NCBI GenBank assembly: GCA_012511175.1
Contig: JAAZGO010000010.1
Span: forward strand, 69,563-133,562
Origin: Fastidiosipila sp.
GTDB taxonomy: Bacteria > Bacillota > Clostridia > Saccharofermentanales > DTU023
Length of the DNA stretch: 64,000 nt
Direction of reading: 5' to 3'
This document shows, one piece after another, positions 1-64,000 of this stretch. Numbering within the stretch: position 1 is the stretch's first letter; each line of letters opens with the position of its first letter. The notes beneath the pieces are model-generated. The model searched no databases and was not told where the DNA came from. It saw only the letters and a program-made list of their open reading frames with translations. The position numbers and the translations under genes are program-made.

Positions 1-1717
1 CCCGATGCATCAGGATCTGGGGAGTGAGCCGGACCAGGCTTCCCCGATCGATCAGCAGGGACAAAATCTGCGCCCGGTCAACGCGCTTGCCCGCTTTAAG
101 TGGAAGCTGGCCGGGATCGGGGGGGGAATAGCCCGCCCGCAGGAAGGCTTCTTCCATCTCTTCGGCGGCTTCCACTTCTTCGCTGGAAAGCGAAACCGTG
201 TAGCCGTGAAGGGAAACCAGTCCCTTGGATACGTCAAGGATCTGCCGGTCACAGAGCCGGTCGATGACAAGATCGGACAGATGGATTTCTGTGCGCGGCA
301 TAAGCCGGGTTCTCAATTCTTCACGTCGCATGCCCTGTTCAAGCGGGCGCCGGCCATGAAAATCGCCAAGGAGGGCCGCAGCTTTCTTCCCAAGCGTTTC
401 CAGCGCTTCGCTGCTGACCGCGACAGCCTGATTCAGAAGGACAACTGAACCATCTGCAAGCAGGCCTTCGAGCAGGACATCAGCTTCTTCGGCCCTGATC
501 CCTGCCTTGTAGAAGGCTGTCTCCAGAGAAGCCAGCCTGTCGCTCCCCAGACCGATCGCCAGACGGAGGCGGGCTGACCGGTCGCTGCCCGCCATGATTT
601 CAAATTCTTCCTGGGTGGTCTCCCGCATGCGCCGCCTCCTGGCCGGAAGCGGGTCAACGATGACGCCGCCCCCCACCGTTTCAAGGGGTGAGTAAAAACG
701 GATGACAAAACGGTCGCCATATTTGGCAAAGACCTCCTCTTCAGGCCAGAGCTGGGCAGGCCCTTCATCCCCCGCTTCCAGAAGGTCGCGGTCAAGCAGC
801 ACGACACGGGCCAGCATTTCACGCGCACCGAGGAAGAGGTGGACGCGCATCTTATTGGTTATGGGGAAGCGCGTGCCGGGGAGCGCCGTCAGGGAGACAT
901 CGAACCGCCGGCTCCCCTGGAGGCTGCCAGGCGCTGTCAGCGTGTCTCCCCGTGTCAGATCATCTTTTTTGATTCCCGTCAGATTGAGGGCGACACGCTG
1001 GCCGGGCCAAGCGGTATCCACCGTCTTTTCGTGGACCTGGATGCCCCGGACGCGGGCGACTTGGTGCCCGGGGATGATTTCCACCTGGCTGCCCATCCGG
1101 ATGATCCCCTCGATGAGGGTGCCGGTTACGATGGTTCCGAAACCGCCAAGTGAAAAAACGCGATCAATGGGCAGCCGGAAGGGAAGGCTGTCTTTGGTAT
1201 GACCGCTGACATCGATTAATCCGAACAAGCTTGCCCGGAGGGCCTCAATGCCCTCTCCTGATACGCTGGACGTCCTGATGACGGGCGCGTCCTCCAGGAA
1301 AGTACCCCGGACCAAGTCTTTGAGATCCTCCTCGACAAGTTCAATTAATTCCTCGTCGGCCAGGTCACACTTGGTCAACGCGATGACACCGCGGGGAATG
1401 CCGAGGAGGGACAGGATCCCGAGGTGCTCACGTGTCTGCGGCATCACTCCCTCGTCAGCAGCAACGACCAGAAGCGCCAGGTCAATCCCCCCCGCCCCCG
1501 CCAGCATATTGCTGACAAACTTTTCATGTCCTGGAACATCGATGATGCCCGATCGCGAGCCATCGGGAAGGTCGAGCCAGGTGAAGCCCAGCTCGATGGT
1601 GATGCCCCTCTCTTTCTCCTCTGCCAGGCGGTCGGGGTCGCGGCCGGTCAAGGCGAGGATCAGGGAAGACTTGCCGTGGTCGACATGGCCGGCTGTGCCA
1701 ATAATGACATGCTTCAT
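1..1717 (-). CDS. selB: selenocysteine-specific translation elongation factor SelB (C-terminus cut by window edge)
   Basis: Absent from ORF track because it runs off nt 1. Hand translation of minus strand from ATG at 1717: MKHVIIGTAGHVDHGKSSLILALTG...IIDVPGHEKFVSNM...ALTKCDL (GTPase G1/G3/G4), then EF-Tu-like domain II (FGTIVTGTL) and long C-terminal tail; open to nt 1. ATG overlaps selA stop (ATGA 1714-1717). Confidence 0.9.
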   Translation of the reverse strand, partial: MKHVIIGTAGHVDHGKSSLILALTGRDPDRLAEEKERGITIELGFTWLDLPDGSRSGIIDVPGHEKFVSNMLAGAGGIDLALLVVAADEGVMPQTREHLGILSLLGIPRGVIALTKCDLADEELIELVEEDLKDLVRGTFLEDAPVIRTSSVSGEGIEALRASLFGLIDVSGHTKDSLPFRLPIDRVFSLGGFGTIVTGTLIEGIIRMGSQVEIIPGHQVARVRGIQVHEKTVDTAWPGQRVALNLTGIKKDDLTRGDTLTAPGSLQGSRRFDVSLTALPGTRFPITNKMRVHLFLGAREMLARVVLLDRDLLEAGDEGPAQLWPEEEVFAKYGDRFVIRFYSPLETVGGGVIVDPLPARRRRMRETTQEEFEIMAGSDRSARLRLAIGLGSDRLASLETAFYKAGIRAEEADVLLEGLLADGSVVLLNQAVAVSSEALETLGKKAAALLGDFHGRRPLEQGMRREELRTRLMPRTEIHLSDLVIDRLCDRQILDVSKGLVSLHGYTVSLSSEEVEAAEEMEEAFLRAGYSPPDPGQLPLKAGKRVDRAQILSLLIDRGSLVRLTPQILMHR

Positions 1718-3177
1718 GGCAGATCCGTCTCTTCGCTGAACGCGCGGGCCAGGGCGGAAAGGAGCAGCCGTTCCTCCTCCCCGGAAAGGGTTCGCAAGTC
1801 GAACAGGAGGGTATCAAGTGTGGTGCGGCAGAGAATGGGAGGGTCAAAGGCCCGCAGGTTCTGTTCCAGTGAGGAGATTGACCGTGTGCCGGATCTGACC
1901 GCCAGGGCCCAGGAGTGCAAGGGTATTTCCGGCGCCGACCCTCCCCCCATGATGATCTCGGAAGGGATGGCTTCTGCCATGATTCCGTGCCCCGAGAGAG
2001 ACAGAGCGGCTTCTTCCGTTCGCTGGCGGAGCGAATCGTTGTTGTAAAGGACTGAAACAAGCAGGGGGATACGCTCTTTTGCCCGGTCGGGATCCAGGTA
2101 GAGTGCCAAGGTCGCCTCAAGGGCAGCAAGAGTCATCTTGTCACAGCGAAAGGCCCGCATCAAGGGGTGAGCGGTCATTTTCCCCACCAGGTCAGCCCGG
2201 CCCATGAGGATGCCGGCCTGAGGACCTCCCAGGAGCTTGTCACCGGAAAAACAGATCAGGTCCGCGCCGGAGGCAAGGGCTCCACGGACAGTCGGTTCAT
2301 CAGGAAGCAGGGCCGACAGTTCCTCTGAAACAAGGCCGCTCCCCAAGTCATAAATCAAGGGGATCCCATGGCAGCGGGCCAGCTGTGAGAGCTCCGTATC
2401 GCTGACGTCCTCGGTGAAACCTGAAATCCGGAAGTTGCTGCGGTGAACTTTTAGTAGGGCTGCGGTCGAATCACTGATGGCGCGCTCATAGTCGGCCAGG
2501 CGGGTTTTATTGGTGGTGCCAACCTCCCGGAGGATGGCGCCGCTCTCCTCCATGATTTCAGGAACCCTGAATTTCCCCCCGATTTCCACCAGTTCGCCGC
2601 GGGAAACAAGGACCTCCCGGCCCCGGCACAAAGCTGATAGGGCCAGCATGACGGCAGCCGCATTGTTGTTGACCACTGTTGCGGCCTCAACATCAAACAG
2701 GCGGCAGAGCAGGGTTTCCAGGGGAGCTGTTCGTTGACCGCGTCTGTTTTCTGTAAGATCAAACTCCAGCGAGGCATAACCTTCGCTGCAGCGCTGGACG
2801 GCTGCAAGGGCCTCTTTTGCGAGGGGTGCCCGGCCGAGATTGGTGTGGAGGATGGCACCGGTGGCGTTGATGACTTTCCTGATCCCGGGTTTTGATTCGG
2901 TTTCAATTTTCAAAAGAATGGCCCGGAGGAGGACCTCTTCGGACAGCAAGATACTCCCGGCTGCCTGGCAATCTGCCCCAGCTGCTTTTTCAATGTAGGC
3001 AGCGTCAGCAAGGGGATCATCCGCCTTTTTTGTGAGAAAATGGCGTGCGGCCTCGAGGATCCCGCGCACGGCTTCCCTTACCGGATGATAGCCGTTCGAT
3101 TCCCTTGCGGCATCAAGGCGTGAATCACGCAGCAGTTGATCTACTTTCGGCAGGTCACGTGGATTTTCAATGATCAT
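1714..3177 (-). CDS. selA: L-seryl-tRNA(Sec) selenium transferase SelA
   Basis: ORF 1714..3213; SelA-like throughout (INATGAILHTNLGRAP, KVHRSNF, FSGDKLLGGPQAG). Start trimmed to ATG 3177 (MIIENPRDLPKVDQLLRD), which is preceded by GTGAGGAGG RBS. Confidence 0.93.
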   Translation of the reverse strand: MIIENPRDLPKVDQLLRDSRLDAARESNGYHPVREAVRGILEAARHFLTKKADDPLADAAYIEKAAGADCQAAGSILLSEEVLLRAILLKIETESKPGIRKVINATGAILHTNLGRAPLAKEALAAVQRCSEGYASLEFDLTENRRGQRTAPLETLLCRLFDVEAATVVNNNAAAVMLALSALCRGREVLVSRGELVEIGGKFRVPEIMEESGAILREVGTTNKTRLADYERAISDSTAALLKVHRSNFRISGFTEDVSDTELSQLARCHGIPLIYDLGSGLVSEELSALLPDEPTVRGALASGADLICFSGDKLLGGPQAGILMGRADLVGKMTAHPLMRAFRCDKMTLAALEATLALYLDPDRAKERIPLLVSVLYNNDSLRQRTEEAALSLSGHGIMAEAIPSEIIMGGGSAPEIPLHSWALAVRSGTRSISSLEQNLRAFDPPILCRTTLDTLLFDLRTLSGEEERLLLSALARAFSEETDLP

Positions 3178-3211
3178 CCTTTTGGCCTCCTCACCTGAGA
3201 GTCTCAAGATC

Positions 3212-3333
3212 ATCTTACCAAAAGGGAGTGGTAGAATAGTGCCGAATCAGCGGCGATCGCCGCGGCAGACAGAAGGGATGCCGGTCATGCGAAACAAACT
3301 GAAAAAAATCGTCCGGTCCTGGGTTTCTTTCCT
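3212..3333. repeat. left copy of 122-bp direct repeat (duplicated upstream region + first codons of the ATP-grasp gene)
   Basis: Hand-aligned base by base with 15348-15469: identical except one position (3328 t vs 15464 a). Contains the same TGgTAGAAT -10-like element and the MPVMRNKLKKIVRSWVSF coding start, here running into a stop at 3361. Confidence 0.9.
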
Positions 3334-3373
3334 CCCGACTTGTGAAGCAGTTCTAAGTTAACAGACCCACCGG

Positions 3374-4457
3374 ATGTCTAAATCGCCCGCCATTCGGGCT
3401 GCGATCCTTCAGATGCGCAGCTTTTTTGACAGCCAGGGCTTGCCTTTGGCCTATCATCTTTTCCCCGGCAACTCAAGCGAAAAATTATCCTTGTATCCTC
3501 TCAAGAACCGGATCCGGGAAGATTACAACCGGAGCCGCGTTGTGGTCGCCGCCGACAAGAGAATGAATTGCGGGGACAACATCAACAAGCAGCTGGCCCG
3601 GCAACGGTTACATCCACAGCCAGTCCATCTGCGGAGCCGACCGGGAATTTCAGCAGCTTGTCCTGAACAAGGAGGCCACCTAAAGAGGGGGAGTCTGGCA
3701 AGGCCAAATCGAGGATCTATCCGAAAAAGACTACCTTAACCAACCGGCATAGGAAAAGGAAAACTCTCCGTCCATCAAAAGCAGGTGGTTTTTTACAGCC
3801 AGGACTACGCGGACAAAGCGGCCTATAAGCGGGCCCGCGTTCTTGCCAAAGCCAGGCGGCTTTTGAAGAGCCCACAACTTCTCATGTGAGCCATCAACAA
3901 AGGTGCCGCAAGCTACATCAAGAGCCTTGAGTAAATCGAGGATGGTGAAATAGTCGAACCCGAGACCCTGCTTTATCTTGAATAAGAAAAAGATTAAACA
4001 GGAGGCCTGGCAGGACGGCCACTACGCCATCGTGACAAGTGAGCTCGATCTTGACGACAGCGAAGCGATCCGACTTAACCACGATTTTAGGAAGATCGAG
4101 GAGATATTCAAGATCTCCAAGTCGGAATTGAGGACACGGCCAGTCCACGTGTCTTTGGAATCATATATTGAGGTGCATTTTCTGACCTGCTTTGTGGCGC
4201 TTGTCCTTTTAAGAACTCTGGAGCTCAAACTGAACCGGGCCGGACTCGAAGGCGCGGGTGGTCCGCAGGTTTTTCAAAGCTTCGGTTTGCCGGACTTGTT
4301 TCGAAAATTCACCTGCAGCCATGTCCCGGAAAACTGCTACACCTTCCATTTCACTGGCAACAACATCAAGGAGATCGAACAAGCACTAGAATTGGAACTT
4401 GGCCGCAAGCACAGGAAGCGAGGTGAGATCCGGTCCGTGATCGCCGATGCCGATTAG
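3374..4457 (+). pseudogene. IS1634/IS4-superfamily DDE transposase, 5'-truncated and frameshifted
   Basis: Two ORF fragments in different frames (3374-3739, 3978-4457). C-terminal part (DGHYAIVTSELDLDDSEAI...KIEEIFKISKSELRTRPVHV...HFLTCFVALVLLRTLE) matches the conserved C-terminus of IS1634-type transposases. The N-terminal half is missing. Confidence 0.8.
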
Positions 4458-4588
4458 TAGTTTTTGCATAGTACATTTGCTTGTGTTTAGTTTCGAAGGT
4501 CAGGATTCTAGCAACGAACAGCCGATTCCAGTTACTTTGCCATTGGATCGGATTTATTGTGCTATCTCCCAAATACGGCGGTTTCTAG

Positions 4589-4617
4589 TTGACATTTTTT
4601 TAGCATAAGTCTAGACT
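4589..4617 (+). promoter_or_regulatory. candidate sigma-A promoter for the aminotransferase-dhaKL operon
   Basis: TTGACA (4589-4594), 17-nt spacer, TAGACT (4612-4617), about 90 nt upstream of the ATG at 4708. Confidence 0.4.
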
Positions 4618-4707
4618 TAACGGCATAATTGCGGTATTCAGCAGAGAGCGTTGCTGCGGGTACTCGACATGACTAATGTTGTTACCAAACACAAAGAGGA
4701 GGTCACT

Positions 4708-6156
4708 ATGCCGAACATCGAGAATCTTAGGGGTGTTGCTTTCAAGCAAAGAGAGAAATTGCGGGTTTCAAAGGAGCAAATGCTCCAACGCATTGAGGAT
4801 TCCCCTTTCGGCCCAAAAGGGAAGGAATTGGCAAGGCAAGCCTTAGAGAATGAGTCCTACGGTGCGATGGGTTGGCTTTTATGGAGTGTGCCTCCCATCA
4901 TTGAATACGCCAAAGGCTCTGTCATCTATGACGTCGATGGCAAAGACTATATTGATTTGCTGTCCGGTTTTTCGGTAAGTCAGTTTGGTAACTGTCAAGA
5001 AGAATTGACCAAGGTTATTCAGGATCAAGCAACAAAGCTTACCCATTATTTTGATCTATTTCATCCTGAAAGAGTTAAGTTAGGCAAAAAGCTGAGAGAA
5101 CATTCAGGCATTAGCCAGGACACCAAGGTGGTTTTTGGCGTTACCGGATCAGACGGGATTGAGCTCGCCGTTAGAGCAGCTCGTTACTACACGGGCAGGC
5201 AGTATATCCTTGTGGCACATGGGGATTACCACGGGGTTACTTACGGAACAATGGGTTTGACAGGGAAAGGTGGAATGCAACCGTATTTTTATCCTGTAGC
5301 GCCCGATCCTCATGTTGGACAATTCTATTTCCCGCATGAATATCGTTCGAGGGATGAAGAATATTCAGGCTTTGGAATGGAATCGATCAGGGATCTCGAA
5401 AGAGCACTTGAAGGTAAGGAAACGCCTTGGGCGGACGGGTATAGTGGCATTTGCAATGTTGCGGCGATTCTTGTTGAGCCTTTCCAAAGTTCAGCGGGGT
5501 ATTATGTCCCTCCCAAAGCATATTTACAGGAACTTCGCAGAATATGTGACAAATTTGGTATTTTGCTGATTACAGACGAAATTCAAGCCGGACTTGGAAG
5601 GAGTGGAAAGCTTTGGGCCTACCAATATTCGGATATCGAGCCCGATATGATTGTTACTTCCAAGGCGCTGGGTGGTGGATTGCCCATTTCAGCAGTTATC
5701 GCTAAAAGCGAGATTCTCACAGAATGGGGTCCCGGTGCACACGTGTCAACGCAGGCTGGAAACGTGCTGGCATGTGCAGCTGGCAACTATGTAATGGATG
5801 TTGTGACGGATCCGGCGTTCCTGGAAGAAGTCAATCGCATCGGTGATCGTTTCTATGAAGGATGGAAGGTTCTACAGGATAAACATCCGAGCATTGGGTA
5901 TATCGATCATATGGGACTGTATCTATCAATTGAGTATGTCAAAGACAGAAAAACGAAGGAACCTGCTGCAGATTTCACAACTTTTGTCCGCGATGAGGGT
6001 GTTGCAGAAGGTCTCGCATTTGAAAAAGGTGGTTACTGGCACAACAGAACACAAATGATTCCAGCTTTAAACATGCCGGATGATGTTATGGACGAAGCTT
6101 TCAGGCGTTTTGACAGGGTGTTGACAAAGGGCGAGAAATTATTTGGCATCGGATAA
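4708..6156 (+). CDS. class III (omega-type) pyridoxal-phosphate aminotransferase
   Basis: ORF 4651..6156 trimmed to ATG 4708 behind AGAGGAGG. Class III motifs: DEIQAGLGRSGKLWA and the PLP lysine context MIVTSKALGGGLP. Confidence 0.85.
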   Translation: MPNIENLRGVAFKQREKLRVSKEQMLQRIEDSPFGPKGKELARQALENESYGAMGWLLWSVPPIIEYAKGSVIYDVDGKDYIDLLSGFSVSQFGNCQEELTKVIQDQATKLTHYFDLFHPERVKLGKKLREHSGISQDTKVVFGVTGSDGIELAVRAARYYTGRQYILVAHGDYHGVTYGTMGLTGKGGMQPYFYPVAPDPHVGQFYFPHEYRSRDEEYSGFGMESIRDLERALEGKETPWADGYSGICNVAAILVEPFQSSAGYYVPPKAYLQELRRICDKFGILLITDEIQAGLGRSGKLWAYQYSDIEPDMIVTSKALGGGLPISAVIAKSEILTEWGPGAHVSTQAGNVLACAAGNYVMDVVTDPAFLEEVNRIGDRFYEGWKVLQDKHPSIGYIDHMGLYLSIEYVKDRKTKEPAADFTTFVRDEGVAEGLAFEKGGYWHNRTQMIPALNMPDDVMDEAFRRFDRVLTKGEKLFGIG

Positions 6157-6172
6157 ATTTGAGGCATGTATA

Positions 6173-6203
6173 CTCGGCCAGTCACCAGTGGTGACTGGCC
6201 GAG
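6173..6203 (+). promoter_or_regulatory. intercistronic perfect stem-loop (14-bp stem, 3-nt loop)
   Basis: CTCGGCCAGTCACC-agt-GGTGACTGGCCGAG between aminotransferase stop (6156) and dhaK start (6241). No U-tract follows. Confidence 0.6.
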
Positions 6204-6240
6204 TGAATCTGGGGATTTGAGTGGAGGAGGTTTGATACGA

Positions 6241-7251
6241 ATGAAGAAATTTATGAATAAAGCTGAAGATTTTGTCGACGATATGCTAAAAGGCATATAT
6301 GCAGCACATCCAGATGAAGTGACCATGGTGGGGGATGATTTGCGATGCCTGGTGACCATGAGGCCAAAGGAGAATAAAGTTGCCATTGTAACGGGAGGTG
6401 GCTCAGGTCATCTGCCCCTATTTTTAGGCTATGTGGGTAATGGTCTTTTACACGGTTGTGCTGTTGGCGGGGTGTTCCAATCCCCGAGCGCCGAACAAGT
6501 TTTAGAGGTAACGAAGGCGGCGCATCAAGGCCAGGGTGTCCTGTACATCTATGGCAACTACACGGGCGATATCATAAATTTTGACATGGCTGGTGAAATG
6601 GCTGAAATGGAAGGTATCGTCACCAAAACTGTCCTCGGTGCAGACGATGTCGCGAGTGCGCCTGCGGGAGAGGAAGGTAAGCGGCGGGGGGTTGCTGGCA
6701 TATTCTTCGTCTATAAGGTGGCTGGAGCAAAAGCAAATGAAGGCGCTACACTCGATGAAGTGTATCGCGTTGCGGACAAGGCAAGTTCAAATGTAAGAAC
6801 CATGGGAGTAGCACTTACGCCCTGTATTGTTCCTGAAGTTGGGAAACCATCCTTTACTCTTGGTGATGATGAGATGGAAATTGGGATGGGCATCCATGGA
6901 GAACCCGGTGTCCGTCGGGGGAAACTCGAATCGGCCGACAAAGTTGTCAAGGAGATGCTGACCCCTATCATGGATGATTTGGGTCTTGAGTCTGGTGATG
7001 AGGTGTCGATATTGATGAATGGCCTGGGGGCTACCTGTAAAGAAGAATTGTACATCTGTTTTTCCAAGGTAGCAGAGATGCTCCGTGACCGTGGCATTAA
7101 ACAGCATTCTGTCTATGTCGGCGAGTATGCGACATCCATGGAAATGATGGGCTTCTCCATATCGGTCTTCAAGCTCGATGAAGAGCTAAAGAGCTTGCTG
7201 GTTAAGCCTGCCAACACTCCCTTCATTACCTTGGCTGGTCTCAAAGATTAG
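6241..7251 (+). CDS. dhaK: dihydroxyacetone kinase-family subunit DhaK (substrate-binding)
   Basis: ORF 6166..7251 trimmed to ATG 6241 (MKKFMNKAEDFVDDMLKG) behind GGAGGAGG. Dak1 hallmarks: VAIVTGGGSGHLPLF and YGNYTGDIINFDMA. Confidence 0.85.
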   Translation: MKKFMNKAEDFVDDMLKGIYAAHPDEVTMVGDDLRCLVTMRPKENKVAIVTGGGSGHLPLFLGYVGNGLLHGCAVGGVFQSPSAEQVLEVTKAAHQGQGVLYIYGNYTGDIINFDMAGEMAEMEGIVTKTVLGADDVASAPAGEEGKRRGVAGIFFVYKVAGAKANEGATLDEVYRVADKASSNVRTMGVALTPCIVPEVGKPSFTLGDDEMEIGMGIHGEPGVRRGKLESADKVVKEMLTPIMDDLGLESGDEVSILMNGLGATCKEELYICFSKVAEMLRDRGIKQHSVYVGEYATSMEMMGFSISVFKLDEELKSLLVKPANTPFITLAGLKD

Positions 7252-7271
7252 AAGGTGGGAGAAAAACAATA

Positions 7272-7907
7272 ATGAGAATTTTCACCAGGGATGATCTGAC
7301 GAGGGCCGTAGTCATCACAAGCACCTTGATGGATGAGAATAAGTTCAGACTCATCGAGCTGGACAGCCAGATCGGTGACGCTGATCTGGGGTTGACAATG
7401 AGCAAAGGTTTTGCGGCTGCAAAAACTTGCGCACTGGAGCTTGAGGATGATGACATCTCCACATCCTTCAAAAAGATTGGGCTTGCCATAGCGAAAGCCG
7501 CACCTTCAACGATGGGCTCTCTGATGGCAACTGCCTTTATTGGTGTAGGCAAGGAAATAGGTCAAAAGGAATACTTGGATTTTTCTGACGTGGGGCTCAT
7601 GTATATGTCGATGGCCAGGTCCATCCAGGAACGTGGCAAAGCGAAGGAAGGGGACAAAACGCTTCTTGACGTACTTTTTCCCGTTGCGCGTGCCGTACAA
7701 TCTTCCAGGAGCCAGGATATTTGCGAACTGATGGAAATTGCTCATAAGGTATCGAAGGAGAGTCTTGAACGTACGAAAAACTTAATGAGCCAGCACGGCA
7801 AGGCAGCTGTATTTCGAGAAAAAACCATTGGGCTGGAAGACCCGGGAGGAGCAGCAGCGGTCTTGTTAATTGAAGGATTCTACAGAGCTTGTATCGGAGA
7901 TGAATGA
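7272..7907 (+). CDS. dhaL: dihydroxyacetone kinase-family subunit DhaL (nucleotide-binding, Dak2 domain)
   Basis: 211 aa. Dak2 motifs: LDSQIGDADLGLTM and GDKTLLDVLFP. Confidence 0.85.
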   Translation: MRIFTRDDLTRAVVITSTLMDENKFRLIELDSQIGDADLGLTMSKGFAAAKTCALELEDDDISTSFKKIGLAIAKAAPSTMGSLMATAFIGVGKEIGQKEYLDFSDVGLMYMSMARSIQERGKAKEGDKTLLDVLFPVARAVQSSRSQDICELMEIAHKVSKESLERTKNLMSQHGKAAVFREKTIGLEDPGGAAAVLLIEGFYRACIGDE

Positions 7908-8389
7908 TTATGATTATTAAGGCACAGGAATTGACGGTTGAATCATTCGCCCCTTATGGATCGTTTATAAATCCAATGAACGGATATGAGGGAGATGAAA
8001 CAATCGAGTTCACTCCCGATCGCATGATGTATCAAGTTGGCGGGCGAATTGGAAGCATGTCCAGTATCCGCATCAAGTGGCGGCCCATGGAGTTTGGAGT
8101 AACTGAATATCACGATGAATGCGAAGAAGTGTTTGGCGGTTTTGGCTGTGAGGTGGTCTTCCACGTTGGCCTTGTGTCCAGAACAAACCAACCGATTCCG
8201 GAAAGCTTTGCAGTTTTTCGGCTTCCAGCGGGGTGGTATGCACGCGTAAAACGCCGGGTGCTTCATCATGCCGGGTTCGTTGTAGGTAAAGATGACGTGG
8301 CTGCAGGAGTGGTTCTGCTGTCCCCTTCTGCCTACACGATTGACTGTCACGTTATTGAGCTGGAACAGCCGATTGGTATTGAAGTTTAA
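7904..8389 (+). CDS. ureidoglycolate lyase (AllA)-family cupin-like protein, function unknown here
   Basis: 161 aa. N-terminus QELTVESFAPYGSFINP resembles the AllA/ureidoglycolate lyase family signature. Start overlaps dhaL stop (ATGA), suggesting translational coupling. Confidence 0.6.
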   Translation: MIMIIKAQELTVESFAPYGSFINPMNGYEGDETIEFTPDRMMYQVGGRIGSMSSIRIKWRPMEFGVTEYHDECEEVFGGFGCEVVFHVGLVSRTNQPIPESFAVFRLPAGWYARVKRRVLHHAGFVVGKDDVAAGVVLLSPSAYTIDCHVIELEQPIGIEV

Positions 8390-8514
8390 ACAATATTATT
8401 TTTTTCTTGAGTTGCTGAGAATTAATCGTTATGGGCCGGTTTTCGGGACCGGAAACTGAAATAGTGGTTTACGCTCTAAGGGCGTAATAGAAGAAAGGCA
8501 CAAGGGAGGTTTCT

Positions 8515-9573
8515 ATGAAGAAGTCTAGGCTGCAAATATTCATGGTGTTGATCGTGACACTCATATTTGCGATGGGGTTGGTATTAACTGGATGCAGCAT
8601 GGAAGGAGATAAATCTGGTAACGCTCCTCCTGCTGCGGAAGACACTAAGAAGCCCGAATCTCCTTCAGGTGGAGAAAGTGGGGAAGGGAAGAAGATCGGT
8701 TTTTCGATTGCGATGCTAGCCGGCAGCCCCTTCTGGCAGATCATTTCAGATGAACTGGAAAGAGGATTCAAAGAATTGGGCTATGAGTTCGTTGTTCTCG
8801 ATGCTCAGGGAGATGCGGCAAAGCAGGCTTCAGACGTTGAAGATCTGATTGCGCAAAAGGTCGATATAATTCTTGTAAATCCGTATGACAGTGATGCGAT
8901 TGTGCCGGTCACACTGTCTGCACGAGATGCCGGTATCCCGGTGATGGCGGTGGATATCCCTGTGGCTGAGGCCGGATACAGCATAGCAACTTGTATTTGT
9001 GACAACGTCATGCTTGGGTACCAATTGGGCGAGTATGCGGCGGATAAGTTTAATACGCCTGAGGTTAAAGTGGTCGTAATCAGTGGCTATCCGAACGGTA
9101 TCGACAGTCGTCAGAGGCGTCACGGTTTCATTGAAGGCTTCCACGCAAAACAGTTGGAGAAATTTGCGCAAACGGGCTTGAGGATTGTTCACCATGGTTG
9201 GGGTGATTATGCACGTGAACCTGCAAATAAAACCATGGAAGACGCCATCACACGGACAAACGGTGACTTTGACATCGTATACTGCGAAAACGATGATATG
9301 GCCATCGGTGCCCTCCGCGCAATGGAAAGCGCCAACATCACAGGCAAGATGATTTTGGGTGTTGATGGTCTTAAAGAGATGTACGAACTGATACGTGACG
9401 GCTATACAACCGCTACAGGACGAAATTCACCGGTTGAGTTGGCAGCGGTATCCGTCCAAGCTACCCATGATTATCTGAACGGCAAGGAAATTCCTGAAAT
9501 CATTTTTACGACGCCGACCGTTGTGGAGAAGAAAAACATAGATGAATTCTACGATCCTGATTCAATCTTTTAG
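8515..9573 (+). CDS. sugar/polyol ABC transporter substrate-binding lipoprotein (ribose-type, PBP family 1)
   Basis: Signal peptide with lipobox LTGC, a Pro/Glu/Ser linker, then an RbsB-like body (GFSIAMLAGSPFW, DIILVNPYDSDA, VDGLKE). GGGAGG RBS. Confidence 0.85.
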   Translation: MKKSRLQIFMVLIVTLIFAMGLVLTGCSMEGDKSGNAPPAAEDTKKPESPSGGESGEGKKIGFSIAMLAGSPFWQIISDELERGFKELGYEFVVLDAQGDAAKQASDVEDLIAQKVDIILVNPYDSDAIVPVTLSARDAGIPVMAVDIPVAEAGYSIATCICDNVMLGYQLGEYAADKFNTPEVKVVVISGYPNGIDSRQRRHGFIEGFHAKQLEKFAQTGLRIVHHGWGDYAREPANKTMEDAITRTNGDFDIVYCENDDMAIGALRAMESANITGKMILGVDGLKEMYELIRDGYTTATGRNSPVELAAVSVQATHDYLNGKEIPEIIFTTPTVVEKKNIDEFYDPDSIF

Positions 9574-9600
9574 AACCAGGTGAGTAGAAACGTTTATGTG

Positions 9601-9637
9601 ATGGGCGAGACGATGATGTCATCATCGTTTCGCCCAT
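9601..9637 (+). promoter_or_regulatory. long stem-loop just after the binding-protein gene
   Basis: ATGGGCGAGACGATGATG / CATCATCGTTTCGCCCAT is near-perfectly complementary (one G-U). No clear U-tract follows. It resembles the mRNA-stabilising hairpins common after ABC binding-protein genes. Confidence 0.55.
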
Positions 9638-9907
9638 ATCATGATGTTAGTTCGTGAGATCATCGGTTGAAACACATCGCATCCGTTTCTGCTCTCGATT
9701 CAGCCGGGTCGAATGGGGTTCTTCCGTTTGAAGCGTTCAAATGGATCTCGCATGAGGGTATTCTTAATTGCATAGCGGCGTTCTTCTGAAAGAGAAGCAC
9801 TGACGGGGTCCCATCTATTTGGCATCACCTCGATTGTTAACCAACTGATATTGACTTCGAGGAGAGACAACAAAAGGAAAATTTTTGGTAAATGGAGTGA
9901 GTTTAGA

Positions 9908-11455
9908 ATGGGTGCTTTTAATCCAATTGTTGAAAAAACTGAAACAACAGAAACCCACGAAACTGACAACGTTATTCTTCGGGTCACGGGCTTGGTTAAA
10001 GATTTTCCGGGTGTTAGAGCGTTGGATAATGTCTCTTTTTCCCTGCGCCGGGGCGAGATCCACGGTTTGGTGGGTGAAAACGGAGCGGGCAAAACTACGT
10101 TATTGAAGATTCTCTCTGGCGTTTATGCTGCTGACAATGGTGAAATTGAATTGGAGGGGTCAAAAGTTCATCTGAAAAATCCGATCGATGCACAGAGCAA
10201 AGGTATTTGTATGGAATACCAGGAGAAAACTCTGTTCCCCAACTTAAGCGTTGCCGAAAATATCTGTGTAGGCAATTTAGGTTTGTATTCTGGCAGCCGT
10301 TCAATGGTTTCCTGGAAAAAAATCCACACAATCGCAAATGAAGTTCTCAATTGGTTGAATTTCGACATCGATACAACCTTGAATATTCGAGATTTGTCAC
10401 CTCAGTTGCAGCAAATAGTTCAAATAGCGCGGGCGATTGCACTCAAGGGAAAGATCATCATCTTGGACGAACCTACAGCTGCTATTTCTTTTAGCGAAGT
10501 CGACAATCTATTTGCTACGCTGAGAAGGTTAAAAGATGAAGGCTACTCGATCATCTATGTTTCTCACCATCTGAAAGAGGTCTTCCGAATAACTGACAGG
10601 GTTACGATCCTGAAGGATGGTCAGGGTGTCGGAACCTTCGAAACGGCAGCTCTTGACGAAAAAGCGATGACTCGTCTGATGATTGGGAGAGACATTATCC
10701 GCGAACGCCAAAGCAGAGACTTCTCAACAAGTGAGGTGGTATTTGAAACCAAATCGCTTACCACAGCGGATGAATCGATTTCTGACGTTTCAGTTAAAGT
10801 TCGAAAAGGAGAAATCCTGGGGATTGCAGGATTGTTAGGAAGTGGCAAAGACATCTTAGCCAGGGTCATCGCGGGATCAACGCCAATAAAATCGGGAGAA
10901 GTAATTCTAAACGGGGAAAGTTTTGTTCCAAAACGTCCAAAACAAGTGATCAACAAAGGCATAACAGTATTGCCGGCAGAAAGAACTCTTGAGGGCTTGA
11001 TCTTAAGGCAGTCGCTGAATTTTAACATGACACTTTCGTCTTTCAAGAGATTTTCCAAATTCGGCATCATGAATGCAAGAAAGGATTTCAGATTGGCCGA
11101 GAAAGCTGCCTCCGATGTCAATCTAAAATACGTCACACTGAGACAGCAGGCACTGTCTTTGTCAGGAGGCAACCAGCAAAGAGTCATGATTGCGCGTGCC
11201 CTTTTGACGAATGCAAAGATTATCGTTTTCAATGAACCCACGCAAGGTGTTGATGTGGGCGCAAAGCAGGAGATCCACAAACTGATCCGTTCCTATGTTT
11301 CACGGGGAGGGTCCGTGATTATCATCTCATCGGAACTTCCTGAGTTGCTGAGTACAAGTGATAACATTGCCGTTATGAGCAGGGGGAGAATCGTCGCCAA
11401 TTACACTGGCGACGAGGCTTCGGAGGAAACATTGCTTAAGCAAATGATTGGCTGA
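9908..11455 (+). CDS. sugar ABC transporter ATP-binding protein (duplicated ATPase, RbsA/MglA type)
   Basis: ORF 9851..11455 trimmed to ATG 9908. Two nucleotide-binding domains: Walker A GENGAGKTT, signature LSGGNQQRV and Walker B IIILDEPT/IVFNEPT. Confidence 0.9.
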   Translation: MGAFNPIVEKTETTETHETDNVILRVTGLVKDFPGVRALDNVSFSLRRGEIHGLVGENGAGKTTLLKILSGVYAADNGEIELEGSKVHLKNPIDAQSKGICMEYQEKTLFPNLSVAENICVGNLGLYSGSRSMVSWKKIHTIANEVLNWLNFDIDTTLNIRDLSPQLQQIVQIARAIALKGKIIILDEPTAAISFSEVDNLFATLRRLKDEGYSIIYVSHHLKEVFRITDRVTILKDGQGVGTFETAALDEKAMTRLMIGRDIIRERQSRDFSTSEVVFETKSLTTADESISDVSVKVRKGEILGIAGLLGSGKDILARVIAGSTPIKSGEVILNGESFVPKRPKQVINKGITVLPAERTLEGLILRQSLNFNMTLSSFKRFSKFGIMNARKDFRLAEKAASDVNLKYVTLRQQALSLSGGNQQRVMIARALLTNAKIIVFNEPTQGVDVGAKQEIHKLIRSYVSRGGSVIIISSELPELLSTSDNIAVMSRGRIVANYTGDEASEETLLKQMIG

Positions 11456-11510
11456 GGCATGAAGTGATGAACGTATCACATCTAAGAATGGAATTTGGAG
11501 ATAAAAGATT

Positions 11511-12488
11511 ATGGTGAAAAGTAATGCCGGCAGAACACTGGATAGGCAGAGACTTGGCCACCTTGCCAAAGAATATTTCCTGGTTATCGTTGTTGCCTTG
11601 TTAATAGTTGTATTCAGTTTTTTGAACCAAAATTTTTTGACAGGTGCCAATATTCAAAATATGTTAAGGCAAGCGGCAGCAAATGTGATCATCAGTATCG
11701 GGATGCTGGCTGTTGTTTTAACAGGGGGCATTGATCTTTCTGTCGGGGCAACCGCTGGTTTAGCTGGGGTGTTGGTGGCGGGCTTTATTAGAGACGGCAT
11801 GGGTGCTCTCAGCGCTTCCTTATTGGTACTTGTTATCGGAATTCTGGTTGGTACGTTCACCGGATTTTTGGTTGTGTACATGGGTCTGGCACCTTACATA
11901 GCCTCGATGTCCATGATGCTGATTGTGACAGGAATAAAACTCCTTTACAGTCACTCACTTTCAATTTCGATAGACATGAGCCAGAGTGGTTTTTTGATGG
12001 TCGGCCGTGGGAATTTTGCAAGCATCCCTATACCCATTTGGATGATGTTTGTTATGACTTTGATATTCCAATTCGTTATGTCGAAAACGACTTATGGTAG
12101 AAGTCTCTACGCTCTCGGCGGCAATCCGGAAGCGGCTTACCTTGCGGGTATCAATAGCAAATTTATGACGATGTCCGTCTACGTAATAAGTGGGTTTTGC
12201 AGCTTTGTTGCAGGGATTATGCTTGCATCAAGGCTGGCATCTGGTTCCCCTTCGACGGGTACGGGTTTCGATACAAACGCGATTGCATCAGTCGTTATCG
12301 GTGGAGGAAGTCTTGCCGGAGGACGGGGGAAGCCCATGCTGGTTCTGTTTGGCGCGATGGTGATCGCAATGCTGAGTAATTTCCTTAACCTGATGGGTGT
12401 GCAGAATTACATTCAGAGAATAATCACGGGCGGAATCATTATTCTCGCTGTATTCATCTCGGAACGGACTGGCACCAAGAAGCGATAA
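11511..12488 (+). CDS. sugar ABC transporter permease (RbsC/BPD type, single permease)
   Basis: 325 aa, about 9-10 hydrophobic spans, with an RbsC-like GGIDLSVGA motif. Confidence 0.88.
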   Translation: MVKSNAGRTLDRQRLGHLAKEYFLVIVVALLIVVFSFLNQNFLTGANIQNMLRQAAANVIISIGMLAVVLTGGIDLSVGATAGLAGVLVAGFIRDGMGALSASLLVLVIGILVGTFTGFLVVYMGLAPYIASMSMMLIVTGIKLLYSHSLSISIDMSQSGFLMVGRGNFASIPIPIWMMFVMTLIFQFVMSKTTYGRSLYALGGNPEAAYLAGINSKFMTMSVYVISGFCSFVAGIMLASRLASGSPSTGTGFDTNAIASVVIGGGSLAGGRGKPMLVLFGAMVIAMLSNFLNLMGVQNYIQRIITGGIIILAVFISERTGTKKR

Positions 12489-12524
12489 ACCTTGTCTCAC
12501 CGAACGGAAGAATGTGAGGGAAAA

Positions 12525-13598
12525 ATGGAAATGATCTTCGGAGCCCCCCAGTTTTACGTGCAGGGACCGGGCATTATTGCAAAGACAGGGAAATATCTGA
12601 CAGACCTCCAGCTTGATGGGAAACTCTTGCTCATGATTGATGTGGGGGTGAAAGAGGTGGTTAAGCCAATGTTGGTTTCTATCGAGGAGGCATCGATAGA
12701 CTACGATGTGCTGGACTTTGCTGATCAATACACCCTGAAAAAAATCGCATTAATCGCCGATGAGTCCAAACACAAGCAGTATTGCGCTGTTGTGGGCGTT
12801 GGTGGTGGCAAGCCGATAGATGCTTCCAAACGGGTTGGTTGGTCCCTGGGCATTCCTTTCTTATCGGTTCCTACGAGTATCGCCACAGATGCTGCAACGA
12901 GTAGAACATCGGTCGCCTATACAGATGATGGCGAGTTGGTTGAGGACAAGACGATTTTCAACCCTGCTGGAATTTTCGTCGATTCCGCCATTATTGTTCG
13001 GGCACCCATTCATCTATTCGGAGCTGGGATGGCCGATGCGCTATCCAAGAGATATGAATACAAACTGTCGTTAGCCTGTGGATTCCCAAATTGGTATGAC
13101 GCCTCTTCAGCCTATTTTATTGACGCAATTTCCAAAGAAATGCACGAACTGCTTTTGCGTAATGGTAGATATTTGAAGGAATGTTTTAGGGAGGGCGTGC
13201 TTAATGAGACAGTTGAACGGAGTATCACCGCCATGCTGCTCATGAGTCGTTTGGTGTGGGATTCAGGTGGTTTGCGGGGAGCTCATGACTTATTCGAGGA
13301 ATTCAATGATGCAGGTTATGGTAAGGATCACATGCATGGTGAAATAGTTGGCTATTTCGATCTTGTCCAACTATTGGTAGAACAGTACCCAGACAATGAG
13401 TTTTACGAACTCTACACTCTTTACCGTGATTTGGGTATCCCACTCAAAATTAGCGACTTTGGATTTCCTATCGGGGACGCTGATCAACTCGATGAGTTGA
13501 CGACGCGCTTTTCCAAGAAATGTGGTGAGTTCAACTGGCATCCAGGTGATGACGCGTTTAAAGATGCTTTACTTAAGCTCGAAAAGATGCAACTTTAA
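12525..13598 (+). CDS. iron-containing alcohol dehydrogenase, glycerol dehydrogenase (GldA)-like
   Basis: ORF 12492..13598 trimmed to ATG 12525 behind GTGAGGG. Contains VGVGGGKPIDASK (NAD-binding loop) and PTSIATDAATS, typical of the GldA/Fe-ADH family. Confidence 0.8.
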   Translation: MEMIFGAPQFYVQGPGIIAKTGKYLTDLQLDGKLLLMIDVGVKEVVKPMLVSIEEASIDYDVLDFADQYTLKKIALIADESKHKQYCAVVGVGGGKPIDASKRVGWSLGIPFLSVPTSIATDAATSRTSVAYTDDGELVEDKTIFNPAGIFVDSAIIVRAPIHLFGAGMADALSKRYEYKLSLACGFPNWYDASSAYFIDAISKEMHELLLRNGRYLKECFREGVLNETVERSITAMLLMSRLVWDSGGLRGAHDLFEEFNDAGYGKDHMHGEIVGYFDLVQLLVEQYPDNEFYELYTLYRDLGIPLKISDFGFPIGDADQLDELTTRFSKKCGEFNWHPGDDAFKDALLKLEKMQL

Positions 13599-13641
13599 AA
13601 AAGCAGACATATGATAATCGTTTGATATCGGAGATAATTCT

Positions 13642-14427
13642 ATGGAAAATGCAATCTGGAATCTATTCGATTTGACTGATAAAAACGCTGTCGTGACAGG
13701 GGCATCCGGTGGAATTGGTTATGCCTGCGCTATTGGCCTGGCCCAAGCGGGCGCAAATGTTGTTGCCCACTATAATACCAACAAAAAAACTGCGGATAAA
13801 CTTGTAGCAGAGATTAGAAAAATGGGAAAAGAAGCCTTCGCGGTGCAAGCAGATGTTTCCAATTACGAAGACGTTAACCGCATGGCAAAAGATATCGATG
13901 AGATGTGGGGAAAGGTTGACATATTGTTCAATAATGCCGGAATTGGGCTAACCGTCGATCCCGAAAAGAGCACAAAGGAAGAGTGGTTGAAGGTAATCGA
14001 CACGAATCTTAATGGCGTATTCTACTGCGCACAAGCTTTCGGTAAATTGATGATCCGGGATGGAGGTGGAGCCATTATCAATATGGGTTCCATGTCCGCA
14101 GAAATTATCAATAGACCCGAAGAGGTCTCCTACAGCACTTCAAAAGCCGGCGTCCACCTGATGACTAAAGGGCTTGCGGCATGCTGGGCAAAATATAAAA
14201 TACGTGTCAATGCTATAGCTCCGGGGTATATTGCAACTGAGATGTCACTTCCCATGATGCGCAGTGAGCCTGACTGGGTCAAAACGAATTGGACCGATTG
14301 GACGCCGCAACGACGGATTGCTGAACCTGAAGAACTGGTGGGCATGGTTGTTTATCTCGCGTCCGAAGCGTCGAGTTTCGTCACGGGTTCTTGTTTGATC
14401 ATCGACGGGGGATTCACGGTGTATTAA
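13642..14427 (+). CDS. SDR-family oxidoreductase (gluconate-5-dehydrogenase/3-oxoacyl reductase-like)
   Basis: 261 aa with TGASGGIGYA, NNAG and the YSTSKAG catalytic motif. Confidence 0.88.
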   Translation: MENAIWNLFDLTDKNAVVTGASGGIGYACAIGLAQAGANVVAHYNTNKKTADKLVAEIRKMGKEAFAVQADVSNYEDVNRMAKDIDEMWGKVDILFNNAGIGLTVDPEKSTKEEWLKVIDTNLNGVFYCAQAFGKLMIRDGGGAIINMGSMSAEIINRPEEVSYSTSKAGVHLMTKGLAACWAKYKIRVNAIAPGYIATEMSLPMMRSEPDWVKTNWTDWTPQRRIAEPEELVGMVVYLASEASSFVTGSCLIIDGGFTVY

Positions 14428-14511
14428 CGGGCAACCATTCTTTGGACAATTACAATTATGGCTTTCACAATTTCGAGTAATGTATGTTGAATGCGCCTGA
14501 ATGTATCCGAT

Positions 14512-15347
14512 TAAGTTTTCAAAATAAATCCGTGACGCGTCAACAAGACTGACAAAAGCGACAAGTTGATTGCCTGTCTCAATTTGGATAAAGCAGCATA
14601 AGTTTCGCGCAAATGAATTAGGAGGACATGACTCCCTCTACTCACTTGGAAAAATTGGTTTTGGAAAAAACAAACCAAGGAGAAAAAGGAACCAAGTCCG
14701 AAAAAAATATTCAGTTGAACGAAGGAATCATCAGAGAAGAGCTGGGCGAGATGGTGCATCAAAGTGTTGAAGATACTTTGAATACATTACCGGAAGAAGA
14801 GCCGACTGACTGACCAACGTCAAATGCAACAAAAGAATGGTCATACGAAAGATTCTTGACAGTACTCTTGCATCCATGAGAGATTTCGCTCTCCGAAGGC
14901 AGTCATGGACGCCATTTGTTACCATAGAACAACTGGGGAGGAGCACTGAAACTGCCAACAAACCTGAACATACTACAGGGAACAGCTGTGCAGAGGGATT
15001 GGCAGGTCATATCCTGGGCACCAGGTTCAAAATCCGTGAGAGCTGGTTCTGTCAGGGAGCGGCCGTGATGGTCGTTTCACGCGCCTTCGTGACGAAAGCA
15101 GGGGAGTTGACATCACTGCTGATCGAAAAGACACAAAAATTGGCTGTAGCCAGTATCCAGGAGCTTTCGGCAAATTTTCGGGAATACAGGTGATGCGGGT
15201 CGCCCACGATAGCCCGAAGGACCAACAAACGGGAGACACCGCCCTACCGTTTACGAAAAGTGAACGCCGTTAACAGCTTGGGGAGATTCCATTGATTCTT
15301 ACTCTGAGCTACAACAACTTGACACGGCCCCAGTTGCAAAAGTCAGG
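14512..15347 (+). mobile_element. decayed IS256-family (mutator-type) insertion sequence with internal deletions
   Basis: Fragments across frames resemble IS256-type transposase N-terminal parts (VEDTLNTLPEEE, ERKDS, and an AICYHRTTGEEH block in the position of the usual AIIERYRRRE block), plus a possible C-terminal remnant. The two ends look like imperfect inverted repeats: 14516 AGTTTTCAAA...CCGTGACGCGTCAA versus the reverse complement of 15315-15345, ACTTTTGCAA...CCGTGTCAAG. Only about 830 bp remain, against more than 1.3 kb for intact family members. Confidence 0.7.
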
Positions 15348-15469
15348 ATCTTACCAAAAGGGAGTGGTAGAATAGTGCCGAATCAGCGGCGATCGCCGCG
15401 GCAGACAGAAGGGATGCCGGTCATGCGAAACAAACTGAAAAAAATCGTCCGGTCCTGGGTTTCATTCCT
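15348..15469. repeat. right copy of 122-bp direct repeat (native 5' region of the ATP-grasp gene)
   Basis: Identical to 3212-3333 except one base. It starts immediately after the IS256-like right end. Confidence 0.9.
15365..15373 (+). promoter_or_regulatory. extended -10-like element (TGgTAGAAT) for the ATP-grasp gene, duplicated at 3229-3237
   Basis: TG-n-TAGAAT lies about 50 nt upstream of ATG 15423. The -35 position falls on the repeat boundary and is weak in both copies. Confidence 0.3.
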
Positions 15470-16502
15470 GAATAAACGGGCGGATGCTTCCATGACCCGC
15501 GCCATGATCTGGTCGATCCGGTCGGGCAGCAGAAAGGAATTCAAGCACCGTCAGTGCAGCATAAGCCTTGAAGAAAAAAAGGCCATCCAATCGTACTGGG
15601 GCCGCTACACGAAACAAAATCGCCCTTTCTTTCAGGCTTTGTACGCTTGCATGCATGGCACCTTCGATGTCAGATACCTGCCTGACGACCTCTATTTGAC
15701 CCGCATGCTCCGGCATTTAAACGACCGGGAATACAGCGTCCTGACCAATAAATGCCTTCAGCCGCTTTTATTTGACTGCCGGCAGCCGGAAACGGTTTTC
15801 ATGCGGATTAATGGATCCTACTGCGATGCGGCCTACCGGCCCATCAGCAGGGAGGAGGCAATCGAACTTTTTCTTGAGAGCGGCAAGGCGGTTGTCAAGC
15901 CGGCTGTGCGTACGCACAGCGGCAGGGGCATTCAGTTTCATGCCGCCCGGAGCGCGGAGGAAGTCTCAGAATTTCTGGAGCACTGCTTTGGGCAAGTTCC
16001 AAGCTACATCGTACAAAAGGTGGTGAAGCAACACGCCGGCCTTGCAGCCATCCATGAGCCTTCAGTCAACTGCCTGCGTGTCATGACACTCTTGATTGAC
16101 GGCCGGGCCGTTGCTCTTTCAACAGTTTTGAAGATGGGCGCCGGCGGAAGCCAGCTGGACAACCTGGGATTCGGCGGCATCGTCTGCGGTGTCAGGGAAG
16201 ATGGCACCCTGAGGGAAGTGGCCTTTTCGGCTAATGGCGACCGCTTCTACCAACACCCTCAGGGCTTTGACTTCAGCGGCTATCATGTCCCCTCCTATGA
16301 GGCGGTCAAAAAATTGGCTGTGAGCATGGCGGAACGCGTTCCCTACACGCGGCTGATTGCCTGGGATATCGCCGTGGCCGAGGACGGTGAACCGGTCCTG
16401 ATCGAATACAACGATATCGGGGAGCTGGGATTTATGCAATATGCCAACGGTCCCCTCTTCGGTGACTATACAGACAGGATTCTGTCAGAAATCTTTCTTT
16501 AG
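15423..16502 (+). CDS. ATP-grasp family protein (sugar-transfer-associated ATP-grasp type)
   Basis: ORF 15375..16502. ATG 15423 is preferred (AGAAGGG sits 9 nt upstream). The C-terminal IAWDIAVAEDGEPVLIEYN is typical of this ATP-grasp subfamily. Start choice is uncertain (15375, 15414 or 15423). Confidence 0.75.
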   Translation: MRNKLKKIVRSWVSFLNKRADASMTRAMIWSIRSGSRKEFKHRQCSISLEEKKAIQSYWGRYTKQNRPFFQALYACMHGTFDVRYLPDDLYLTRMLRHLNDREYSVLTNKCLQPLLFDCRQPETVFMRINGSYCDAAYRPISREEAIELFLESGKAVVKPAVRTHSGRGIQFHAARSAEEVSEFLEHCFGQVPSYIVQKVVKQHAGLAAIHEPSVNCLRVMTLLIDGRAVALSTVLKMGAGGSQLDNLGFGGIVCGVREDGTLREVAFSANGDRFYQHPQGFDFSGYHVPSYEAVKKLAVSMAERVPYTRLIAWDIAVAEDGEPVLIEYNDIGELGFMQYANGPLFGDYTDRILSEIFL

Positions 16503-17546
16503 TCAGATCACCCGGATGGCCACCCCCTGCCAGGGGGTCAGGCGTCCGATCGGCCAGGCTTTTTCACCCAATCGGCTCAGGGCGTCCAGATAGGGGTCGA
16601 CCTGATCTTCCCGCATAGCCAGCAGGAGACCGCCGGACGTCTGCGGGTCGAACATCAGATCCGTCAGAGCCAGCGGGATCTCTCCATCAAAGCGAACCCG
16701 GTCGCCAACGTAACGCCTGTTGCGGTAAGTTCCGCCCGGCAGCATGCCCTCTTTGGACATGTCCAGGGCACCGGGCAGCAGGGGAACGGACCGGCTGTCG
16801 ATTTCAACGGTCACTTTCCGGTCTCTCCCCGCCATTTCCCTCAGATGTCCCAGAAGGCCGAAACCCGTGATGTCAGTCGATGCCGATACATCGAGGCCGA
16901 CGGAAGCTTCAAAGGCATAGCGGTTGAGTTTCGCCATGGTGTCAATCATGCGCTGGACCGTCTCACCGTCCAGCAGGCCCGCCTTGGCGCCGGTTGCCAG
17001 AGCCCCGGTCCCCAGCGGTTTTGTCAGGACAAGGATATGGCCAGGATGGGGGGTATCATTTCGCCGGATCTGATCAGGGTGGCAGAGCCCCATGACAGAC
17101 AGGCCAAACTTGGGCTCTTCATCTTCGATGCTGTGGCCGCCCGCGACTGTGACACCGGCTTCCATGCATTTATCGGCCCCGCCCTCGAGAATCCTCCGAA
17201 CGACGGCCAAGTCAAGGCAGCTCGAAAAACAGAGGAGATTCAGGGCTGTTTTGGGGACCGCTCCCATAGCGTAGACGTCACTCAGGGCATTGGCCGCGGC
17301 GATCCGGCCGTAATCGAAGGGGTCGTCAACGATGGGCGGAAAGAAATCCACCGTCTGGATGATGGCGATATCATCAGAAACAAGGTAGACACAGGCATCA
17401 TCCTCGGTCTCATAACCGACCAGGAGGCGGTCATCTTTTTTGATCGGCAAGCCGGTCAGGAGCTCGGAAAGGACCCCCGGTCCCACTTTGGCCCCTCAGC
17501 CGCCGGCGCTGGTCAGCTGAGTCAGCCGGATTTCCTGGTCAGACAT
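16503..17546 (-). CDS. selD: selenide, water dikinase SelD, selenocysteine-containing (in-frame UGA at 17496-17498)
   Basis: The track ORF (16503..17486) starts at an internal GTG. Reading upstream through the TGA gives MSDQEIRLTQLTSAGG-U-GAKVGPGVLSEL from ATG 17546 behind AAGGAGGTG. U aligns with the catalytic Cys/Sec of the SelD glycine-rich loop. Confidence 0.9.
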
Positions 17547-17620
17547 GGTGACACCTCCTTTACCCTGGCGGGTAGAACCCGCCGTTTATCATAACACGAG
17601 GACGGCCGCAAAAAGGTCAA

Positions 17621-18709
17621 TCAAACAACGAGGCCGTAATAGTCGCCTTCCCTTCCGCCCGGCGGACGGTAATGATCCAGGGTGTAGGGGGTTAAAATGC
17701 CTGTGTCGGTGACTACTCCCGAAATGAGATGGGGCGGCGTAATGTCAAAAGCCGGGTAGTAACCTTTGACGCCCGGCCGTGTATTGCGAACACCCCCCGC
17801 CTCAAGCACTTGATTGGGATCACGCGCTTCGATGGGGACCTGGCTGATCCGGACCTGGTCCGGGATCCCTGTGACGAAGTAGGGCACACCGAAATATTTG
17901 GCCACCATGGCGATCTGGAGAGTACCGATCTTGTTGACCACATAGCCATCCAGTGTGATAGCATCGGCTGCTGTTGTAAAGAGATCCACCCGGTGGCGGG
18001 AGAAGACTTCGGCCGGCATGTTGTCAGTAATAACCGTGACGTCAGTGCCCATTTCAGCCGCGACACTGGCCGTGAGGCGGGCTCCCTGGAAATAGGGCCG
18101 GGTTTCAGGGCAAAAGAGCTTCAATGTCAGGCCCTTTTCCTGAGCAGCCCGGATCATGGTGCCGACAACAGTTTCGCCAAAGCAATGGGTCATGACGGTT
18201 GCCTCTTGGGGCAGGAGTGAAATAAGGTTCCTCCCGACCCGGGACATCCGTTCATAACGCCGCTCCAATGAGTTGTAAGCTGCCTGGAAAAGTGTCTGTG
18301 TCAGGTCTTTTTCACCTTGCTCAAGAGCCCGCAGGGCAGCTGTCAGAGCCCCCGCTGTTACCTGCCTCATCCTGGGTTCTGTTGTCGGCCTCGCCGTCGA
18401 CAGAAGCCCGGCTGCCTCTTCAAGCGCGGCCAGCTGCTTTTCCTTGCTCCGGCCCCTGACCTGATACGCGGCAAGTGCCATTCCCATGCCGGCCGCCGTG
18501 TAAGGGCCAGCGCTTTGTGTCACCATCCGGGTGATGGCATCGGCGACTTGTTCGACTGTCCGGCACTCTTGAAAAATAATTTCGGCGGGATAGACACGCC
18601 GGTCCAGGATCCGGACAAGGCCGTCCTCATACCAGGCGATATTTTCGTAGCGCAACAGGAACCCGAGGTCATGATCATGGCGTTTCCGGGTGTCATCACA
18701 TGCAGACAT
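17621..18709 (-). CDS. eIF-2B alpha/beta/delta-like isomerase (S-methyl-5-thioribose-1-phosphate isomerase family)
   Basis: ORF 17621..18730 trimmed to ATG 18709 behind AAGGAG. MtnA-like blocks: THCFGE, GARLTA, VGADAI-like TTAADAITLDGYVVNKIGT and PAFDITPP. Confidence 0.8.
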   Translation of the reverse strand: MSACDDTRKRHDHDLGFLLRYENIAWYEDGLVRILDRRVYPAEIIFQECRTVEQVADAITRMVTQSAGPYTAAGMGMALAAYQVRGRSKEKQLAALEEAAGLLSTARPTTEPRMRQVTAGALTAALRALEQGEKDLTQTLFQAAYNSLERRYERMSRVGRNLISLLPQEATVMTHCFGETVVGTMIRAAQEKGLTLKLFCPETRPYFQGARLTASVAAEMGTDVTVITDNMPAEVFSRHRVDLFTTAADAITLDGYVVNKIGTLQIAMVAKYFGVPYFVTGIPDQVRISQVPIEARDPNQVLEAGGVRNTRPGVKGYYPAFDITPPHLISGVVTDTGILTPYTLDHYRPPGGREGDYYGLVV

Positions 18710-18726
18710 GAAAACTCCTTTGTCGA

Positions 18727-19701
18727 TCAAGCCCGGGTGCCGGGCGCGGAGGGAACGCGAAGGCGGATGGCCTGCTTGATATTATTCAGCTCCCAATCAG
18801 TCCTCGAACCGCCGTACTCTCCGTCAACGGTAAAAGAAACGGGTTCCTTAAACCGGAAAATAATGTCGTGGGCCCGCCGACGGATCATGTCATCACTTGT
18901 TTTCCGCTGGAGGATGCGGGAGACAAGTTTGGCCGTCTGCCCAAGGTTCCGGGGTGGTTTGACCAGCAGAACTTCAAAGAGCCCGTCGTCGAAAACTACA
19001 TCATTCAGCTTAACCAGGCCGCCGACAGAAAAAGAGTTGAGGACGCCTCCAAAGATGTAGCTTCCTGAATAGTCAACTCCGTCGAGCAGGACGGTGGTTT
19101 CATGAGGGCGGATTCGGCCCACTGACTGGAGACCGGTCAGCAGGTAAGCGAAATGACCCAGTGCTTTTTTCAAATGGCGCCGTGTTGCGTAGGAGGTCTC
19201 CGTAAAGGCTCCGAAACTGGCGACATAGGTAAAGTAGGCGGGTAATTGTTCTGGCCTGCTGGGGCTGATGCCCTCCGGCAGGTCGTGGCGGATTTGCGGT
19301 TGACTTCCGTGGACCCGGCCGATGTCGATGGCGAAAGGGATCCCTGCCAGGATGCTGCGTGCTGCCTTCAGGGGCTCGGACGGCAGTTTGAAAGTCCGGG
19401 CCATATCACAGGTCGAACCAATCGGCAGGAAACCGACGTGGGGGGGAAAGCGGAGCCGCATAAGCCCCGAAACAACCTCAGAGAGTGTGCCGTCACCTCC
19501 GCAGGCAACGACAATGTCATGTGCGGGGCCCTGGGTGAATGCAATTTCACGGGCGTCACCGATTCCCGTGGTGAAAACTTCACGGACTGAAGATCCGGCC
19601 TTCCTGAGTTCACCGCAAAGTTTTCCGGCAAGCTCCGATGCGCCGTAGCGGCCGGCATTGGGATTGATGATCACCAGGATGTTTTGACCGACCCCATTCA
19701 T
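18727..19701 (-). CDS. diacylglycerol kinase-family lipid kinase (YegS/DagK type)
   Basis: 324 aa with ILVIINPNAGR and VVACGGDGTLSEV motifs. Confidence 0.85.
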   Translation of the reverse strand: MNGVGQNILVIINPNAGRYGASELAGKLCGELRKAGSSVREVFTTGIGDAREIAFTQGPAHDIVVACGGDGTLSEVVSGLMRLRFPPHVGFLPIGSTCDMARTFKLPSEPLKAARSILAGIPFAIDIGRVHGSQPQIRHDLPEGISPSRPEQLPAYFTYVASFGAFTETSYATRRHLKKALGHFAYLLTGLQSVGRIRPHETTVLLDGVDYSGSYIFGGVLNSFSVGGLVKLNDVVFDDGLFEVLLVKPPRNLGQTAKLVSRILQRKTSDDMIRRRAHDIIFRFKEPVSFTVDGEYGGSRTDWELNNIKQAIRLRVPSAPGTRA

Positions 19702-19755
19702 GCCAGTATCATAGCACGGTCGGTAAAAAAACGTGGTCAGGGTGGCGGTGACAGC

Positions 19756-20370
19756 CTATTTTCGAAGATGGTGGCTCAGGATGGCCAGGGCACAGGCCAT
19801 GTTTTCATTTTGCACGATGATGCCTTCCGGAACCTGCAGCAGAACGGGTGCGAAATTCCAGATGGCCTCCACGCCGGCTTCAACGAGCTGGTCACAAACG
19901 GCCTGGGCATTGGCGCCGTCAACGGTAATGATGCCCAGCCTGATTCCGCGTTCGCGGATTAGAGAATCAAGCTTTTCCATGGGGTAAAGCGGCGTTTGGT
20001 TCAGGTATTCCTCGCTGGCAATCCGGGTATCGAAGCCCGCGACAATTTTGAGTCCGTATTTTTCAAAGCCCGCGTAGTTGGCCAAGGCGGTTCCAAGATG
20101 GCCCACACCGACAATGACCGCTTCATCAACGTGGCCGTAGCCCAGGATGTCTTCAATATCCTTGATCAGTGCTTTTGTCGCAAAACCTTTTCTTGGCTGC
20201 CCAGCCTGCCGGCTCACCGAGGCCAGATCTTTGCGGACCTGCACTTCGTGCAGGCGGAATTCAGCGGCAATAGCGGTCGAGGAGACGTTCTCGGTTTCAA
20301 CTTCCCGCAGGTAGTCGAGGTAATAGGGCAACCTTTGCAAGGTTTGGAAAGAGAGAGAATTAGACGCCAT
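19756..20370 (-). CDS. rex: redox-sensing transcriptional repressor Rex
   Basis: 204 aa. Contains the RLPYYLDYL winged helix, a Rossmann motif VGVGHLGTALANY, and IWNFAP. Confidence 0.92.
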   Translation of the reverse strand: MASNSLSFQTLQRLPYYLDYLREVETENVSSTAIAAEFRLHEVQVRKDLASVSRQAGQPRKGFATKALIKDIEDILGYGHVDEAVIVGVGHLGTALANYAGFEKYGLKIVAGFDTRIASEEYLNQTPLYPMEKLDSLIRERGIRLGIITVDGANAQAVCDQLVEAGVEAIWNFAPVLLQVPEGIIVQNENMACALAILSHHLRK

Positions 20371-20386
20371 GAGAACCTCCTCAATA

Positions 20387-20404
20387 TCGATAATATATTA
20401 TTGA
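20387..20404. promoter_or_regulatory. 18-bp near-palindrome, candidate Rex-type operator in the rex/pdxS divergent region
   Basis: TCGATAATATATTATTGA (16/18 self-complementary) lies 17 nt upstream of the rex start. It loosely resembles TTGTTAA-n4-TTAACAA Rex boxes. Confidence 0.3.
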
Positions 20405-20597
20405 TTTAGAGGCCTGCTGTCAATCACCGTAACTGAATGCCTTTGACAGCCATTTTCTTGCGTTACCGCATGGGTGGGCGTATACTGAAAATGATTCAGG
20501 CGAAGGCCAGTATGATCGTGACAAACCTCCGCGACCGGGGGCTTTTTTGAGAAATATCTTTCTGTTTGTCCTGATAGGGATTGGAGGCATGATTCGA

Positions 20598-21461
20598 ATG
20601 AAGAAATTTGACCGTAATCTCGCGGAACAGCTGAGAGGCGGCGTCATCATGGATGTCGTCAATGTCGAGCAGGCCCGCATCGCAGAGGAAGCCGGGGCTG
20701 TTTCGGTTATGGCGCTGGAGCGTGTTCCTGCCGATATTCGTTCAGCGGGGGGCGTTTCAAGAATGAGTGACCCTGCCATGATCAAGGCCATCATGAAGGC
20801 GGTCAGGATTCCGGTGATGGCGAAAGTCCGTATCGGCCACTTTGTTGAAGCACAGATCCTTCAGGCGATCGGCGTTGATTTTGTGGATGAAAGCGAAGTG
20901 CTGACGCCTGCCGACGAAGTCTATCACATTGATAAAACCAAGTTCGAAGTACCTTTTGTTTGCGGCGCACGGGGCCTTGATGAGGCGTTGCGCCGCCTGG
21001 CCGAAGGAGCCATGATGATACGGACCAAGGGTGAGCCCGGCACGGGAGATGTGGTCCAGGCTGTCAGGCATATGCGCCGGATCAATCAGCAAATCCGTGA
21101 AGTGGCCTCCCTTCGCGAAGACGAGCTTTACGTCCGGGCACGGGATTTGGCCGTTCCTGTCGAACTTGTTCAATACGTCCACCAACATGGTAAACTGCCC
21201 GTTCCCAATTTTTCTGCCGGAGGCGTCGCGACGCCGGCTGATGCGGCGCTGATGCGCCAGCTCGGCGCCGAGGGCGTTTTTGTCGGATCCGGCATCTTCA
21301 AGTCCGGCGATCCGGTCCGGCGCGCCAGGGCCATCGTGGAGGCCTGTGAGCACTACGACGATCCCGAGCGGCTGGCCCATGTCTCTGAGAACCTGGGCGA
21401 GGCCATGGTGGGTTTGAATCCCGATCAGATTGAGCTGATTATGTCGGAAAGAGGGGTGTAG
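20598..21461 (+). CDS. pdxS: pyridoxal 5'-phosphate synthase lyase subunit PdxS
   Basis: ORF 20547..21461 trimmed to ATG 20598. Highly conserved PdxS sequence: [35 protein letters not shown] and [16 protein letters not shown]. Confidence 0.93.
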
Positions 21462-21468
21462 CCAGCCG

Positions 21469-22365
21469 ATGCCCATCAGACAAATTGGATTCGTCGGCAC
21501 AGGTGTCATGGGTTCAGCCATGGTCGCCCGGCTTTGCCGGCATGGTTATCAGGTAAAAGTCTTCAACAGGACAAGGGAAAAGGCGGAGGCAACCGCCTGC
21601 GCCACGGGGGCCACGTGTACAGATTCGATCGCTGAGGCGGTGCGCGGGGCAGATGCCGTGATCACCATGGTCGGCTATCCCGCCGATGTTGAAGAAGTCA
21701 TGCTGGGTCCGGAGGGGATCTTTGATACGGCCAGCCGGGATACCCTGGTGATCGATATGACCACCTCGTCGCCTTCCCTTGCTGTCAAACTCTATGATGA
21801 AGGCAGGAAAAAGGGCCTGTCCCTCCTGGATGCGCCCGTCTCGGGCGGCGACGTAGGTGCGCGTGATGGAACACTTTCCATTATGGTGGGAGGCGACCGC
21901 CAATCGTTTGACCGGGCACTCCCTGTTTTTTCAGTGCTGGGCAAAAATATTGTCTACATGGGTGCGGCGGGTAATGGCCAGCACACCAAGGCTGCCAACC
22001 AGATTGCGGTTGCGGGTGCCACGGCAGCCATGACAGAGGCCATCCTCTACGCAGAGCAGACGGGGCTCGACCCCGAAACCATGTTGCGGGCGATCGGCGC
22101 CGGCGCCGCGGGAAGCTGGCAGATTGCCAACATGGCGCCCAGGGTTCTGTCAGGAGATCATGATCCCGGTTTTTTTATCAAGCACTTCATCAAAGACATG
22201 CGAATCGTGGAAGAAGAGATGGCAGACCGCGGAACCGGACTTCCCATGTTACATACCGTTTTGGGTCTCTATGAAAAAATGGCAGGCCATGGTGATGGGG
22301 ATCTGGGGACCCAGGCCCTGATCCGCCTCTACCGGACTGAAAAAGACAAAATCAGCAAGAGTTGA
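21469..22365 (+). CDS. NAD(P)-dependent beta-hydroxyacid dehydrogenase (3-hydroxyisobutyrate / tartronate-semialdehyde reductase family)
   Basis: 298 aa with an N-terminal GFVGTGVMGSAM Rossmann motif and DAPVSGG. Confidence 0.85.
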   Translation: MPIRQIGFVGTGVMGSAMVARLCRHGYQVKVFNRTREKAEATACATGATCTDSIAEAVRGADAVITMVGYPADVEEVMLGPEGIFDTASRDTLVIDMTTSSPSLAVKLYDEGRKKGLSLLDAPVSGGDVGARDGTLSIMVGGDRQSFDRALPVFSVLGKNIVYMGAAGNGQHTKAANQIAVAGATAAMTEAILYAEQTGLDPETMLRAIGAGAAGSWQIANMAPRVLSGDHDPGFFIKHFIKDMRIVEEEMADRGTGLPMLHTVLGLYEKMAGHGDGDLGTQALIRLYRTEKDKISKS

Positions 22366-22455
22366 CCGTTTCCGGTCTCTGGGCGGTCCTTCCGGCCTTC
22401 GTTGCGGGCAGGTTTTTGTTATAGAATGGGAGCAAGAACAGGAGGACCTTTAGGG

Positions 22456-23394
22456 ATGAAGCGGACGGTTGGGGTCTTACTCTTACTCTTGGCGGTTTTC
22501 GCGATTTTTGTTTTCTCAGGCCCGCGCATTCACGCGGGTGCAGATTTTTACCCGGCTCCGGCCGATGCGGGTTTTTTTGGCGGGGACAGTGATTATGGCG
22601 GATCCTCCGGCGGTGGCTGGGACGACTCCTTTGGCGACAGCGACTGGGGCAGCGGCGGTTTTGGAAGCTCAGGGGGCTTGTCCTGTGTTGGGGGGCCTCC
22701 CGTCGGACTGATCATCTTTGTCATTATCGTCGTCTTTGTGATTCTCAAGGCCAAAAAAGGCGGCCAGACGGGCTCACCCCAGGTCCCGGCCGTACCGCCT
22801 GTCCAGTCAACAGCCGTTGCCGACCAGATCCGGCAGGTGGATCCTTTCTTCACGGAAGCGGAGATGCGCGAGAAAGTTTCCAATCTATACTCCGAGATGC
22901 AGCGGGCCTGGGAAAATCAGGATTGGGAACCCATGAGGGCCCGCATGACAGACGACCTTTACAACCAGATGTGGCGGCAGCTGCAGGAGCTGGTAGGCCG
23001 CAACCAGATCAACCGCGTGGAGCGGGTCGCCATTATCAGCGTCGCCTTGGTCAATTTTTATCAGGATGAGCAAAATGACAACCTGGCCATCAGGCTGACC
23101 ACCCGGATCACCGACTACATCATTGACCGGGCGACCGGCACGGTCGTCAGCGGTGACCCGCGCCGTGAGAAATTCATGACTTACGAGTGGACCATGATCC
23201 GCAGCCTGGGTGTCAAGACTCCGGCTCCCGGCATAGCGGGCAAAACAGAAATCAGCCGCAACTGCCCCCACTGCGGGGCGCCCATTGACCTGACCCAGTC
23301 CGCCCGCTGCAGCTACTGTGGCTCCATCGTGACGGCTCCCGAGTTTGACTGGGTTCTGTCCAATATCCGGGGAATCTCCCAGCAGACCATCTGA
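22456..23394 (+). CDS. Tim44-like domain membrane protein with C-terminal zinc ribbon
   Basis: ORF 22402..23394 trimmed to ATG 22456 behind AGGAGG. It has a signal/TM segment, a Gly/Ser/Asp-rich stretch, a second TM, a Tim44-like body, then CPHCGAP...CSYCGS. Confidence 0.7.
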   Translation: MKRTVGVLLLLLAVFAIFVFSGPRIHAGADFYPAPADAGFFGGDSDYGGSSGGGWDDSFGDSDWGSGGFGSSGGLSCVGGPPVGLIIFVIIVVFVILKAKKGGQTGSPQVPAVPPVQSTAVADQIRQVDPFFTEAEMREKVSNLYSEMQRAWENQDWEPMRARMTDDLYNQMWRQLQELVGRNQINRVERVAIISVALVNFYQDEQNDNLAIRLTTRITDYIIDRATGTVVSGDPRREKFMTYEWTMIRSLGVKTPAPGIAGKTEISRNCPHCGAPIDLTQSARCSYCGSIVTAPEFDWVLSNIRGISQQTI

Positions 23395-23415
23395 CCGCTT
23401 TTCTTTCATAATGAT

Positions 23416-23450
23416 GACGGGCCCGCTCAAAAGGCGGGCTCGTCTGCTTT
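23416..23450 (+). terminator. candidate intrinsic terminator
   Basis: GACGGGCCCGC-loop-GCGGGCTCGTC (11 bp including one G-U) followed by TGCTTT, 22 nt after the stop at 23394. Confidence 0.5.
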
Positions 23451-23590
23451 ATGCAGGATTAGAACCTGCGTTACAGGCCCGGCAACTTCAAATTCTGTTC
23501 AAATTAAAGCATTAGGCTGGCCGTAAATGGGGACTCGTCATGAGGAGTCAGTGTTGCCCGATGACTAATGGATAGATGGAGGATAGGGCA

Positions 23591-26500
23591 ATGAATAAAT
23601 CCATAAACAAGATGAAATACATCTATGTATTTCTATTGGTGCTATCGCTGTTGATGTATCTGGTGGCACCTGTATTCCCAAACAAAGTGAGCGCCGACAG
23701 TGAACCTCTGGTTTCACTGACACACACGAGTGAGATCGACCGGCTGATAGAGCTCTGTATCCGGACCATTAAGGGTGAAATTCACTTCACCCGGCCCCTT
23801 GTCGAGAAGAAGATCGACCTGGTGATCGTCCAGGATGCAAGCGGTTCATTTGAAAACACCATTGGTACCATGAAAGAAGGCCTGAAAGCGGTCGTCGACA
23901 AGCTGAAACCAAGCCGCGGCGACCGGGTCATGGTGACCACCTTCCGCGGCGGCCAGCGCTATCAATGGTATGAAAAGGTCAACGATTCACAGGTCAAGAA
24001 GGATGTGGGCGACGACGAAGGCCTTTATATCAGCACGGCCAGCAGCTTTATTCCCGTTGATACCCGGACCAGGTATGACCTTGGCAGTAACCTTGACATG
24101 GCCAAGTCCAGGATCGGCGCAATCACTGTTGACGGGGGAACTCCTACGGCCCGGGGCCTGCAATATGCTTTGCAGGAATACAACAGCAAGCGCGTTGCCT
24201 TGGGCGACGTGGGCGACCTTAAGAGGGAGACCATCTTCCTCTTGGTGACAGACGGTGTCGCCAATGTCAGGCTCCCGGACGGAAGTACCGGGGATGACGG
24301 GACCATCTGGCTGGACTGGAACTGGGCCTACACTCCCGACGGTCAGTCGCATGGCAGCACGACCGGCTTCAATGAGAAATACCAGGACTACGAGACGGCC
24401 ACCGACCAGGCATCCGCTCAGGCTGCGGCCATCAAGAATCAGGGTTATTACCTGATCTCCACTTTTATTGAAGACTTTGAGAAACAAAAAACCCAGTACG
24501 GTGGCGGCAGCTATTACCAGGATGAGGTCAGCCCCTACACGAAAACCGCCCTGGAGAACATGGCCAGCTCAAGCAGCTATTATCAAGTTTTTGACAGCCC
24601 GGACAACTTCGGGACCCGGGTAGGCAATCTCTTTGAAGCCCTGGTTGAGGAAATCAGCCAGGAGAGCATCGAGGTGGTCATCGAGCCCGGTTACCAGGTG
24701 ATGTCGTCAAGGCTGCTCAAGGACGGCATAGTGATCAACGCCAACTTAAACTTTCAAACGGGGATCAATATCGTTGAAGTTGAGCAGGAGGGCGACTATA
24801 CCATTGAATACGAGTTGAAAGAACTTGATTTCCATGGAGAAGATGAAACGCCCGTCACCGCGACCGGCCGGTCGGGACAAAAACGCTACCAGATCGATAA
24901 TCCGGTCGTTCCCGGCAATACCAACACGGTCTGTACACTGGAGCCGGCGGTTCCCGTCAAACGGGTCAACGGGCTTGAACATTATGACCTGGATGAAGTC
25001 CGGGAGGAAGTGACCTATACGGTTACCACCCATGTCGGCAATATTTTCGGCATGACCTCCTTCGGCTTTGAGGATCAGGTTGACGCTCTTTTGAAAATCA
25101 CGCCCGGTTCCGCCGATGTCAAGGTGGATGGTGTCAGCATTGTCAAGCCCGGAGAATTGACGGTACTTGCCAACAAGATCACCTTCAGCAAGACAAGCGA
25201 TTTCCAGCAGATCAAGGAAAAGGACGTGGTGCTGGAATTCAAGGCATCCATCGACGCCTGCGTGATCTGCGGTGAAGTCAAGGCGGCCTATGCGGACGGG
25301 AAAATTCCCAATACGGCCCAGCTGCTTTACAACCAGAGCAGGGTGGCCAGCAATACCGTGACCATCGCGCCTCCCGCCCCGGAGGATCCCCCGATTGCCA
25401 AGGATGTCAACGGAAAAACACATGAAAACCTGACTGCGGCAGACGATCTTTTTGACTACCATGTCAAGGTCTTGCTGCCGGAACTGGAAGAAGGCGAGCA
25501 TTACGAGACCCTGGTCATTGAGGATGCCTTGGTTCCCGTTTTGCAAATTGAGGGCACGGCGGTGCTGATTGACGGGTTGGCGGCACCGGCGCTGGATGCC
25601 TATGTGTCCGTGTCGGGCCAGACGGCAACCCTGACGCTCGATCAGGAGGATTTTGATTTTGATACCATCGTTGGCAAGGTAATTGCCCTGCAGTTCACTG
25701 CTTCAATCCGGCCCGGCGCCGACCTCTCCGTTTATGAGGGGGAGCTGGTGCCCAATGAAGGTGAATACGGAATCAACGGCGGTTCCAGGGTCAAGTCCAA
25801 TCAGGTGACGGTGGCGCTGCCGCCTGAAGAACCTGCCATTGACAAAGATGTCAACGGGAAAACGCATGAGGACCTGGGAACGAAACATGAGATCTTCACT
25901 TATCACATTAAGCTTGACATCCCCGAAAGTGTGCGTGGCTATGAGACGATCGTGGTCAGCGATACCCTGGAGGATGTGCTTGAGATTATTGACAGCGGCG
26001 TGACGGTGGGGGGTGACGATACTTCCCTGCTTCCCCTGCTGACCGTTTCGGGACAGACCGCAACCCTGGTGCTTGACAGCGAATTTGACTTCAGTCAGAT
26101 CGCGGGCCAGCAGATTGTGATCAGCTTGAGGGCAAGGATCAGGATCGGCGCCAATCTTGACGCTTATGTCAACGACACGGTACCCAACCAGGCGGCCATC
26201 GAATTCAATGGCGGACCCAAGGTCATGACGGCGCCCGTCACGGTGGCCCCGCCCGGGGAACCTCCTGTGATTGAGAAGGATGTCAATGGAAAAGATCATG
26301 AAGATCTGACGGCCTTTGACCAGAGTTTCACTTATCACGTCAAAGTGGAAATCCCCAACAATATCCGTGATTACGCTTCACTGCTCATCACCGATACCCT
26401 GGAGGATGTGCTGGAAATCACAGGCGCCTCAGTTCTTCTTGACGGCGGTGACGAACCGGCCTTGCTGTCCTACCTGAGTCTTGCGGGACAGACGGTCAGT

Positions 26501-27706
26501 CTCTCGTTTGGTGAAAGCTTTGATTTTGGCCTTCTGGCCAAAAAAACCATCACGCTGGTGATTGAGGCGAAAATCCGGGAAGGGGCCGACCTGTCAGCCT
26601 ATGAGGGTGAAACCATTCCCAACCAGGCAACCTATTGGATCAATGATCAGATCGGCCGGTATTCCAATGTCGTGACGGTGACGCCGCCCTTTGAGCCTCC
26701 CCTGATCAAAAAAGATGTCAATGGCAGGAAACATGAGGATCTGGCCGCAAGGGACGAAGTTTTCACCTATCATGTCCGTATTAATATGGCGGATTATGTA
26801 GGCCGCTATGAGTCCCTGATCATCCTCGACACCCTGGAGGATGTGCTCGAAAGCAAAGAGGCCGGCGTTATCCTTGACGGGGTTGAGAATCCCGGCCTGA
26901 CTGCCAGGCTCGCATTCCATGGCCAGACCATCCGGCTTGTCCTCGATAAGACTGACTTCAGTCAGCTTGCCGGCAAGACAATGATCCTCAGGATCAAAGC
27001 GAAAATCAGAGCAGGGGCGGATCTCAGTGCCTACCTGGATGAAACAGTTCCCAACGGAGCCCGGATCATCCTGAATGATGAAAGGGTGATCTTGTCCAAT
27101 ACCGTGACCGTTACCCCGCCGCTCGAAAAACCAGGTATTGAAAAGAAAATCAACGGCAAGGATCATGAAGAGCTGGAGGAACGGGATCAAGCCTTTGTCT
27201 ACCAGGTCACGGTGGATATCCCGGAAAATGTCCGTGGTTACGAATCCCTGGTTATCACCGATAGCCTGGAGGATGCGCTGGGAACCACGGGTGTCCGTGC
27301 ACTGATTGATGGCGTGGAGATGCCGGCTTTGACCGGCCGGATTACGATCGACGGCCGGCTGATCAGCCTGATTCTGGACAGGAGTGAAGACTTTGCCCTC
27401 CTGGCGGGGAAGACATTGACCCTGGAGATCGGGGCCCGGATACAGGAAGACGCGGATCTCAGCGGTTACACCGACGAGAGGATCCCCAACCGGGCGGTAC
27501 TGACCTTTAACCAGGAGCCGGGAGTTGAGTCCAATGAGGTAACGGTGACGCCGCCGATGGAACTGGTGGGCGGCGATACGGATGAACTGCCCAAGACAGG
27601 CTCTTTGGTTGACAGGACCTTGCTCTGGGTCCTCGGCATGTTGCTTATGGCGGCCGGCAGCCTGGTGTTGTTGCGGATCAGGTACGCAACCGTTAAAGAG
27701 AAGTAG
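23591..27706 (+). CDS. LPXTG-anchored surface adhesin: signal peptide, vWA domain, 5-6 tandem isopeptide-type (SpaA/CnaB-like) stalk domains
   Basis: ORF 23576..27706 trimmed to ATG 23591 behind GGAGGA. It has a signal peptide, a vWA MIDAS motif (VQDASGS) and repeated about 145-aa units (KDVNGK.HEDL...FTYHV...DTLEDVLE...GADLSAY...IPN.A...VTVTPP). The C-terminus is LPKTG followed by a hydrophobic span and RIRYATVKEK. Confidence 0.85.
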   Translation: MNKSINKMKYIYVFLLVLSLLMYLVAPVFPNKVSADSEPLVSLTHTSEIDRLIELCIRTIKGEIHFTRPLVEKKIDLVIVQDASGSFENTIGTMKEGLKAVVDKLKPSRGDRVMVTTFRGGQRYQWYEKVNDSQVKKDVGDDEGLYISTASSFIPVDTRTRYDLGSNLDMAKSRIGAITVDGGTPTARGLQYALQEYNSKRVALGDVGDLKRETIFLLVTDGVANVRLPDGSTGDDGTIWLDWNWAYTPDGQSHGSTTGFNEKYQDYETATDQASAQAAAIKNQGYYLISTFIEDFEKQKTQYGGGSYYQDEVSPYTKTALENMASSSSYYQVFDSPDNFGTRVGNLFEALVEEISQESIEVVIEPGYQVMSSRLLKDGIVINANLNFQTGINIVEVEQEGDYTIEYELKELDFHGEDETPVTATGRSGQKRYQIDNPVVPGNTNTVCTLEPAVPVKRVNGLEHYDLDEVREEVTYTVTTHVGNIFGMTSFGFEDQVDALLKITPGSADVKVDGVSIVKPGELTVLANKITFSKTSDFQQIKEKDVVLEFKASIDACVICGEVKAAYADGKIPNTAQLLYNQSRVASNTVTIAPPAPEDPPIAKDVNGKTHENLTAADDLFDYHVKVLLPELEEGEHYETLVIEDALVPVLQIEGTAVLIDGLAAPALDAYVSVSGQTATLTLDQEDFDFDTIVGKVIALQFTASIRPGADLSVYEGELVPNEGEYGINGGSRVKSNQVTVALPPEEPAIDKDVNGKTHEDLGTKHEIFTYHIKLDIPESVRGYETIVVSDTLEDVLEIIDSGVTVGGDDTSLLPLLTVSGQTATLVLDSEFDFSQIAGQQIVISLRARIRIGANLDAYVNDTVPNQAAIEFNGGPKVMTAPVTVAPPGEPPVIEKDVNGKDHEDLTAFDQSFTYHVKVEIPNNIRDYASLLITDTLEDVLEITGASVLLDGGDEPALLSYLSLAGQTVSLSFGESFDFGLLAKKTITLVIEAKIREGADLSAYEGETIPNQATYWINDQIGRYSNVVTVTPPFEPPLIKKDVNGRKHEDLAARDEVFTYHVRINMADYVGRYESLIILDTLEDVLESKEAGVILDGVENPGLTARLAFHGQTIRLVLDKTDFSQLAGKTMILRIKAKIRAGADLSAYLDETVPNGARIILNDERVILSNTVTVTPPLEKPGIEKKINGKDHEELEERDQAFVYQVTVDIPENVRGYESLVITDSLEDALGTTGVRALIDGVEMPALTGRITIDGRLISLILDRSEDFALLAGKTLTLEIGARIQEDADLSGYTDERIPNRAVLTFNQEPGVESNEVTVTPPMELVGGDTDELPKTGSLVDRTLLWVLGMLLMAAGSLVLLRIRYATVKEK
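25370..27550 (+). repeat. five in-frame tandem coding repeats (periods 450/429/435/432/435 nt), preceded by a divergent sixth unit (about 24955-25369)
   Basis: Unit boundaries were read at the recurring CCxCCx (PP) starts: 25370, 25820, 26249, 26684, 27116 and 27551. Conserved DNA blocks such as GATACCCTGGAGGATGTGCT recur at about 25966, 26392 and 26829. Confidence 0.85.
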
Positions 27707-27757
27707 GAAAGCCCGCCTGTCTTGCCGTCTGAAGGCTTGACAGGGATCGGAGCAGGT

Positions 27758-27786
27758 GCCGCCCGGGACAATTGTTCCCGGGCGGC
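27758..27786. terminator. bidirectional intrinsic terminator between convergent adhesin and GT2 genes
   Basis: GCCGCCCGGGA-caattgt-TCCCGGGCGGC is a perfect 11-bp stem, followed by TCTTCAATTT. Confidence 0.7.
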
Positions 27787-27795
27787 TCTTCAATT

Positions 27796-28779
27796 TCAAG
27801 CAGAGAAGATAAGTTCATCAAGGGCGGCATCGGCGAGGCCTGTCCGCTTGATAACCTTGACGGCAGCGCGAGTATTGCGGATCAGCCGGTCCCTATCCTT
27901 CCATGGCATGGTTCTTTTAGTCAAAAAGAGGGAAAAAAAGATCTGTGCCATGATCCGGTTAAGCCAGCGGCCATAAGGTTTTTCCCACTTTGCCCATTGG
28001 CCGGATGCCACGAAATGCCGGCGCAGCATGCCGGCGGATTCCAGGTAATCATGGACATGGCCGGATGCCACCCGGTGGGTCAGGCTTCCGGGATGCCGCA
28101 CGTAGTGGTAGCAGGCCTTCTTAAGTACAATTACTTCCCGGCAATGGAGGAGCAGAAGCGGAACAACAAAGGCATCTTCGTAGAGAATGGAGGGGAAGGA
28201 TATTTGGTGGTCGGTGAAAAGGCTGCGGCGAAAGAGCTTGTTCCACAGGAAGGTGGGGAAAAAAAGCAAGCGGAATGACTGTCTCACGGCCTGCTCGCCG
28301 CTCAATCTTTTGCGAAGAACGATGAAAGGGTAGGGAAGCCTCCAACCTCGCGGCAATTCCATGAAAAAATTAACGGCAACCGCGTCAATCTCCTTTGAAG
28401 CGAGAGCTGAGACCATGGTATGCACATGATCCCGATTGACGTAATCGTCGGCATCGACAAAACAGACCCACTCTCCTGTGGCCATTGACAGGCCCCGGTT
28501 GCGGGCGGCGCTGACCCCCTGGTTTTCCTGGCGGACATAGCGCACCCTCGGATCCCTGCTCACAAATTGGCGGACGATCCTGTCGGATCCGTCCGTCGAT
28601 CCGTCCGACACGACAATGATTTCAAGGGCAGGATAAGTCTGGCCGGTGACAGAATCCAGGCAGCGCGCGATCCAACGCTCGGCGTTGTAGCAGGGGATAA
28701 TGATGCTGATCAGCGGTTGGTCCAAGGCGGCCTCTCCTTGATTAATTTCGCCTATTCTCAAATTCATTATAACAGCCAT
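27796..28779 (-). CDS. family 2 glycosyltransferase
   Basis: ORF 27796..28908. GT2 N-terminus LISIIIPCYNAERW and DADD-type motif FVDADDY. Start set to ATG 28779 (MAVIMNL); 28767 and 28908 are alternatives. Confidence 0.8.
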   Translation of the reverse strand: MAVIMNLRIGEINQGEAALDQPLISIIIPCYNAERWIARCLDSVTGQTYPALEIIVVSDGSTDGSDRIVRQFVSRDPRVRYVRQENQGVSAARNRGLSMATGEWVCFVDADDYVNRDHVHTMVSALASKEIDAVAVNFFMELPRGWRLPYPFIVLRKRLSGEQAVRQSFRLLFFPTFLWNKLFRRSLFTDHQISFPSILYEDAFVVPLLLLHCREVIVLKKACYHYVRHPGSLTHRVASGHVHDYLESAGMLRRHFVASGQWAKWEKPYGRWLNRIMAQIFFSLFLTKRTMPWKDRDRLIRNTRAAVKVIKRTGLADAALDELIFSA

Positions 28780-28970
28780 GGAAATGCAATCGCCCGCTCC
28801 CGGGCCGCGTGGACCGGACGGGCAAATGTCACGCATCGAGCCAGCGGCAGGAATTGGGGGGTAAACGAATGAAGGTGCCTGCCGGTGATGGGTCAATCCG
28901 ATACGCAAAAATCGAGTTATAATGGGGCGATAGCCCGGCCCGACAAGCCAGGGTACCGGGCCGGATCAGG

Positions 28971-30332
28971 ATGATGAAACCAAAACACACATTCAATCTG
29001 CGCGGCGTCTTTCGCAATCCGCCTGTTTTAATCATTGCGGCGTATCTGGCTGTTCTGCTGCTCGGTACTTCTTTGCTGCTTTTACCTTTCGCGGTACAAT
29101 CCGGCGTTGCTGCCGATCCTGTCACTGCACTTTTTACGGCGACATCAGCCCTCTGCGTGACCGGTTTGACAACAGTGACAACACTCACTTACTGGTCGTT
29201 CTTCGGGCAAGCGGTTATCCTGTTCCTGATTCAGGTCGGCGGACTCGGGATCATGACTGCCGCCGGCGGCCTGGCCATGGTGCTTCGGAGGCGGATCTCC
29301 ATGCCCAATCGGATTGTGCTGGCAGAAGAAAAAAATGCCCCAAGGCCGGGCGGGATGGCCCGTTTGATCCATTTCGTTCTTGTTGCGACCTTTGCCATCG
29401 AATTGACGGGAACCTGTTTGCTTTCCTTCCGTTTCATCCCCATCTTTGGCTGGAAAAACGGTCTCTGGAAAGCAGTCTTTCAGGCGGTTTCCGCTTACTG
29501 TAACGCTGGCTTCGACCTTATCGGCGAAGCCTCTTTGATCAGCTGGAATAAAGATGTCCTGGTGCTATTCGCCACCGCTCTGCTCATCATTCTGGGCGGC
29601 TTGGGTTTTCCCGTTTACCGCGACATCATGAGGCAAAAACGCTGGCGCCGCTATCGGCTTCATTCCAAGATCACACTTCTGCTGACCGCATTCCTCCTCT
29701 TGTCCGGAACGTTCAGTTTCTGGCTGCTGGAACACCGAAATGCCGGCGGGGTGCTCCAAAGCCTGTCAATTCCCCGACAATGGATGAACGCCTTCTTCCA
29801 GTCTGTCACCTGCCGTACCGCCGGTTTCTACTCGATTCCGCAAAGCTCGCTGACACAGGCTTCCTGCCTGATAGCGATTGCCCTTATGTTTGTTGGCGGG
29901 TCTCCTGTTGGGACCGCAGGTGGTGTTAAAACAACGACTCTATTTACGCTGTTGCACAGTACCCGCAAGGAAATTGGCCGAAGACGGAATGCCTCGGTGT
30001 TTGACCGGCGGCTTCCGGCCGGGCTGATGACCCGGGCATCAGCCATTGTGATGATTGCCGCCCTCTGGTGCAGCGCGGGTGCCCTCATTTTGTCAATCGC
30101 CGAACCGCAAACCCCTTTTCTTGACTCGTTATTTGAGGTCATTTCCGCTTTTGGTACGGTTGGTCTGTCACGTGACTTGACGCCCTCTCTCGGTTATCTG
30201 AGCCAGTCGGTCCTGATCACGACCATGCTTTTTGGAAAAATCGGGCCCCTCACCGTTCTCTATGCACTCAGCGCGAAACCGGTAACGACAACGACTTTCG
30301 AGGACGCAGAGGAGTCCATACTGATCGGCTGA
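28971..30332 (+). CDS. ktrB: Trk/Ktr-type potassium transporter membrane subunit (TrkH/KtrB family)
   Basis: 453 aa and polytopic, with repeated selectivity-filter-like segments (CVTGL, NAGF, RTAGF, GTVGLS). Confidence 0.88.
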   Translation: MMKPKHTFNLRGVFRNPPVLIIAAYLAVLLLGTSLLLLPFAVQSGVAADPVTALFTATSALCVTGLTTVTTLTYWSFFGQAVILFLIQVGGLGIMTAAGGLAMVLRRRISMPNRIVLAEEKNAPRPGGMARLIHFVLVATFAIELTGTCLLSFRFIPIFGWKNGLWKAVFQAVSAYCNAGFDLIGEASLISWNKDVLVLFATALLIILGGLGFPVYRDIMRQKRWRRYRLHSKITLLLTAFLLLSGTFSFWLLEHRNAGGVLQSLSIPRQWMNAFFQSVTCRTAGFYSIPQSSLTQASCLIAIALMFVGGSPVGTAGGVKTTTLFTLLHSTRKEIGRRRNASVFDRRLPAGLMTRASAIVMIAALWCSAGALILSIAEPQTPFLDSLFEVISAFGTVGLSRDLTPSLGYLSQSVLITTMLFGKIGPLTVLYALSAKPVTTTTFEDAEESILIG

Positions 30333-30394
30333 ATACAGGCAGCACATCAATCGCATCCCCCGGGTGCGCCCCTGCTGATGGAGGAGGATTTTGA

Positions 30395-31063
30395 ATGAAA
30401 AAAGTGAAAGATGTCGCCGTCATCGGCTGTGGCCGCTTTGGCTACCATCTGGCGGTTACCTTAAGTCAGATGGGAAGGAACGTCATGGTGGTCGATGATG
30501 ATGAAGAAATCGTAAATGCCCTGGCTCATCAGGTCACCTACGCAGTTCGCGCTGATGTGACTCAGGAAAATGTGCTGGCGGAAATTGGCATTGGAAACTG
30601 TGATGCGGCGGTCATTGCCATAGGCGAGCATTTTGAGGCCGCCATGATGGCGACACTGGCATGCAAGGAAATGGGCATCCCCCGCATCATCGCCAAGGCG
30701 CGAAATGAATCAATGGGGCGTGTCCTGCTGAAAATCGGAGCCACCCAGGTCATGATTCCCGAACGTGATCAGGGAATTAAGCTTGCTCACGCGCTCGCGT
30801 CCCACAACATGTCAGAACTGATCGGGTTGTCCACGACACACGCCATCCTTGAAATCGGCTGTCCGGGAAGCTGGTCCGGAAAGAGCCTTGAAGAGCTTGA
30901 CATACGGTCCACCTATCGGGTCACCATTATCGGGATCGGGCGTGCAGGTGAACCGCTCATCTTCCCGCACGCGGAAGATGTCTTCAGAGAAGGCGACCGC
31001 ATCTTCGCGCTTGGCAGCAATGAAGACCTGGCGAGAATGGAAACGATTGTCGAGGATGAGTGA
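30395..31063 (+). CDS. ktrA: Trk/Ktr-type potassium transporter regulatory subunit (RCK domain, TrkA/KtrA family)
   Basis: 222 aa with VIGCGRFG Rossmann (RCK_N) and RCK_C domains. GGAGGA RBS. Confidence 0.88.
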   Translation: MKKVKDVAVIGCGRFGYHLAVTLSQMGRNVMVVDDDEEIVNALAHQVTYAVRADVTQENVLAEIGIGNCDAAVIAIGEHFEAAMMATLACKEMGIPRIIAKARNESMGRVLLKIGATQVMIPERDQGIKLAHALASHNMSELIGLSTTHAILEIGCPGSWSGKSLEELDIRSTYRVTIIGIGRAGEPLIFPHAEDVFREGDRIFALGSNEDLARMETIVEDE

Positions 31064-31173
31064 ACCCCAGGTGTTTTTTTTCACCTGACGGCACCCCGGC
31101 CCGACAGTGCTGGAATCATCCTGAACGGACGGTGGAAGAAACGAATGACCTGCCTGCGTGGTAGAATGACATC

Positions 31174-31980
31174 GTGCGCCACAAGCTACTTAGTCGAAGA
31201 CTGAAAGAAGACATGCCGATGATGACGGCACACGACCGATCCGGATCAAAAGTGAATATCGGTCACGCCTGCACTTTGTACGCGGCACGCCGCAGGCGGA
31301 TCTTTCAGCGTTCCCTGACGATCGGCATCCTGATTCTGACCCTTGTTGCCTCCGTGCTGATCTATCTTTACTGGGGTGAGGCAGCCATTGATTTTTTCTC
31401 CGACCCCATCAAGGTTCGCGCCATGGTTTCAAGGCATCCTGTTTCCAGCCGATTGGTTTTCTTTTTGGCCAACTTCATGCAGGTTGTGATCGCCATCATC
31501 CCGGGAGAACCCTTTGAATTGGCGGCAGGCTATGCTTTTGGCGTCGTTGAGGGGACACTGATTTGCATGGCCGCCATCTATGCAGCCAGTATCCTGATTT
31601 TCCTTCTGGTCAAGCGTTTTGGGCGGCCGGTGATCGAATTGTTTTTTGAGCCGGAAAAGATCGACCAGGTCCGCTTGTTCCGAAGACCGGGCCAACTCAA
31701 TATTTTGCTTTACATTCTTCTTTTCCTGCCGGGAACCCCCAAGGACATATTGACCTACCTGGCAGGGCTGACACCGATAAGGCTGTCAAGCTGGCTGATC
31801 ATTATTTCCGCCAGGCTCCTCTCCGTCGTCACATCGACTGTGAGCGGCGGCCTGCTCGGCTCTCAAAATTACATCTATGCGGTTCTTGTTTTCCTTGTCA
31901 CGGGATTGGTCGCGCTTGCGGGTATTCTCATGTACAACAGGCTCAACAGGCGTGCGCAGGAGGAAGAAATGACCGGGTGA
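31174..31980 (+). CDS. TVP38/TMEM64 (DedA-related) family membrane protein
   Basis: 268 aa. Contains the family-typical PGEPFELAAGYAFG motif and several TM spans. Start uncertain. Confidence 0.75.
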   Translation: MRHKLLSRRLKEDMPMMTAHDRSGSKVNIGHACTLYAARRRRIFQRSLTIGILILTLVASVLIYLYWGEAAIDFFSDPIKVRAMVSRHPVSSRLVFFLANFMQVVIAIIPGEPFELAAGYAFGVVEGTLICMAAIYAASILIFLLVKRFGRPVIELFFEPEKIDQVRLFRRPGQLNILLYILLFLPGTPKDILTYLAGLTPIRLSSWLIIISARLLSVVTSTVSGGLLGSQNYIYAVLVFLVTGLVALAGILMYNRLNRRAQEEEMTG

Positions 31981-32153
31981 GGGAATGGGCTTCAGAATCC
32001 CCGGGGATATGTAACAAATGCGCCTTAATTATTTGCATCGCCAGAGGCTGCTCTTTACTACAATATTATGTGCTATACTTTCTGAGGTTTGGGTTTTTGC
32101 GAAGATCCCGAGTCCCAATTATCATCAATCATCACTAAGCAAGGAGAGAAACA

Positions 32154-33629
32154 ATGATCGATCTCACGATCCATAAGGACGCGCTCGAAAACGCGGTAAA
32201 ACGCGCGCGCGAGAACAAAATTATCATCCCCACCTTCGCGCAGCTGCGCGATCCCGTTAAAAATGTACCCGACAAAATTAAAAAAGCGCTTCACCAGGTC
32301 GGGACCGATGAAGTCGATCCCCTCAACTTGTTCCGCATTACCTGGAAAAATGAACCCAGGCGCGACGGCGGTGAATACGGAGGGGTCAACTACATCGAAA
32401 TCCCCCGCGAACTCACGCGTGTCAAGGCCCGGGTCTTTACCATGGTCGGCAAGTGGTTCCCGACCGGCTGCCACAAAGTCGGTGCTTCATACGGCTGCCT
32501 GGTCCCCCGTCTTGTGACGGGTCAGTTCGACCCTTACCATAACTGGGCTGTCTGGCCGTCAACCGGCAACTACTGCCGCGGCGGCGCTTTTAACTCCAAA
32601 CTTCTGGGCTGCAAGTCAATCGCGATCCTTCCGGTCGAGATGAGTGTTGAGCGTTTCAACTGGCTTCAAAATATCGCTGACGAAGTGATCGGAACTCCCG
32701 GCTGTGAAAGTGACGTTTACGAAATCTTTGAAAAAGTCAAGGAAATCCGGCGGACCCGCCACGATGCCGTCATCTTCAACCAGTTTGAGGAGATGGGCAA
32801 TGTTCTTTGGCACTACCACGTAACGGGCCCGGCCCTCGAAGAAGTCTACGAAGAAGTCAAAACTGAAAACTCACGCCTTTTCGGGGTTTTCTTTACCAGC
32901 GGCAGCGCAGGCACCATGAGCGCAGGCGACTATCTGAAGGACCATTATCCGCGCATCAAAGTGGCCGTGGGCGAGGCGTTGCAGTGCCCCACCATCCTCA
33001 ACAATGGTTTCGGCCGTCACCGCATCGAGGGAATCGGCGACAAGCACATCCCCTTTGTCCACAACATAAAAAATACTGATCTGGTCGCTGCCATTGACGA
33101 CAATAATTCGCAGAATCTGCTCCGCCTCTTCAACGAGGAAGTCGGGCACGAATACCTCAGGAAACAATCCGGACTGACGGACGAATTTTTGAAGCAGCTG
33201 CCCCTGCTGGGCATCAGCGGGATCGCCAACATTCTCGGCGCCATCAAGATGGCCAAGTACTATGAACTCACGGAGAATGACGTTCTGCTCACGGTGGCGA
33301 CCGACTCGGCCGAGATGTACCAGTCCCGCCTGGTCGAGCTCGAAGAGGCGGAGGGACCTTACACCGAGGAATTGGCAGCGCGCGATTACTGGCACAACCT
33401 CATGTCCATGAAAACAGATAACATGGAGGAATTCACTTACATCACCCGCAAGCGCGTCCACAATCTCAAGTACTACACCTGGGTCGAGCAGCAGGGCCGC
33501 ACCTTGGAAGAACTGAACGCGCAGTGGTATGACGAACATTACTGGGACGATCTCCATAAGCAGGCCGATGAAATCGACCGGCTGACCATGGAGTTCAACG
33601 AACGCACCGGCGTGCTCGCCAACATGTGA
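32154..33629 (+). CDS. fold-type II (Trp-synthase-beta-like) PLP-dependent enzyme, first gene of the selenium-linked purine cluster
   Basis: 491 aa behind AAGGAGAG. Candidate PLP lysine in PTGCHKVGA and a glycine loop FFTSGSAGTMSAG. The sequence is not similar to E. coli diaminopropionate ammonia-lyase YgeX as I recall it. Confidence 0.75.
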   Translation: MIDLTIHKDALENAVKRARENKIIIPTFAQLRDPVKNVPDKIKKALHQVGTDEVDPLNLFRITWKNEPRRDGGEYGGVNYIEIPRELTRVKARVFTMVGKWFPTGCHKVGASYGCLVPRLVTGQFDPYHNWAVWPSTGNYCRGGAFNSKLLGCKSIAILPVEMSVERFNWLQNIADEVIGTPGCESDVYEIFEKVKEIRRTRHDAVIFNQFEEMGNVLWHYHVTGPALEEVYEEVKTENSRLFGVFFTSGSAGTMSAGDYLKDHYPRIKVAVGEALQCPTILNNGFGRHRIEGIGDKHIPFVHNIKNTDLVAAIDDNNSQNLLRLFNEEVGHEYLRKQSGLTDEFLKQLPLLGISGIANILGAIKMAKYYELTENDVLLTVATDSAEMYQSRLVELEEAEGPYTEELAARDYWHNLMSMKTDNMEEFTYITRKRVHNLKYYTWVEQQGRTLEELNAQWYDEHYWDDLHKQADEIDRLTMEFNERTGVLANM

Positions 33630-33665
33630 TCCAGCAAGCCTGATTTGGGAGGAATGAATCAGAAA

Positions 33666-34862
33666 ATGAAAATCAATGAACTGATCAAAGAGCTGGAAGG
33701 CTACGACTACAAGGGATTGTACCAGGATGATTTCTTTTTGACCTGGGATAAATCCCAGGATGAGATTATGGCTCTCTTCACGGTCGCCGACGCCCTGCGT
33801 GAGCTCCGTGAGAACAATAGAAGCGCCCGGATTTTTGACTCGGGCCTGGGCATCTCCCTCTTCCGCGACCAGTCGACGAGGACCAGGTTCTCTTTCGCCT
33901 CGGCCTGCAATTTCCTGGGCCTGCAAGTCCAGGACTTCGACGAGGGTAAATCACAGATCGCGCACGGTGAGACTGTCAAAGAGACAGCCAATATGATTTC
34001 TTTTATGGCGGACGTCATTGGCATCCGCGATGACATGTACATTGGCAAAGGCCATACCTACATGAAGAGCGTTTCGGAATATGTCAGGGAAGGCTATGAG
34101 GATGGCGTGCTGGAGCAGCGGCCGACCCTGGTCAACCTGCAATGTGACATTGACCACCCGACCCAGTCCATGGCCGATGCCCTCCACATCATCCACGAAT
34201 TCGGCGGTGTCGAAAATCTGAGAGGTAAAAAGCTTGCCATGACCTGGGCCTATTCGCCTTCCTATGGCAAACCCCTGTCGGTTCCCCAGGGAATCGTCGG
34301 CCTTATGACCCGCTTTGGCATGGAGGTGGTGCTGGCGCATCCGGAAGGCTATGACATCATGGACGATATTGAAGATGTTGCCAGACGAAATGAAGAACTT
34401 TACGGCGGCAAGTTCACACGTGCCGCATCCATGGAGGAAGCCTTCAAAGATGCCGATATTGTCTATCCGAAAAGCTGGGCACCTTTCAAGGCCATGGAAA
34501 TCCGCACCGACCTTTACGCCAAGGGCGATCAGGCGGGGATCAAGGCCCTGGAACAGGAGCTGCTGGCCCAAAACGCGCAGCACAAGGACTGGGCCTGCAC
34601 AGAAGACATGATGAAGCTGACCCGCGGTGGCAAGGCACTTTACATGCACTGCCTGCCGGCGGATATTTCCGGGGTCTCATGCGAGGAAGGCGAAGTGGAC
34701 GCTTCCGTCTTCGACCGCTACCGGATTCCCCTCTACAAAGAGGCCAGCTACAAGCCTTACATCATCGCGGCCATGATTTTCCTCCAGAAGATCAGGCACC
34801 CCGGCGCGAAGCTCGAAGAACTCTGGAACAGTGCCTCCCCCCGCTGGGCCGACAAGGGTTGA
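33666..34862 (+). CDS. ygeW: knotted carbamoyltransferase YgeW
   Basis: ORF 33645..34862 trimmed to ATG 33666. Long blocks match E. coli YgeW as recalled: GLGISLFRDQSTRTRFSFASA, EGKSQIAHGETV, NLQCDIDHPTQSMAD, AYSPSYGKPLSVPQG, LYMHCLPADISGVSC. Confidence 0.92.
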   Translation: MKINELIKELEGYDYKGLYQDDFFLTWDKSQDEIMALFTVADALRELRENNRSARIFDSGLGISLFRDQSTRTRFSFASACNFLGLQVQDFDEGKSQIAHGETVKETANMISFMADVIGIRDDMYIGKGHTYMKSVSEYVREGYEDGVLEQRPTLVNLQCDIDHPTQSMADALHIIHEFGGVENLRGKKLAMTWAYSPSYGKPLSVPQGIVGLMTRFGMEVVLAHPEGYDIMDDIEDVARRNEELYGGKFTRAASMEEAFKDADIVYPKSWAPFKAMEIRTDLYAKGDQAGIKALEQELLAQNAQHKDWACTEDMMKLTRGGKALYMHCLPADISGVSCEEGEVDASVFDRYRIPLYKEASYKPYIIAAMIFLQKIRHPGAKLEELWNSASPRWADKG

Positions 34863-34953
34863 AACAATTGTTTAATGACTGCCCCGGGAATGACAAAGAA
34901 GCCGGGGCAGTCGTCAATCAAGTCAAATTACTGAAATAAGGAGAATACCCAAG

Positions 34954-36177
34954 ATGGCAAAAACTGCAATTGATTACGATCGCATACGTCAAGTAGCTGA
35001 GAGCTACAAAGAAGATATGGTTAAATTCCTTCGCGACCTGATCAGGATCCCCGGTGAGAGCTGCGGAGAAGAAGGCGTGGCGCGCCGGATTAAAGAAGAG
35101 ATGGAAAAACTGGGCTATGACAAAGTCGAGTTTGACCAGCTTGGCAACGTACTCGGCTGGATGGGGACGGGCGACCGCATCATTGCCTACGACGGCCACA
35201 TTGACACGGTTGGCATCGGTGAGATTACCAACTGGAAATTTGATCCCTACGAGGGCTATGAGAATGAGACCGAGGTCGGTGGACGCGGTGCTTCAGATCA
35301 GCTGGGCGGTGTGGTGTCCTCTGTGTATGGTGTCCGCATGGCCAAGGACCTGGGCCTGATCGATGATGACGTGACGCTGCTGGTCACCGGCACCGTCCAG
35401 GAGGAAGATTGCGACGGCATGTGCTGGCTCCACCTGATCGAAAACGAAAAGATTAAACCCGAGTTTGTCGTTTCGACCGAGCCGACCGACATGCATGTCT
35501 ACCGGGGCCACCGCGGGCGGATGGAAATCCGTGTCGAAGTCAAGGGTATTTCCTGTCACGGCTCTGCGCCGGAGCGCGGTGAAAATGCCATTTACAAGAT
35601 GGCCGATATCCTGAAGGAAATCGAAGAACTGAACAACCATCTGAAGGATGACCCCTTCCTGGGCAAGGGAACGGTCACCACCTCTCAGATTTTCTACACC
35701 TCGCCTTCCCGCTGTGCGGTTGCGGACAGCTGCGCCATCTCGCTGGACCGCCGCCTGACCTGGGGAGAGACCTGGGAATCGGCAATCGCTGAGATTGAAG
35801 CCCTGCCCTCGGTCAAAAAGCACGGCGCTGTCGTCACCATGTACAAGTATGACCGCCCGTCCTGGACCGGTTTTGTTTACGAGCAGGAATGCTTCTTCCC
35901 CACCTGGGTCATTCCCGGGGACGCCCCCCAGACCCGGGCGCTTGTGGATGCCTACACCGAACTCTACGGTGCTCCCAAAGTCGACAAGTGGACTTTCTCA
36001 ACCAACGGCGTGGCCATCATGGGCCGGCATGGCATACCCTGCATCGGCTTGGGCCCCGGCAAGGAAGCCCAGGCACACGCACCCAACGAAATCACCTGGA
36101 AAGAGGATCTGGTCCGCTGCGCGGCCATCTACAGCGTCATGCCCAAGCTGTACGTGGACATCACCAAAGAAGCCTGA
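34954..36177 (+). CDS. ygeY: YgeY-family selenium-metabolism-linked M20 peptidase/hydrolase
   Basis: 407 aa. M20 metal ligands are in context ([17 protein letters not shown]) and the gene sits next to ygeW as in E. coli. Confidence 0.88.
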
Positions 36178-36339
36178 GGCAGATTGCCTTTCGAAACCCG
36201 GAGCCGGGACTTCCGCAGTGAAGTCCCGGCTTCTTCATCCGGATAGGGTGGGGCAAAACTGGTAAACTAAAGACCAGCCGCTTTGTCTCCGGAACAGGCA
36301 GCTGTACAAAAAATTCCAACCAGGGAGGGGTGGCCAATC

Positions 36340-39300
36340 ATGAGCGACATAATGAGACCCATCAGTTTTGCCAATCTAATCGAGTGGAGCCTCAGCGAAT
36401 ACAAAAAACAGGGAAGGGTTTTCGGACTTGACAAGAGCAAGTTCTATGAAAACCGGTCGGGGAACCGTTTTGTCACCCCCTTTGGTGACCGGATCGCGTC
36501 CGCGATCGGGCCGGCCGCAGGCCCCCATTCACAGCTGGCCCAAAATATCATTGTTTCCTACTTGGCAGGCGCGCGCTTCATTGAATTGAAAACGGTTCAA
36601 AAAATGGACGGTGAAGAGATCCGTCAAGCGGTGGCCAAGCCCTGCATCAATGCAGAGGACGAGTGCTACAACTGCGAATGGTCAACGGAACTGACCGTTG
36701 AGCAGGCCTTTGACGAATACGTCAAGGCCTGGATTGCCATCAAGGTGCTGGCACTTGAATTCGGCCTGTCCGACGGTAATGATTTTGCTTTCAACATGAG
36801 TGTGGGCTACGACCTGGAGGGCATCAAACTTCCAAAAATGGATGCTTTTATCGAGGGCTTGAAAGACGCCTCACAGATTCCTCTTTTCCGGGAATCCATC
36901 GGCTACCTGAAAGACCACCCGGGTCTGTTTGAGAGAGTGGTTGAAAAAGATCTCGATGCAATTTCCCCGCATATCTGCCGCCAGGCAACCCTGTCAACCC
37001 TCCACGGCTGTCCGCCGGATGAGATTGAACGGATTGCCCATTACCTGCTGACCGAAAAAAAGGTTCACACCTTTGTCAAGTGCAATCCCACCATGCTGGG
37101 TTATGAATTTGTGCGCCGGACCTTGGATGACCTCGGCTACGACTATATTGCCTTTCCAGATAAACACTTCCTGGCCGATCTGCAGTATCCCGACGCGGTG
37201 GGGATTTTCACCCGCATGCTGGCTGTGGCTGAAGAAGAAAAGCTGGCTTTCGGCGTCAAGCTCTCCAATACCTGCCCGGTCGATGTGGCGCGCGGCGAGG
37301 TGCCGTCTGAGGAAATGTATATGTCGGGCCGGGCCCTCATGCCTTTGACCATCAATCTGGCCCTCAAACTGTCGCGCGCCTTTGAAGGCAGACTGCCGGT
37401 CTCCTTCGCGGGCGGCGCCGATGCCTTCAATCTGCAGGACCTGCTGGAGGTGGGGATCGGCCCCGTCACCGTCGCGACGACACTCCTAAAACCAGGCGGT
37501 TACATGCGCTTGGGCCAGATGGCCCGTCAAACGGAAAATCTGCTGGGCCCGGGCGGCAGGATTGACCTGTTCAAGCTGGAGAAACTGGCGGCGAAAATGG
37601 TGGCCGACCCCCGCATGCAAAAACGCTGGCGGGAAAAAGTTGCCTCCAGAAAAACGGCATCTGAACTGCCGCTCTATGATTGCTACAAGGCGCCCTGCAA
37701 GGACGGCGGCTGCCCGATCGGACAGCAGATTCCCGAGTACAATACCCTGGTTGCCAGGGGCGAATACGATCAGGCCATGCAGGTTATCGCCATTGACAAT
37801 GCCTGCCCGACCATTACGGGAGTTCTGTGTGCCCAGCCCTGCAGGGAAAAATGTACCCGGCTGGATTACGATGTCTCCCTTCACATGAGAGAAATCAAAC
37901 TGGAGGCGGCGGATGAGGCCCAGGACGCTTACATCGAAAAAATGACCGTCAACCCTTTGAGAACCGGCAGTAAAGCCTGTGTGATCGGGGCGGGTCCCGG
38001 CGGCATGGCCGCAGCTTATTATCTGAGGCGAAACGGAATCGAAACCCATGTCTACGAAAAGCGGGCCGCCTCCCACGGTATTGTCCGCTATGCCATTCCC
38101 TCCTTCCGGATCAGCGAAGAGGAAATTGACCGCGACTTCCGTCTGGTTGAAGCAACGGGCGTCACTTTCCATTTCGGCGCCAGCCCGGATTTCGATCTGC
38201 ATCAACTGAAAAAAAGCTATGACTATGTCATTGTCGCGACTGGGGCCTGGGCCGAAGGCCGTCCGCCCGTCAAAGAAGGCGGAGAGCTGGTGCTGGATGC
38301 CCTGGACTTTTTGACCGCTGTCAAGGAAAAAGGGCCCCGCAGCCTGGGCAGACGGATTGCAGTCATCGGGGCGGGCGATGTCGCCATGGATACGGCACGG
38401 CTCGCCAAACGGATGCCGGGGGATCCGGAGGTGATCATCGTCTACCGCCGGACGGAAATGTCCGCGCCCGCCAGTCAAGACGAATTCGATGAGGCCATGA
38501 AAGAGGGCGTCGGCTGGCTGGAACTCCTGGCTCCAGTCAGCTATGACGGGAAAAATCTGGTCTGTGAAAGACAAAAATTGGGTGCCTTCGACGAATCGGG
38601 CCGCCGTTCCTCGATCGGCACAGGTGAATTTGAAACCCTGGAGTTTGATACGGTGATCGGGGCTACCGGCGCCCGCGTCGACAAGGGTCTTTTTGAAAAA
38701 TTGGGCGTGGCCACGGACCGTGACGGCAACCCCCGGTTGTCGGAATACATGGAATCCTCCATCGATGGCGTCTACCTGGCCGGTGACTGCCGCCGGGGAC
38801 CCTCGACCGTTGTGGCTGCGATGGGAGACGCCAAAAAAGCGGCTCTCCACATTCTGGCCAGGGAAGGTCTGGATCACGACTTCATCCATGTCCCGGTTCC
38901 TGTTGACGAGGCAGTCATTCTCGAGCGCCGCGGGGAACTTGCGTCGGCACGATTGCCTTCCGAAGAAGGCCTCCGCTGCCTGATCTGCGACCAGGTCTGC
39001 CGTATCTGTACGGAAGTTTGCCCCAACCGGGCCAATGTGGCCATACCGGTTGCCGGTTTTGTCAACGCGGAACAGATCGTCCATATTGACGGCATGTGCA
39101 ACGAATGCGGCAATTGCGCCACCTTCTGCCCCCATGCCGGCAAACCTTACAAGGATAAGTTAACAGTTTTCTGGAACGGGGCGGATTTTGCCGATTCAGA
39201 CAATACGGGCTTCCTGCAGCTTGAACAAGGCCTGTATCGGATCCGTGACGACCGGGGCCGTGTTTATGATGTGGGGCAGGATGAACTGGCGGCCAAGGCA

Positions 39301-39387
39301 GGTGACCGGATGGCAGCGGTTGTAACGGCTGTTGCCAACAAATTTCCCTGGTTATTGAAGAATGAACAGGATTGCAGGCAGCCCTGA
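36340..39387 (+). CDS. ygfK: YgfK-type multidomain Fe-S flavoprotein (annotated elsewhere as putative selenate reductase subunit YgfK)
   Basis: ORF 36283..39387 trimmed to ATG 36340 behind AGGGAGGGG. It has a GltD-like 4Fe-4S segment (CYKAPCKDGGCP...CAQPCREKC), two dinucleotide folds (VIGAGPGGMAAAYYL, IAVIGAGDVAMD) and a C-terminal 2x[4Fe-4S] ferredoxin (CLICDQVCRICTEVCP, CNECGNCATFCP). Confidence 0.88.
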   Translation: MSDIMRPISFANLIEWSLSEYKKQGRVFGLDKSKFYENRSGNRFVTPFGDRIASAIGPAAGPHSQLAQNIIVSYLAGARFIELKTVQKMDGEEIRQAVAKPCINAEDECYNCEWSTELTVEQAFDEYVKAWIAIKVLALEFGLSDGNDFAFNMSVGYDLEGIKLPKMDAFIEGLKDASQIPLFRESIGYLKDHPGLFERVVEKDLDAISPHICRQATLSTLHGCPPDEIERIAHYLLTEKKVHTFVKCNPTMLGYEFVRRTLDDLGYDYIAFPDKHFLADLQYPDAVGIFTRMLAVAEEEKLAFGVKLSNTCPVDVARGEVPSEEMYMSGRALMPLTINLALKLSRAFEGRLPVSFAGGADAFNLQDLLEVGIGPVTVATTLLKPGGYMRLGQMARQTENLLGPGGRIDLFKLEKLAAKMVADPRMQKRWREKVASRKTASELPLYDCYKAPCKDGGCPIGQQIPEYNTLVARGEYDQAMQVIAIDNACPTITGVLCAQPCREKCTRLDYDVSLHMREIKLEAADEAQDAYIEKMTVNPLRTGSKACVIGAGPGGMAAAYYLRRNGIETHVYEKRAASHGIVRYAIPSFRISEEEIDRDFRLVEATGVTFHFGASPDFDLHQLKKSYDYVIVATGAWAEGRPPVKEGGELVLDALDFLTAVKEKGPRSLGRRIAVIGAGDVAMDTARLAKRMPGDPEVIIVYRRTEMSAPASQDEFDEAMKEGVGWLELLAPVSYDGKNLVCERQKLGAFDESGRRSSIGTGEFETLEFDTVIGATGARVDKGLFEKLGVATDRDGNPRLSEYMESSIDGVYLAGDCRRGPSTVVAAMGDAKKAALHILAREGLDHDFIHVPVPVDEAVILERRGELASARLPSEEGLRCLICDQVCRICTEVCPNRANVAIPVAGFVNAEQIVHIDGMCNECGNCATFCPHAGKPYKDKLTVFWNGADFADSDNTGFLQLEQGLYRIRDDRGRVYDVGQDELAAKAGDRMAAVVTAVANKFPWLLKNEQDCRQP

Positions 39388-39413
39388 ACTGCCGGCAGAC
39401 AGGAGGGAGCAAA

Positions 39414-40736
39414 ATGATTATCGGTAATGGAAGACTGGTGACCAATGACCCGGATCACCCCTATTTTGAAAAAGGCGCCGTGCGTGTAGCCGGTGAGCTT
39501 ATCGACGCGGTCGGCAACTTTGACGACCTGAAAGAACAATACCCCGATGACGAGGTGCTGGACGCGGAGGGACGCGTCATTATGCCGGGCATGATCAACG
39601 CCCACACACACATTTACAGTTCCTACGCCCGGGGAATGGGCGTGTCCAAGCCGACACGGAACTTTCCTGAGATTCTGAAAAACCTCTGGTGGGCGCTGGA
39701 CCGCAGCCTGACCATGGAAGACAATGAACTGTCTGCCTATACGACCTACATTGACAGTATTCGCAACGGTGTGACGACCCTCTTTGATCATCACGCCAGC
39801 CCCCATGCCGTGGAGGGTTCACTTTTCACCTTGGCTGAAGCGGCAAAGACCATTGGCATCCGCGGCTCTTTTTCCATGGAACTTTCCGACCGCGACGGCG
39901 TCAAAGTAGCCGAACAGGAAATCAAGGAAAATGTCGATTTCATCAAAGCCATGAACACGGACGAACAGGATATGGTCAAAGGCATGTTCGGCATGCATGC
40001 CTCCTTCACGATTTCAGACAAGACCATGGAAAAGGTCAGGACCGCCATGGAAGGCATTGATGCAGGATACCACATCCATGTCGGTGAGGGCCGGGAGGAC
40101 CAGTATGACAGCCTGAAGAAGTACGATATGCGAGTGACGGAGCGGCTGTTGGGCTGGGGTCTGCTGGGCCCCAGGTCAATCGCGGTTCACGCCGTTAATG
40201 TCAACGGACGTGAACTCGATATCCTGGCGGAAACAGATACGACGGTTGTCCACAATCCCATGTCCAACATGGGCAATGCGGTCGGGGCCACTCCGGTTCT
40301 CGGCATGCTGCGCCGCGGGATCCGCCTGGGTTTGGGCACAGATGCCTACACCCACGATATGTTTGAGTCCATCAAGGTCTCAAAGATCCTGCAGTCGCAC
40401 CGTCTGTCCGATCCGACGGTCGGTTTTGCCCAGGCCCTGAAACTGCAATATGAAGGCAACCCGGCCATCGCTGCCCTCCACTTCAGGCGGCCACTCGGTG
40501 TTTTAAAGGAAGGGGCTTATGCCGATCTGATTACACTCGACTATTATCCCTTCACACCTTTCGGCGCTGACAACTGGAAAGGCCACCTGCTCTTTGGCGG
40601 CTACGGCCGTATGACCCGCGACGTGATGATCAACGGCAGGATTGTCATGAGAAACCGCGAAATCCTGACGGTCGACGAAGAGAAGATCTTCGCCCATGCG
40701 GCAGAACGGGCCGCGGCTATCTGGCCCAAGCTGTAG
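39414..40736 (+). CDS. ssnA: SsnA-type amidohydrolase (chlorohydrolase/aminohydrolase family)
   Basis: ORF 39372..40736 trimmed to ATG 39414 behind AGGAGGGAG. Contains the metal-binding PGMINAHTHIY and HVGEG, and follows ygfK as in E. coli. Confidence 0.85.
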   Translation: MIIGNGRLVTNDPDHPYFEKGAVRVAGELIDAVGNFDDLKEQYPDDEVLDAEGRVIMPGMINAHTHIYSSYARGMGVSKPTRNFPEILKNLWWALDRSLTMEDNELSAYTTYIDSIRNGVTTLFDHHASPHAVEGSLFTLAEAAKTIGIRGSFSMELSDRDGVKVAEQEIKENVDFIKAMNTDEQDMVKGMFGMHASFTISDKTMEKVRTAMEGIDAGYHIHVGEGREDQYDSLKKYDMRVTERLLGWGLLGPRSIAVHAVNVNGRELDILAETDTTVVHNPMSNMGNAVGATPVLGMLRRGIRLGLGTDAYTHDMFESIKVSKILQSHRLSDPTVGFAQALKLQYEGNPAIAALHFRRPLGVLKEGAYADLITLDYYPFTPFGADNWKGHLLFGGYGRMTRDVMINGRIVMRNREILTVDEEKIFAHAAERAAAIWPKL

Positions 40737-40790
40737 AAAACCGGGGCACCCCGGATCCACGGGGTGCCTGATCAATCCAAGAGGATAAGA

Positions 40791-42194
40791 ATGGAAGAAT
40801 CTGTATTGCTCAAGGACGGCTTTATTGTCCTTCCCGACGAGACCCTGCGGGGCAGTATCCGGATCAAAGGCGAATCCATTGAGGCAATCGGTGACTTGAC
40901 CCCGGAAGATCAGGAAGAGGTCCTCGACTGCCGCGGTCTTTATCTGCTGCCGGGCGGCATCGAGACCCATACACACCTCCAGCTGGAATCCATGGGTACC
41001 GTGACCGCTGATGATTTTGCCAGCGGCACCCGGGCAGCCCTGGCCGGGGGAACGACCACAGTCATTGATTTTGCCACCCAGTTTCACGGCGAAACCATGG
41101 CAGAGGGCTTAAGGTGCTGGCACCAGAAGGCGGACGGCAAGTGTGCCATCGACTACGGCTTTCATATGGCCCTGACCGAATGGAACCAGGGCCTGAAAGA
41201 AGAAATGGAATCGGTCGTCGAGGGGGGTGTCACTTCCTTCAAGATGTATATGGCCTACAAAAACAACATGATGGTCCAGGAAGACCAGATTTATGATGCC
41301 CTGGAGGAGGCGCAGCGGTTGGGGGCCACCATCGGTTTTCATTGTGAAAACGGACTGCTGATCGATGTGCTGGTCCGCCGTGAACGTGAACTGGGGCACC
41401 TGTCGCCTTATTACCATCAAATCACCCGGCCGCCTGAACTGGAGGAGGAAGCCATTGTCCGGCTGGAGGCAGTCAATCATCTCCTCCATGCCAATCACCA
41501 CATCGTCCATCTTTCAACCGCCAGGGGCCTCGGCGCCGTCCGGCGGTCCAGGGACCGCGGCATTCATGTTATTGTCGAGACCTGTCCGCAGTACCTGCTT
41601 CTGGATTCTTCCCGCTACGGCGGCCCGTCCAATGATGACTTTGAGGCGGCCAAGTTTGTCATGAGCCCGCCGCTGCGTGAGCGCCGGGACCAGGAGGCCC
41701 TCTGGAGCGGGTTGGCCTCCGGTGAAATTCAGTTCGTCGGCACCGATCACTGCTCCTTCAACTTCAAAGGCCAAAAAGAGATGGGCAGGGGCGATTTCTC
41801 GAAAATTCCCAATGGCGCGCCGGGTATTGAGCTGCGCTATCATCTGCTCTACAGTTTTGGCGTCGCCCGCGGCCGGATGGACATCAACCGTTTTTCCGAG
41901 ATCACTTCAACCAACGCGGCCAAATATTTCGGTCTGTACCCGCGCAAGGGCATTCTGCAGCCGGGCAGTCATGCCGATATTGTCGTCTTCGACCCCGAGC
42001 CGGAATGGACGGTCAGGTCGGAGGATCTTCACGAAAACTGCGACTACACCCCCTACGAAAACTTCCCGCTCAAGGGCAGGGTGCGGGACGTATTCCTGCG
42101 GGGCTGCCGCAAAGTTGTTTCTGGTAAGATTGTGAGGGAGGAAGCGGATGGCCGGTACCTCAGAAGGCAGCTGCCCGACATGGACATCCACTGA
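40791..42194 (+). CDS. hyuA: cyclic amidohydrolase: D-hydantoinase/dihydropyrimidinase (HyuA/YgeZ type)
   Basis: ORF 40764..42194 trimmed to ATG 40791. Contains PGGIETHTHL, a carboxylated-lysine context SFKMYMAYK and VGTDHCSF. Confidence 0.88.
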   Translation: MEESVLLKDGFIVLPDETLRGSIRIKGESIEAIGDLTPEDQEEVLDCRGLYLLPGGIETHTHLQLESMGTVTADDFASGTRAALAGGTTTVIDFATQFHGETMAEGLRCWHQKADGKCAIDYGFHMALTEWNQGLKEEMESVVEGGVTSFKMYMAYKNNMMVQEDQIYDALEEAQRLGATIGFHCENGLLIDVLVRRERELGHLSPYYHQITRPPELEEEAIVRLEAVNHLLHANHHIVHLSTARGLGAVRRSRDRGIHVIVETCPQYLLLDSSRYGGPSNDDFEAAKFVMSPPLRERRDQEALWSGLASGEIQFVGTDHCSFNFKGQKEMGRGDFSKIPNGAPGIELRYHLLYSFGVARGRMDINRFSEITSTNAAKYFGLYPRKGILQPGSHADIVVFDPEPEWTVRSEDLHENCDYTPYENFPLKGRVRDVFLRGCRKVVSGKIVREEADGRYLRRQLPDMDIH

Positions 42195-42245
42195 TTCAAA
42201 GAGCAAGAGTTATGGTATGAAGGACCAACGAAGGAGGAAGCAAAC

Positions 42246-44816
42246 ATGCCTTGGACTTTAACCGTCAACCGGCAAAATTACAGCCTTTCACAAGACAAGC
42301 GGCTGATCGATTTCCTGCGGGACGACCTGGGCCTGACGTCTGTCAAGGATGGTTGCAGTGAAGGCACCTGCGGCACCTGTTCGGTCATCGCGGATGGAAA
42401 ACTTGTCAAATCCTGCATCATGAATGTGTCGCGCTTTGATGGATCCGGCATTACCACAGTCGAAGGATTGTCTCCCCGTGAAAAAGAAGTTTACGTTCAC
42501 GCCTTTGCCGAGTGCGGTGCGGTCCAGTGCGGTTTTTGCACACCCGGCATGGTCCTGGCTGCCAAGGTTCTCCTCGATAACAACCTCAACCCCAGCCGGG
42601 ATGAGATTAAAAAGGCCATCACAGGCAATCTCTGCCGCTGCACCGGCTATAAAAAAATCATCGATGCCATTGGGATGGCGGCTGAGTTTTTCCGGGAGGA
42701 CAAAGCGGTTCCCGCCGCCGATACTGAGATCCGGGTCGGCGACCGGTCCCAGCGCATTGATGTCATGGAGAAAGTTCTGGGGACCGGCAGGTTTCCTGAT
42801 GATTACCGATTTGACGATATGGTCTACGGACGGGCACTGCGCACACCTTACCCGCGTGCCCGCGTCAACCGGATCGATATTTCGAAGGCATTGGAGCACC
42901 CTGACTGCATCACTGTTCTGACCGCGGCCGACGTGCCCAACAACACCATCGGTCACATCGTCCGGGATTGGGATGTCATGATTCCGGAAGGGGGAGTGAC
43001 GCGCTATATCGGTGACTCGGTTGCCCTGGTCGCCACAGGTAAACGCGAAAGCCTCCAGGAGGTCCTCGATCTGATTGAAGTTGATTACACCGAGCTGGAA
43101 CCAATTCTGGATCCCTTTGAGGCCATGAAGGAGGATGCCCCGAAAATCCACGAAAAAGGCAACATCCTGTCAAGCGAACGGCTGATTCGCGGAGATGCCC
43201 ACAAGGCCGTTGCCGAGGCGGCGCATGTGGTGACGGAGACCTACCGTGTTTCCTGGCAGGAACATGCCTTCCTGGAGCCGGAATGCGCCATCGGATGGCC
43301 TTCCGAAGACGGCGGAGTCCATCTGATTACCGCCTCCCAATCGATCTATGATGAGCAGCGTGAAGTGTCGGAGATGCTGATGATCGAACCGGAGCGCGTG
43401 CATATTCAGTCAGGCCTGGTCGGCGGCGCTTTTGGAGGCCGCGAGGACATGAGCGTGCAGCACCATGCCGCCCTGCTGGCCTGGAAAACGGGACGCCGTG
43501 TCAATGTGAGGCTGTCACGCTATGAGAGCACCATCGTCCACACGAAGCGGCACCCCATGACCATGAAGATGACTACCTCCTGTGATGAAAAAGGACGGAT
43601 CACGGCCCTGATCGCAGAGATTGTCGCCGATACCGGAGCCTATGCCTCACTGGGAGGCCCCGTCACCCAGCGGGCCTGCACCCACGCAGCCGGACCCTAC
43701 AATTTCCAGAATATCGATATTTCGGGCAAGGCCGTCTACACCAACAATGTTGTATCAGGCGCCTTCCGGGGTTTTGGCGTCACCCAAAGCTGCTACGCCA
43801 TGGAATGCAACCTGAATCTGCTGGCGGAAAAGTGCGGCATGGATCCCTGGGAATTCCGCTATCTCAATGTGGTCAGGCCGGGAGATGTGCTGCCCAACGG
43901 CCAGATTGTGGATCCAAGCTGCGGTATTGCTGAATGCCTGGAAGCGGTCAAGGAAGCCTATCAATCCAGCCCCTATGCGGGCATCGCCTGCAGCTTTAAG
44001 AACAGCGGCCTGGGTGTCGGGGTTCCTGACTTCGGTCGCTGCACGCTGTCAGTTGAAAAGGGGAAGGTCCATATCCGCACCTCTGCTGCCTGCTCGGGGC
44101 AGGGAGTCGCCCAGGTGGTGACCGCCGTCGTCTGTCAGACACTGGGCTGCGACGTGACCGACACAGTTTTCGAACTGCCCAACACGGACCGTACCCCGGA
44201 CGCCGGAACCAGCACGGCCTCCCGCCAGACTCTTTTTACCGGGGAAGCAACCCGGCAGGCGGCCCAGGACTTGAAAAGAGCGCTTGACGCGGTCGGGGGC
44301 GATCTGTCCAAGATGGAAGGCATGGAATTCTTCGGTGAGTTCGGCCCTCCCACGGATCCGCTGGGCTCACCCAAGGAGCACCCGATCAGCCACATTGGCT
44401 ACAGCTACGGCTGCGAAGTGGCCATACCGGATGAAAAAGGTGAAATTCAGAAGATGGTAGGAGCCTACGATGTCGGAACACCGGTCAATATCACCGCCGT
44501 GGAGGGACAGATCGAAGGCGGCTGTGTCATGGGACTGGGATATGCCCTGACCGAGGATTTCGTCAACCCGGGCGGTATTCCCAAGTTCAAGCTGGGCACC
44601 TACGGTCTTTTCCGGGCCAACCGGATTCCTGAAATCGAGACGTATGTGGTCAAGGGACCGGGATACGTTGATGTCGCCTACGGTGCCCGCGGAATCGGTG
44701 AGCTGGCCTGCATCCCCATCGCACCGTCAGTCGCCCATGCCTATTTCAGGCTGGACGGCCGGATGAGGACCAGTCTTCCCATGGAGGATACCTTCTACCG
44801 GAAGAAGAAGGCATGA
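42246..44816 (+). CDS. molybdopterin hydroxylase large protein with fused N-terminal [2Fe-2S] domains (selenium-dependent xanthine dehydrogenase type)
   Basis: 856 aa. The N-terminus has CSEGTCGTCSV and CGFCTPGM...CRCTGY (two 2Fe-2S clusters), followed by an aldehyde oxidase/xanthine dehydrogenase Moco body (GGAFGGRED, GFGVTQ, GQIEGG). No FAD domain is present. Confidence 0.88.
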   Translation: MPWTLTVNRQNYSLSQDKRLIDFLRDDLGLTSVKDGCSEGTCGTCSVIADGKLVKSCIMNVSRFDGSGITTVEGLSPREKEVYVHAFAECGAVQCGFCTPGMVLAAKVLLDNNLNPSRDEIKKAITGNLCRCTGYKKIIDAIGMAAEFFREDKAVPAADTEIRVGDRSQRIDVMEKVLGTGRFPDDYRFDDMVYGRALRTPYPRARVNRIDISKALEHPDCITVLTAADVPNNTIGHIVRDWDVMIPEGGVTRYIGDSVALVATGKRESLQEVLDLIEVDYTELEPILDPFEAMKEDAPKIHEKGNILSSERLIRGDAHKAVAEAAHVVTETYRVSWQEHAFLEPECAIGWPSEDGGVHLITASQSIYDEQREVSEMLMIEPERVHIQSGLVGGAFGGREDMSVQHHAALLAWKTGRRVNVRLSRYESTIVHTKRHPMTMKMTTSCDEKGRITALIAEIVADTGAYASLGGPVTQRACTHAAGPYNFQNIDISGKAVYTNNVVSGAFRGFGVTQSCYAMECNLNLLAEKCGMDPWEFRYLNVVRPGDVLPNGQIVDPSCGIAECLEAVKEAYQSSPYAGIACSFKNSGLGVGVPDFGRCTLSVEKGKVHIRTSAACSGQGVAQVVTAVVCQTLGCDVTDTVFELPNTDRTPDAGTSTASRQTLFTGEATRQAAQDLKRALDAVGGDLSKMEGMEFFGEFGPPTDPLGSPKEHPISHIGYSYGCEVAIPDEKGEIQKMVGAYDVGTPVNITAVEGQIEGGCVMGLGYALTEDFVNPGGIPKFKLGTYGLFRANRIPEIETYVVKGPGYVDVAYGARGIGELACIPIAPSVAHAYFRLDGRMRTSLPMEDTFYRKKKA

Positions 44817-45817
44817 CCCCGGTCCGCCCCCTGCGCGCCGCCGCGGTTATCGTGGCATCCAAGCCGCTTGACCCGGCTGATGCCGTGGAGGGTTTCGGCG
44901 GGGAGAGAGGCCGCATGCTGCCGGCCATGATCCGGGCGGGACAGGTGACCTTTATTGAACGGGTGATCATCCGCTTCCAGCTTGCCGGGGCCGCTCCCAT
45001 TATTGTTATTACGGGATTTGAAAATGACCGGCTGGAGCGCCATCTGGCCAGGATGAGCGTTGTTTGCCTGAATCAATCCGGCTGGAAAGAATCAACGGTT
45101 TTTGACGACGCCATGCTGGGTCTCCGCTATGTGGAAAGAAGCTGCCGGGGATGTGAAAAGGTGCTGCTCACCACTCCTTTGATTCCTTCCGTCAAGGAGG
45201 AAACCCTGGCGGCACTGCTGGACTCGACGGAAGCCATCGCTGTTCCCGTTTATGAGGGAATCGAGGGGCTTCCCCTGGCCATCCGGCGCGAACTTATTTC
45301 TGAAATTCCGCTAAAAGCGCCAGGCAAAAACCTGGCTGATCTCGCCGGCTGGTCACCGGGACAGCCGGAAAAGATCGAGGTTGGCGACCAGGGGATTCTA
45401 ACCCGCCTTGACGGTCGGGATGCCATTGCGGACCTGGAGTTTTTGCAGGGTGAAAAACACGGCCTGCCCATGCGCGTCCGGCTGAAGCTGAATCTTGCCA
45501 GGGAATCGGTATTTTTCGGCCCGGGCCCCGCGACCCTCCTGCGCCTGATCGATGAGACGGGATCAGTCCGGACCGCCTGCGTTCGCATGAAGCTTTCCTA
45601 CAGCAAGGGCTGGCAGATCCTGAATCTTCTGGAGGAAGAGCTTGGCGCGGTGGTGGTTGAAAGGAAACCGGGCGGCCAGGAGGGAGGAAGCAGCAAGCTG
45701 ACGGCTGTAGGCCTTGATCTTTTGCACCGTTACGAACAGCTGACCTCGGAGACGCAGAAGAGCGTCAATCAGCTTTTTGATCAGATCTTTGGGGATTTTC
45801 CTCAAAAAAAAGCTTAG
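44813..45817 (+). CDS. fusion protein: MobA/MocA(YgfJ)-like nucleotidyltransferase domain + ModE-N/LysR-type winged-helix domain
   Basis: Start overlaps the xdh stop (ATGA 44813-44816). The N-terminal about 200 aa is MocA-like but with an atypical glycine loop (VIVASKPLDPADAVEGFGGERGRM). The C-terminal GPGPATLLRLIDETGSVRTACVRMKLSYSKGWQILNLLEEELG matches the ModE N-terminal HTH pattern. Confidence 0.65.
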   Translation: MTPVRPLRAAAVIVASKPLDPADAVEGFGGERGRMLPAMIRAGQVTFIERVIIRFQLAGAAPIIVITGFENDRLERHLARMSVVCLNQSGWKESTVFDDAMLGLRYVERSCRGCEKVLLTTPLIPSVKEETLAALLDSTEAIAVPVYEGIEGLPLAIRRELISEIPLKAPGKNLADLAGWSPGQPEKIEVGDQGILTRLDGRDAIADLEFLQGEKHGLPMRVRLKLNLARESVFFGPGPATLLRLIDETGSVRTACVRMKLSYSKGWQILNLLEEELGAVVVERKPGGQEGGSSKLTAVGLDLLHRYEQLTSETQKSVNQLFDQIFGDFPQKKA

Positions 45818-45949
45818 GCCGGTTTCCGGATCGATTTTTCTGTCCGATTCATTTGTGACCGCTGTCAAAGGACACGCTTCCGCCATATTTCTGTGAGATA
45901 ATACCCGCATGTATCGAATCGGCCTCAGGCATTCAGAAAGGAATATGTC

Positions 45950-46447
45950 ATGAAAGAAGAGACCTATCAACCTGACCAGGGTCATTTGACGGGTGTCTCC
46001 CCAGCCCCGGCCCAGGTTCCCGAACCGCCTGTTCAGGCTGTTCCGGCCGTGGCGGTTCAACCACCAGCACTGCAGGAGAAACAGAAAAAGGCCCGGATCG
46101 GGGTGCCGGGTGTTACCGCCTTCGGCTTCACCCTAAGCATGCTCAGCCTCTTTCTTGTCCCTTTCTATAAGGAAGCATTCACCAACTATTTAACCTATGA
46201 AGGCGCCAGGGAACTTTTCCTTCATTATTACTTTTACGCTACCATCGGCCTGGGAAGTGGAAGTGCCCTCTTCGCCCTTCTCGGTTTAATACTGACTCCT
46301 GTAGGCATCCACCTTTCCCGGCGCCATAAAAGAGACGGCGCATCGCTTGGCGTTTCAGGAGTTCTCATCGCCATTGTTGCCATCATTCTGATTGCCGCCG
46401 TGACCGCTTCACATCTGATGCTCTACGGCATGATCTATCCCCACTAA
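45950..46447 (+). CDS. small membrane protein, Pro-rich N-terminus, unknown function
   Basis: 165 aa. It has a PAPAQVPEPPVQAVPAVAVQPP stretch, then 3-4 hydrophobic spans. No recognisable catalytic motif. Confidence 0.5.
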   Translation: MKEETYQPDQGHLTGVSPAPAQVPEPPVQAVPAVAVQPPALQEKQKKARIGVPGVTAFGFTLSMLSLFLVPFYKEAFTNYLTYEGARELFLHYYFYATIGLGSGSALFALLGLILTPVGIHLSRRHKRDGASLGVSGVLIAIVAIILIAAVTASHLMLYGMIYPH

Positions 46448-46467
46448 TCCTAGGAGTGTGAAACTGA

Positions 46468-48384
46468 ATGACAAAAATTGAATCGCCCTTGAAGCCGGAT
46501 CCGGACACAAGCGGTGCAGACCGGAAGCTTCAGATTGTCAGGGGCAAAACCTGGTACGACGTGCCGCCCATCAAGCTGTTGCGGGATCTTGTTTTACGGG
46601 GCTATAACCTGTACGGCGACCGCGAAGCGGTTCGATGGCGCGTCAGTCCGCGCGACGTTGCAATTGTTTCCAGGACTTACAGTGAGCTGGCCCGTGATGT
46701 GTCAAAAATGCAAAAATGGCTCCGGACCCAGCTGGAGCCCGGCAGCAGGATCGCCCTGATCGGTGACAACAGTTACCTGTGGATGGTGACCTGGCTGGCC
46801 GTGGCCTCGGGTTTTGGTGTCATTGTGCCCATTGACCGTCTTTTGAAGCCTGACGAGGTGGAGCCGATTCTCGAGCGCAGCCAGGCCGTCATGTTCGTTT
46901 ATGACGCTTCCTGGCACCCGTACGTCAGTGCCGTCTCTGACAATCTCCCTGATCTGACCCACCGTGTCGTCATGGATCGGGGCACCGTCTCCCAAGCAAC
47001 CCGCGACTCCCTGGAAATGGAACAGTCGGCTGACCGCAAGCTCTTTATCCTTGATGATCTGCTCAGCCAAATGCCGGATCCTGAAGGCGAACCTAAACTC
47101 ATGATGCCTGCTGATGCATCGGATGACGCAGCCATTCTCTTCACTTCGGGGACAAGTGCCAGCTCGAAAGCGGCCATTTTGACCAATCGATCGATTGTGG
47201 CCGATCTGCGGGCGCTGCTGGGTTCAGTGTCTTTCCCCGACCCGCTTTATACCCTGTCAATCCTGCCCTTGCATCACGCCTTCGAGAATACCTGCGGTTT
47301 TCTGACGGTTTTAGCTTTCGGCGGAACCATCCATGTATTTGACGGCTTACGCTACATCGGCAAAAACCTTGAAGAATTCAGGGTTCACCTGATTGTCGCG
47401 GTGCCGGCCATCCTCGATGCCATTCACCGACGTGTGATCAGTGAGGCGGCAAAAACAGGACAGGATAAAAAACTCAAGCTGGGAATGAAGCTGGCTACCG
47501 CCCTCTACAAAATGGGGATCGACGTCCGGCGCAGGCTGATGAAAGATGTTCTGAAGAAGCTGGGCGGCCGCCTGCAATATATCATTTGCGGCGCGGCGCC
47601 GGTTGAGCTTGAAACCCTGAAGTTTTTCAGGGCAATCGGCATTGAGGTACTGGCCGGTTACGGCCTGACGGAGGCCTCTCCCGTCGTAAGCGGCGGCAAC
47701 ACCCGTGTCAATGAATTCGCGACCGTCGGACAGCCGCTTTCCGGTGTGGAAGTGGCCATTGCCAATGACGGCAAAGGGGAAGGCGAGATCCTGGTCCGGT
47801 CCGATATTGTCATGAAGGGCTACCTGGATGATCCCCAGGCGACCGCAGAAGCAATCGACCGGGAGGGATGGCTCCATACGGCTGATATCGGGCGTTTTAC
47901 GAGAAAGAAGAGTCTTGTGATCACGGGACGAAGCAAGTCCATGATCGTCCTCTCTTCCGGCAAGAAAGTCTTTCCAGAAGAAATCGAAGCCCTTCTTTAT
48001 CGCCACGGAATGGTCAGGGACGCCCTTGTCTTTGGCCATCAGGGGGCGGGCGGCGACGTGGTGATCACGGCCAAGGTGGTCGTCAACCAGGAGAAAATGC
48101 GCGAAGAACTCCAGCGTGACCCGACGGAAGACGAGATGTCCCAGGCCCTTGCGGCCATCATTGCGGAAATCAACCGCGGTTTGCCGTCTTTCAAAGAGAT
48201 CCGTTCCTATTTTTTCAGCCTTCATGACATGGTCAAGACGACCACCCTCAAGATTCGCCGTGGTGTCGAGCTGGCCGCCATTGATGACTATTTCGCCCGC
48301 TCAAAAGCATCCTGGCAGTCCCTGAGAGGAAAAAACATTGACACGATTATGGTCCTCAGACAGCAGGAAGGACTTTCCTGTTAA
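46468..48384 (+). CDS. AMP-forming long-chain acyl-CoA synthetase family protein
   Basis: 638 aa. AMP-binding motif ILFTSGTSASSKAA, plus GYGLTE and TGDIG-like HTADIGRF. Confidence 0.85.
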   Translation: MTKIESPLKPDPDTSGADRKLQIVRGKTWYDVPPIKLLRDLVLRGYNLYGDREAVRWRVSPRDVAIVSRTYSELARDVSKMQKWLRTQLEPGSRIALIGDNSYLWMVTWLAVASGFGVIVPIDRLLKPDEVEPILERSQAVMFVYDASWHPYVSAVSDNLPDLTHRVVMDRGTVSQATRDSLEMEQSADRKLFILDDLLSQMPDPEGEPKLMMPADASDDAAILFTSGTSASSKAAILTNRSIVADLRALLGSVSFPDPLYTLSILPLHHAFENTCGFLTVLAFGGTIHVFDGLRYIGKNLEEFRVHLIVAVPAILDAIHRRVISEAAKTGQDKKLKLGMKLATALYKMGIDVRRRLMKDVLKKLGGRLQYIICGAAPVELETLKFFRAIGIEVLAGYGLTEASPVVSGGNTRVNEFATVGQPLSGVEVAIANDGKGEGEILVRSDIVMKGYLDDPQATAEAIDREGWLHTADIGRFTRKKSLVITGRSKSMIVLSSGKKVFPEEIEALLYRHGMVRDALVFGHQGAGGDVVITAKVVVNQEKMREELQRDPTEDEMSQALAAIIAEINRGLPSFKEIRSYFFSLHDMVKTTTLKIRRGVELAAIDDYFARSKASWQSLRGKNIDTIMVLRQQEGLSC

Positions 48385-48408
48385 TCGTTAAGTAAACAAG
48401 GAGGTCAA

Positions 48409-49611
48409 ATGATGACAAAAGCAGTTTGGCTGGTGAAAGCCCCTGACGATAACCGCGATCCCAACCTGGCAGCTTCATGCGCCGCTTTTCTGGAAGAGAT
48501 TGCCGGAGCGCTCGGCGAACCGCTGGTCTTTACAGAAGATCAGCATGTGTTCTCGCGACAGTCCGTCCATCTCTTTTTTATCGGATCGGGCGGATCGGAG
48601 CAGGTCTTCAAGGCAGTCTATGAAAGAGTGCCCGGCCCCTACATCCTCTTGACGACACGCTCCCACAATTCTCTGGCAGCCTCCATGGAGATTCTCTCCT
48701 ATCTGAACGAACAGGGCCAGAGGGGCGAAATACTTCACGGAAGCCCACAGGAAATGGCTGCCCGGCTGCGCACCCTGATCCGGGTCGCGGAAACACGCGA
48801 CAGGCTCCGCGGTATGAGGCTGGGCGTGACGGGTGAATCCGACTGGCTGATCAGCCGCCCGGTTGACGCAGATCTTTTGCGTGAACGTTCCGGCATGGAG
48901 CTCATTCATATACCCATGCCGGAGGTGACGGAAGAGATCGCCAAGGAAACCTACGAGGACAATGAATGGACACTCCAGCTCAAAGCCAGGGGATATGACA
49001 GCGGGGAGATGGAGCGGGCACTTCAAGTCTACGGCGCCTGCAGGCGGCTGGTTGACAAGTATATGCTGGACGGTTTTACCCTGCGGTGTTTTGATCTTCT
49101 GGAACCTTTTTGCATTACCGGCTGTCTGGCACTTGGCATTCTGAATGCGGAGGGAATCTGGGCAGCCTGTGAGGGAGACAGCCGCTCACTTGTCTCCATG
49201 GCGGTCATCGGGGAGCTGACCGGCCAGCCGGTTTTTATGGCCAACCCGTCGCGCCTCTACCCGGCAGAAAATAAAATTGTCTTCGCGCATTGCATTCTGC
49301 CGCTCAACATGTCCAAAGACTATGGCTTGACCACTCACTTTGAAAGTGGTTTGGGGATTTCCGTAAGTGCTGATTTTGATCCCCAGGCCTGCACCGTATT
49401 CAAATGCCGGGACGATTTTGATACCTATTACGCAGCGGATGCCCGCCTTCTTGAAAGCATGCATGAGGGAAATCTTTGCCGCACGCAGATGAAGCTTGAG
49501 ATTCCCTCCGGACTGGACTATTTTACCAGCCGCCCCATTGCCAATCACCATATGATTGTTCTCGGCCATCATCAGGATCTGGTTGATGAGTTCTTCCATT
49601 CCTATCGTTAG
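48409..49611 (+). CDS. L-fucose/L-arabinose isomerase-like family protein (function unclear)
   Basis: 400 aa. The segment GIWAACEGDSRSLVSMAVIGELTGQPVFMANP resembles the sugar-isomerase C-terminal core. Assigned by pattern recognition only. Confidence 0.5.
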   Translation: MMTKAVWLVKAPDDNRDPNLAASCAAFLEEIAGALGEPLVFTEDQHVFSRQSVHLFFIGSGGSEQVFKAVYERVPGPYILLTTRSHNSLAASMEILSYLNEQGQRGEILHGSPQEMAARLRTLIRVAETRDRLRGMRLGVTGESDWLISRPVDADLLRERSGMELIHIPMPEVTEEIAKETYEDNEWTLQLKARGYDSGEMERALQVYGACRRLVDKYMLDGFTLRCFDLLEPFCITGCLALGILNAEGIWAACEGDSRSLVSMAVIGELTGQPVFMANPSRLYPAENKIVFAHCILPLNMSKDYGLTTHFESGLGISVSADFDPQACTVFKCRDDFDTYYAADARLLESMHEGNLCRTQMKLEIPSGLDYFTSRPIANHHMIVLGHHQDLVDEFFHSYR

Positions 49612-49636
49612 CCGGGTTTAGCTGATTACCGGGCTG

Positions 49637-49668
49637 GAAACGGCGTCCCCGCAGGACGCCGTTTCTTT
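49637..49668 (+). terminator. intrinsic terminator
   Basis: GAAACGGCGTCC-ccgca-GGACGCCGTTTC is a perfect 12-bp stem followed by TTT, 26 nt after the stop at 49611. Confidence 0.7.
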
Positions 49669-49758
49669 GATGGCGGGTATGTTATGATGGGCTTGCCAAA
49701 CGCCCGGCCGATGGTTCGCCGGGATGGAAATCTTGTGTTAATCCAAGGGGGTATCGCG

Positions 49759-50961
49759 ATGAAAGTATCGGACCGAAGTGCCGCCATGCAGGCGTCACCG
49801 ATTCGCAAGCTCGTTCCTTACGCCAATGAGGCAAAAAAGCGCGGAACAAAAGTTTACCATTTGAATATCGGGCAACCGGATATCGAGACGCCCCAAATCT
49901 TTTTGGAGACGGTCAAAAAAACGGATGTCAAGGTGCTCGCTTATGCGGACTCCAACGGATGGGAGCCGCTTCGTGAAAGCATTTCACGCTATTACAAAAG
50001 AATCGGCCTGCCCTATGAGACGGAGGACATCATCATCACAAACGGGGGCAGCGAAGCACTCCAATGGGCCATGTTGATCGCCTGCGACCCAGGCGAAGAG
50101 ATCCTGGTCCCTGAGCCTTTCTATACCAACTACCGTGGTTTTGCCGCCCCCTACCTGGTCGAGCTGAAACCGATTACGACCTATCCGCAGGATGGTTTCG
50201 CCCTGCCGGACCGCCAGACCATCGAAGCGCTCGTTACAGAAAAAACGCGCGCCTTCGTCCTGTCGAATCCGGGCAACCCGGCGGGCGCTGTCTACAGCCG
50301 GGAAGAGGTTCGGCGCGTCGCGGACATCGCGCGCGACCGCAATCTGTTTATCATTGCCGATGAAGTCTACCGCGAGTTTTGCTACGACGGAAAAACAGCG
50401 ACAAGCTTCGGCTCAATGACGGATGTTCTTGACCGCGTCATTCTGGTTGACAGCGTTTCCAAGCGCTTCTCGGCCTGCGGCGCGCGCATCGGCTCACTGA
50501 CAAGCAAGAACAGGGATGTCATGACAGCGGCACTGAAGCTTGGTCAGGCCCGCCTGTGCGTGCCAACCCTTGAAATGATCGGTGCCAAAGCCCTCTTCGA
50601 CCTTGACCCGGATTACTTCATCCCCATTCGCGAGGAATATGAAAAGAGAAGAAACCTCATGATCCACGCACTCCAGAAGATGGAGGGGGTGCTCTGCGAA
50701 ACACCGGGCGGGGCTTTCTACGCGACAGCCAAATTGCCGGTTGAAAATGCAGAGGACTTCGCTGTCTGGCTTTTAACTGACTTTGAACATGAAGGCAAGA
50801 CCGTCATGCTGGCACCTGTTGAAAATTTCTATCAGACGCCTGGCATGGGACGCGACGAGGTCCGCCTCGCCTACGTGCTCAAGGCAGATGACATCGAAGA
50901 CGCCATGCGCATCCTGGAGATCGCGCTCGAACAATACCCGGGGCGAAAAAGCAAGGGATAA
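49759..50961 (+). CDS. class I PLP aminotransferase (aspartate aminotransferase type)
   Basis: ORF 49684..50961 trimmed to ATG 49759 (MKVSDRSAAMQASPIRKL). Contains NIGQPD, NPGNPAG and SVSKRFSACGARIG (PLP lysine). Confidence 0.9.
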   Translation: MKVSDRSAAMQASPIRKLVPYANEAKKRGTKVYHLNIGQPDIETPQIFLETVKKTDVKVLAYADSNGWEPLRESISRYYKRIGLPYETEDIIITNGGSEALQWAMLIACDPGEEILVPEPFYTNYRGFAAPYLVELKPITTYPQDGFALPDRQTIEALVTEKTRAFVLSNPGNPAGAVYSREEVRRVADIARDRNLFIIADEVYREFCYDGKTATSFGSMTDVLDRVILVDSVSKRFSACGARIGSLTSKNRDVMTAALKLGQARLCVPTLEMIGAKALFDLDPDYFIPIREEYEKRRNLMIHALQKMEGVLCETPGGAFYATAKLPVENAEDFAVWLLTDFEHEGKTVMLAPVENFYQTPGMGRDEVRLAYVLKADDIEDAMRILEIALEQYPGRKSKG

Positions 50962-51020
50962 AAGATTCGACCAAACCATCGCCGGGCGCCGCAGGACGCC
51001 CGGCGGTATCCCAACCGGGA

Positions 51021-51047
51021 AGCGCCAAATTGGCGCTTTGTTATTTG
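51021..51047 (+). terminator. intrinsic terminator (second of two hairpins after the aminotransferase)
   Basis: AGCGCCA-aat-TGGCGCT is followed by TTGTTATTTGT. An additional GC hairpin lies at 50981-51004 (GCCGGGCG...CGCCCGGC). Confidence 0.6.
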
Positions 51048-51088
51048 TGCATACCGCCTTATAATTGAGGCGCTCCATCTGTGTATGT

Positions 51089-52099
51089 ATGAAGAATAGA
51101 GGCAGTATGGCGGAACCCAGCGGGCATGTTCTTTGCTCAGCCGACGGGCTGATCCGATTGAAGGATCGGTTGAACAGGATTGACAAGTTGCGTGGCTGGA
51201 GTATCGGCGATTGTCATGCCCGGCAGGTGGAGCGGGACTGCGTTATCTACGAAGCCTTCGACAGGGAGGACCGCCCTCACTGGCTGCTGGCGGGTCCTTG
51301 GCGCGAGTGGCAACGTGTCGCCGATTTATGGGATCATCTTTGCTGGGTAGGCGAAATCGTAGAAAATTCATCCCATATCTTCCGTTTTATGGGAAATATG
51401 GTTCCCGAAATTGTTTGGGAAGGTGTCGAAGAGGGATACGTCGGCTATTCGGAGAAAAGAGAGGCCGCCTCTTTTTTTCAAACCATCACCCTTGCCAATC
51501 CGCCCCGCTTCGAAAATCTGGTCCAGTTAACCGGCTTTTTGCGCCTGCTTCAAACAGGCGAAAATTCTTTTGGAACGGAAGGAAGCGGCCTGATCCTTGC
51601 CGGTGCGGAGTCCCGGGCCATGGACCTTGTGGAGAGTCTTTCGGCGAGAATACCCCAAAAACCTGTATTCAGGAACTGGCAATCATTTTATCTGCAGAAC
51701 GCCCGGAGCATCTCACGATCGGCAAATTTCCGCCTGGCGCTCTCCTTCGGTTCTTATGCCACCCGATGCTTCACCTGTACCGATCGCGGGGCATTGCGGG
51801 TTGATTTGCCCTTTTTCCTCTGTGAAAAGATTGCTGATACGGATTTATGCCGGATCCTGCTTGAAATGCCGGACGCCAGCGTCCAGGATCGCCAGTACCT
51901 GGTCGACCTTTACTTCAATATGGCCATTCCATCCCATTTCTTTACGCTTCTGACGCATCACGCCATGACCTCAATTCTTCAGGATCTGATGAAATCAACG
52001 AAAGGCTCCACGGGTGAACTCCGCAATTTGAATCGCTTCGCCTCCTTGTCGCGTCAGCACGATCTCTTTCGGACTCCCGTTCCCTCATGGTATTTGTAA
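51089..52099 (+). CDS. hypothetical protein (no family recognised)
   Basis: ORF 51065..52099 with coding-like composition. Start is ambiguous (51089 or 51107). No motif I can name. Confidence 0.5.
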   Translation: MKNRGSMAEPSGHVLCSADGLIRLKDRLNRIDKLRGWSIGDCHARQVERDCVIYEAFDREDRPHWLLAGPWREWQRVADLWDHLCWVGEIVENSSHIFRFMGNMVPEIVWEGVEEGYVGYSEKREAASFFQTITLANPPRFENLVQLTGFLRLLQTGENSFGTEGSGLILAGAESRAMDLVESLSARIPQKPVFRNWQSFYLQNARSISRSANFRLALSFGSYATRCFTCTDRGALRVDLPFFLCEKIADTDLCRILLEMPDASVQDRQYLVDLYFNMAIPSHFFTLLTHHAMTSILQDLMKSTKGSTGELRNLNRFASLSRQHDLFRTPVPSWYL

Positions 52100-52272
52100 C
52101 GCACATTGTATTATTAATAACATAATATCCGCTATTATTACCACAAATACAGGTTTTGGCCGAAAAATTTCTGTTTATTGTGCCAGCAAAAGTCAATTGC
52201 CACAGGATATCAGCTTTGTGTATTGTTATGTAAAGACACGATTGGGTCGGGGCGCAAAGAAGAGTAAAGAAG

Positions 52273-52707
52273 GTGAACGCAGTGAATGGGATCCGCTTTT
52301 TTAGAAGAAAGAATCATATGACGCAAAGTGAACTGGCGGAAGTGCTCGGCGTCACACAAACCTCCGTCAGCCAATGGGAGGGCGGAAGGAACTACCCTGA
52401 TATCAAGACAGCCAAGCGGATGGCTGAAATGTTTGGGGCAACGCTTGATCAAATCCTCGGCGCGGAGGAGATGGATGACGCGCTGCTGAGTCCAGTGGCC
52501 TCCATCTGGCTGGATGATACATGGAACTCCGAAGACGGCGGGGATCTCTTTCCCCTCGAGCAGAAGGCGCGGCTGCTCGCGATCATGAACCGCCTCTCAC
52601 CGCTTGCCCGACAGCGAATCCTGGATCGTGCGGAGATCTATTTGGAGATTGAGACGCTCGACGCCCAAAAGGAGCAGGCCTCGGACAATGAATCTTCAGG
52701 CACATAA
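52273..52707 (+). CDS. XRE-family helix-turn-helix transcriptional regulator
   Basis: HTH_3 pattern RRKNHMTQSELAEVLGVTQTSVSQWEGGRNYPD. GTG start at 52273 or 52282. Confidence 0.8.
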   Translation: MNAVNGIRFFRRKNHMTQSELAEVLGVTQTSVSQWEGGRNYPDIKTAKRMAEMFGATLDQILGAEEMDDALLSPVASIWLDDTWNSEDGGDLFPLEQKARLLAIMNRLSPLARQRILDRAEIYLEIETLDAQKEQASDNESSGT

Positions 52708-52731
52708 ACATTCATTCAGCCCGGATAAATA

Positions 52732-52760
52732 TTGACAGATTTTTGGCGGTGTGCTACGAT
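52732..52760 (+). promoter_or_regulatory. strong sigma-A-type promoter (extended -10) feeding the mnmA leader
   Basis: TTGACA (52732-52737), 17-nt spacer ending in TGc, then TACGAT (52755-52760). Confidence 0.55.
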
Positions 52761-52766
52761 TACCAC

Positions 52767-53173
52767 AACCTCGATTGGATTACATAGACGGGAATGTGCA
52801 TCCGGAAACACCGGATTCACCGGAAAGTTGAAAGTAATCAAACAATGGAGTGTCCCGAGGACCGCGCAAGTGCGTGTGCAGTTGCGGTAGCTGAAGCCAG
52901 GGGTGCGTAACCCTTTCAATTGAAAAAGCAGGCTGACCGCAACAGAAACGCACCAAATCGTATTCTTGGAGCCGGAATCGTTCATGGGGTCGTCTGACTT
53001 TGACCGGCAAAGCGGCCAGGACGGGACAGGAAAGGAGGCGTACTTTGAAAGTACACCTCGGAGGAACGGGCAGTTGATTCCCCGGTCAGATAGGGAATCC
53101 TGCCCGTTTCGTGTTGGCACCTTCCGGAACCGTCAACCTCGACAGGCCGGGCTTTGTTTCCTAGACTGTAAGC
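52767..53173 (+). promoter_or_regulatory. about 400-nt highly structured 5' leader / unclassified cis-regulatory RNA upstream of mnmA
   Basis: There is no credible ORF. Hairpins read directly: 52800-52816 (ATCCGG/CCGGAT); a nested stem at 52870-52953 (GTGCGT..GTTGCGGT...ACCGCAAC..ACGCAC); 53035-53059; and a 16-bp terminator-like hairpin at 53065-53108 followed by TCGTGTT. mnmA has no obvious SD. Confidence 0.45.
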
Positions 53174-54262
53174 ATGGAAAAGAATGGGAAAAAGAATGGC
53201 AGCCCGGAAACTTCCGGCCGCGGTGTCCTGCTGGGTCTTTCCGGCGGCGTTGACAGCGCGGCCGCCGCGATTCTTCTTAAGGGGCAAGGTTGCCATGTCA
53301 CCGCGGTGACATTGAGAACCTGGCAGGAAGACGGGACGGATGGCCCGAGGGTTGAGCGGGCAGTCAACCTGGCCCGGCTGCTTGAAATTCCGCACAGGGT
53401 TGTTGACGCCAGACAGGCCTTTTACGAGCAGGTGGTCCTGCCATTCATGGAAGGCTGGAAGCGCGGCCTGACGCCCAATCCCTGCGTCATGTGCAACCCC
53501 GGCTTCAAATTTGCCTTGATGAGTGAACTGGCGGATGAGCTGGGCATTCAATACCTGGCGACCGGCCATTACGCGCGAATTTTCGAGACCGCCCAGGGGA
53601 TCCGGCTCGGTCGCGCCGGTTGCAGGCGTCACGATCAGAGCTATTTCCTTTACCGGCTCAATTCTTCAATGTTGAGGCGGATTCTTTTCCCCCTTGGGGA
53701 GTTGTCCAAAGAGGACGCGCGCCGGCTGGCGGGTGACTTGCAGGGCCCCCTGTCAGAAGTCAGGGACAGCCAGGACATCTGTTTTATCGAAAAAAACCAG
53801 CTGAAGGCCTTTCTCCGCCGCCAGGGCATGGAAGAGAAAAGTGGGTTTTTTCTCGATCCGGCGGGAGAAGTGATTGGCGAACACAAGGGCAGCTGGCAGT
53901 ATACGATCGGTCAGCGCCGTCATCTTGGACAGTCTTTTGGCAGGCGCATGACCGTGCTTGCCGCGGACCACCTGCTAAATACGGTGACGCTTGGCGGAGA
54001 AGATGAAGCCTTGATGAAGCAAGTCCATTTGGTTGACCTGGTTCTGGCTGATCCCCGGACAGATTCCTTCCGCGCCGAGGTTCAGCTCCGGTCTCAAGGC
54101 AGGCCGCATGGCGCGACAGTTGAGGCAGTACCGGATGCCGGAGAGGCGACCGTCCGCTTTGATATGCCGGTGCGGATCACGGCGCCGGGGCAGTCGGCTG
54201 TATTTTACGATGGCGACCTGGTTTTGGGCGGCGGCCTTGTGGCCGGAATGACTCTGGAATAG
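53174..54262 (+). CDS. mnmA: tRNA 2-thiouridine(34) synthase MnmA
   Basis: 362 aa. It has a PP-loop LLGLSGGVDSAAAA, the catalytic Cys context NPCVMCN, and GHYAR. Confidence 0.92.
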   Translation: MEKNGKKNGSPETSGRGVLLGLSGGVDSAAAAILLKGQGCHVTAVTLRTWQEDGTDGPRVERAVNLARLLEIPHRVVDARQAFYEQVVLPFMEGWKRGLTPNPCVMCNPGFKFALMSELADELGIQYLATGHYARIFETAQGIRLGRAGCRRHDQSYFLYRLNSSMLRRILFPLGELSKEDARRLAGDLQGPLSEVRDSQDICFIEKNQLKAFLRRQGMEEKSGFFLDPAGEVIGEHKGSWQYTIGQRRHLGQSFGRRMTVLAADHLLNTVTLGGEDEALMKQVHLVDLVLADPRTDSFRAEVQLRSQGRPHGATVEAVPDAGEATVRFDMPVRITAPGQSAVFYDGDLVLGGGLVAGMTLE

Positions 54263-54284
54263 GCTTCCGCGGGGCCTTTTTGCC

Positions 54285-54313
54285 TTGAATTTTTTGGCTT
54301 TTCAAGGTATAAT
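54285..54313 (+). promoter_or_regulatory. veg promoter (near-consensus sigma-A)
   Basis: TTGAAT (54285-54290), 17-nt spacer, TATAAT (54308-54313). Confidence 0.6.
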
Positions 54314-54369
54314 GCGGTTTGATGGACACATGTGTGCCTTTGACATATTTTCTGGAGGAGTAAACGCAA

Positions 54370-54654
54370 TTGATTGCAAAATCTGAGTTGGCTTCATGCC
54401 GAGCTGAACTGGAAGAACGCCTTGGACAACGTATCATGCTTAAGTCAAACGGAGGGCGTCGCCGCACGGTTATACACGAAGGATATCTTGAAAACTGCTC
54501 AGCCAACGTTTTTACTGTTTGCTGCCCTGTAAGCCCAACCTACAGCGAACATGTCTGCTTCAGCTACATCGACCTCCTGACCAAGGTGGTCGAGATCGCT
54601 TTTGATGATGACAGTCTCGAAAGGCTGCTTCTTCAGACAGAGGACAGCCCCTAA
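54370..54654 (+). CDS. veg: Veg family protein
   Basis: 94 aa with a TTG start behind GGAGGAG. Veg/DUF1021 pattern: LGQRIMLKSNGGRRRTVIHEGYLENCSANVF. Confidence 0.85.
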   Translation: MIAKSELASCRAELEERLGQRIMLKSNGGRRRTVIHEGYLENCSANVFTVCCPVSPTYSEHVCFSYIDLLTKVVEIAFDDDSLERLLLQTEDSP

Positions 54655-54657
54655 ACT

Positions 54658-55638
54658 GTGATCGCAATTCATCCCTGCCGGTCGATCGAAATTGCCCGGG
54701 CCAAGGTTAATCTGTCCTTGACGGTTTTGTTTCGCCGGCAGGACGGCTACCACGAGCTCACCGGCCTGATGGCGACAACCGGTCTTGCTGATCGTCTCCA
54801 CCTGTCGCTGGAAGGGGCAGTCAAGCCGGGTCACAGCTGGGAGATTACTGTCGATGCCGGAAATCTTCCCGCCGGTGAGGGAAACCTGTGCCACAAGGCA
54901 GCCCGTCTGTTTTTTGAGGCGGCCGGTATTGATCCGGCCTCCATCATTTTTGTTTGCCGCCTTGAAAAAAAGATTCCAACGGCCGCCGGTCTTGGCGGCG
55001 GAAGCGCTGATGCCGCGGCGGTTTTGCGTTTCCTTTGGAGGAGCTGGTGGCAGGGTTTGGCCCAATCACTCCGCATTGACCCCGGAAGGCTTACCAGGGA
55101 CAGCCTTGAGCGCATAGCCTTGGCCTGCGGTGCTGATGTACCTTTCTGTCTTCAAGGCGGTATTCGTTTTTGCGAGGGGGTGGGTGAGCGGATGTCCCCT
55201 TCCATTGCCAGCCCCGCCTATCCACTTTTGCTGGCCCTGCCCCCCCTGGAGATCCGTACTGCCAACGCTTTCAGCCTGCTCGATGAAAGCAGACAGGCCG
55301 GAGCCGGTCAAAGGGTGTCTGACCGCCAGCCGGCCGCTCTATCGAAGTGGGTGGAGGTACTCGAGAAGGATGACCGGCCCGCACTGGGAGTGATGGTACA
55401 AAACGATTTTCTTGAAATTCATGAGGGCCGCGCAAGCGACATACCGCTGATCATCCGGGATCTGCGCCGGGCGGGCGCATTCGCAGCCTCCATGACCGGA
55501 AGCGGTCCCGCCTGTTTCGGGCTCTTCGAGAGTCAGGCGGAAATGAAAAGGGCCCGGGAGATTCTGACCGTGAAACATCCGGCAATCAGCTGGATCATGA
55601 CGGCACTGTCGCCTTCAACCGAAGACCTGATTCGCTAA
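54658..55638 (+). CDS. ispE: 4-diphosphocytidyl-2-C-methyl-D-erythritol kinase IspE
   Basis: Contains AKVNLSLTVLFRRQDGYHEL and the GHMP kinase motif IPTAAGLGGGSADAAA. GTG start. Confidence 0.88.
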   Translation: MIAIHPCRSIEIARAKVNLSLTVLFRRQDGYHELTGLMATTGLADRLHLSLEGAVKPGHSWEITVDAGNLPAGEGNLCHKAARLFFEAAGIDPASIIFVCRLEKKIPTAAGLGGGSADAAAVLRFLWRSWWQGLAQSLRIDPGRLTRDSLERIALACGADVPFCLQGGIRFCEGVGERMSPSIASPAYPLLLALPPLEIRTANAFSLLDESRQAGAGQRVSDRQPAALSKWVEVLEKDDRPALGVMVQNDFLEIHEGRASDIPLIIRDLRRAGAFAASMTGSGPACFGLFESQAEMKRAREILTVKHPAISWIMTALSPSTEDLIR

Positions 55639-56081
55639 AATTGATCGGTGTCGAGCCAGATGGTGAAAGGGCCGTCGTTGGTCAGGCTGACTTTCATCTC
55701 AGCGCCGAAGGAACCGGTCCGGACAATGGGAACGTCCCGTTTTGCCAGTTCGACAAAATAGAGGTAAAGTTCCTCACCTCTGCCGGGCGGCGCCGCCCGG
55801 GTGAAGCTGGGCCGGTTTCCCTTCCTCGTGTCAGCCATCAGAGTAAACTGCGAAACCACCATGATCTGCCCCTCCACGGCTGCCAGATCGAGATTGGTTT
55901 TTCCCTCCTGATCTTTGAAGATCCTCAGTTTGTTGATCTTTTGCCAAAGGCGCGCGCAGCTTTCCTCATCATCCCCGGCTCCGACGCCAAGGAGAATGAG
56001 AAAACCCGGCCCGATGGCCGATTCGAAACCGTTATCGCAATGGACGGAGGCCTCGCTTACCCGTTGGATCAGTGCGCGCAC
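55635..56081 (-). CDS. dtd: D-aminoacyl-tRNA deacylase
   Basis: 148 aa. Contains MRALIQRVSEASV, SQFTLMADTRKGNRPSF and GAEMKVSLTNDGP. Confidence 0.93.
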   Translation of the reverse strand: MRALIQRVSEASVHCDNGFESAIGPGFLILLGVGAGDDEESCARLWQKINKLRIFKDQEGKTNLDLAAVEGQIMVVSQFTLMADTRKGNRPSFTRAAPPGRGEELYLYFVELAKRDVPIVRTGSFGAEMKVSLTNDGPFTIWLDTDQF

Positions 56082-56324
56082 GTCTTTTACCTCTTTTCTT
56101 TGATCAAATCAGTGCATAAACACCCATTTCATGGTAGCATGCTCCTACATCATTAAGCTGTATTCCGAACAGGAAGATTTCGGGTAGCAGATTTTTTTCA
56201 CCGTGACGGACAGGATTTCAAGCTTGCGAAGGCAAATATACACAAAAAATTGCAAGGTTATGGGACTGTAACTGCTTGTAAAGGGGCTTAATGCCTGCTA
56301 TTTTGCAATAAATATTCAGATAGG

Positions 56325-56353
56325 TTGATTTCTCATAAACAATAAGTTATACT
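56325..56353 (+). promoter_or_regulatory. candidate promoter of the type IV pilus operon
   Basis: TTGATT (56325-56330), 17-nt spacer, TATACT (56348-56353), within a 330-bp AT-rich gap. Confidence 0.4.
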
Positions 56354-56410
56354 TTTCGAACAGTTAGTATTACGACATCATGACCTAACCAGTACGAAGG
56401 GGCGAATGAA

Positions 56411-58012
56411 GTGTCATCAGAGGATCGCATCAGCAGCGATAAGCTGGAAGAAATTATCGCGCTGGAAGGCATGGTCGATAATGGCAAGCTTAATCTGGCG
56501 ATTGCCAGCCAGATGGGCATCCCCCTGGTCGACCTGAAAACGCAGCGCCTGGACGATTCCGTTGGCGGGCTGATTCCCGAGTCAATCGCCAGACGCTACA
56601 CCGTTTTTCCCATCGCCGTCAAAGATAACGACATTACCATCGCTGTTCATGACCCACGGGATATTATGGCCATTGACGATGTCCAGCTGGCGACAGGCAA
56701 GCGCGTATCGGTTGTTCTTTCCGAGAAGGCGGACATCATCAATCTGATCAACCGCTTTTACGACTACAGTGATGAGGCCAGCCAGGCCGTTGAGGAGTAC
56801 TCGGCTGATCTGAAGCAGGACATCAAGGAGTTCACGGAAAGTGAGGACGTCAGCGCCTCCCCTGTGGTGCGCCTTGTCAACACCGTGATTATCCAGGCCA
56901 GCAAAATGAGGGCCAGTGATATCCACCTGGAACCCCTTGAGCACGATGTGCGGATCCGTTACCGGATTGACGGCGAGCTGCGCGAGATCATGAAGGTCAA
57001 CAAGGCCATGTACAATTCCATGGTGATCCGGATCAAGGTGATCGGGGGCATGGATATCTCAGAGCGGAGAAAACCGCAGGACGGCCGCGTGGAGACCACG
57101 GTGGACGGCAAAATCCTTGACCTGCGGATCTCCATCCTGCCGACTGTTTTCGGCGAGAAGGTGGTCCTCCGTCTGCTTGACCGCAGCTCGACCCTGATGA
57201 CCAAGCAAGAACTGGGTTTCAGCCAGACCAATATTGACCGCTTCAACCAGATTATCAGCGCCCCGGAGGGAATTATCCTCTTGACAGGCCCGACGGGGAG
57301 CGGCAAGACGACAACGCTTTATGCGGTTCTTGCGGAAATGAACGCAATAACGAAAAACATCATTACCGTGGAAGATCCGGTCGAGTACCGGCTTGACGGA
57401 ATCAATCAGGTTCAGGTCAATATCCGGGCCGGCCTTACCTTTGCCTCGGGCCTGCGTTCCATTTTGCGGCAGGACCCCGACATTGTCATGGTGGGTGAGA
57501 TCCGGGATACGGAAACGGCCCAGATCGCCTTCCGGGCCGCCATCACCGGCCACGTGGTCTTATCCACCCTGCACACCAATGACACGGTCAGCTCCCTGAC
57601 CCGGCTGGTCGATATGGAAGTTCCCGCCTACCTGGTCTCAACGGCGGTCGTGGGCATTGTGGCCCAGCGGCTGGTAAAAAAACTTTGCAATCACTGCAAG
57701 CAGCCTTATCAAACCAGTCAGGCCGAGATGTCCCTGCTGGGGATTACGGAGCCTGTGACCATCTACCGCCATAAGGGCTGCAATGAATGCGGCCAGACCG
57801 GTTATCAGGGCCGGACGGCCATTCACGAGGTGCTGGTCATGAACCGGCATATCAGGGATATGATCACTCAGAACAAGTCGGTCGACGAGGTCAAGGATGC
57901 CGCCATGAAGGATGGCATGCATACCCTTCACCAGTCGTGCGCGGAATTGGTCCTGAACGGCAAAACGACCATTGACCAGCTGATCAGGGTCACCCAGGCA
58001 GAGGACGATTAA
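56411..58012 (+). CDS. pilB: type IV pilus assembly (extension) ATPase PilB / GspE family
   Basis: 533 aa. It has an N-terminal T2SSE_N-like domain, Walker A GPTGSGKTT, and a tetracysteine motif CNHC...CNEC. Confidence 0.9.
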   Translation: MSSEDRISSDKLEEIIALEGMVDNGKLNLAIASQMGIPLVDLKTQRLDDSVGGLIPESIARRYTVFPIAVKDNDITIAVHDPRDIMAIDDVQLATGKRVSVVLSEKADIINLINRFYDYSDEASQAVEEYSADLKQDIKEFTESEDVSASPVVRLVNTVIIQASKMRASDIHLEPLEHDVRIRYRIDGELREIMKVNKAMYNSMVIRIKVIGGMDISERRKPQDGRVETTVDGKILDLRISILPTVFGEKVVLRLLDRSSTLMTKQELGFSQTNIDRFNQIISAPEGIILLTGPTGSGKTTTLYAVLAEMNAITKNIITVEDPVEYRLDGINQVQVNIRAGLTFASGLRSILRQDPDIVMVGEIRDTETAQIAFRAAITGHVVLSTLHTNDTVSSLTRLVDMEVPAYLVSTAVVGIVAQRLVKKLCNHCKQPYQTSQAEMSLLGITEPVTIYRHKGCNECGQTGYQGRTAIHEVLVMNRHIRDMITQNKSVDEVKDAAMKDGMHTLHQSCAELVLNGKTTIDQLIRVTQAEDD

Positions 58013-58015
58013 GGC

Positions 58016-59125
58016 ATGAATCACAGGGAAATGGAAAAGTCAGTCAACGGCCACGCCGGCCCCGTCATCCCCATCCTGGACCGGGCCATTGCCGCGGGCG
58101 CCTCGGATATCCACTTGAGGCCGGAGCGTTCCCCCAGAATCCGGGTCAATACCATCTTGAACCCGCTCAAGGATTTTTTCCTGACAAGTGAGGAAATCCT
58201 GGATTTTGGCAAATCCTTCCTGACCGACTACAAGCTTGATGAGCTGCGGGACAAGGGCGAGGTGGATGCGTCGCTCGGCTACCGGGACAGGCGTTTCCGG
58301 GCCAACCTTTTTGCCCAGAAGGACGGCTACACCCTGGCCCTCCGCATGATCCCCATGGAAATTCCGTCCATGGAGGACCTCAATCTGCCGGAAGTCCTAA
58401 AAGATCTCTGCGAGAAAAAACGCGGTCTCATCCTGGTGACGGGACCGACCGGTTCCGGCAAGACAACGACCCTGGCCGCCATGATCAACTACATCAACGC
58501 GCGGCGCAAGGAGAATATTGTCACCATCGAGGATCCGATTGAATACCTCTACAAGGAACAGGAGTCCATGATCAGCCAGCGGGAACTGGGCGCCCACACG
58601 CGCTCCTTTGCCAACGCCCTGCGGGCATCCCTGAGGCAGGACCCCGACATCATCCTGGTCGGCGAGATGCGCGACCTGGATACGATTTCGGTTGCCCTGA
58701 CGGCGGCCGAGACGGGGCATGTGGTTCTCTCCACCCTTCATACGGTTGGAGCAGCCAATTCCATGGACCGGATCATTGACGTCTTTCCCGCCCATCAGCA
58801 GGCCCAGGTCCGCACCCAGCTGTCCAATGTCATCGAGGCCGTTGTCTCCCAGCAGCTGATGGCGTCCATTTCAGGCAATGAGATGATCCCCGCCATTGAG
58901 GTTATGCTGGGAACGCCGGCGGTCCGCAACGTCATCCGGGAGGGCAAGACCCATCAGATTCTTTCCATCCAGGAAGGCAGCGCCGCCCAGAAGATGATCA
59001 CCATGGACCGCGCCCTGGTCAATCTCTACCGCAGGGGTCTGATCTCCAAGGATACCGCCCTTCAGTACTCGGTCGACCGGACAGCCATCAGCCGGGAAAT
59101 CGGCATGCAAGTGAGGAACGGCTAA
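58016..59125 (+). CDS. pilT: type IV pilus retraction ATPase PilT
   Basis: 369 aa with GASDIHL, GPTGSGKTTT and VLSTLHT. It lacks the long N-terminal domain of PilB. Confidence 0.9.
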   Translation: MNHREMEKSVNGHAGPVIPILDRAIAAGASDIHLRPERSPRIRVNTILNPLKDFFLTSEEILDFGKSFLTDYKLDELRDKGEVDASLGYRDRRFRANLFAQKDGYTLALRMIPMEIPSMEDLNLPEVLKDLCEKKRGLILVTGPTGSGKTTTLAAMINYINARRKENIVTIEDPIEYLYKEQESMISQRELGAHTRSFANALRASLRQDPDIILVGEMRDLDTISVALTAAETGHVVLSTLHTVGAANSMDRIIDVFPAHQQAQVRTQLSNVIEAVVSQQLMASISGNEMIPAIEVMLGTPAVRNVIREGKTHQILSIQEGSAAQKMITMDRALVNLYRRGLISKDTALQYSVDRTAISREIGMQVRNG

Positions 59126-60340
59126 GTGGAAACTCTCTTTACTTACAGAGCGCTGACATCAGAGGGCACTGTTCAAGCAGGTGAGATGACAGCCAAGAGC
59201 GAATCCGAGGCCCTGGCCAAGATCCGGGCCCTGGGTCACACGCCCATCAAGGTCGAGGAAAAGGCCCAGACCTCACGCAAGGTGGGCGGTTCCCTGACGC
59301 GTCAGAAGGTCAAGCTGGATCACCTGAAAATTTTCTGTAAGCAGCTTGAAACCATGCTGAACGCAGGTTTATCGCTTCACAGCTCCCTCGATATCCTGGC
59401 CGAGCAGACGGAAAGCAAACAATTCGCCGAAATAATCAAGGAAGTCAATATCGCCATCCTGAAAGGCTCTTCGCTGTCCGAAGCCATGAAGAAGTACCCC
59501 AAAGTCTTCCCTGAGCTCATGGTCAGCCTGACCGCGGCCGGTGAAAAAAGCGGCCGCCTGGATGAAGTCATGGGAAGGCTGGCCGTCCAGTATGAGCGGG
59601 AGGCCAAGGTTAAGAACAAGATGCGGAACGCCATGATCTACCCGGCCATCCTGGGTATCATTACCGTCATCGCCATGGCTGTCATCATGATTTTTGTGGT
59701 ACCGACCTTTGTCGACATCTTTGAAAGCAATAATGTCCCCCTGCCCATGATCACCAAGATCGTCATCGCCATCAGCAGTTTCCTGGCCCAATACTGGTGG
59801 CTGCTTTTAACCCTGATCATCCTTGCAACAATTGCCTTGCGGTCGTATTATAAGACCCCGGGAGGACGGCGTTTCTTCGATCAAAGAAAGATGTCCTTCT
59901 TTCTAATTAAAAAGTCCATTGTGCGCATCAACGCCGCCCTCTTCACAAGGACTTTGTCAACACTTCTGGCCTCGGGCGTTCCCCTGATCGAATCTTTGGT
60001 ATCGGCGGGAGCGACTACCTCCAACATGATCATCGTGGATGCCATGGAGGAGATAACATCCGAACTTCGAAAGGGAGGCAGTCTCAGCAAGCTTTTGGAA
60101 AAATCCAAACTCTTCCCCTCCATGATGACCAGCATGATTGCTGTGGGAGAGGAATCGGGCGCCCTGGACGACATGTTGTTAAAAACGGCAGATTTCTACG
60201 ATGAAGAACTGGAGGATGCCATGCAAAGACTGGTGGCCTCCATCGAACCGGTCATGATTGTTGTCATGGGTGCCATCATCGGTTTTTTGGTTGCAGCTGT
60301 TATGCTCCCCATCTTCGGGATGAGCAGCACAGTTCAATAA
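59126..60340 (+). CDS. pilC: type IV pilus platform protein PilC (GspF family)
   Basis: 404 aa with two T2SSF repeats and three TM spans. GTG start immediately after the pilT stop. Confidence 0.9.
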   Translation: METLFTYRALTSEGTVQAGEMTAKSESEALAKIRALGHTPIKVEEKAQTSRKVGGSLTRQKVKLDHLKIFCKQLETMLNAGLSLHSSLDILAEQTESKQFAEIIKEVNIAILKGSSLSEAMKKYPKVFPELMVSLTAAGEKSGRLDEVMGRLAVQYEREAKVKNKMRNAMIYPAILGIITVIAMAVIMIFVVPTFVDIFESNNVPLPMITKIVIAISSFLAQYWWLLLTLIILATIALRSYYKTPGGRRFFDQRKMSFFLIKKSIVRINAALFTRTLSTLLASGVPLIESLVSAGATTSNMIIVDAMEEITSELRKGGSLSKLLEKSKLFPSMMTSMIAVGEESGALDDMLLKTADFYDEELEDAMQRLVASIEPVMIVVMGAIIGFLVAAVMLPIFGMSSTVQ

Positions 60341-60372
60341 TATAACCCCAAATAAACAGGAGGAAAAGAACA

Positions 60373-60786
60373 ATGAAGGGACTTCAAAAGAAAAGAAAGG
60401 GTTTCACCCTGGTCGAGTTGGTGGTGGTCATCGTTATCATTGCCATTCTGGCAGCGGTGGCCCTGCTGAGCTTCGGTGACTTCACCAAGACGGCAAGGGA
60501 TTCGAGAATTAGATCGGAGCATGCGCAACTGGTTAGTGCCGGCAACATGTGGCGGGCAGCCAATGCTCATGATCCTGATGCGGGAGTACCAGACATCTAT
60601 GATCTTTTGGAATTCATGGATACTCATAAACCAATACTGGGATATGAGTACAATGAAACTACAGACAAATGGGGTGAAAAGGGGGCTGATAGGCCACATA
60701 CAATCGACGAACACGGTATGCTAAAATCGGTCACTTCAGACGATAATGAAGTGCTTGAGTATTCATTCGAAGCGGTAACACCATAA
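60373..60786 (+). CDS. pilA: prepilin-type major pilin
   Basis: MKGLQKKRKG/FTLVELVVVIVIIAILAA is a class III signal peptide with Glu at +5. 137 aa, AGGAGG RBS. Confidence 0.85.
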   Translation: MKGLQKKRKGFTLVELVVVIVIIAILAAVALLSFGDFTKTARDSRIRSEHAQLVSAGNMWRAANAHDPDAGVPDIYDLLEFMDTHKPILGYEYNETTDKWGEKGADRPHTIDEHGMLKSVTSDDNEVLEYSFEAVTP

Positions 60787-60931
60787 GAAGAACCAGGAAA
60801 GCCATAAGGATGAGATTAGTGGTTAGGCTTGGCAATTTGGGAGAATCCTAGCGACCGTTGCTGAGTTTATGTTACTCTCACAGGCTATCGTCATTTGAGG
60901 AAAACGTGTGATCGATCGGAAGGAACACGGA

Positions 60932-61405
60932 ATGAAGATGTACCGTTCCAGACGCAAGGGCATGGTCCTGGCCATGGTCGTTGTCTTAATGGTCGTCATT
61001 TCCGTGTTCTTTTTGATCGCCATGAACCTGCTTCAGACCAACACCAAGATCTCCCAGGCCCAATATGAGATCTCCAAGGCTTATTACCTGGCCCGGGCGG
61101 GTGCCGAGATGGGCTACGGCGCCCTTCAGGCGGACGGCCATGAGATGTTTTATGCTCAAAAGACTGTAGCAGAAAACTGTGTCAGCCGGAAGATTGACCC
61201 ACCCAGTACTTACACGACCGATACCCTCGTCTTCGACGGCCACGACGTGGAAGTCAAGATGCGGCTCATCAGGCAGGGAAGTGAACAGATCCTGGAGAAC
61301 TACTTTATTGAGATTATTTCTTCAGCCACACTTCCGGACGCTTCCAAGACAGTCAGTATTTTGGTCAGCGTCAGCGATATTAATCTCAAATGGATGAGTG
61401 GATAA
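60932..61405 (+). CDS. PilX-N-like minor pilin/pilus assembly protein
   Basis: ORF 60908..61405 trimmed to ATG 60932. KGMVLAMVVVLMVVISVFFLIAMNLL...AYYLARAGAEMG matches the PilX N-terminal pattern. Confidence 0.55.
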   Translation: MKMYRSRRKGMVLAMVVVLMVVISVFFLIAMNLLQTNTKISQAQYEISKAYYLARAGAEMGYGALQADGHEMFYAQKTVAENCVSRKIDPPSTYTTDTLVFDGHDVEVKMRLIRQGSEQILENYFIEIISSATLPDASKTVSILVSVSDINLKWMSG

Positions 61406-61409
61406 GACC

Positions 61410-62855
61410 ATGAAAACGAATATGAAAAGACGAAGGGGCTTTACCCTGGTCGAACTGATTATCACGATTGTGGTGGTTGGGATCATTCTTTTGACCCTGA
61501 CCGGTTTTTTAACGAATGGCCTTTCCTACCACGCCTATAACTCCAGAGAATTTTCGGTTCAAACCGATGTCAAGTATGTTGCGACCCACGTGGGTCAGCA
61601 GATTAAAAACGCCACCGTCACTTTTATTGTAACTGCCGACGACTATTCAGGCCGGGCCGAGGGGCTTACTCCGGGCTGGAACTACATCGGCCAGAATGAG
61701 GCGGGCACTCAGCTGGTCGAGTTTATCTACAACAAGAATACGGGGAAACATGATAAGCGTGTCCTGACCCAGGGTGCCCCCGGCATGAAATATGAAGTTA
61801 TTTTTGACAAGGACAATGAAACAGACGATAAATTAGTTGCGTTTGATGTCACCGGCTGGCTGGAACAGCGTACATCATCAGCGGGGGGTGACCACCGTTA
61901 TTCTTTAAACTCACGGGTCAGCGCGGACAGATCCAACATGGTCTTCAGCAGGGCGACACCGACGAAACCGGGAATTGCCCTGGCCCACAGGAGCGATCCC
62001 ATTCCCAAGGGCCTGCAAATCAATCTGACCATGGTTCTGGACAATTCCGGCAGCATGGCCTGGGATATGTACGGCAATGATGGGAGGGGCGCCGGTACCA
62101 GGCGGATTGAAATTCTTAAAGAAGAAACCCATAAATTGATTGACGATTTTGCCTCCATTGGTTTCGTCAATATCGTCCTGTCACCCTTCGGTTCAGAGGC
62201 GCGCCATACTTCTCGGAGGCTTTACAACATCGTCAGCGATCGGGAGACCATTGATAACGCGATTGACGCCATGAACGCGGACGGAGGAACCAATGTGGGG
62301 GACGGCATGCGGACCGGCTTTCACAAGATGTTTGACTCAAGCGGCCGTGATCCGCTGCTTGAGCAAAAAGACTACGCCATCATCCTGACGGATGGGGCGG
62401 CCAATGGCTACACCATCAAGTCTGAATATGCGCCAACCAAGGGTCAAGGCAAAGGTTCAGGTCCGGGTCATGGTCATGGCGGCGGAGGTGGGCAATATCA
62501 GGATCCCTATAAAGGGAGAGACTACCCCGAAGACGCCTATCCCATTGGTCCGACCTTGCCTCAAGGCGCTCAAACCGGAGGCGGTTATAACGATGAACCC
62601 GATCCGACACGAGCCAAGACTTATATCAGGCTGGTTTATAACCATTTCGGCGACCGGCTTGACAAGGTCTTTGTGATTGGATTTTCTGCCCTCCGTAACG
62701 ACAAAATCATGGGCAATACCATCGGAACCCTGACAGGCGGCGGGAACCCCGCTTCCAACTACTATGACGCTTCCAGCTCGGATGAACTGCGCGCCATCTA
62801 CAAATCCATCCGTGATGAGATCACGAGGGAACTTTGGTATGTCATGGGTCCCTAA
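61410..62855 (+). CDS. modular type IV minor pilin with C-terminal vWA domain
   Basis: The prepilin signal is MKTNMKRRRG/FTLVELIITIVVVG. The vWA MIDAS motif is MVLDNSGSM, followed by ADGGTNVGDG and IILTDGAANG. A Gly/His-rich insert (GKGSGPGHGHGGGGGQ) is present. The ORF in the track starts at 61398. Confidence 0.85.
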   Translation: MKTNMKRRRGFTLVELIITIVVVGIILLTLTGFLTNGLSYHAYNSREFSVQTDVKYVATHVGQQIKNATVTFIVTADDYSGRAEGLTPGWNYIGQNEAGTQLVEFIYNKNTGKHDKRVLTQGAPGMKYEVIFDKDNETDDKLVAFDVTGWLEQRTSSAGGDHRYSLNSRVSADRSNMVFSRATPTKPGIALAHRSDPIPKGLQINLTMVLDNSGSMAWDMYGNDGRGAGTRRIEILKEETHKLIDDFASIGFVNIVLSPFGSEARHTSRRLYNIVSDRETIDNAIDAMNADGGTNVGDGMRTGFHKMFDSSGRDPLLEQKDYAIILTDGAANGYTIKSEYAPTKGQGKGSGPGHGHGGGGGQYQDPYKGRDYPEDAYPIGPTLPQGAQTGGGYNDEPDPTRAKTYIRLVYNHFGDRLDKVFVIGFSALRNDKIMGNTIGTLTGGGNPASNYYDASSSDELRAIYKSIRDEITRELWYVMGP

Positions 62856-64000
62856 AAAATTCGTTAAAAGACCGGGTTTTACCTTGCTGGAGGTGACCAT
62901 CGCCATTGTCTTGATTGCCATGATCCTGGTGATCACCATTATTGCCTTCGCAGGAACGGTTGACAGCTCATTCTGGCTTCGCGACTACAGTCAAAAATCC
63001 TTCCTGAATCAACAGGCTATGGAGGAGCGCATCACTGAAGTCAAGCATAACGGAGGTGGCGAAGTTGCCTACGGAACTCTTTTCGGCAAGACGGTGGAAG
63101 GCTACCTGGTATCCGAAGTCATGGAAGGGACAGCCAAGCACCTGAAGACTTTTGTGATTCAGGACAGAGCACTGGAACTCCTGCTGCCCAATGTCGACGT
63201 TGTCACCAACAAGGGGAAACCTTATCTCTATCTGAATGAAATGACCGGGCCCATGGATTACACCATTTCAGGCCCGACAGACGACCTGTCCCTCTGGTAT
63301 ACCCAATGGTTTGTTGCCGAACCTTATCTGATAGGCTGGAACCTCAACCAAGACAGGATGGTTCAACGGGACTTCAGCATTCCCCAGATGTTCAGTTACG
63401 GCGGAGGGGTCACCTCTACAGAAGATCTTTACCCTACCTATCCCAATCATTTCACGGGTACCAAGATTGTCGGCGACCGGCTTACGGTGACCGGGGCCTA
63501 TCTGGGCCGGCATCTGGTCTACCATGTTCAACCTGTCGGCCACTACGGCATCACCGGTCTGGGGAATCAATCCGACTATATTTATGTCATGGGCGTTCCC
63601 GTCCTATCCGGTCTTAAACACCATTTTGACATGAATTTCTTTGGCAAATCTGATGGCAACAATCTGGAATTGGGTGAGATTGTGAATGTCGACAAAGTTC
63701 AGGACATGTACAATGGCGGGAGCAATACGCGGCCAGCCAACATCATGATTTCAAATGATGGCTCCGATTCGGTCAAAAGTGTTTCCAAGGAAATCATGGA
63801 GCTGGATGACGGTAAACTGGAGCGCAACCAGAAAATTCTCCGCTTGAAAAATGCCCATGTTACTCTTGGCGCCGCCAACAATGTGACCTTATTCATGAAT
63901 ATCTTTTACGAGGAAGATTTGGACGCCCTCCTGTTTTTGCAAAAACAAGGGAAGGGTTCAACAGTCACCCGATGTGAAGTCCGTATTGAGGACGGCAAGG
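62839..64000 (+). CDS. large prepilin-type protein (modular minor pilin), 3' end beyond window
   Basis: Absent from the ORF track because it runs off the end. Hand translation from ATG 62839 gives MSWVPKKFVKRPG/FTLLEVTIAIVLIAMILVI..., open for 387 codons to nt 64000. It overlaps the previous gene by 17 nt. Confidence 0.75.
   Translation, partial: MSWVPKKFVKRPGFTLLEVTIAIVLIAMILVITIIAFAGTVDSSFWLRDYSQKSFLNQQAMEERITEVKHNGGGEVAYGTLFGKTVEGYLVSEVMEGTAKHLKTFVIQDRALELLLPNVDVVTNKGKPYLYLNEMTGPMDYTISGPTDDLSLWYTQWFVAEPYLIGWNLNQDRMVQRDFSIPQMFSYGGGVTSTEDLYPTYPNHFTGTKIVGDRLTVTGAYLGRHLVYHVQPVGHYGITGLGNQSDYIYVMGVPVLSGLKHHFDMNFFGKSDGNNLELGEIVNVDKVQDMYNGGSNTRPANIMISNDGSDSVKSVSKEIMELDDGKLERNQKILRLKNAHVTLGAANNVTLFMNIFYEEDLDALLFLQKQGKGSTVTRCEVRIEDGK

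Follow-up and report, generated by a model that had tools for sequence, protein, structure and literature searches.

What is encoded between an XRE-type regulator gene and mnmA, the gene of the tRNA 2-thiouridylase, in this Fastidiosipila genome, and does it act on mnmA? A preliminary description of the window (by which we mean the whole stretch of 64,000 nucleotides analysed) had noticed an extended -10 promoter, TTGACA-17-TGcTACGAT, firing into about 400 nt rich in secondary structure, and had taken these for a leader or attenuator of mnmA. The folded region sits between the two genes, at a locus embedded among syntenic housekeeping genes; on the 3' side of mnmA the window carries veg, ispE and the gene of a D-tyrosyl-tRNA deacylase. 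Judging from sequence comparison and folding, the 400 bases upstream of mnmA encode a densely folded RNA of about 345 nt that is a member of a previously uncatalogued family.

The preliminary description could not assign the region to a known RNA family, and the searches led to the same result. Rfam 15 (4227 models, including T-box, riboswitches, RNase P, SRP, 6S, tmRNA, OLE, raiA and ROOL) gave no match at the gathering score over the 64-kb window. A permissive search of positions 52600-53300 (E <= 10) returned four matches at chance level only, the best being SNORD123 with 19.9 bits against a cut-off of 45. When six homologous loci were searched with Rfam nothing was found on the RNA and only a tRNA elsewhere, and ARAGORN detected no tRNA or tmRNA in the window. 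The literature search brought up nothing relevant on an mnmA-associated RNA motif or on a leaderless mnmA. Viral contigs, phage genomes and plasmids held no match to the RNA region, and an origin in a mobile element was rejected on these grounds.

Homologues were collected by three routes. A search for mnmA in the genome collection led to one close relative, the uncultured Mageeibacillus genome L001, whose gene order is the same; homologues of the XRE protein and their contigs provided further lineages; and a DNA pattern taken from the conserved hairpin recovered 19 metagenome contigs. A covariance model gave full-length matches in 18 distinct sequences, all of them from Fastidiosipila/Mageeibacillus-like uncultured Clostridia (counts over 19 sequences include, besides the 18 analysed, the near-duplicate L056). 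The source names are Fastidiosipila, Saccharofermentanales or Mageeibacillus, Clostridia from anaerobic digesters, and the family is so far confined to this kind of organism. The sequences were divided into three groups. Group A, in which the XRE gene precedes the RNA, consists of 10 sequences besides that of the window, and group B of L033/L034 and L061. In the five sequences of group C, of about 322 nt each, the XRE gene is absent upstream of the RNA and an unrelated divergent gene is found there instead. In the comparison with L001, identity reaches 87.9% over the RNA and is lower in its surroundings: 74.7% in the XRE gene, 71.2% in mnmA and 51.7% in the spacer that follows the terminator. 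Conservation sets in immediately behind the -10 and ceases immediately behind the last hairpin; these edges coincide with the predicted start and with the terminator, which favours a separate RNA.

The density of secondary structure had been described correctly. The 416-nt stretch folds better than all of 100 dinucleotide shuffles (z = -2.9), and the relatives show compensatory changes. An alignment of the whole family with MAFFT followed by RNAalifold aligned the 5' two-thirds poorly and yielded only 27 pairs, and group-wise folding with a covariance model was used instead. The structure tested, obtained from RNAalifold, has 94 pairs in 13 helices. It was scored on two alignments, one of 18 sequences fitted to the model, which leans toward the structure, and one of the 11 group A sequences aligned by MAFFT only, which does not have that bias. 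Standard pairs filled 89.7% of the cells in the MAFFT-only alignment (85.2% in shuffles) and 90.9% in the model-based one (78.5% in shuffles). Covariation in related genomes, one of the checks that the preliminary description had proposed, was clear in both. The number of pairs changed on both sides was 31 in the MAFFT-only alignment, against 15.7 +/- 2.4 in shuffles, and 65 in the model-based alignment, against 31.4, and in neither case did any of 500 shuffles reach the value observed. With the partners slid, these numbers fell to 10-16 and 20-25, respectively. The covariation scores were 0.232 (shuffles 0.157) and 0.341 (shuffles 0.154). Besides, G-U cells outnumbered A-C cells by 89 to 35 (about 2.5:1), an excess that favours the plus strand. 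The conserved structured RNA family is real, and covariation supports its fold on the plus strand.

The features of the locus are collected in Table 1. Within the 5' hairpin domain P1, the apical helix has double changes in 8 of its 9 pairs, and whole helices have been exchanged between groups: where group A has AUUG/CAAU, group C has CUUG/CAAG, and GAUUAC/GUAAUC gives way in group B to GAUGCCAU/AUGGCAU. The same happens at the stem that closes the three-way junction, where UGUCCC/GGGACA is replaced by GCCUC/GAGGC in group B and by GAGUCCGCG/CGCGAGACU in group C; across the 18 sequences all six pairs of this stem show double changes. In the long arm they affect 12 of 20 pairs in group A alone. 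The second arm (helices 12-13 in the 18-sequence alignment) is 94-98% paired, with double changes in 8 of its 11 pairs. The junction domain drifts with compensation, and its junction nucleotides are not invariant. Some of these elements had already been drawn by the preliminary description. The 6-bp hairpin at 52800-52816 is present, and the hairpin that we call P7 was kept at the place given for it. Of the nested element reported at 52870-52953 the helices are there, except that the innermost one was not AGCC/GGCT: the conserved pairing is GCUG (52890-93) with CAGGC (52929-33).

Table 1. Features of the XRE-mnmA interval and its flanking genes, in positions of the window
Feature	Position	Strand	Remarks
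XRE-family helix-turn-helix gene	52273..52707	+	Pfam HTH_3, E = 4e-13; upstream neighbour of the RNA in groups A and B only
RNA promoter, -35 TTGACA, 17-nt spacer, extended -10 TGcTACGAT	52732..52760	+	TTGACA 52732-52737, TG 52752-53, TACGAT 52755-52760; score 10/12 with extended -10; A/T-rich ATAAATA just upstream
Structured RNA, about 345-350 nt, inferred transcription start to terminator end	52767..53115	+	Conservation against L001; covariance-model matches
5' hairpin domain (P1)	52770..52850	+	CUC/GAG, UUGGAUUAC/GUAAUCAAA, GAC/GUU, apical GUG.AUCCGG/CCGGAU.CAC; helices 1-4
Three-way-junction domain	52851..53028	+	Closed by UGUCCC (52851-56)/GGGACA (53023-28) and GACCGC (52860-65)/GCGGCC; helices 5-6
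Long arm (nested element of the preliminary description)	52870..52951	+	GUGC/GCAC-type stem, GUUGCGG..GCUG/CAGGC..CCGCA, apical GGGGU-GCGU-AACCC; helices 7-9
Second arm	52971..53008	+	GCCGG/CCGGC enclosing GGGGUC-GUCU-GACUUU; 10-nt asymmetric internal loop; helices 10-11
Purine-rich Shine-Dalgarno-like linker GGAAAGGAGG	53029..53038	+	Nearly invariant; GGAGG in 18/19 sequences
Hairpin P7, GAGGCGUAC-UUUGAAA-GUACACCUC	53035..53059	+	Almost invariant; 97% paired (helix 14)
Possible 10-codon mini-ORF	53045..53077	+	UUG in P7 loop, 5-7 nt after GGAGG; stop in terminator 5' arm; status uncertain
Terminator-like hairpin, GGAACGGGCAG..GAUUCCC/GGGAAUC..CUGCCCGUUUC	53063..53118	+	18 pairs; U-rich tail UUUCGUGUUGG
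Predicted mnmA promoter TCGACA-17-TAGACT	53139..53176	+	ATG 6 nt after the -10; score 9/12
mnmA (tRNA 2-thiouridylase)	53174..54262	+	Pfam tRNA_Me_trans, E = 9e-55, plus M and C domains

The most invariant parts of the RNA are at its 3' end, namely the linker, P7 and the terminator stem, and it is the multi-helix core that varies. One member (L035) has another hairpin in the place of P7, GACAUGCC-GGCU-GGCGUGUC, which is unrelated to it and fully paired. The terminator stem is 95-96% paired and conserved across the family. The preliminary description had seen this long hairpin before mnmA and it does exist, at 53063-53110, after which comes TTTCGTGTT; it ends 64 nt before the ATG of mnmA, a slight correction of the distance first given. 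As read by eye, 5-8 of the 10 nt after CUGCCYG are U in all family members. The U-tract is interrupted in most sequences, in the window as UUUCGUGUU, which suggests that termination may be incomplete. A clean U-run is found only in L054, which the terminator scanner flags, with the tail TTTTTATTATT. This pattern of conservation points to the invariant 3' module as, probably, the functional surface of the molecule.

The promoter noticed by the preliminary description is present and is conserved throughout. All 19 family sequences have, on the plus strand, a perfect TTGACA, a spacer of 17 nt (18 in one) and TAnnnT, at a fixed distance from a conserved AACCUC, and the TGn of the extended -10 appears in 13 of the 19. 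A second promoter lies beyond the terminator, directly in front of mnmA, and in 15 of 18 lineages the start codon is found exactly 6 nt after its -10. Eight group A lineages share the form TCGACA-17/18-TAnAAT-N6-ATG/GTG; in group C it reads TGcTAAAGT-N6-ATG, and L027 and L059 are similar. The start of mnmA cannot be placed further upstream, because there is an in-frame stop inside the -10. This geometry suggests that the mnmA mRNA is probably leaderless, with the start codon at the transcription start. The lack of a Shine-Dalgarno sequence at mnmA, correctly pointed out in the preliminary description (32 of the 40 long ORFs of the window have one near the candidate start), would be explained in the same way. 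Two other genes of the window have the same leaderless geometry. The repeat CAACCTCGA, reported at both ends of the supposed leader, does have its second copy at 53134; the first one starts at 52766 and not at 52772. It occurs 3 times in the window, where 0.54 occurrences are expected. We discarded it as a functional pair, the copy at 53134 being the -35 region of the mnmA promoter and the relatives keeping only CTCGA or nothing.

The question is then to whom the RNA belongs. The explanation that we prefer, to which we would give an even chance from what the sequences tell, is that of an independent gene for a small RNA, stable, structured, strongly promoted and ended by a terminator, and not of a leader of mnmA. 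A near-perfect housekeeping promoter would fire at about 52767. The transcript would fold into the 5' hairpin domain, the three-way junction, an exposed GGAAAGGAGG linker, P7 and the GC-rich hairpin, and would end at about 53112-53118, where the long hairpin is followed by its U-rich tail. Transcription of mnmA would be a separate event, from the promoter located 25 nt further on, with the A of the ATG as the first base of the mRNA, and the terminator would also shield this weaker promoter from the strong one upstream. The molecule would work through its invariant 3' module, most likely by contact with a protein or with the ribosome, and the variable 5' domains would act as a scaffold. Two ways in which a small RNA could act were tried and rejected. 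Pairing as an antisense to the 5' end of mnmA gave duplex energies for cognate pairs no better than for non-cognate ones. A protein sponge of the CsrB/RsmZ type, for CsrA, would need an excess of GGA; there were 9-16, with 7-10.6 expected, and z was mostly 0.2 to 2.

There are precedents for such an arrangement. The 6S RNA gene (ssrS) is found upstream of ygfA and tmRNA next to smpB, both of them small-RNA genes fixed beside a protein gene. The RNA described here would resemble them in being a strongly promoted gene for a stable RNA, kept next to one protein gene across a lineage without being its leader. The architectures are different, 6S RNA being a single long hairpin with a central bubble, and it is not a tmRNA either, ARAGORN having found none. 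A second parallel is provided by OLE, the raiA motif, ROOL and GOLLD, which are likewise orphan RNAs, long, multi-helix and covarying, from Firmicutes-type genomes and with a promoter and a terminator of their own, the terminator being a predicted one in our case. Ours does not match their Rfam models and its known range is much narrower, a single clade of anaerobic-digester Clostridia. It is also smaller than OLE, ROOL and GOLLD (about 345 nt), and what sets it apart from all four is that conservation peaks in the 3' hairpin/terminator module.

What counts against an independent RNA is its strict, co-oriented linkage to mnmA, which would fit a role in cis. In all 18 distinct sequences the RNA is directly upstream of mnmA and in the same orientation, including the lineage with a different upstream neighbour, and mnmA-veg-ispE come immediately 3' of every copy found. 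The number of independent rearrangements behind this linkage is small, however. The XRE gene also occurs without the RNA. In three such cases (L029, L043 and L067) mnmA does not adjoin it; in two others mnmA does, with a short spacer in L031 and a spacer holding a different, AT-rich repeat element in L065. In L037/L049 the ATG comes only about 24 nt after the hairpin and no -35 is visible, and there mnmA may depend on read-through.

This brings us to the proposal of the preliminary description, that the region is a leader of mnmA. The folded domain would bind a ligand, a tRNA or MnmA itself and set the read-through past the hairpin at 53063-53110, with the mnmA promoter providing a basal level only. 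Apart from the linkage, which is kept with the same orientation in three divergent subgroups, and from the short gap of L037/L049, this is favoured by the covariation-supported multi-helix domain, of riboswitch or T-box size, and by the terminator-like hairpin at the 3' end of the RNA. Actually, the general plan is that of riboswitch and T-box leaders, in which a folded domain, a GC-rich hairpin and a U-rich tail stand upstream of a co-oriented metabolic or tRNA-related gene. The details, however, do not follow it. The T-box and all riboswitch models gave no match. When the nascent transcripts of 19 sequences were folded, the terminator's 5' arm was unpaired or engaged in trivial, non-homologous pairs, so that an antiterminator common to the family is not predicted. 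Directly in front of mnmA there is a promoter, which is conserved and has the spacing of a leaderless mRNA, and the AUG of mnmA, devoid of a Shine-Dalgarno sequence, would be poorly translated from within a read-through transcript. The spacing also argues against it. In L054 a spacer of 790 nt, with a probable membrane ORF of 78 aa on the opposite strand, lies between the RNA and mnmA, and neither the terminator, with its clean U-run, nor the mnmA promoter is disrupted; L034 has a gap of 250 nt. Finally, riboswitches and T-boxes have an invariant sensing core and a variable expression platform. Here the situation is the reverse, the terminator stem being invariant and the junction nucleotides not. 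Put together, the own promoter of mnmA, the 790-nt spacer, the missing antiterminator and the 3' position of the most invariant part argue against the leader, which we regard as unlikely.

A different link to mnmA would go through the mini-ORF that overlaps P7 and the terminator. The speed at which ribosomes decode it would decide whether the terminator forms, and hence the read-through across the leaderless mnmA promoter, which would be occluded by it, giving a feedback on the 2-thiouridine of tRNAs. The signals look suggestive. In 18 of 19 sequences GGAGG is followed, after 5-7 nt, by a UUG that opens a frame of exactly 10 codons closed by UGA or UAG, and in most lineages the mnmA promoter comes soon after the terminator. 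The second codon is AAA in 9 sequences, AAG in 1 and GAA in 8; it thus stands for Lys or Glu throughout, and such codons are read by tRNAs that MnmA modifies. Similar combinations exist in dual-function small RNAs and leader-peptide attenuators (SR1/SR1P, the trp and his leaders), where also a short ORF with a Shine-Dalgarno sequence is contained in a structured RNA and overlaps a terminator arm. In the present case the ORF is absent from one member, L035, which keeps the whole RNA. The invariant codons are those of the 3' arm of P7, and codons 6, 7, 8 and 10 change amino acid freely, so a constraint at the RNA level explains most of the conservation. The rule for codon 2 equals the R-A-R positions of the loop and is thus weak evidence. 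The Shine-Dalgarno-like sequence is paired inside P7, no alternative hairpins were found, and the folded domain of 270 nt would be left without explanation. Ribosome-coupled attenuation is, besides, rare in Firmicutes, which also counts against this mechanism. We consider it quite improbable.

The same applies to the wider idea that the RNA reports the thiolation state of tRNA-Lys/Glu/Gln and tunes mnmA from its place next to the leaderless promoter, for which the sequences allow only a slim chance. Sensing could take place by ribosomes decoding the mini-ORF or by pairing of the R-A-R loop of P7 with those anticodons, and the response could be the control of read-through across the mnmA promoter or the binding of MnmA. 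A mimicry of the Lys/Glu/Gln anticodon loops by P7 was rejected by inspection, the fixed GUAC/GUAC register giving the loop UUUGAAA with UGA or UGG as anticodon.

The least probable explanation is that the conservation reflects a protein-coding sequence (the 134-aa minus-strand ORF or a small plus-strand one) or a DNA element such as an operator or the end of a mobile element: in L040-L042 gene callers do predict a minus-strand gene of 137 aa where the homologous region lies, an XRE-type regulator gene is next door and each end of the region carries a copy of a 9-mer, but three 1-nt indels against L001, the closest relative, break the frame and exclude a shared ORF, neither ORF-level reading has a Pfam match (the search included the 134-aa minus-strand ORF over the RNA), the compensatory pair changes and the G-U excess are signatures of RNA, the repeat is not conserved in relatives, and the locus is a syntenic housekeeping one where no phage, plasmid or viral sequence matched. 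The coding explanation was ruled out by the indels, the Pfam result and the covariation, and the preliminary description was right in seeing no credible ORF.

For mnmA itself, the apparent leader is not needed to explain its expression; this genome seems to have several leaderless genes, mnmA among them. Few large bacterial RNAs are without an assigned function, and the family adds to them a well-supported one of about 345 nt with 13 helices, from uncultured Clostridia common in anaerobic digesters. The near-invariant 3' module and the fixed position beside mnmA provide starting points for experiments. If the RNA did sense thiolation, it would be the first known RNA device that senses a tRNA modification, and a functional link of this kind would represent a new kind of regulation for tRNA-modification enzymes.

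On sequence grounds, mnmA, the tRNA 2-thiouridylase gene downstream of the structured RNA, appears to be leaderless. It has a promoter of its own whose -10 element stands 6 nt before the start codon, and this geometry of -10, 6 nt and start codon is kept in 15 of the 18 related loci. In the window, an in-frame stop falls inside the -10 itself.

The 5' coding end of mnmA differs among lineages over codons 1 to ~20 (window 53174-53240 and homologues). This stretch is rich in AAA, AAG, GAA and CAA, the codons decoded by MnmA-modified tRNAs. In the related locus L060, in the stretch ~55-135 nt past the terminator hairpin, a GTA codon is aligned to the GTG start of mnmA in L001, the closest relative (an uncultured Mageeibacillus genome). 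In L060 the interval from the in-frame stop to the PP-loop motif contains no canonical start codon; possible explanations are a pseudogene, an error and a non-canonical start.

Upstream of the XRE-family helix-turn-helix gene that precedes the RNA there is a 344-aa ORF, with counterparts of 330-353 aa kept in this position in nearly all related loci; no domain is on record for them. In the L059 lineage the RNA is preceded, at a distance of ~310 nt, by a tRNA-Thr(GGU) gene. In L065, a relative without the RNA, the spacer between the XRE gene and mnmA is occupied by an AT-rich element with 'aaagtgtaaattttgac' units repeated in direct and inverted orientation, and L029, which also lacks the RNA, carries three tandem copies of the 42-nt unit attgatcaaagagccgtggtgctggattagccgcagaaaag in an intergenic region. 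Finally, the terminator scan flagged the reverse complement of P7, a hairpin near the 3' end of the RNA, as a terminator-like site because this hairpin is near-palindromic.

Features in the window and in related loci
Feature	Location	Strand	Description
344-aa ORF	window 51065-52099	+	upstream of XRE gene; no Pfam match
mnmA promoter and start	window 53139-53176		TCGACA-17-TAGACT, 6 nt, ATG
Gene without Shine-Dalgarno	window 18727-19701	-	TATGAT-actggc-ATG
Gene without Shine-Dalgarno	window 31174-31980	+	TGgTAGAAT-gacatc-GTG
Terminator-like site	window 53059-53035	-	reverse complement of P7
tRNA-Thr(GGU)	L059 915-990
AT-rich element	L065 2915-3380
42-nt tandem units	L029 4560-4700
78-aa ORF	L054 2920-3156	-	hydrophobic, membrane-like; within 790-nt RNA-mnmA gap, opposite strand

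Elsewhere in the window, a -10-like hexamer precedes the start by exactly 6 nt in two more genes, both lacking a Shine-Dalgarno sequence. Leaderless expression may thus be widespread among the genes of this organism.
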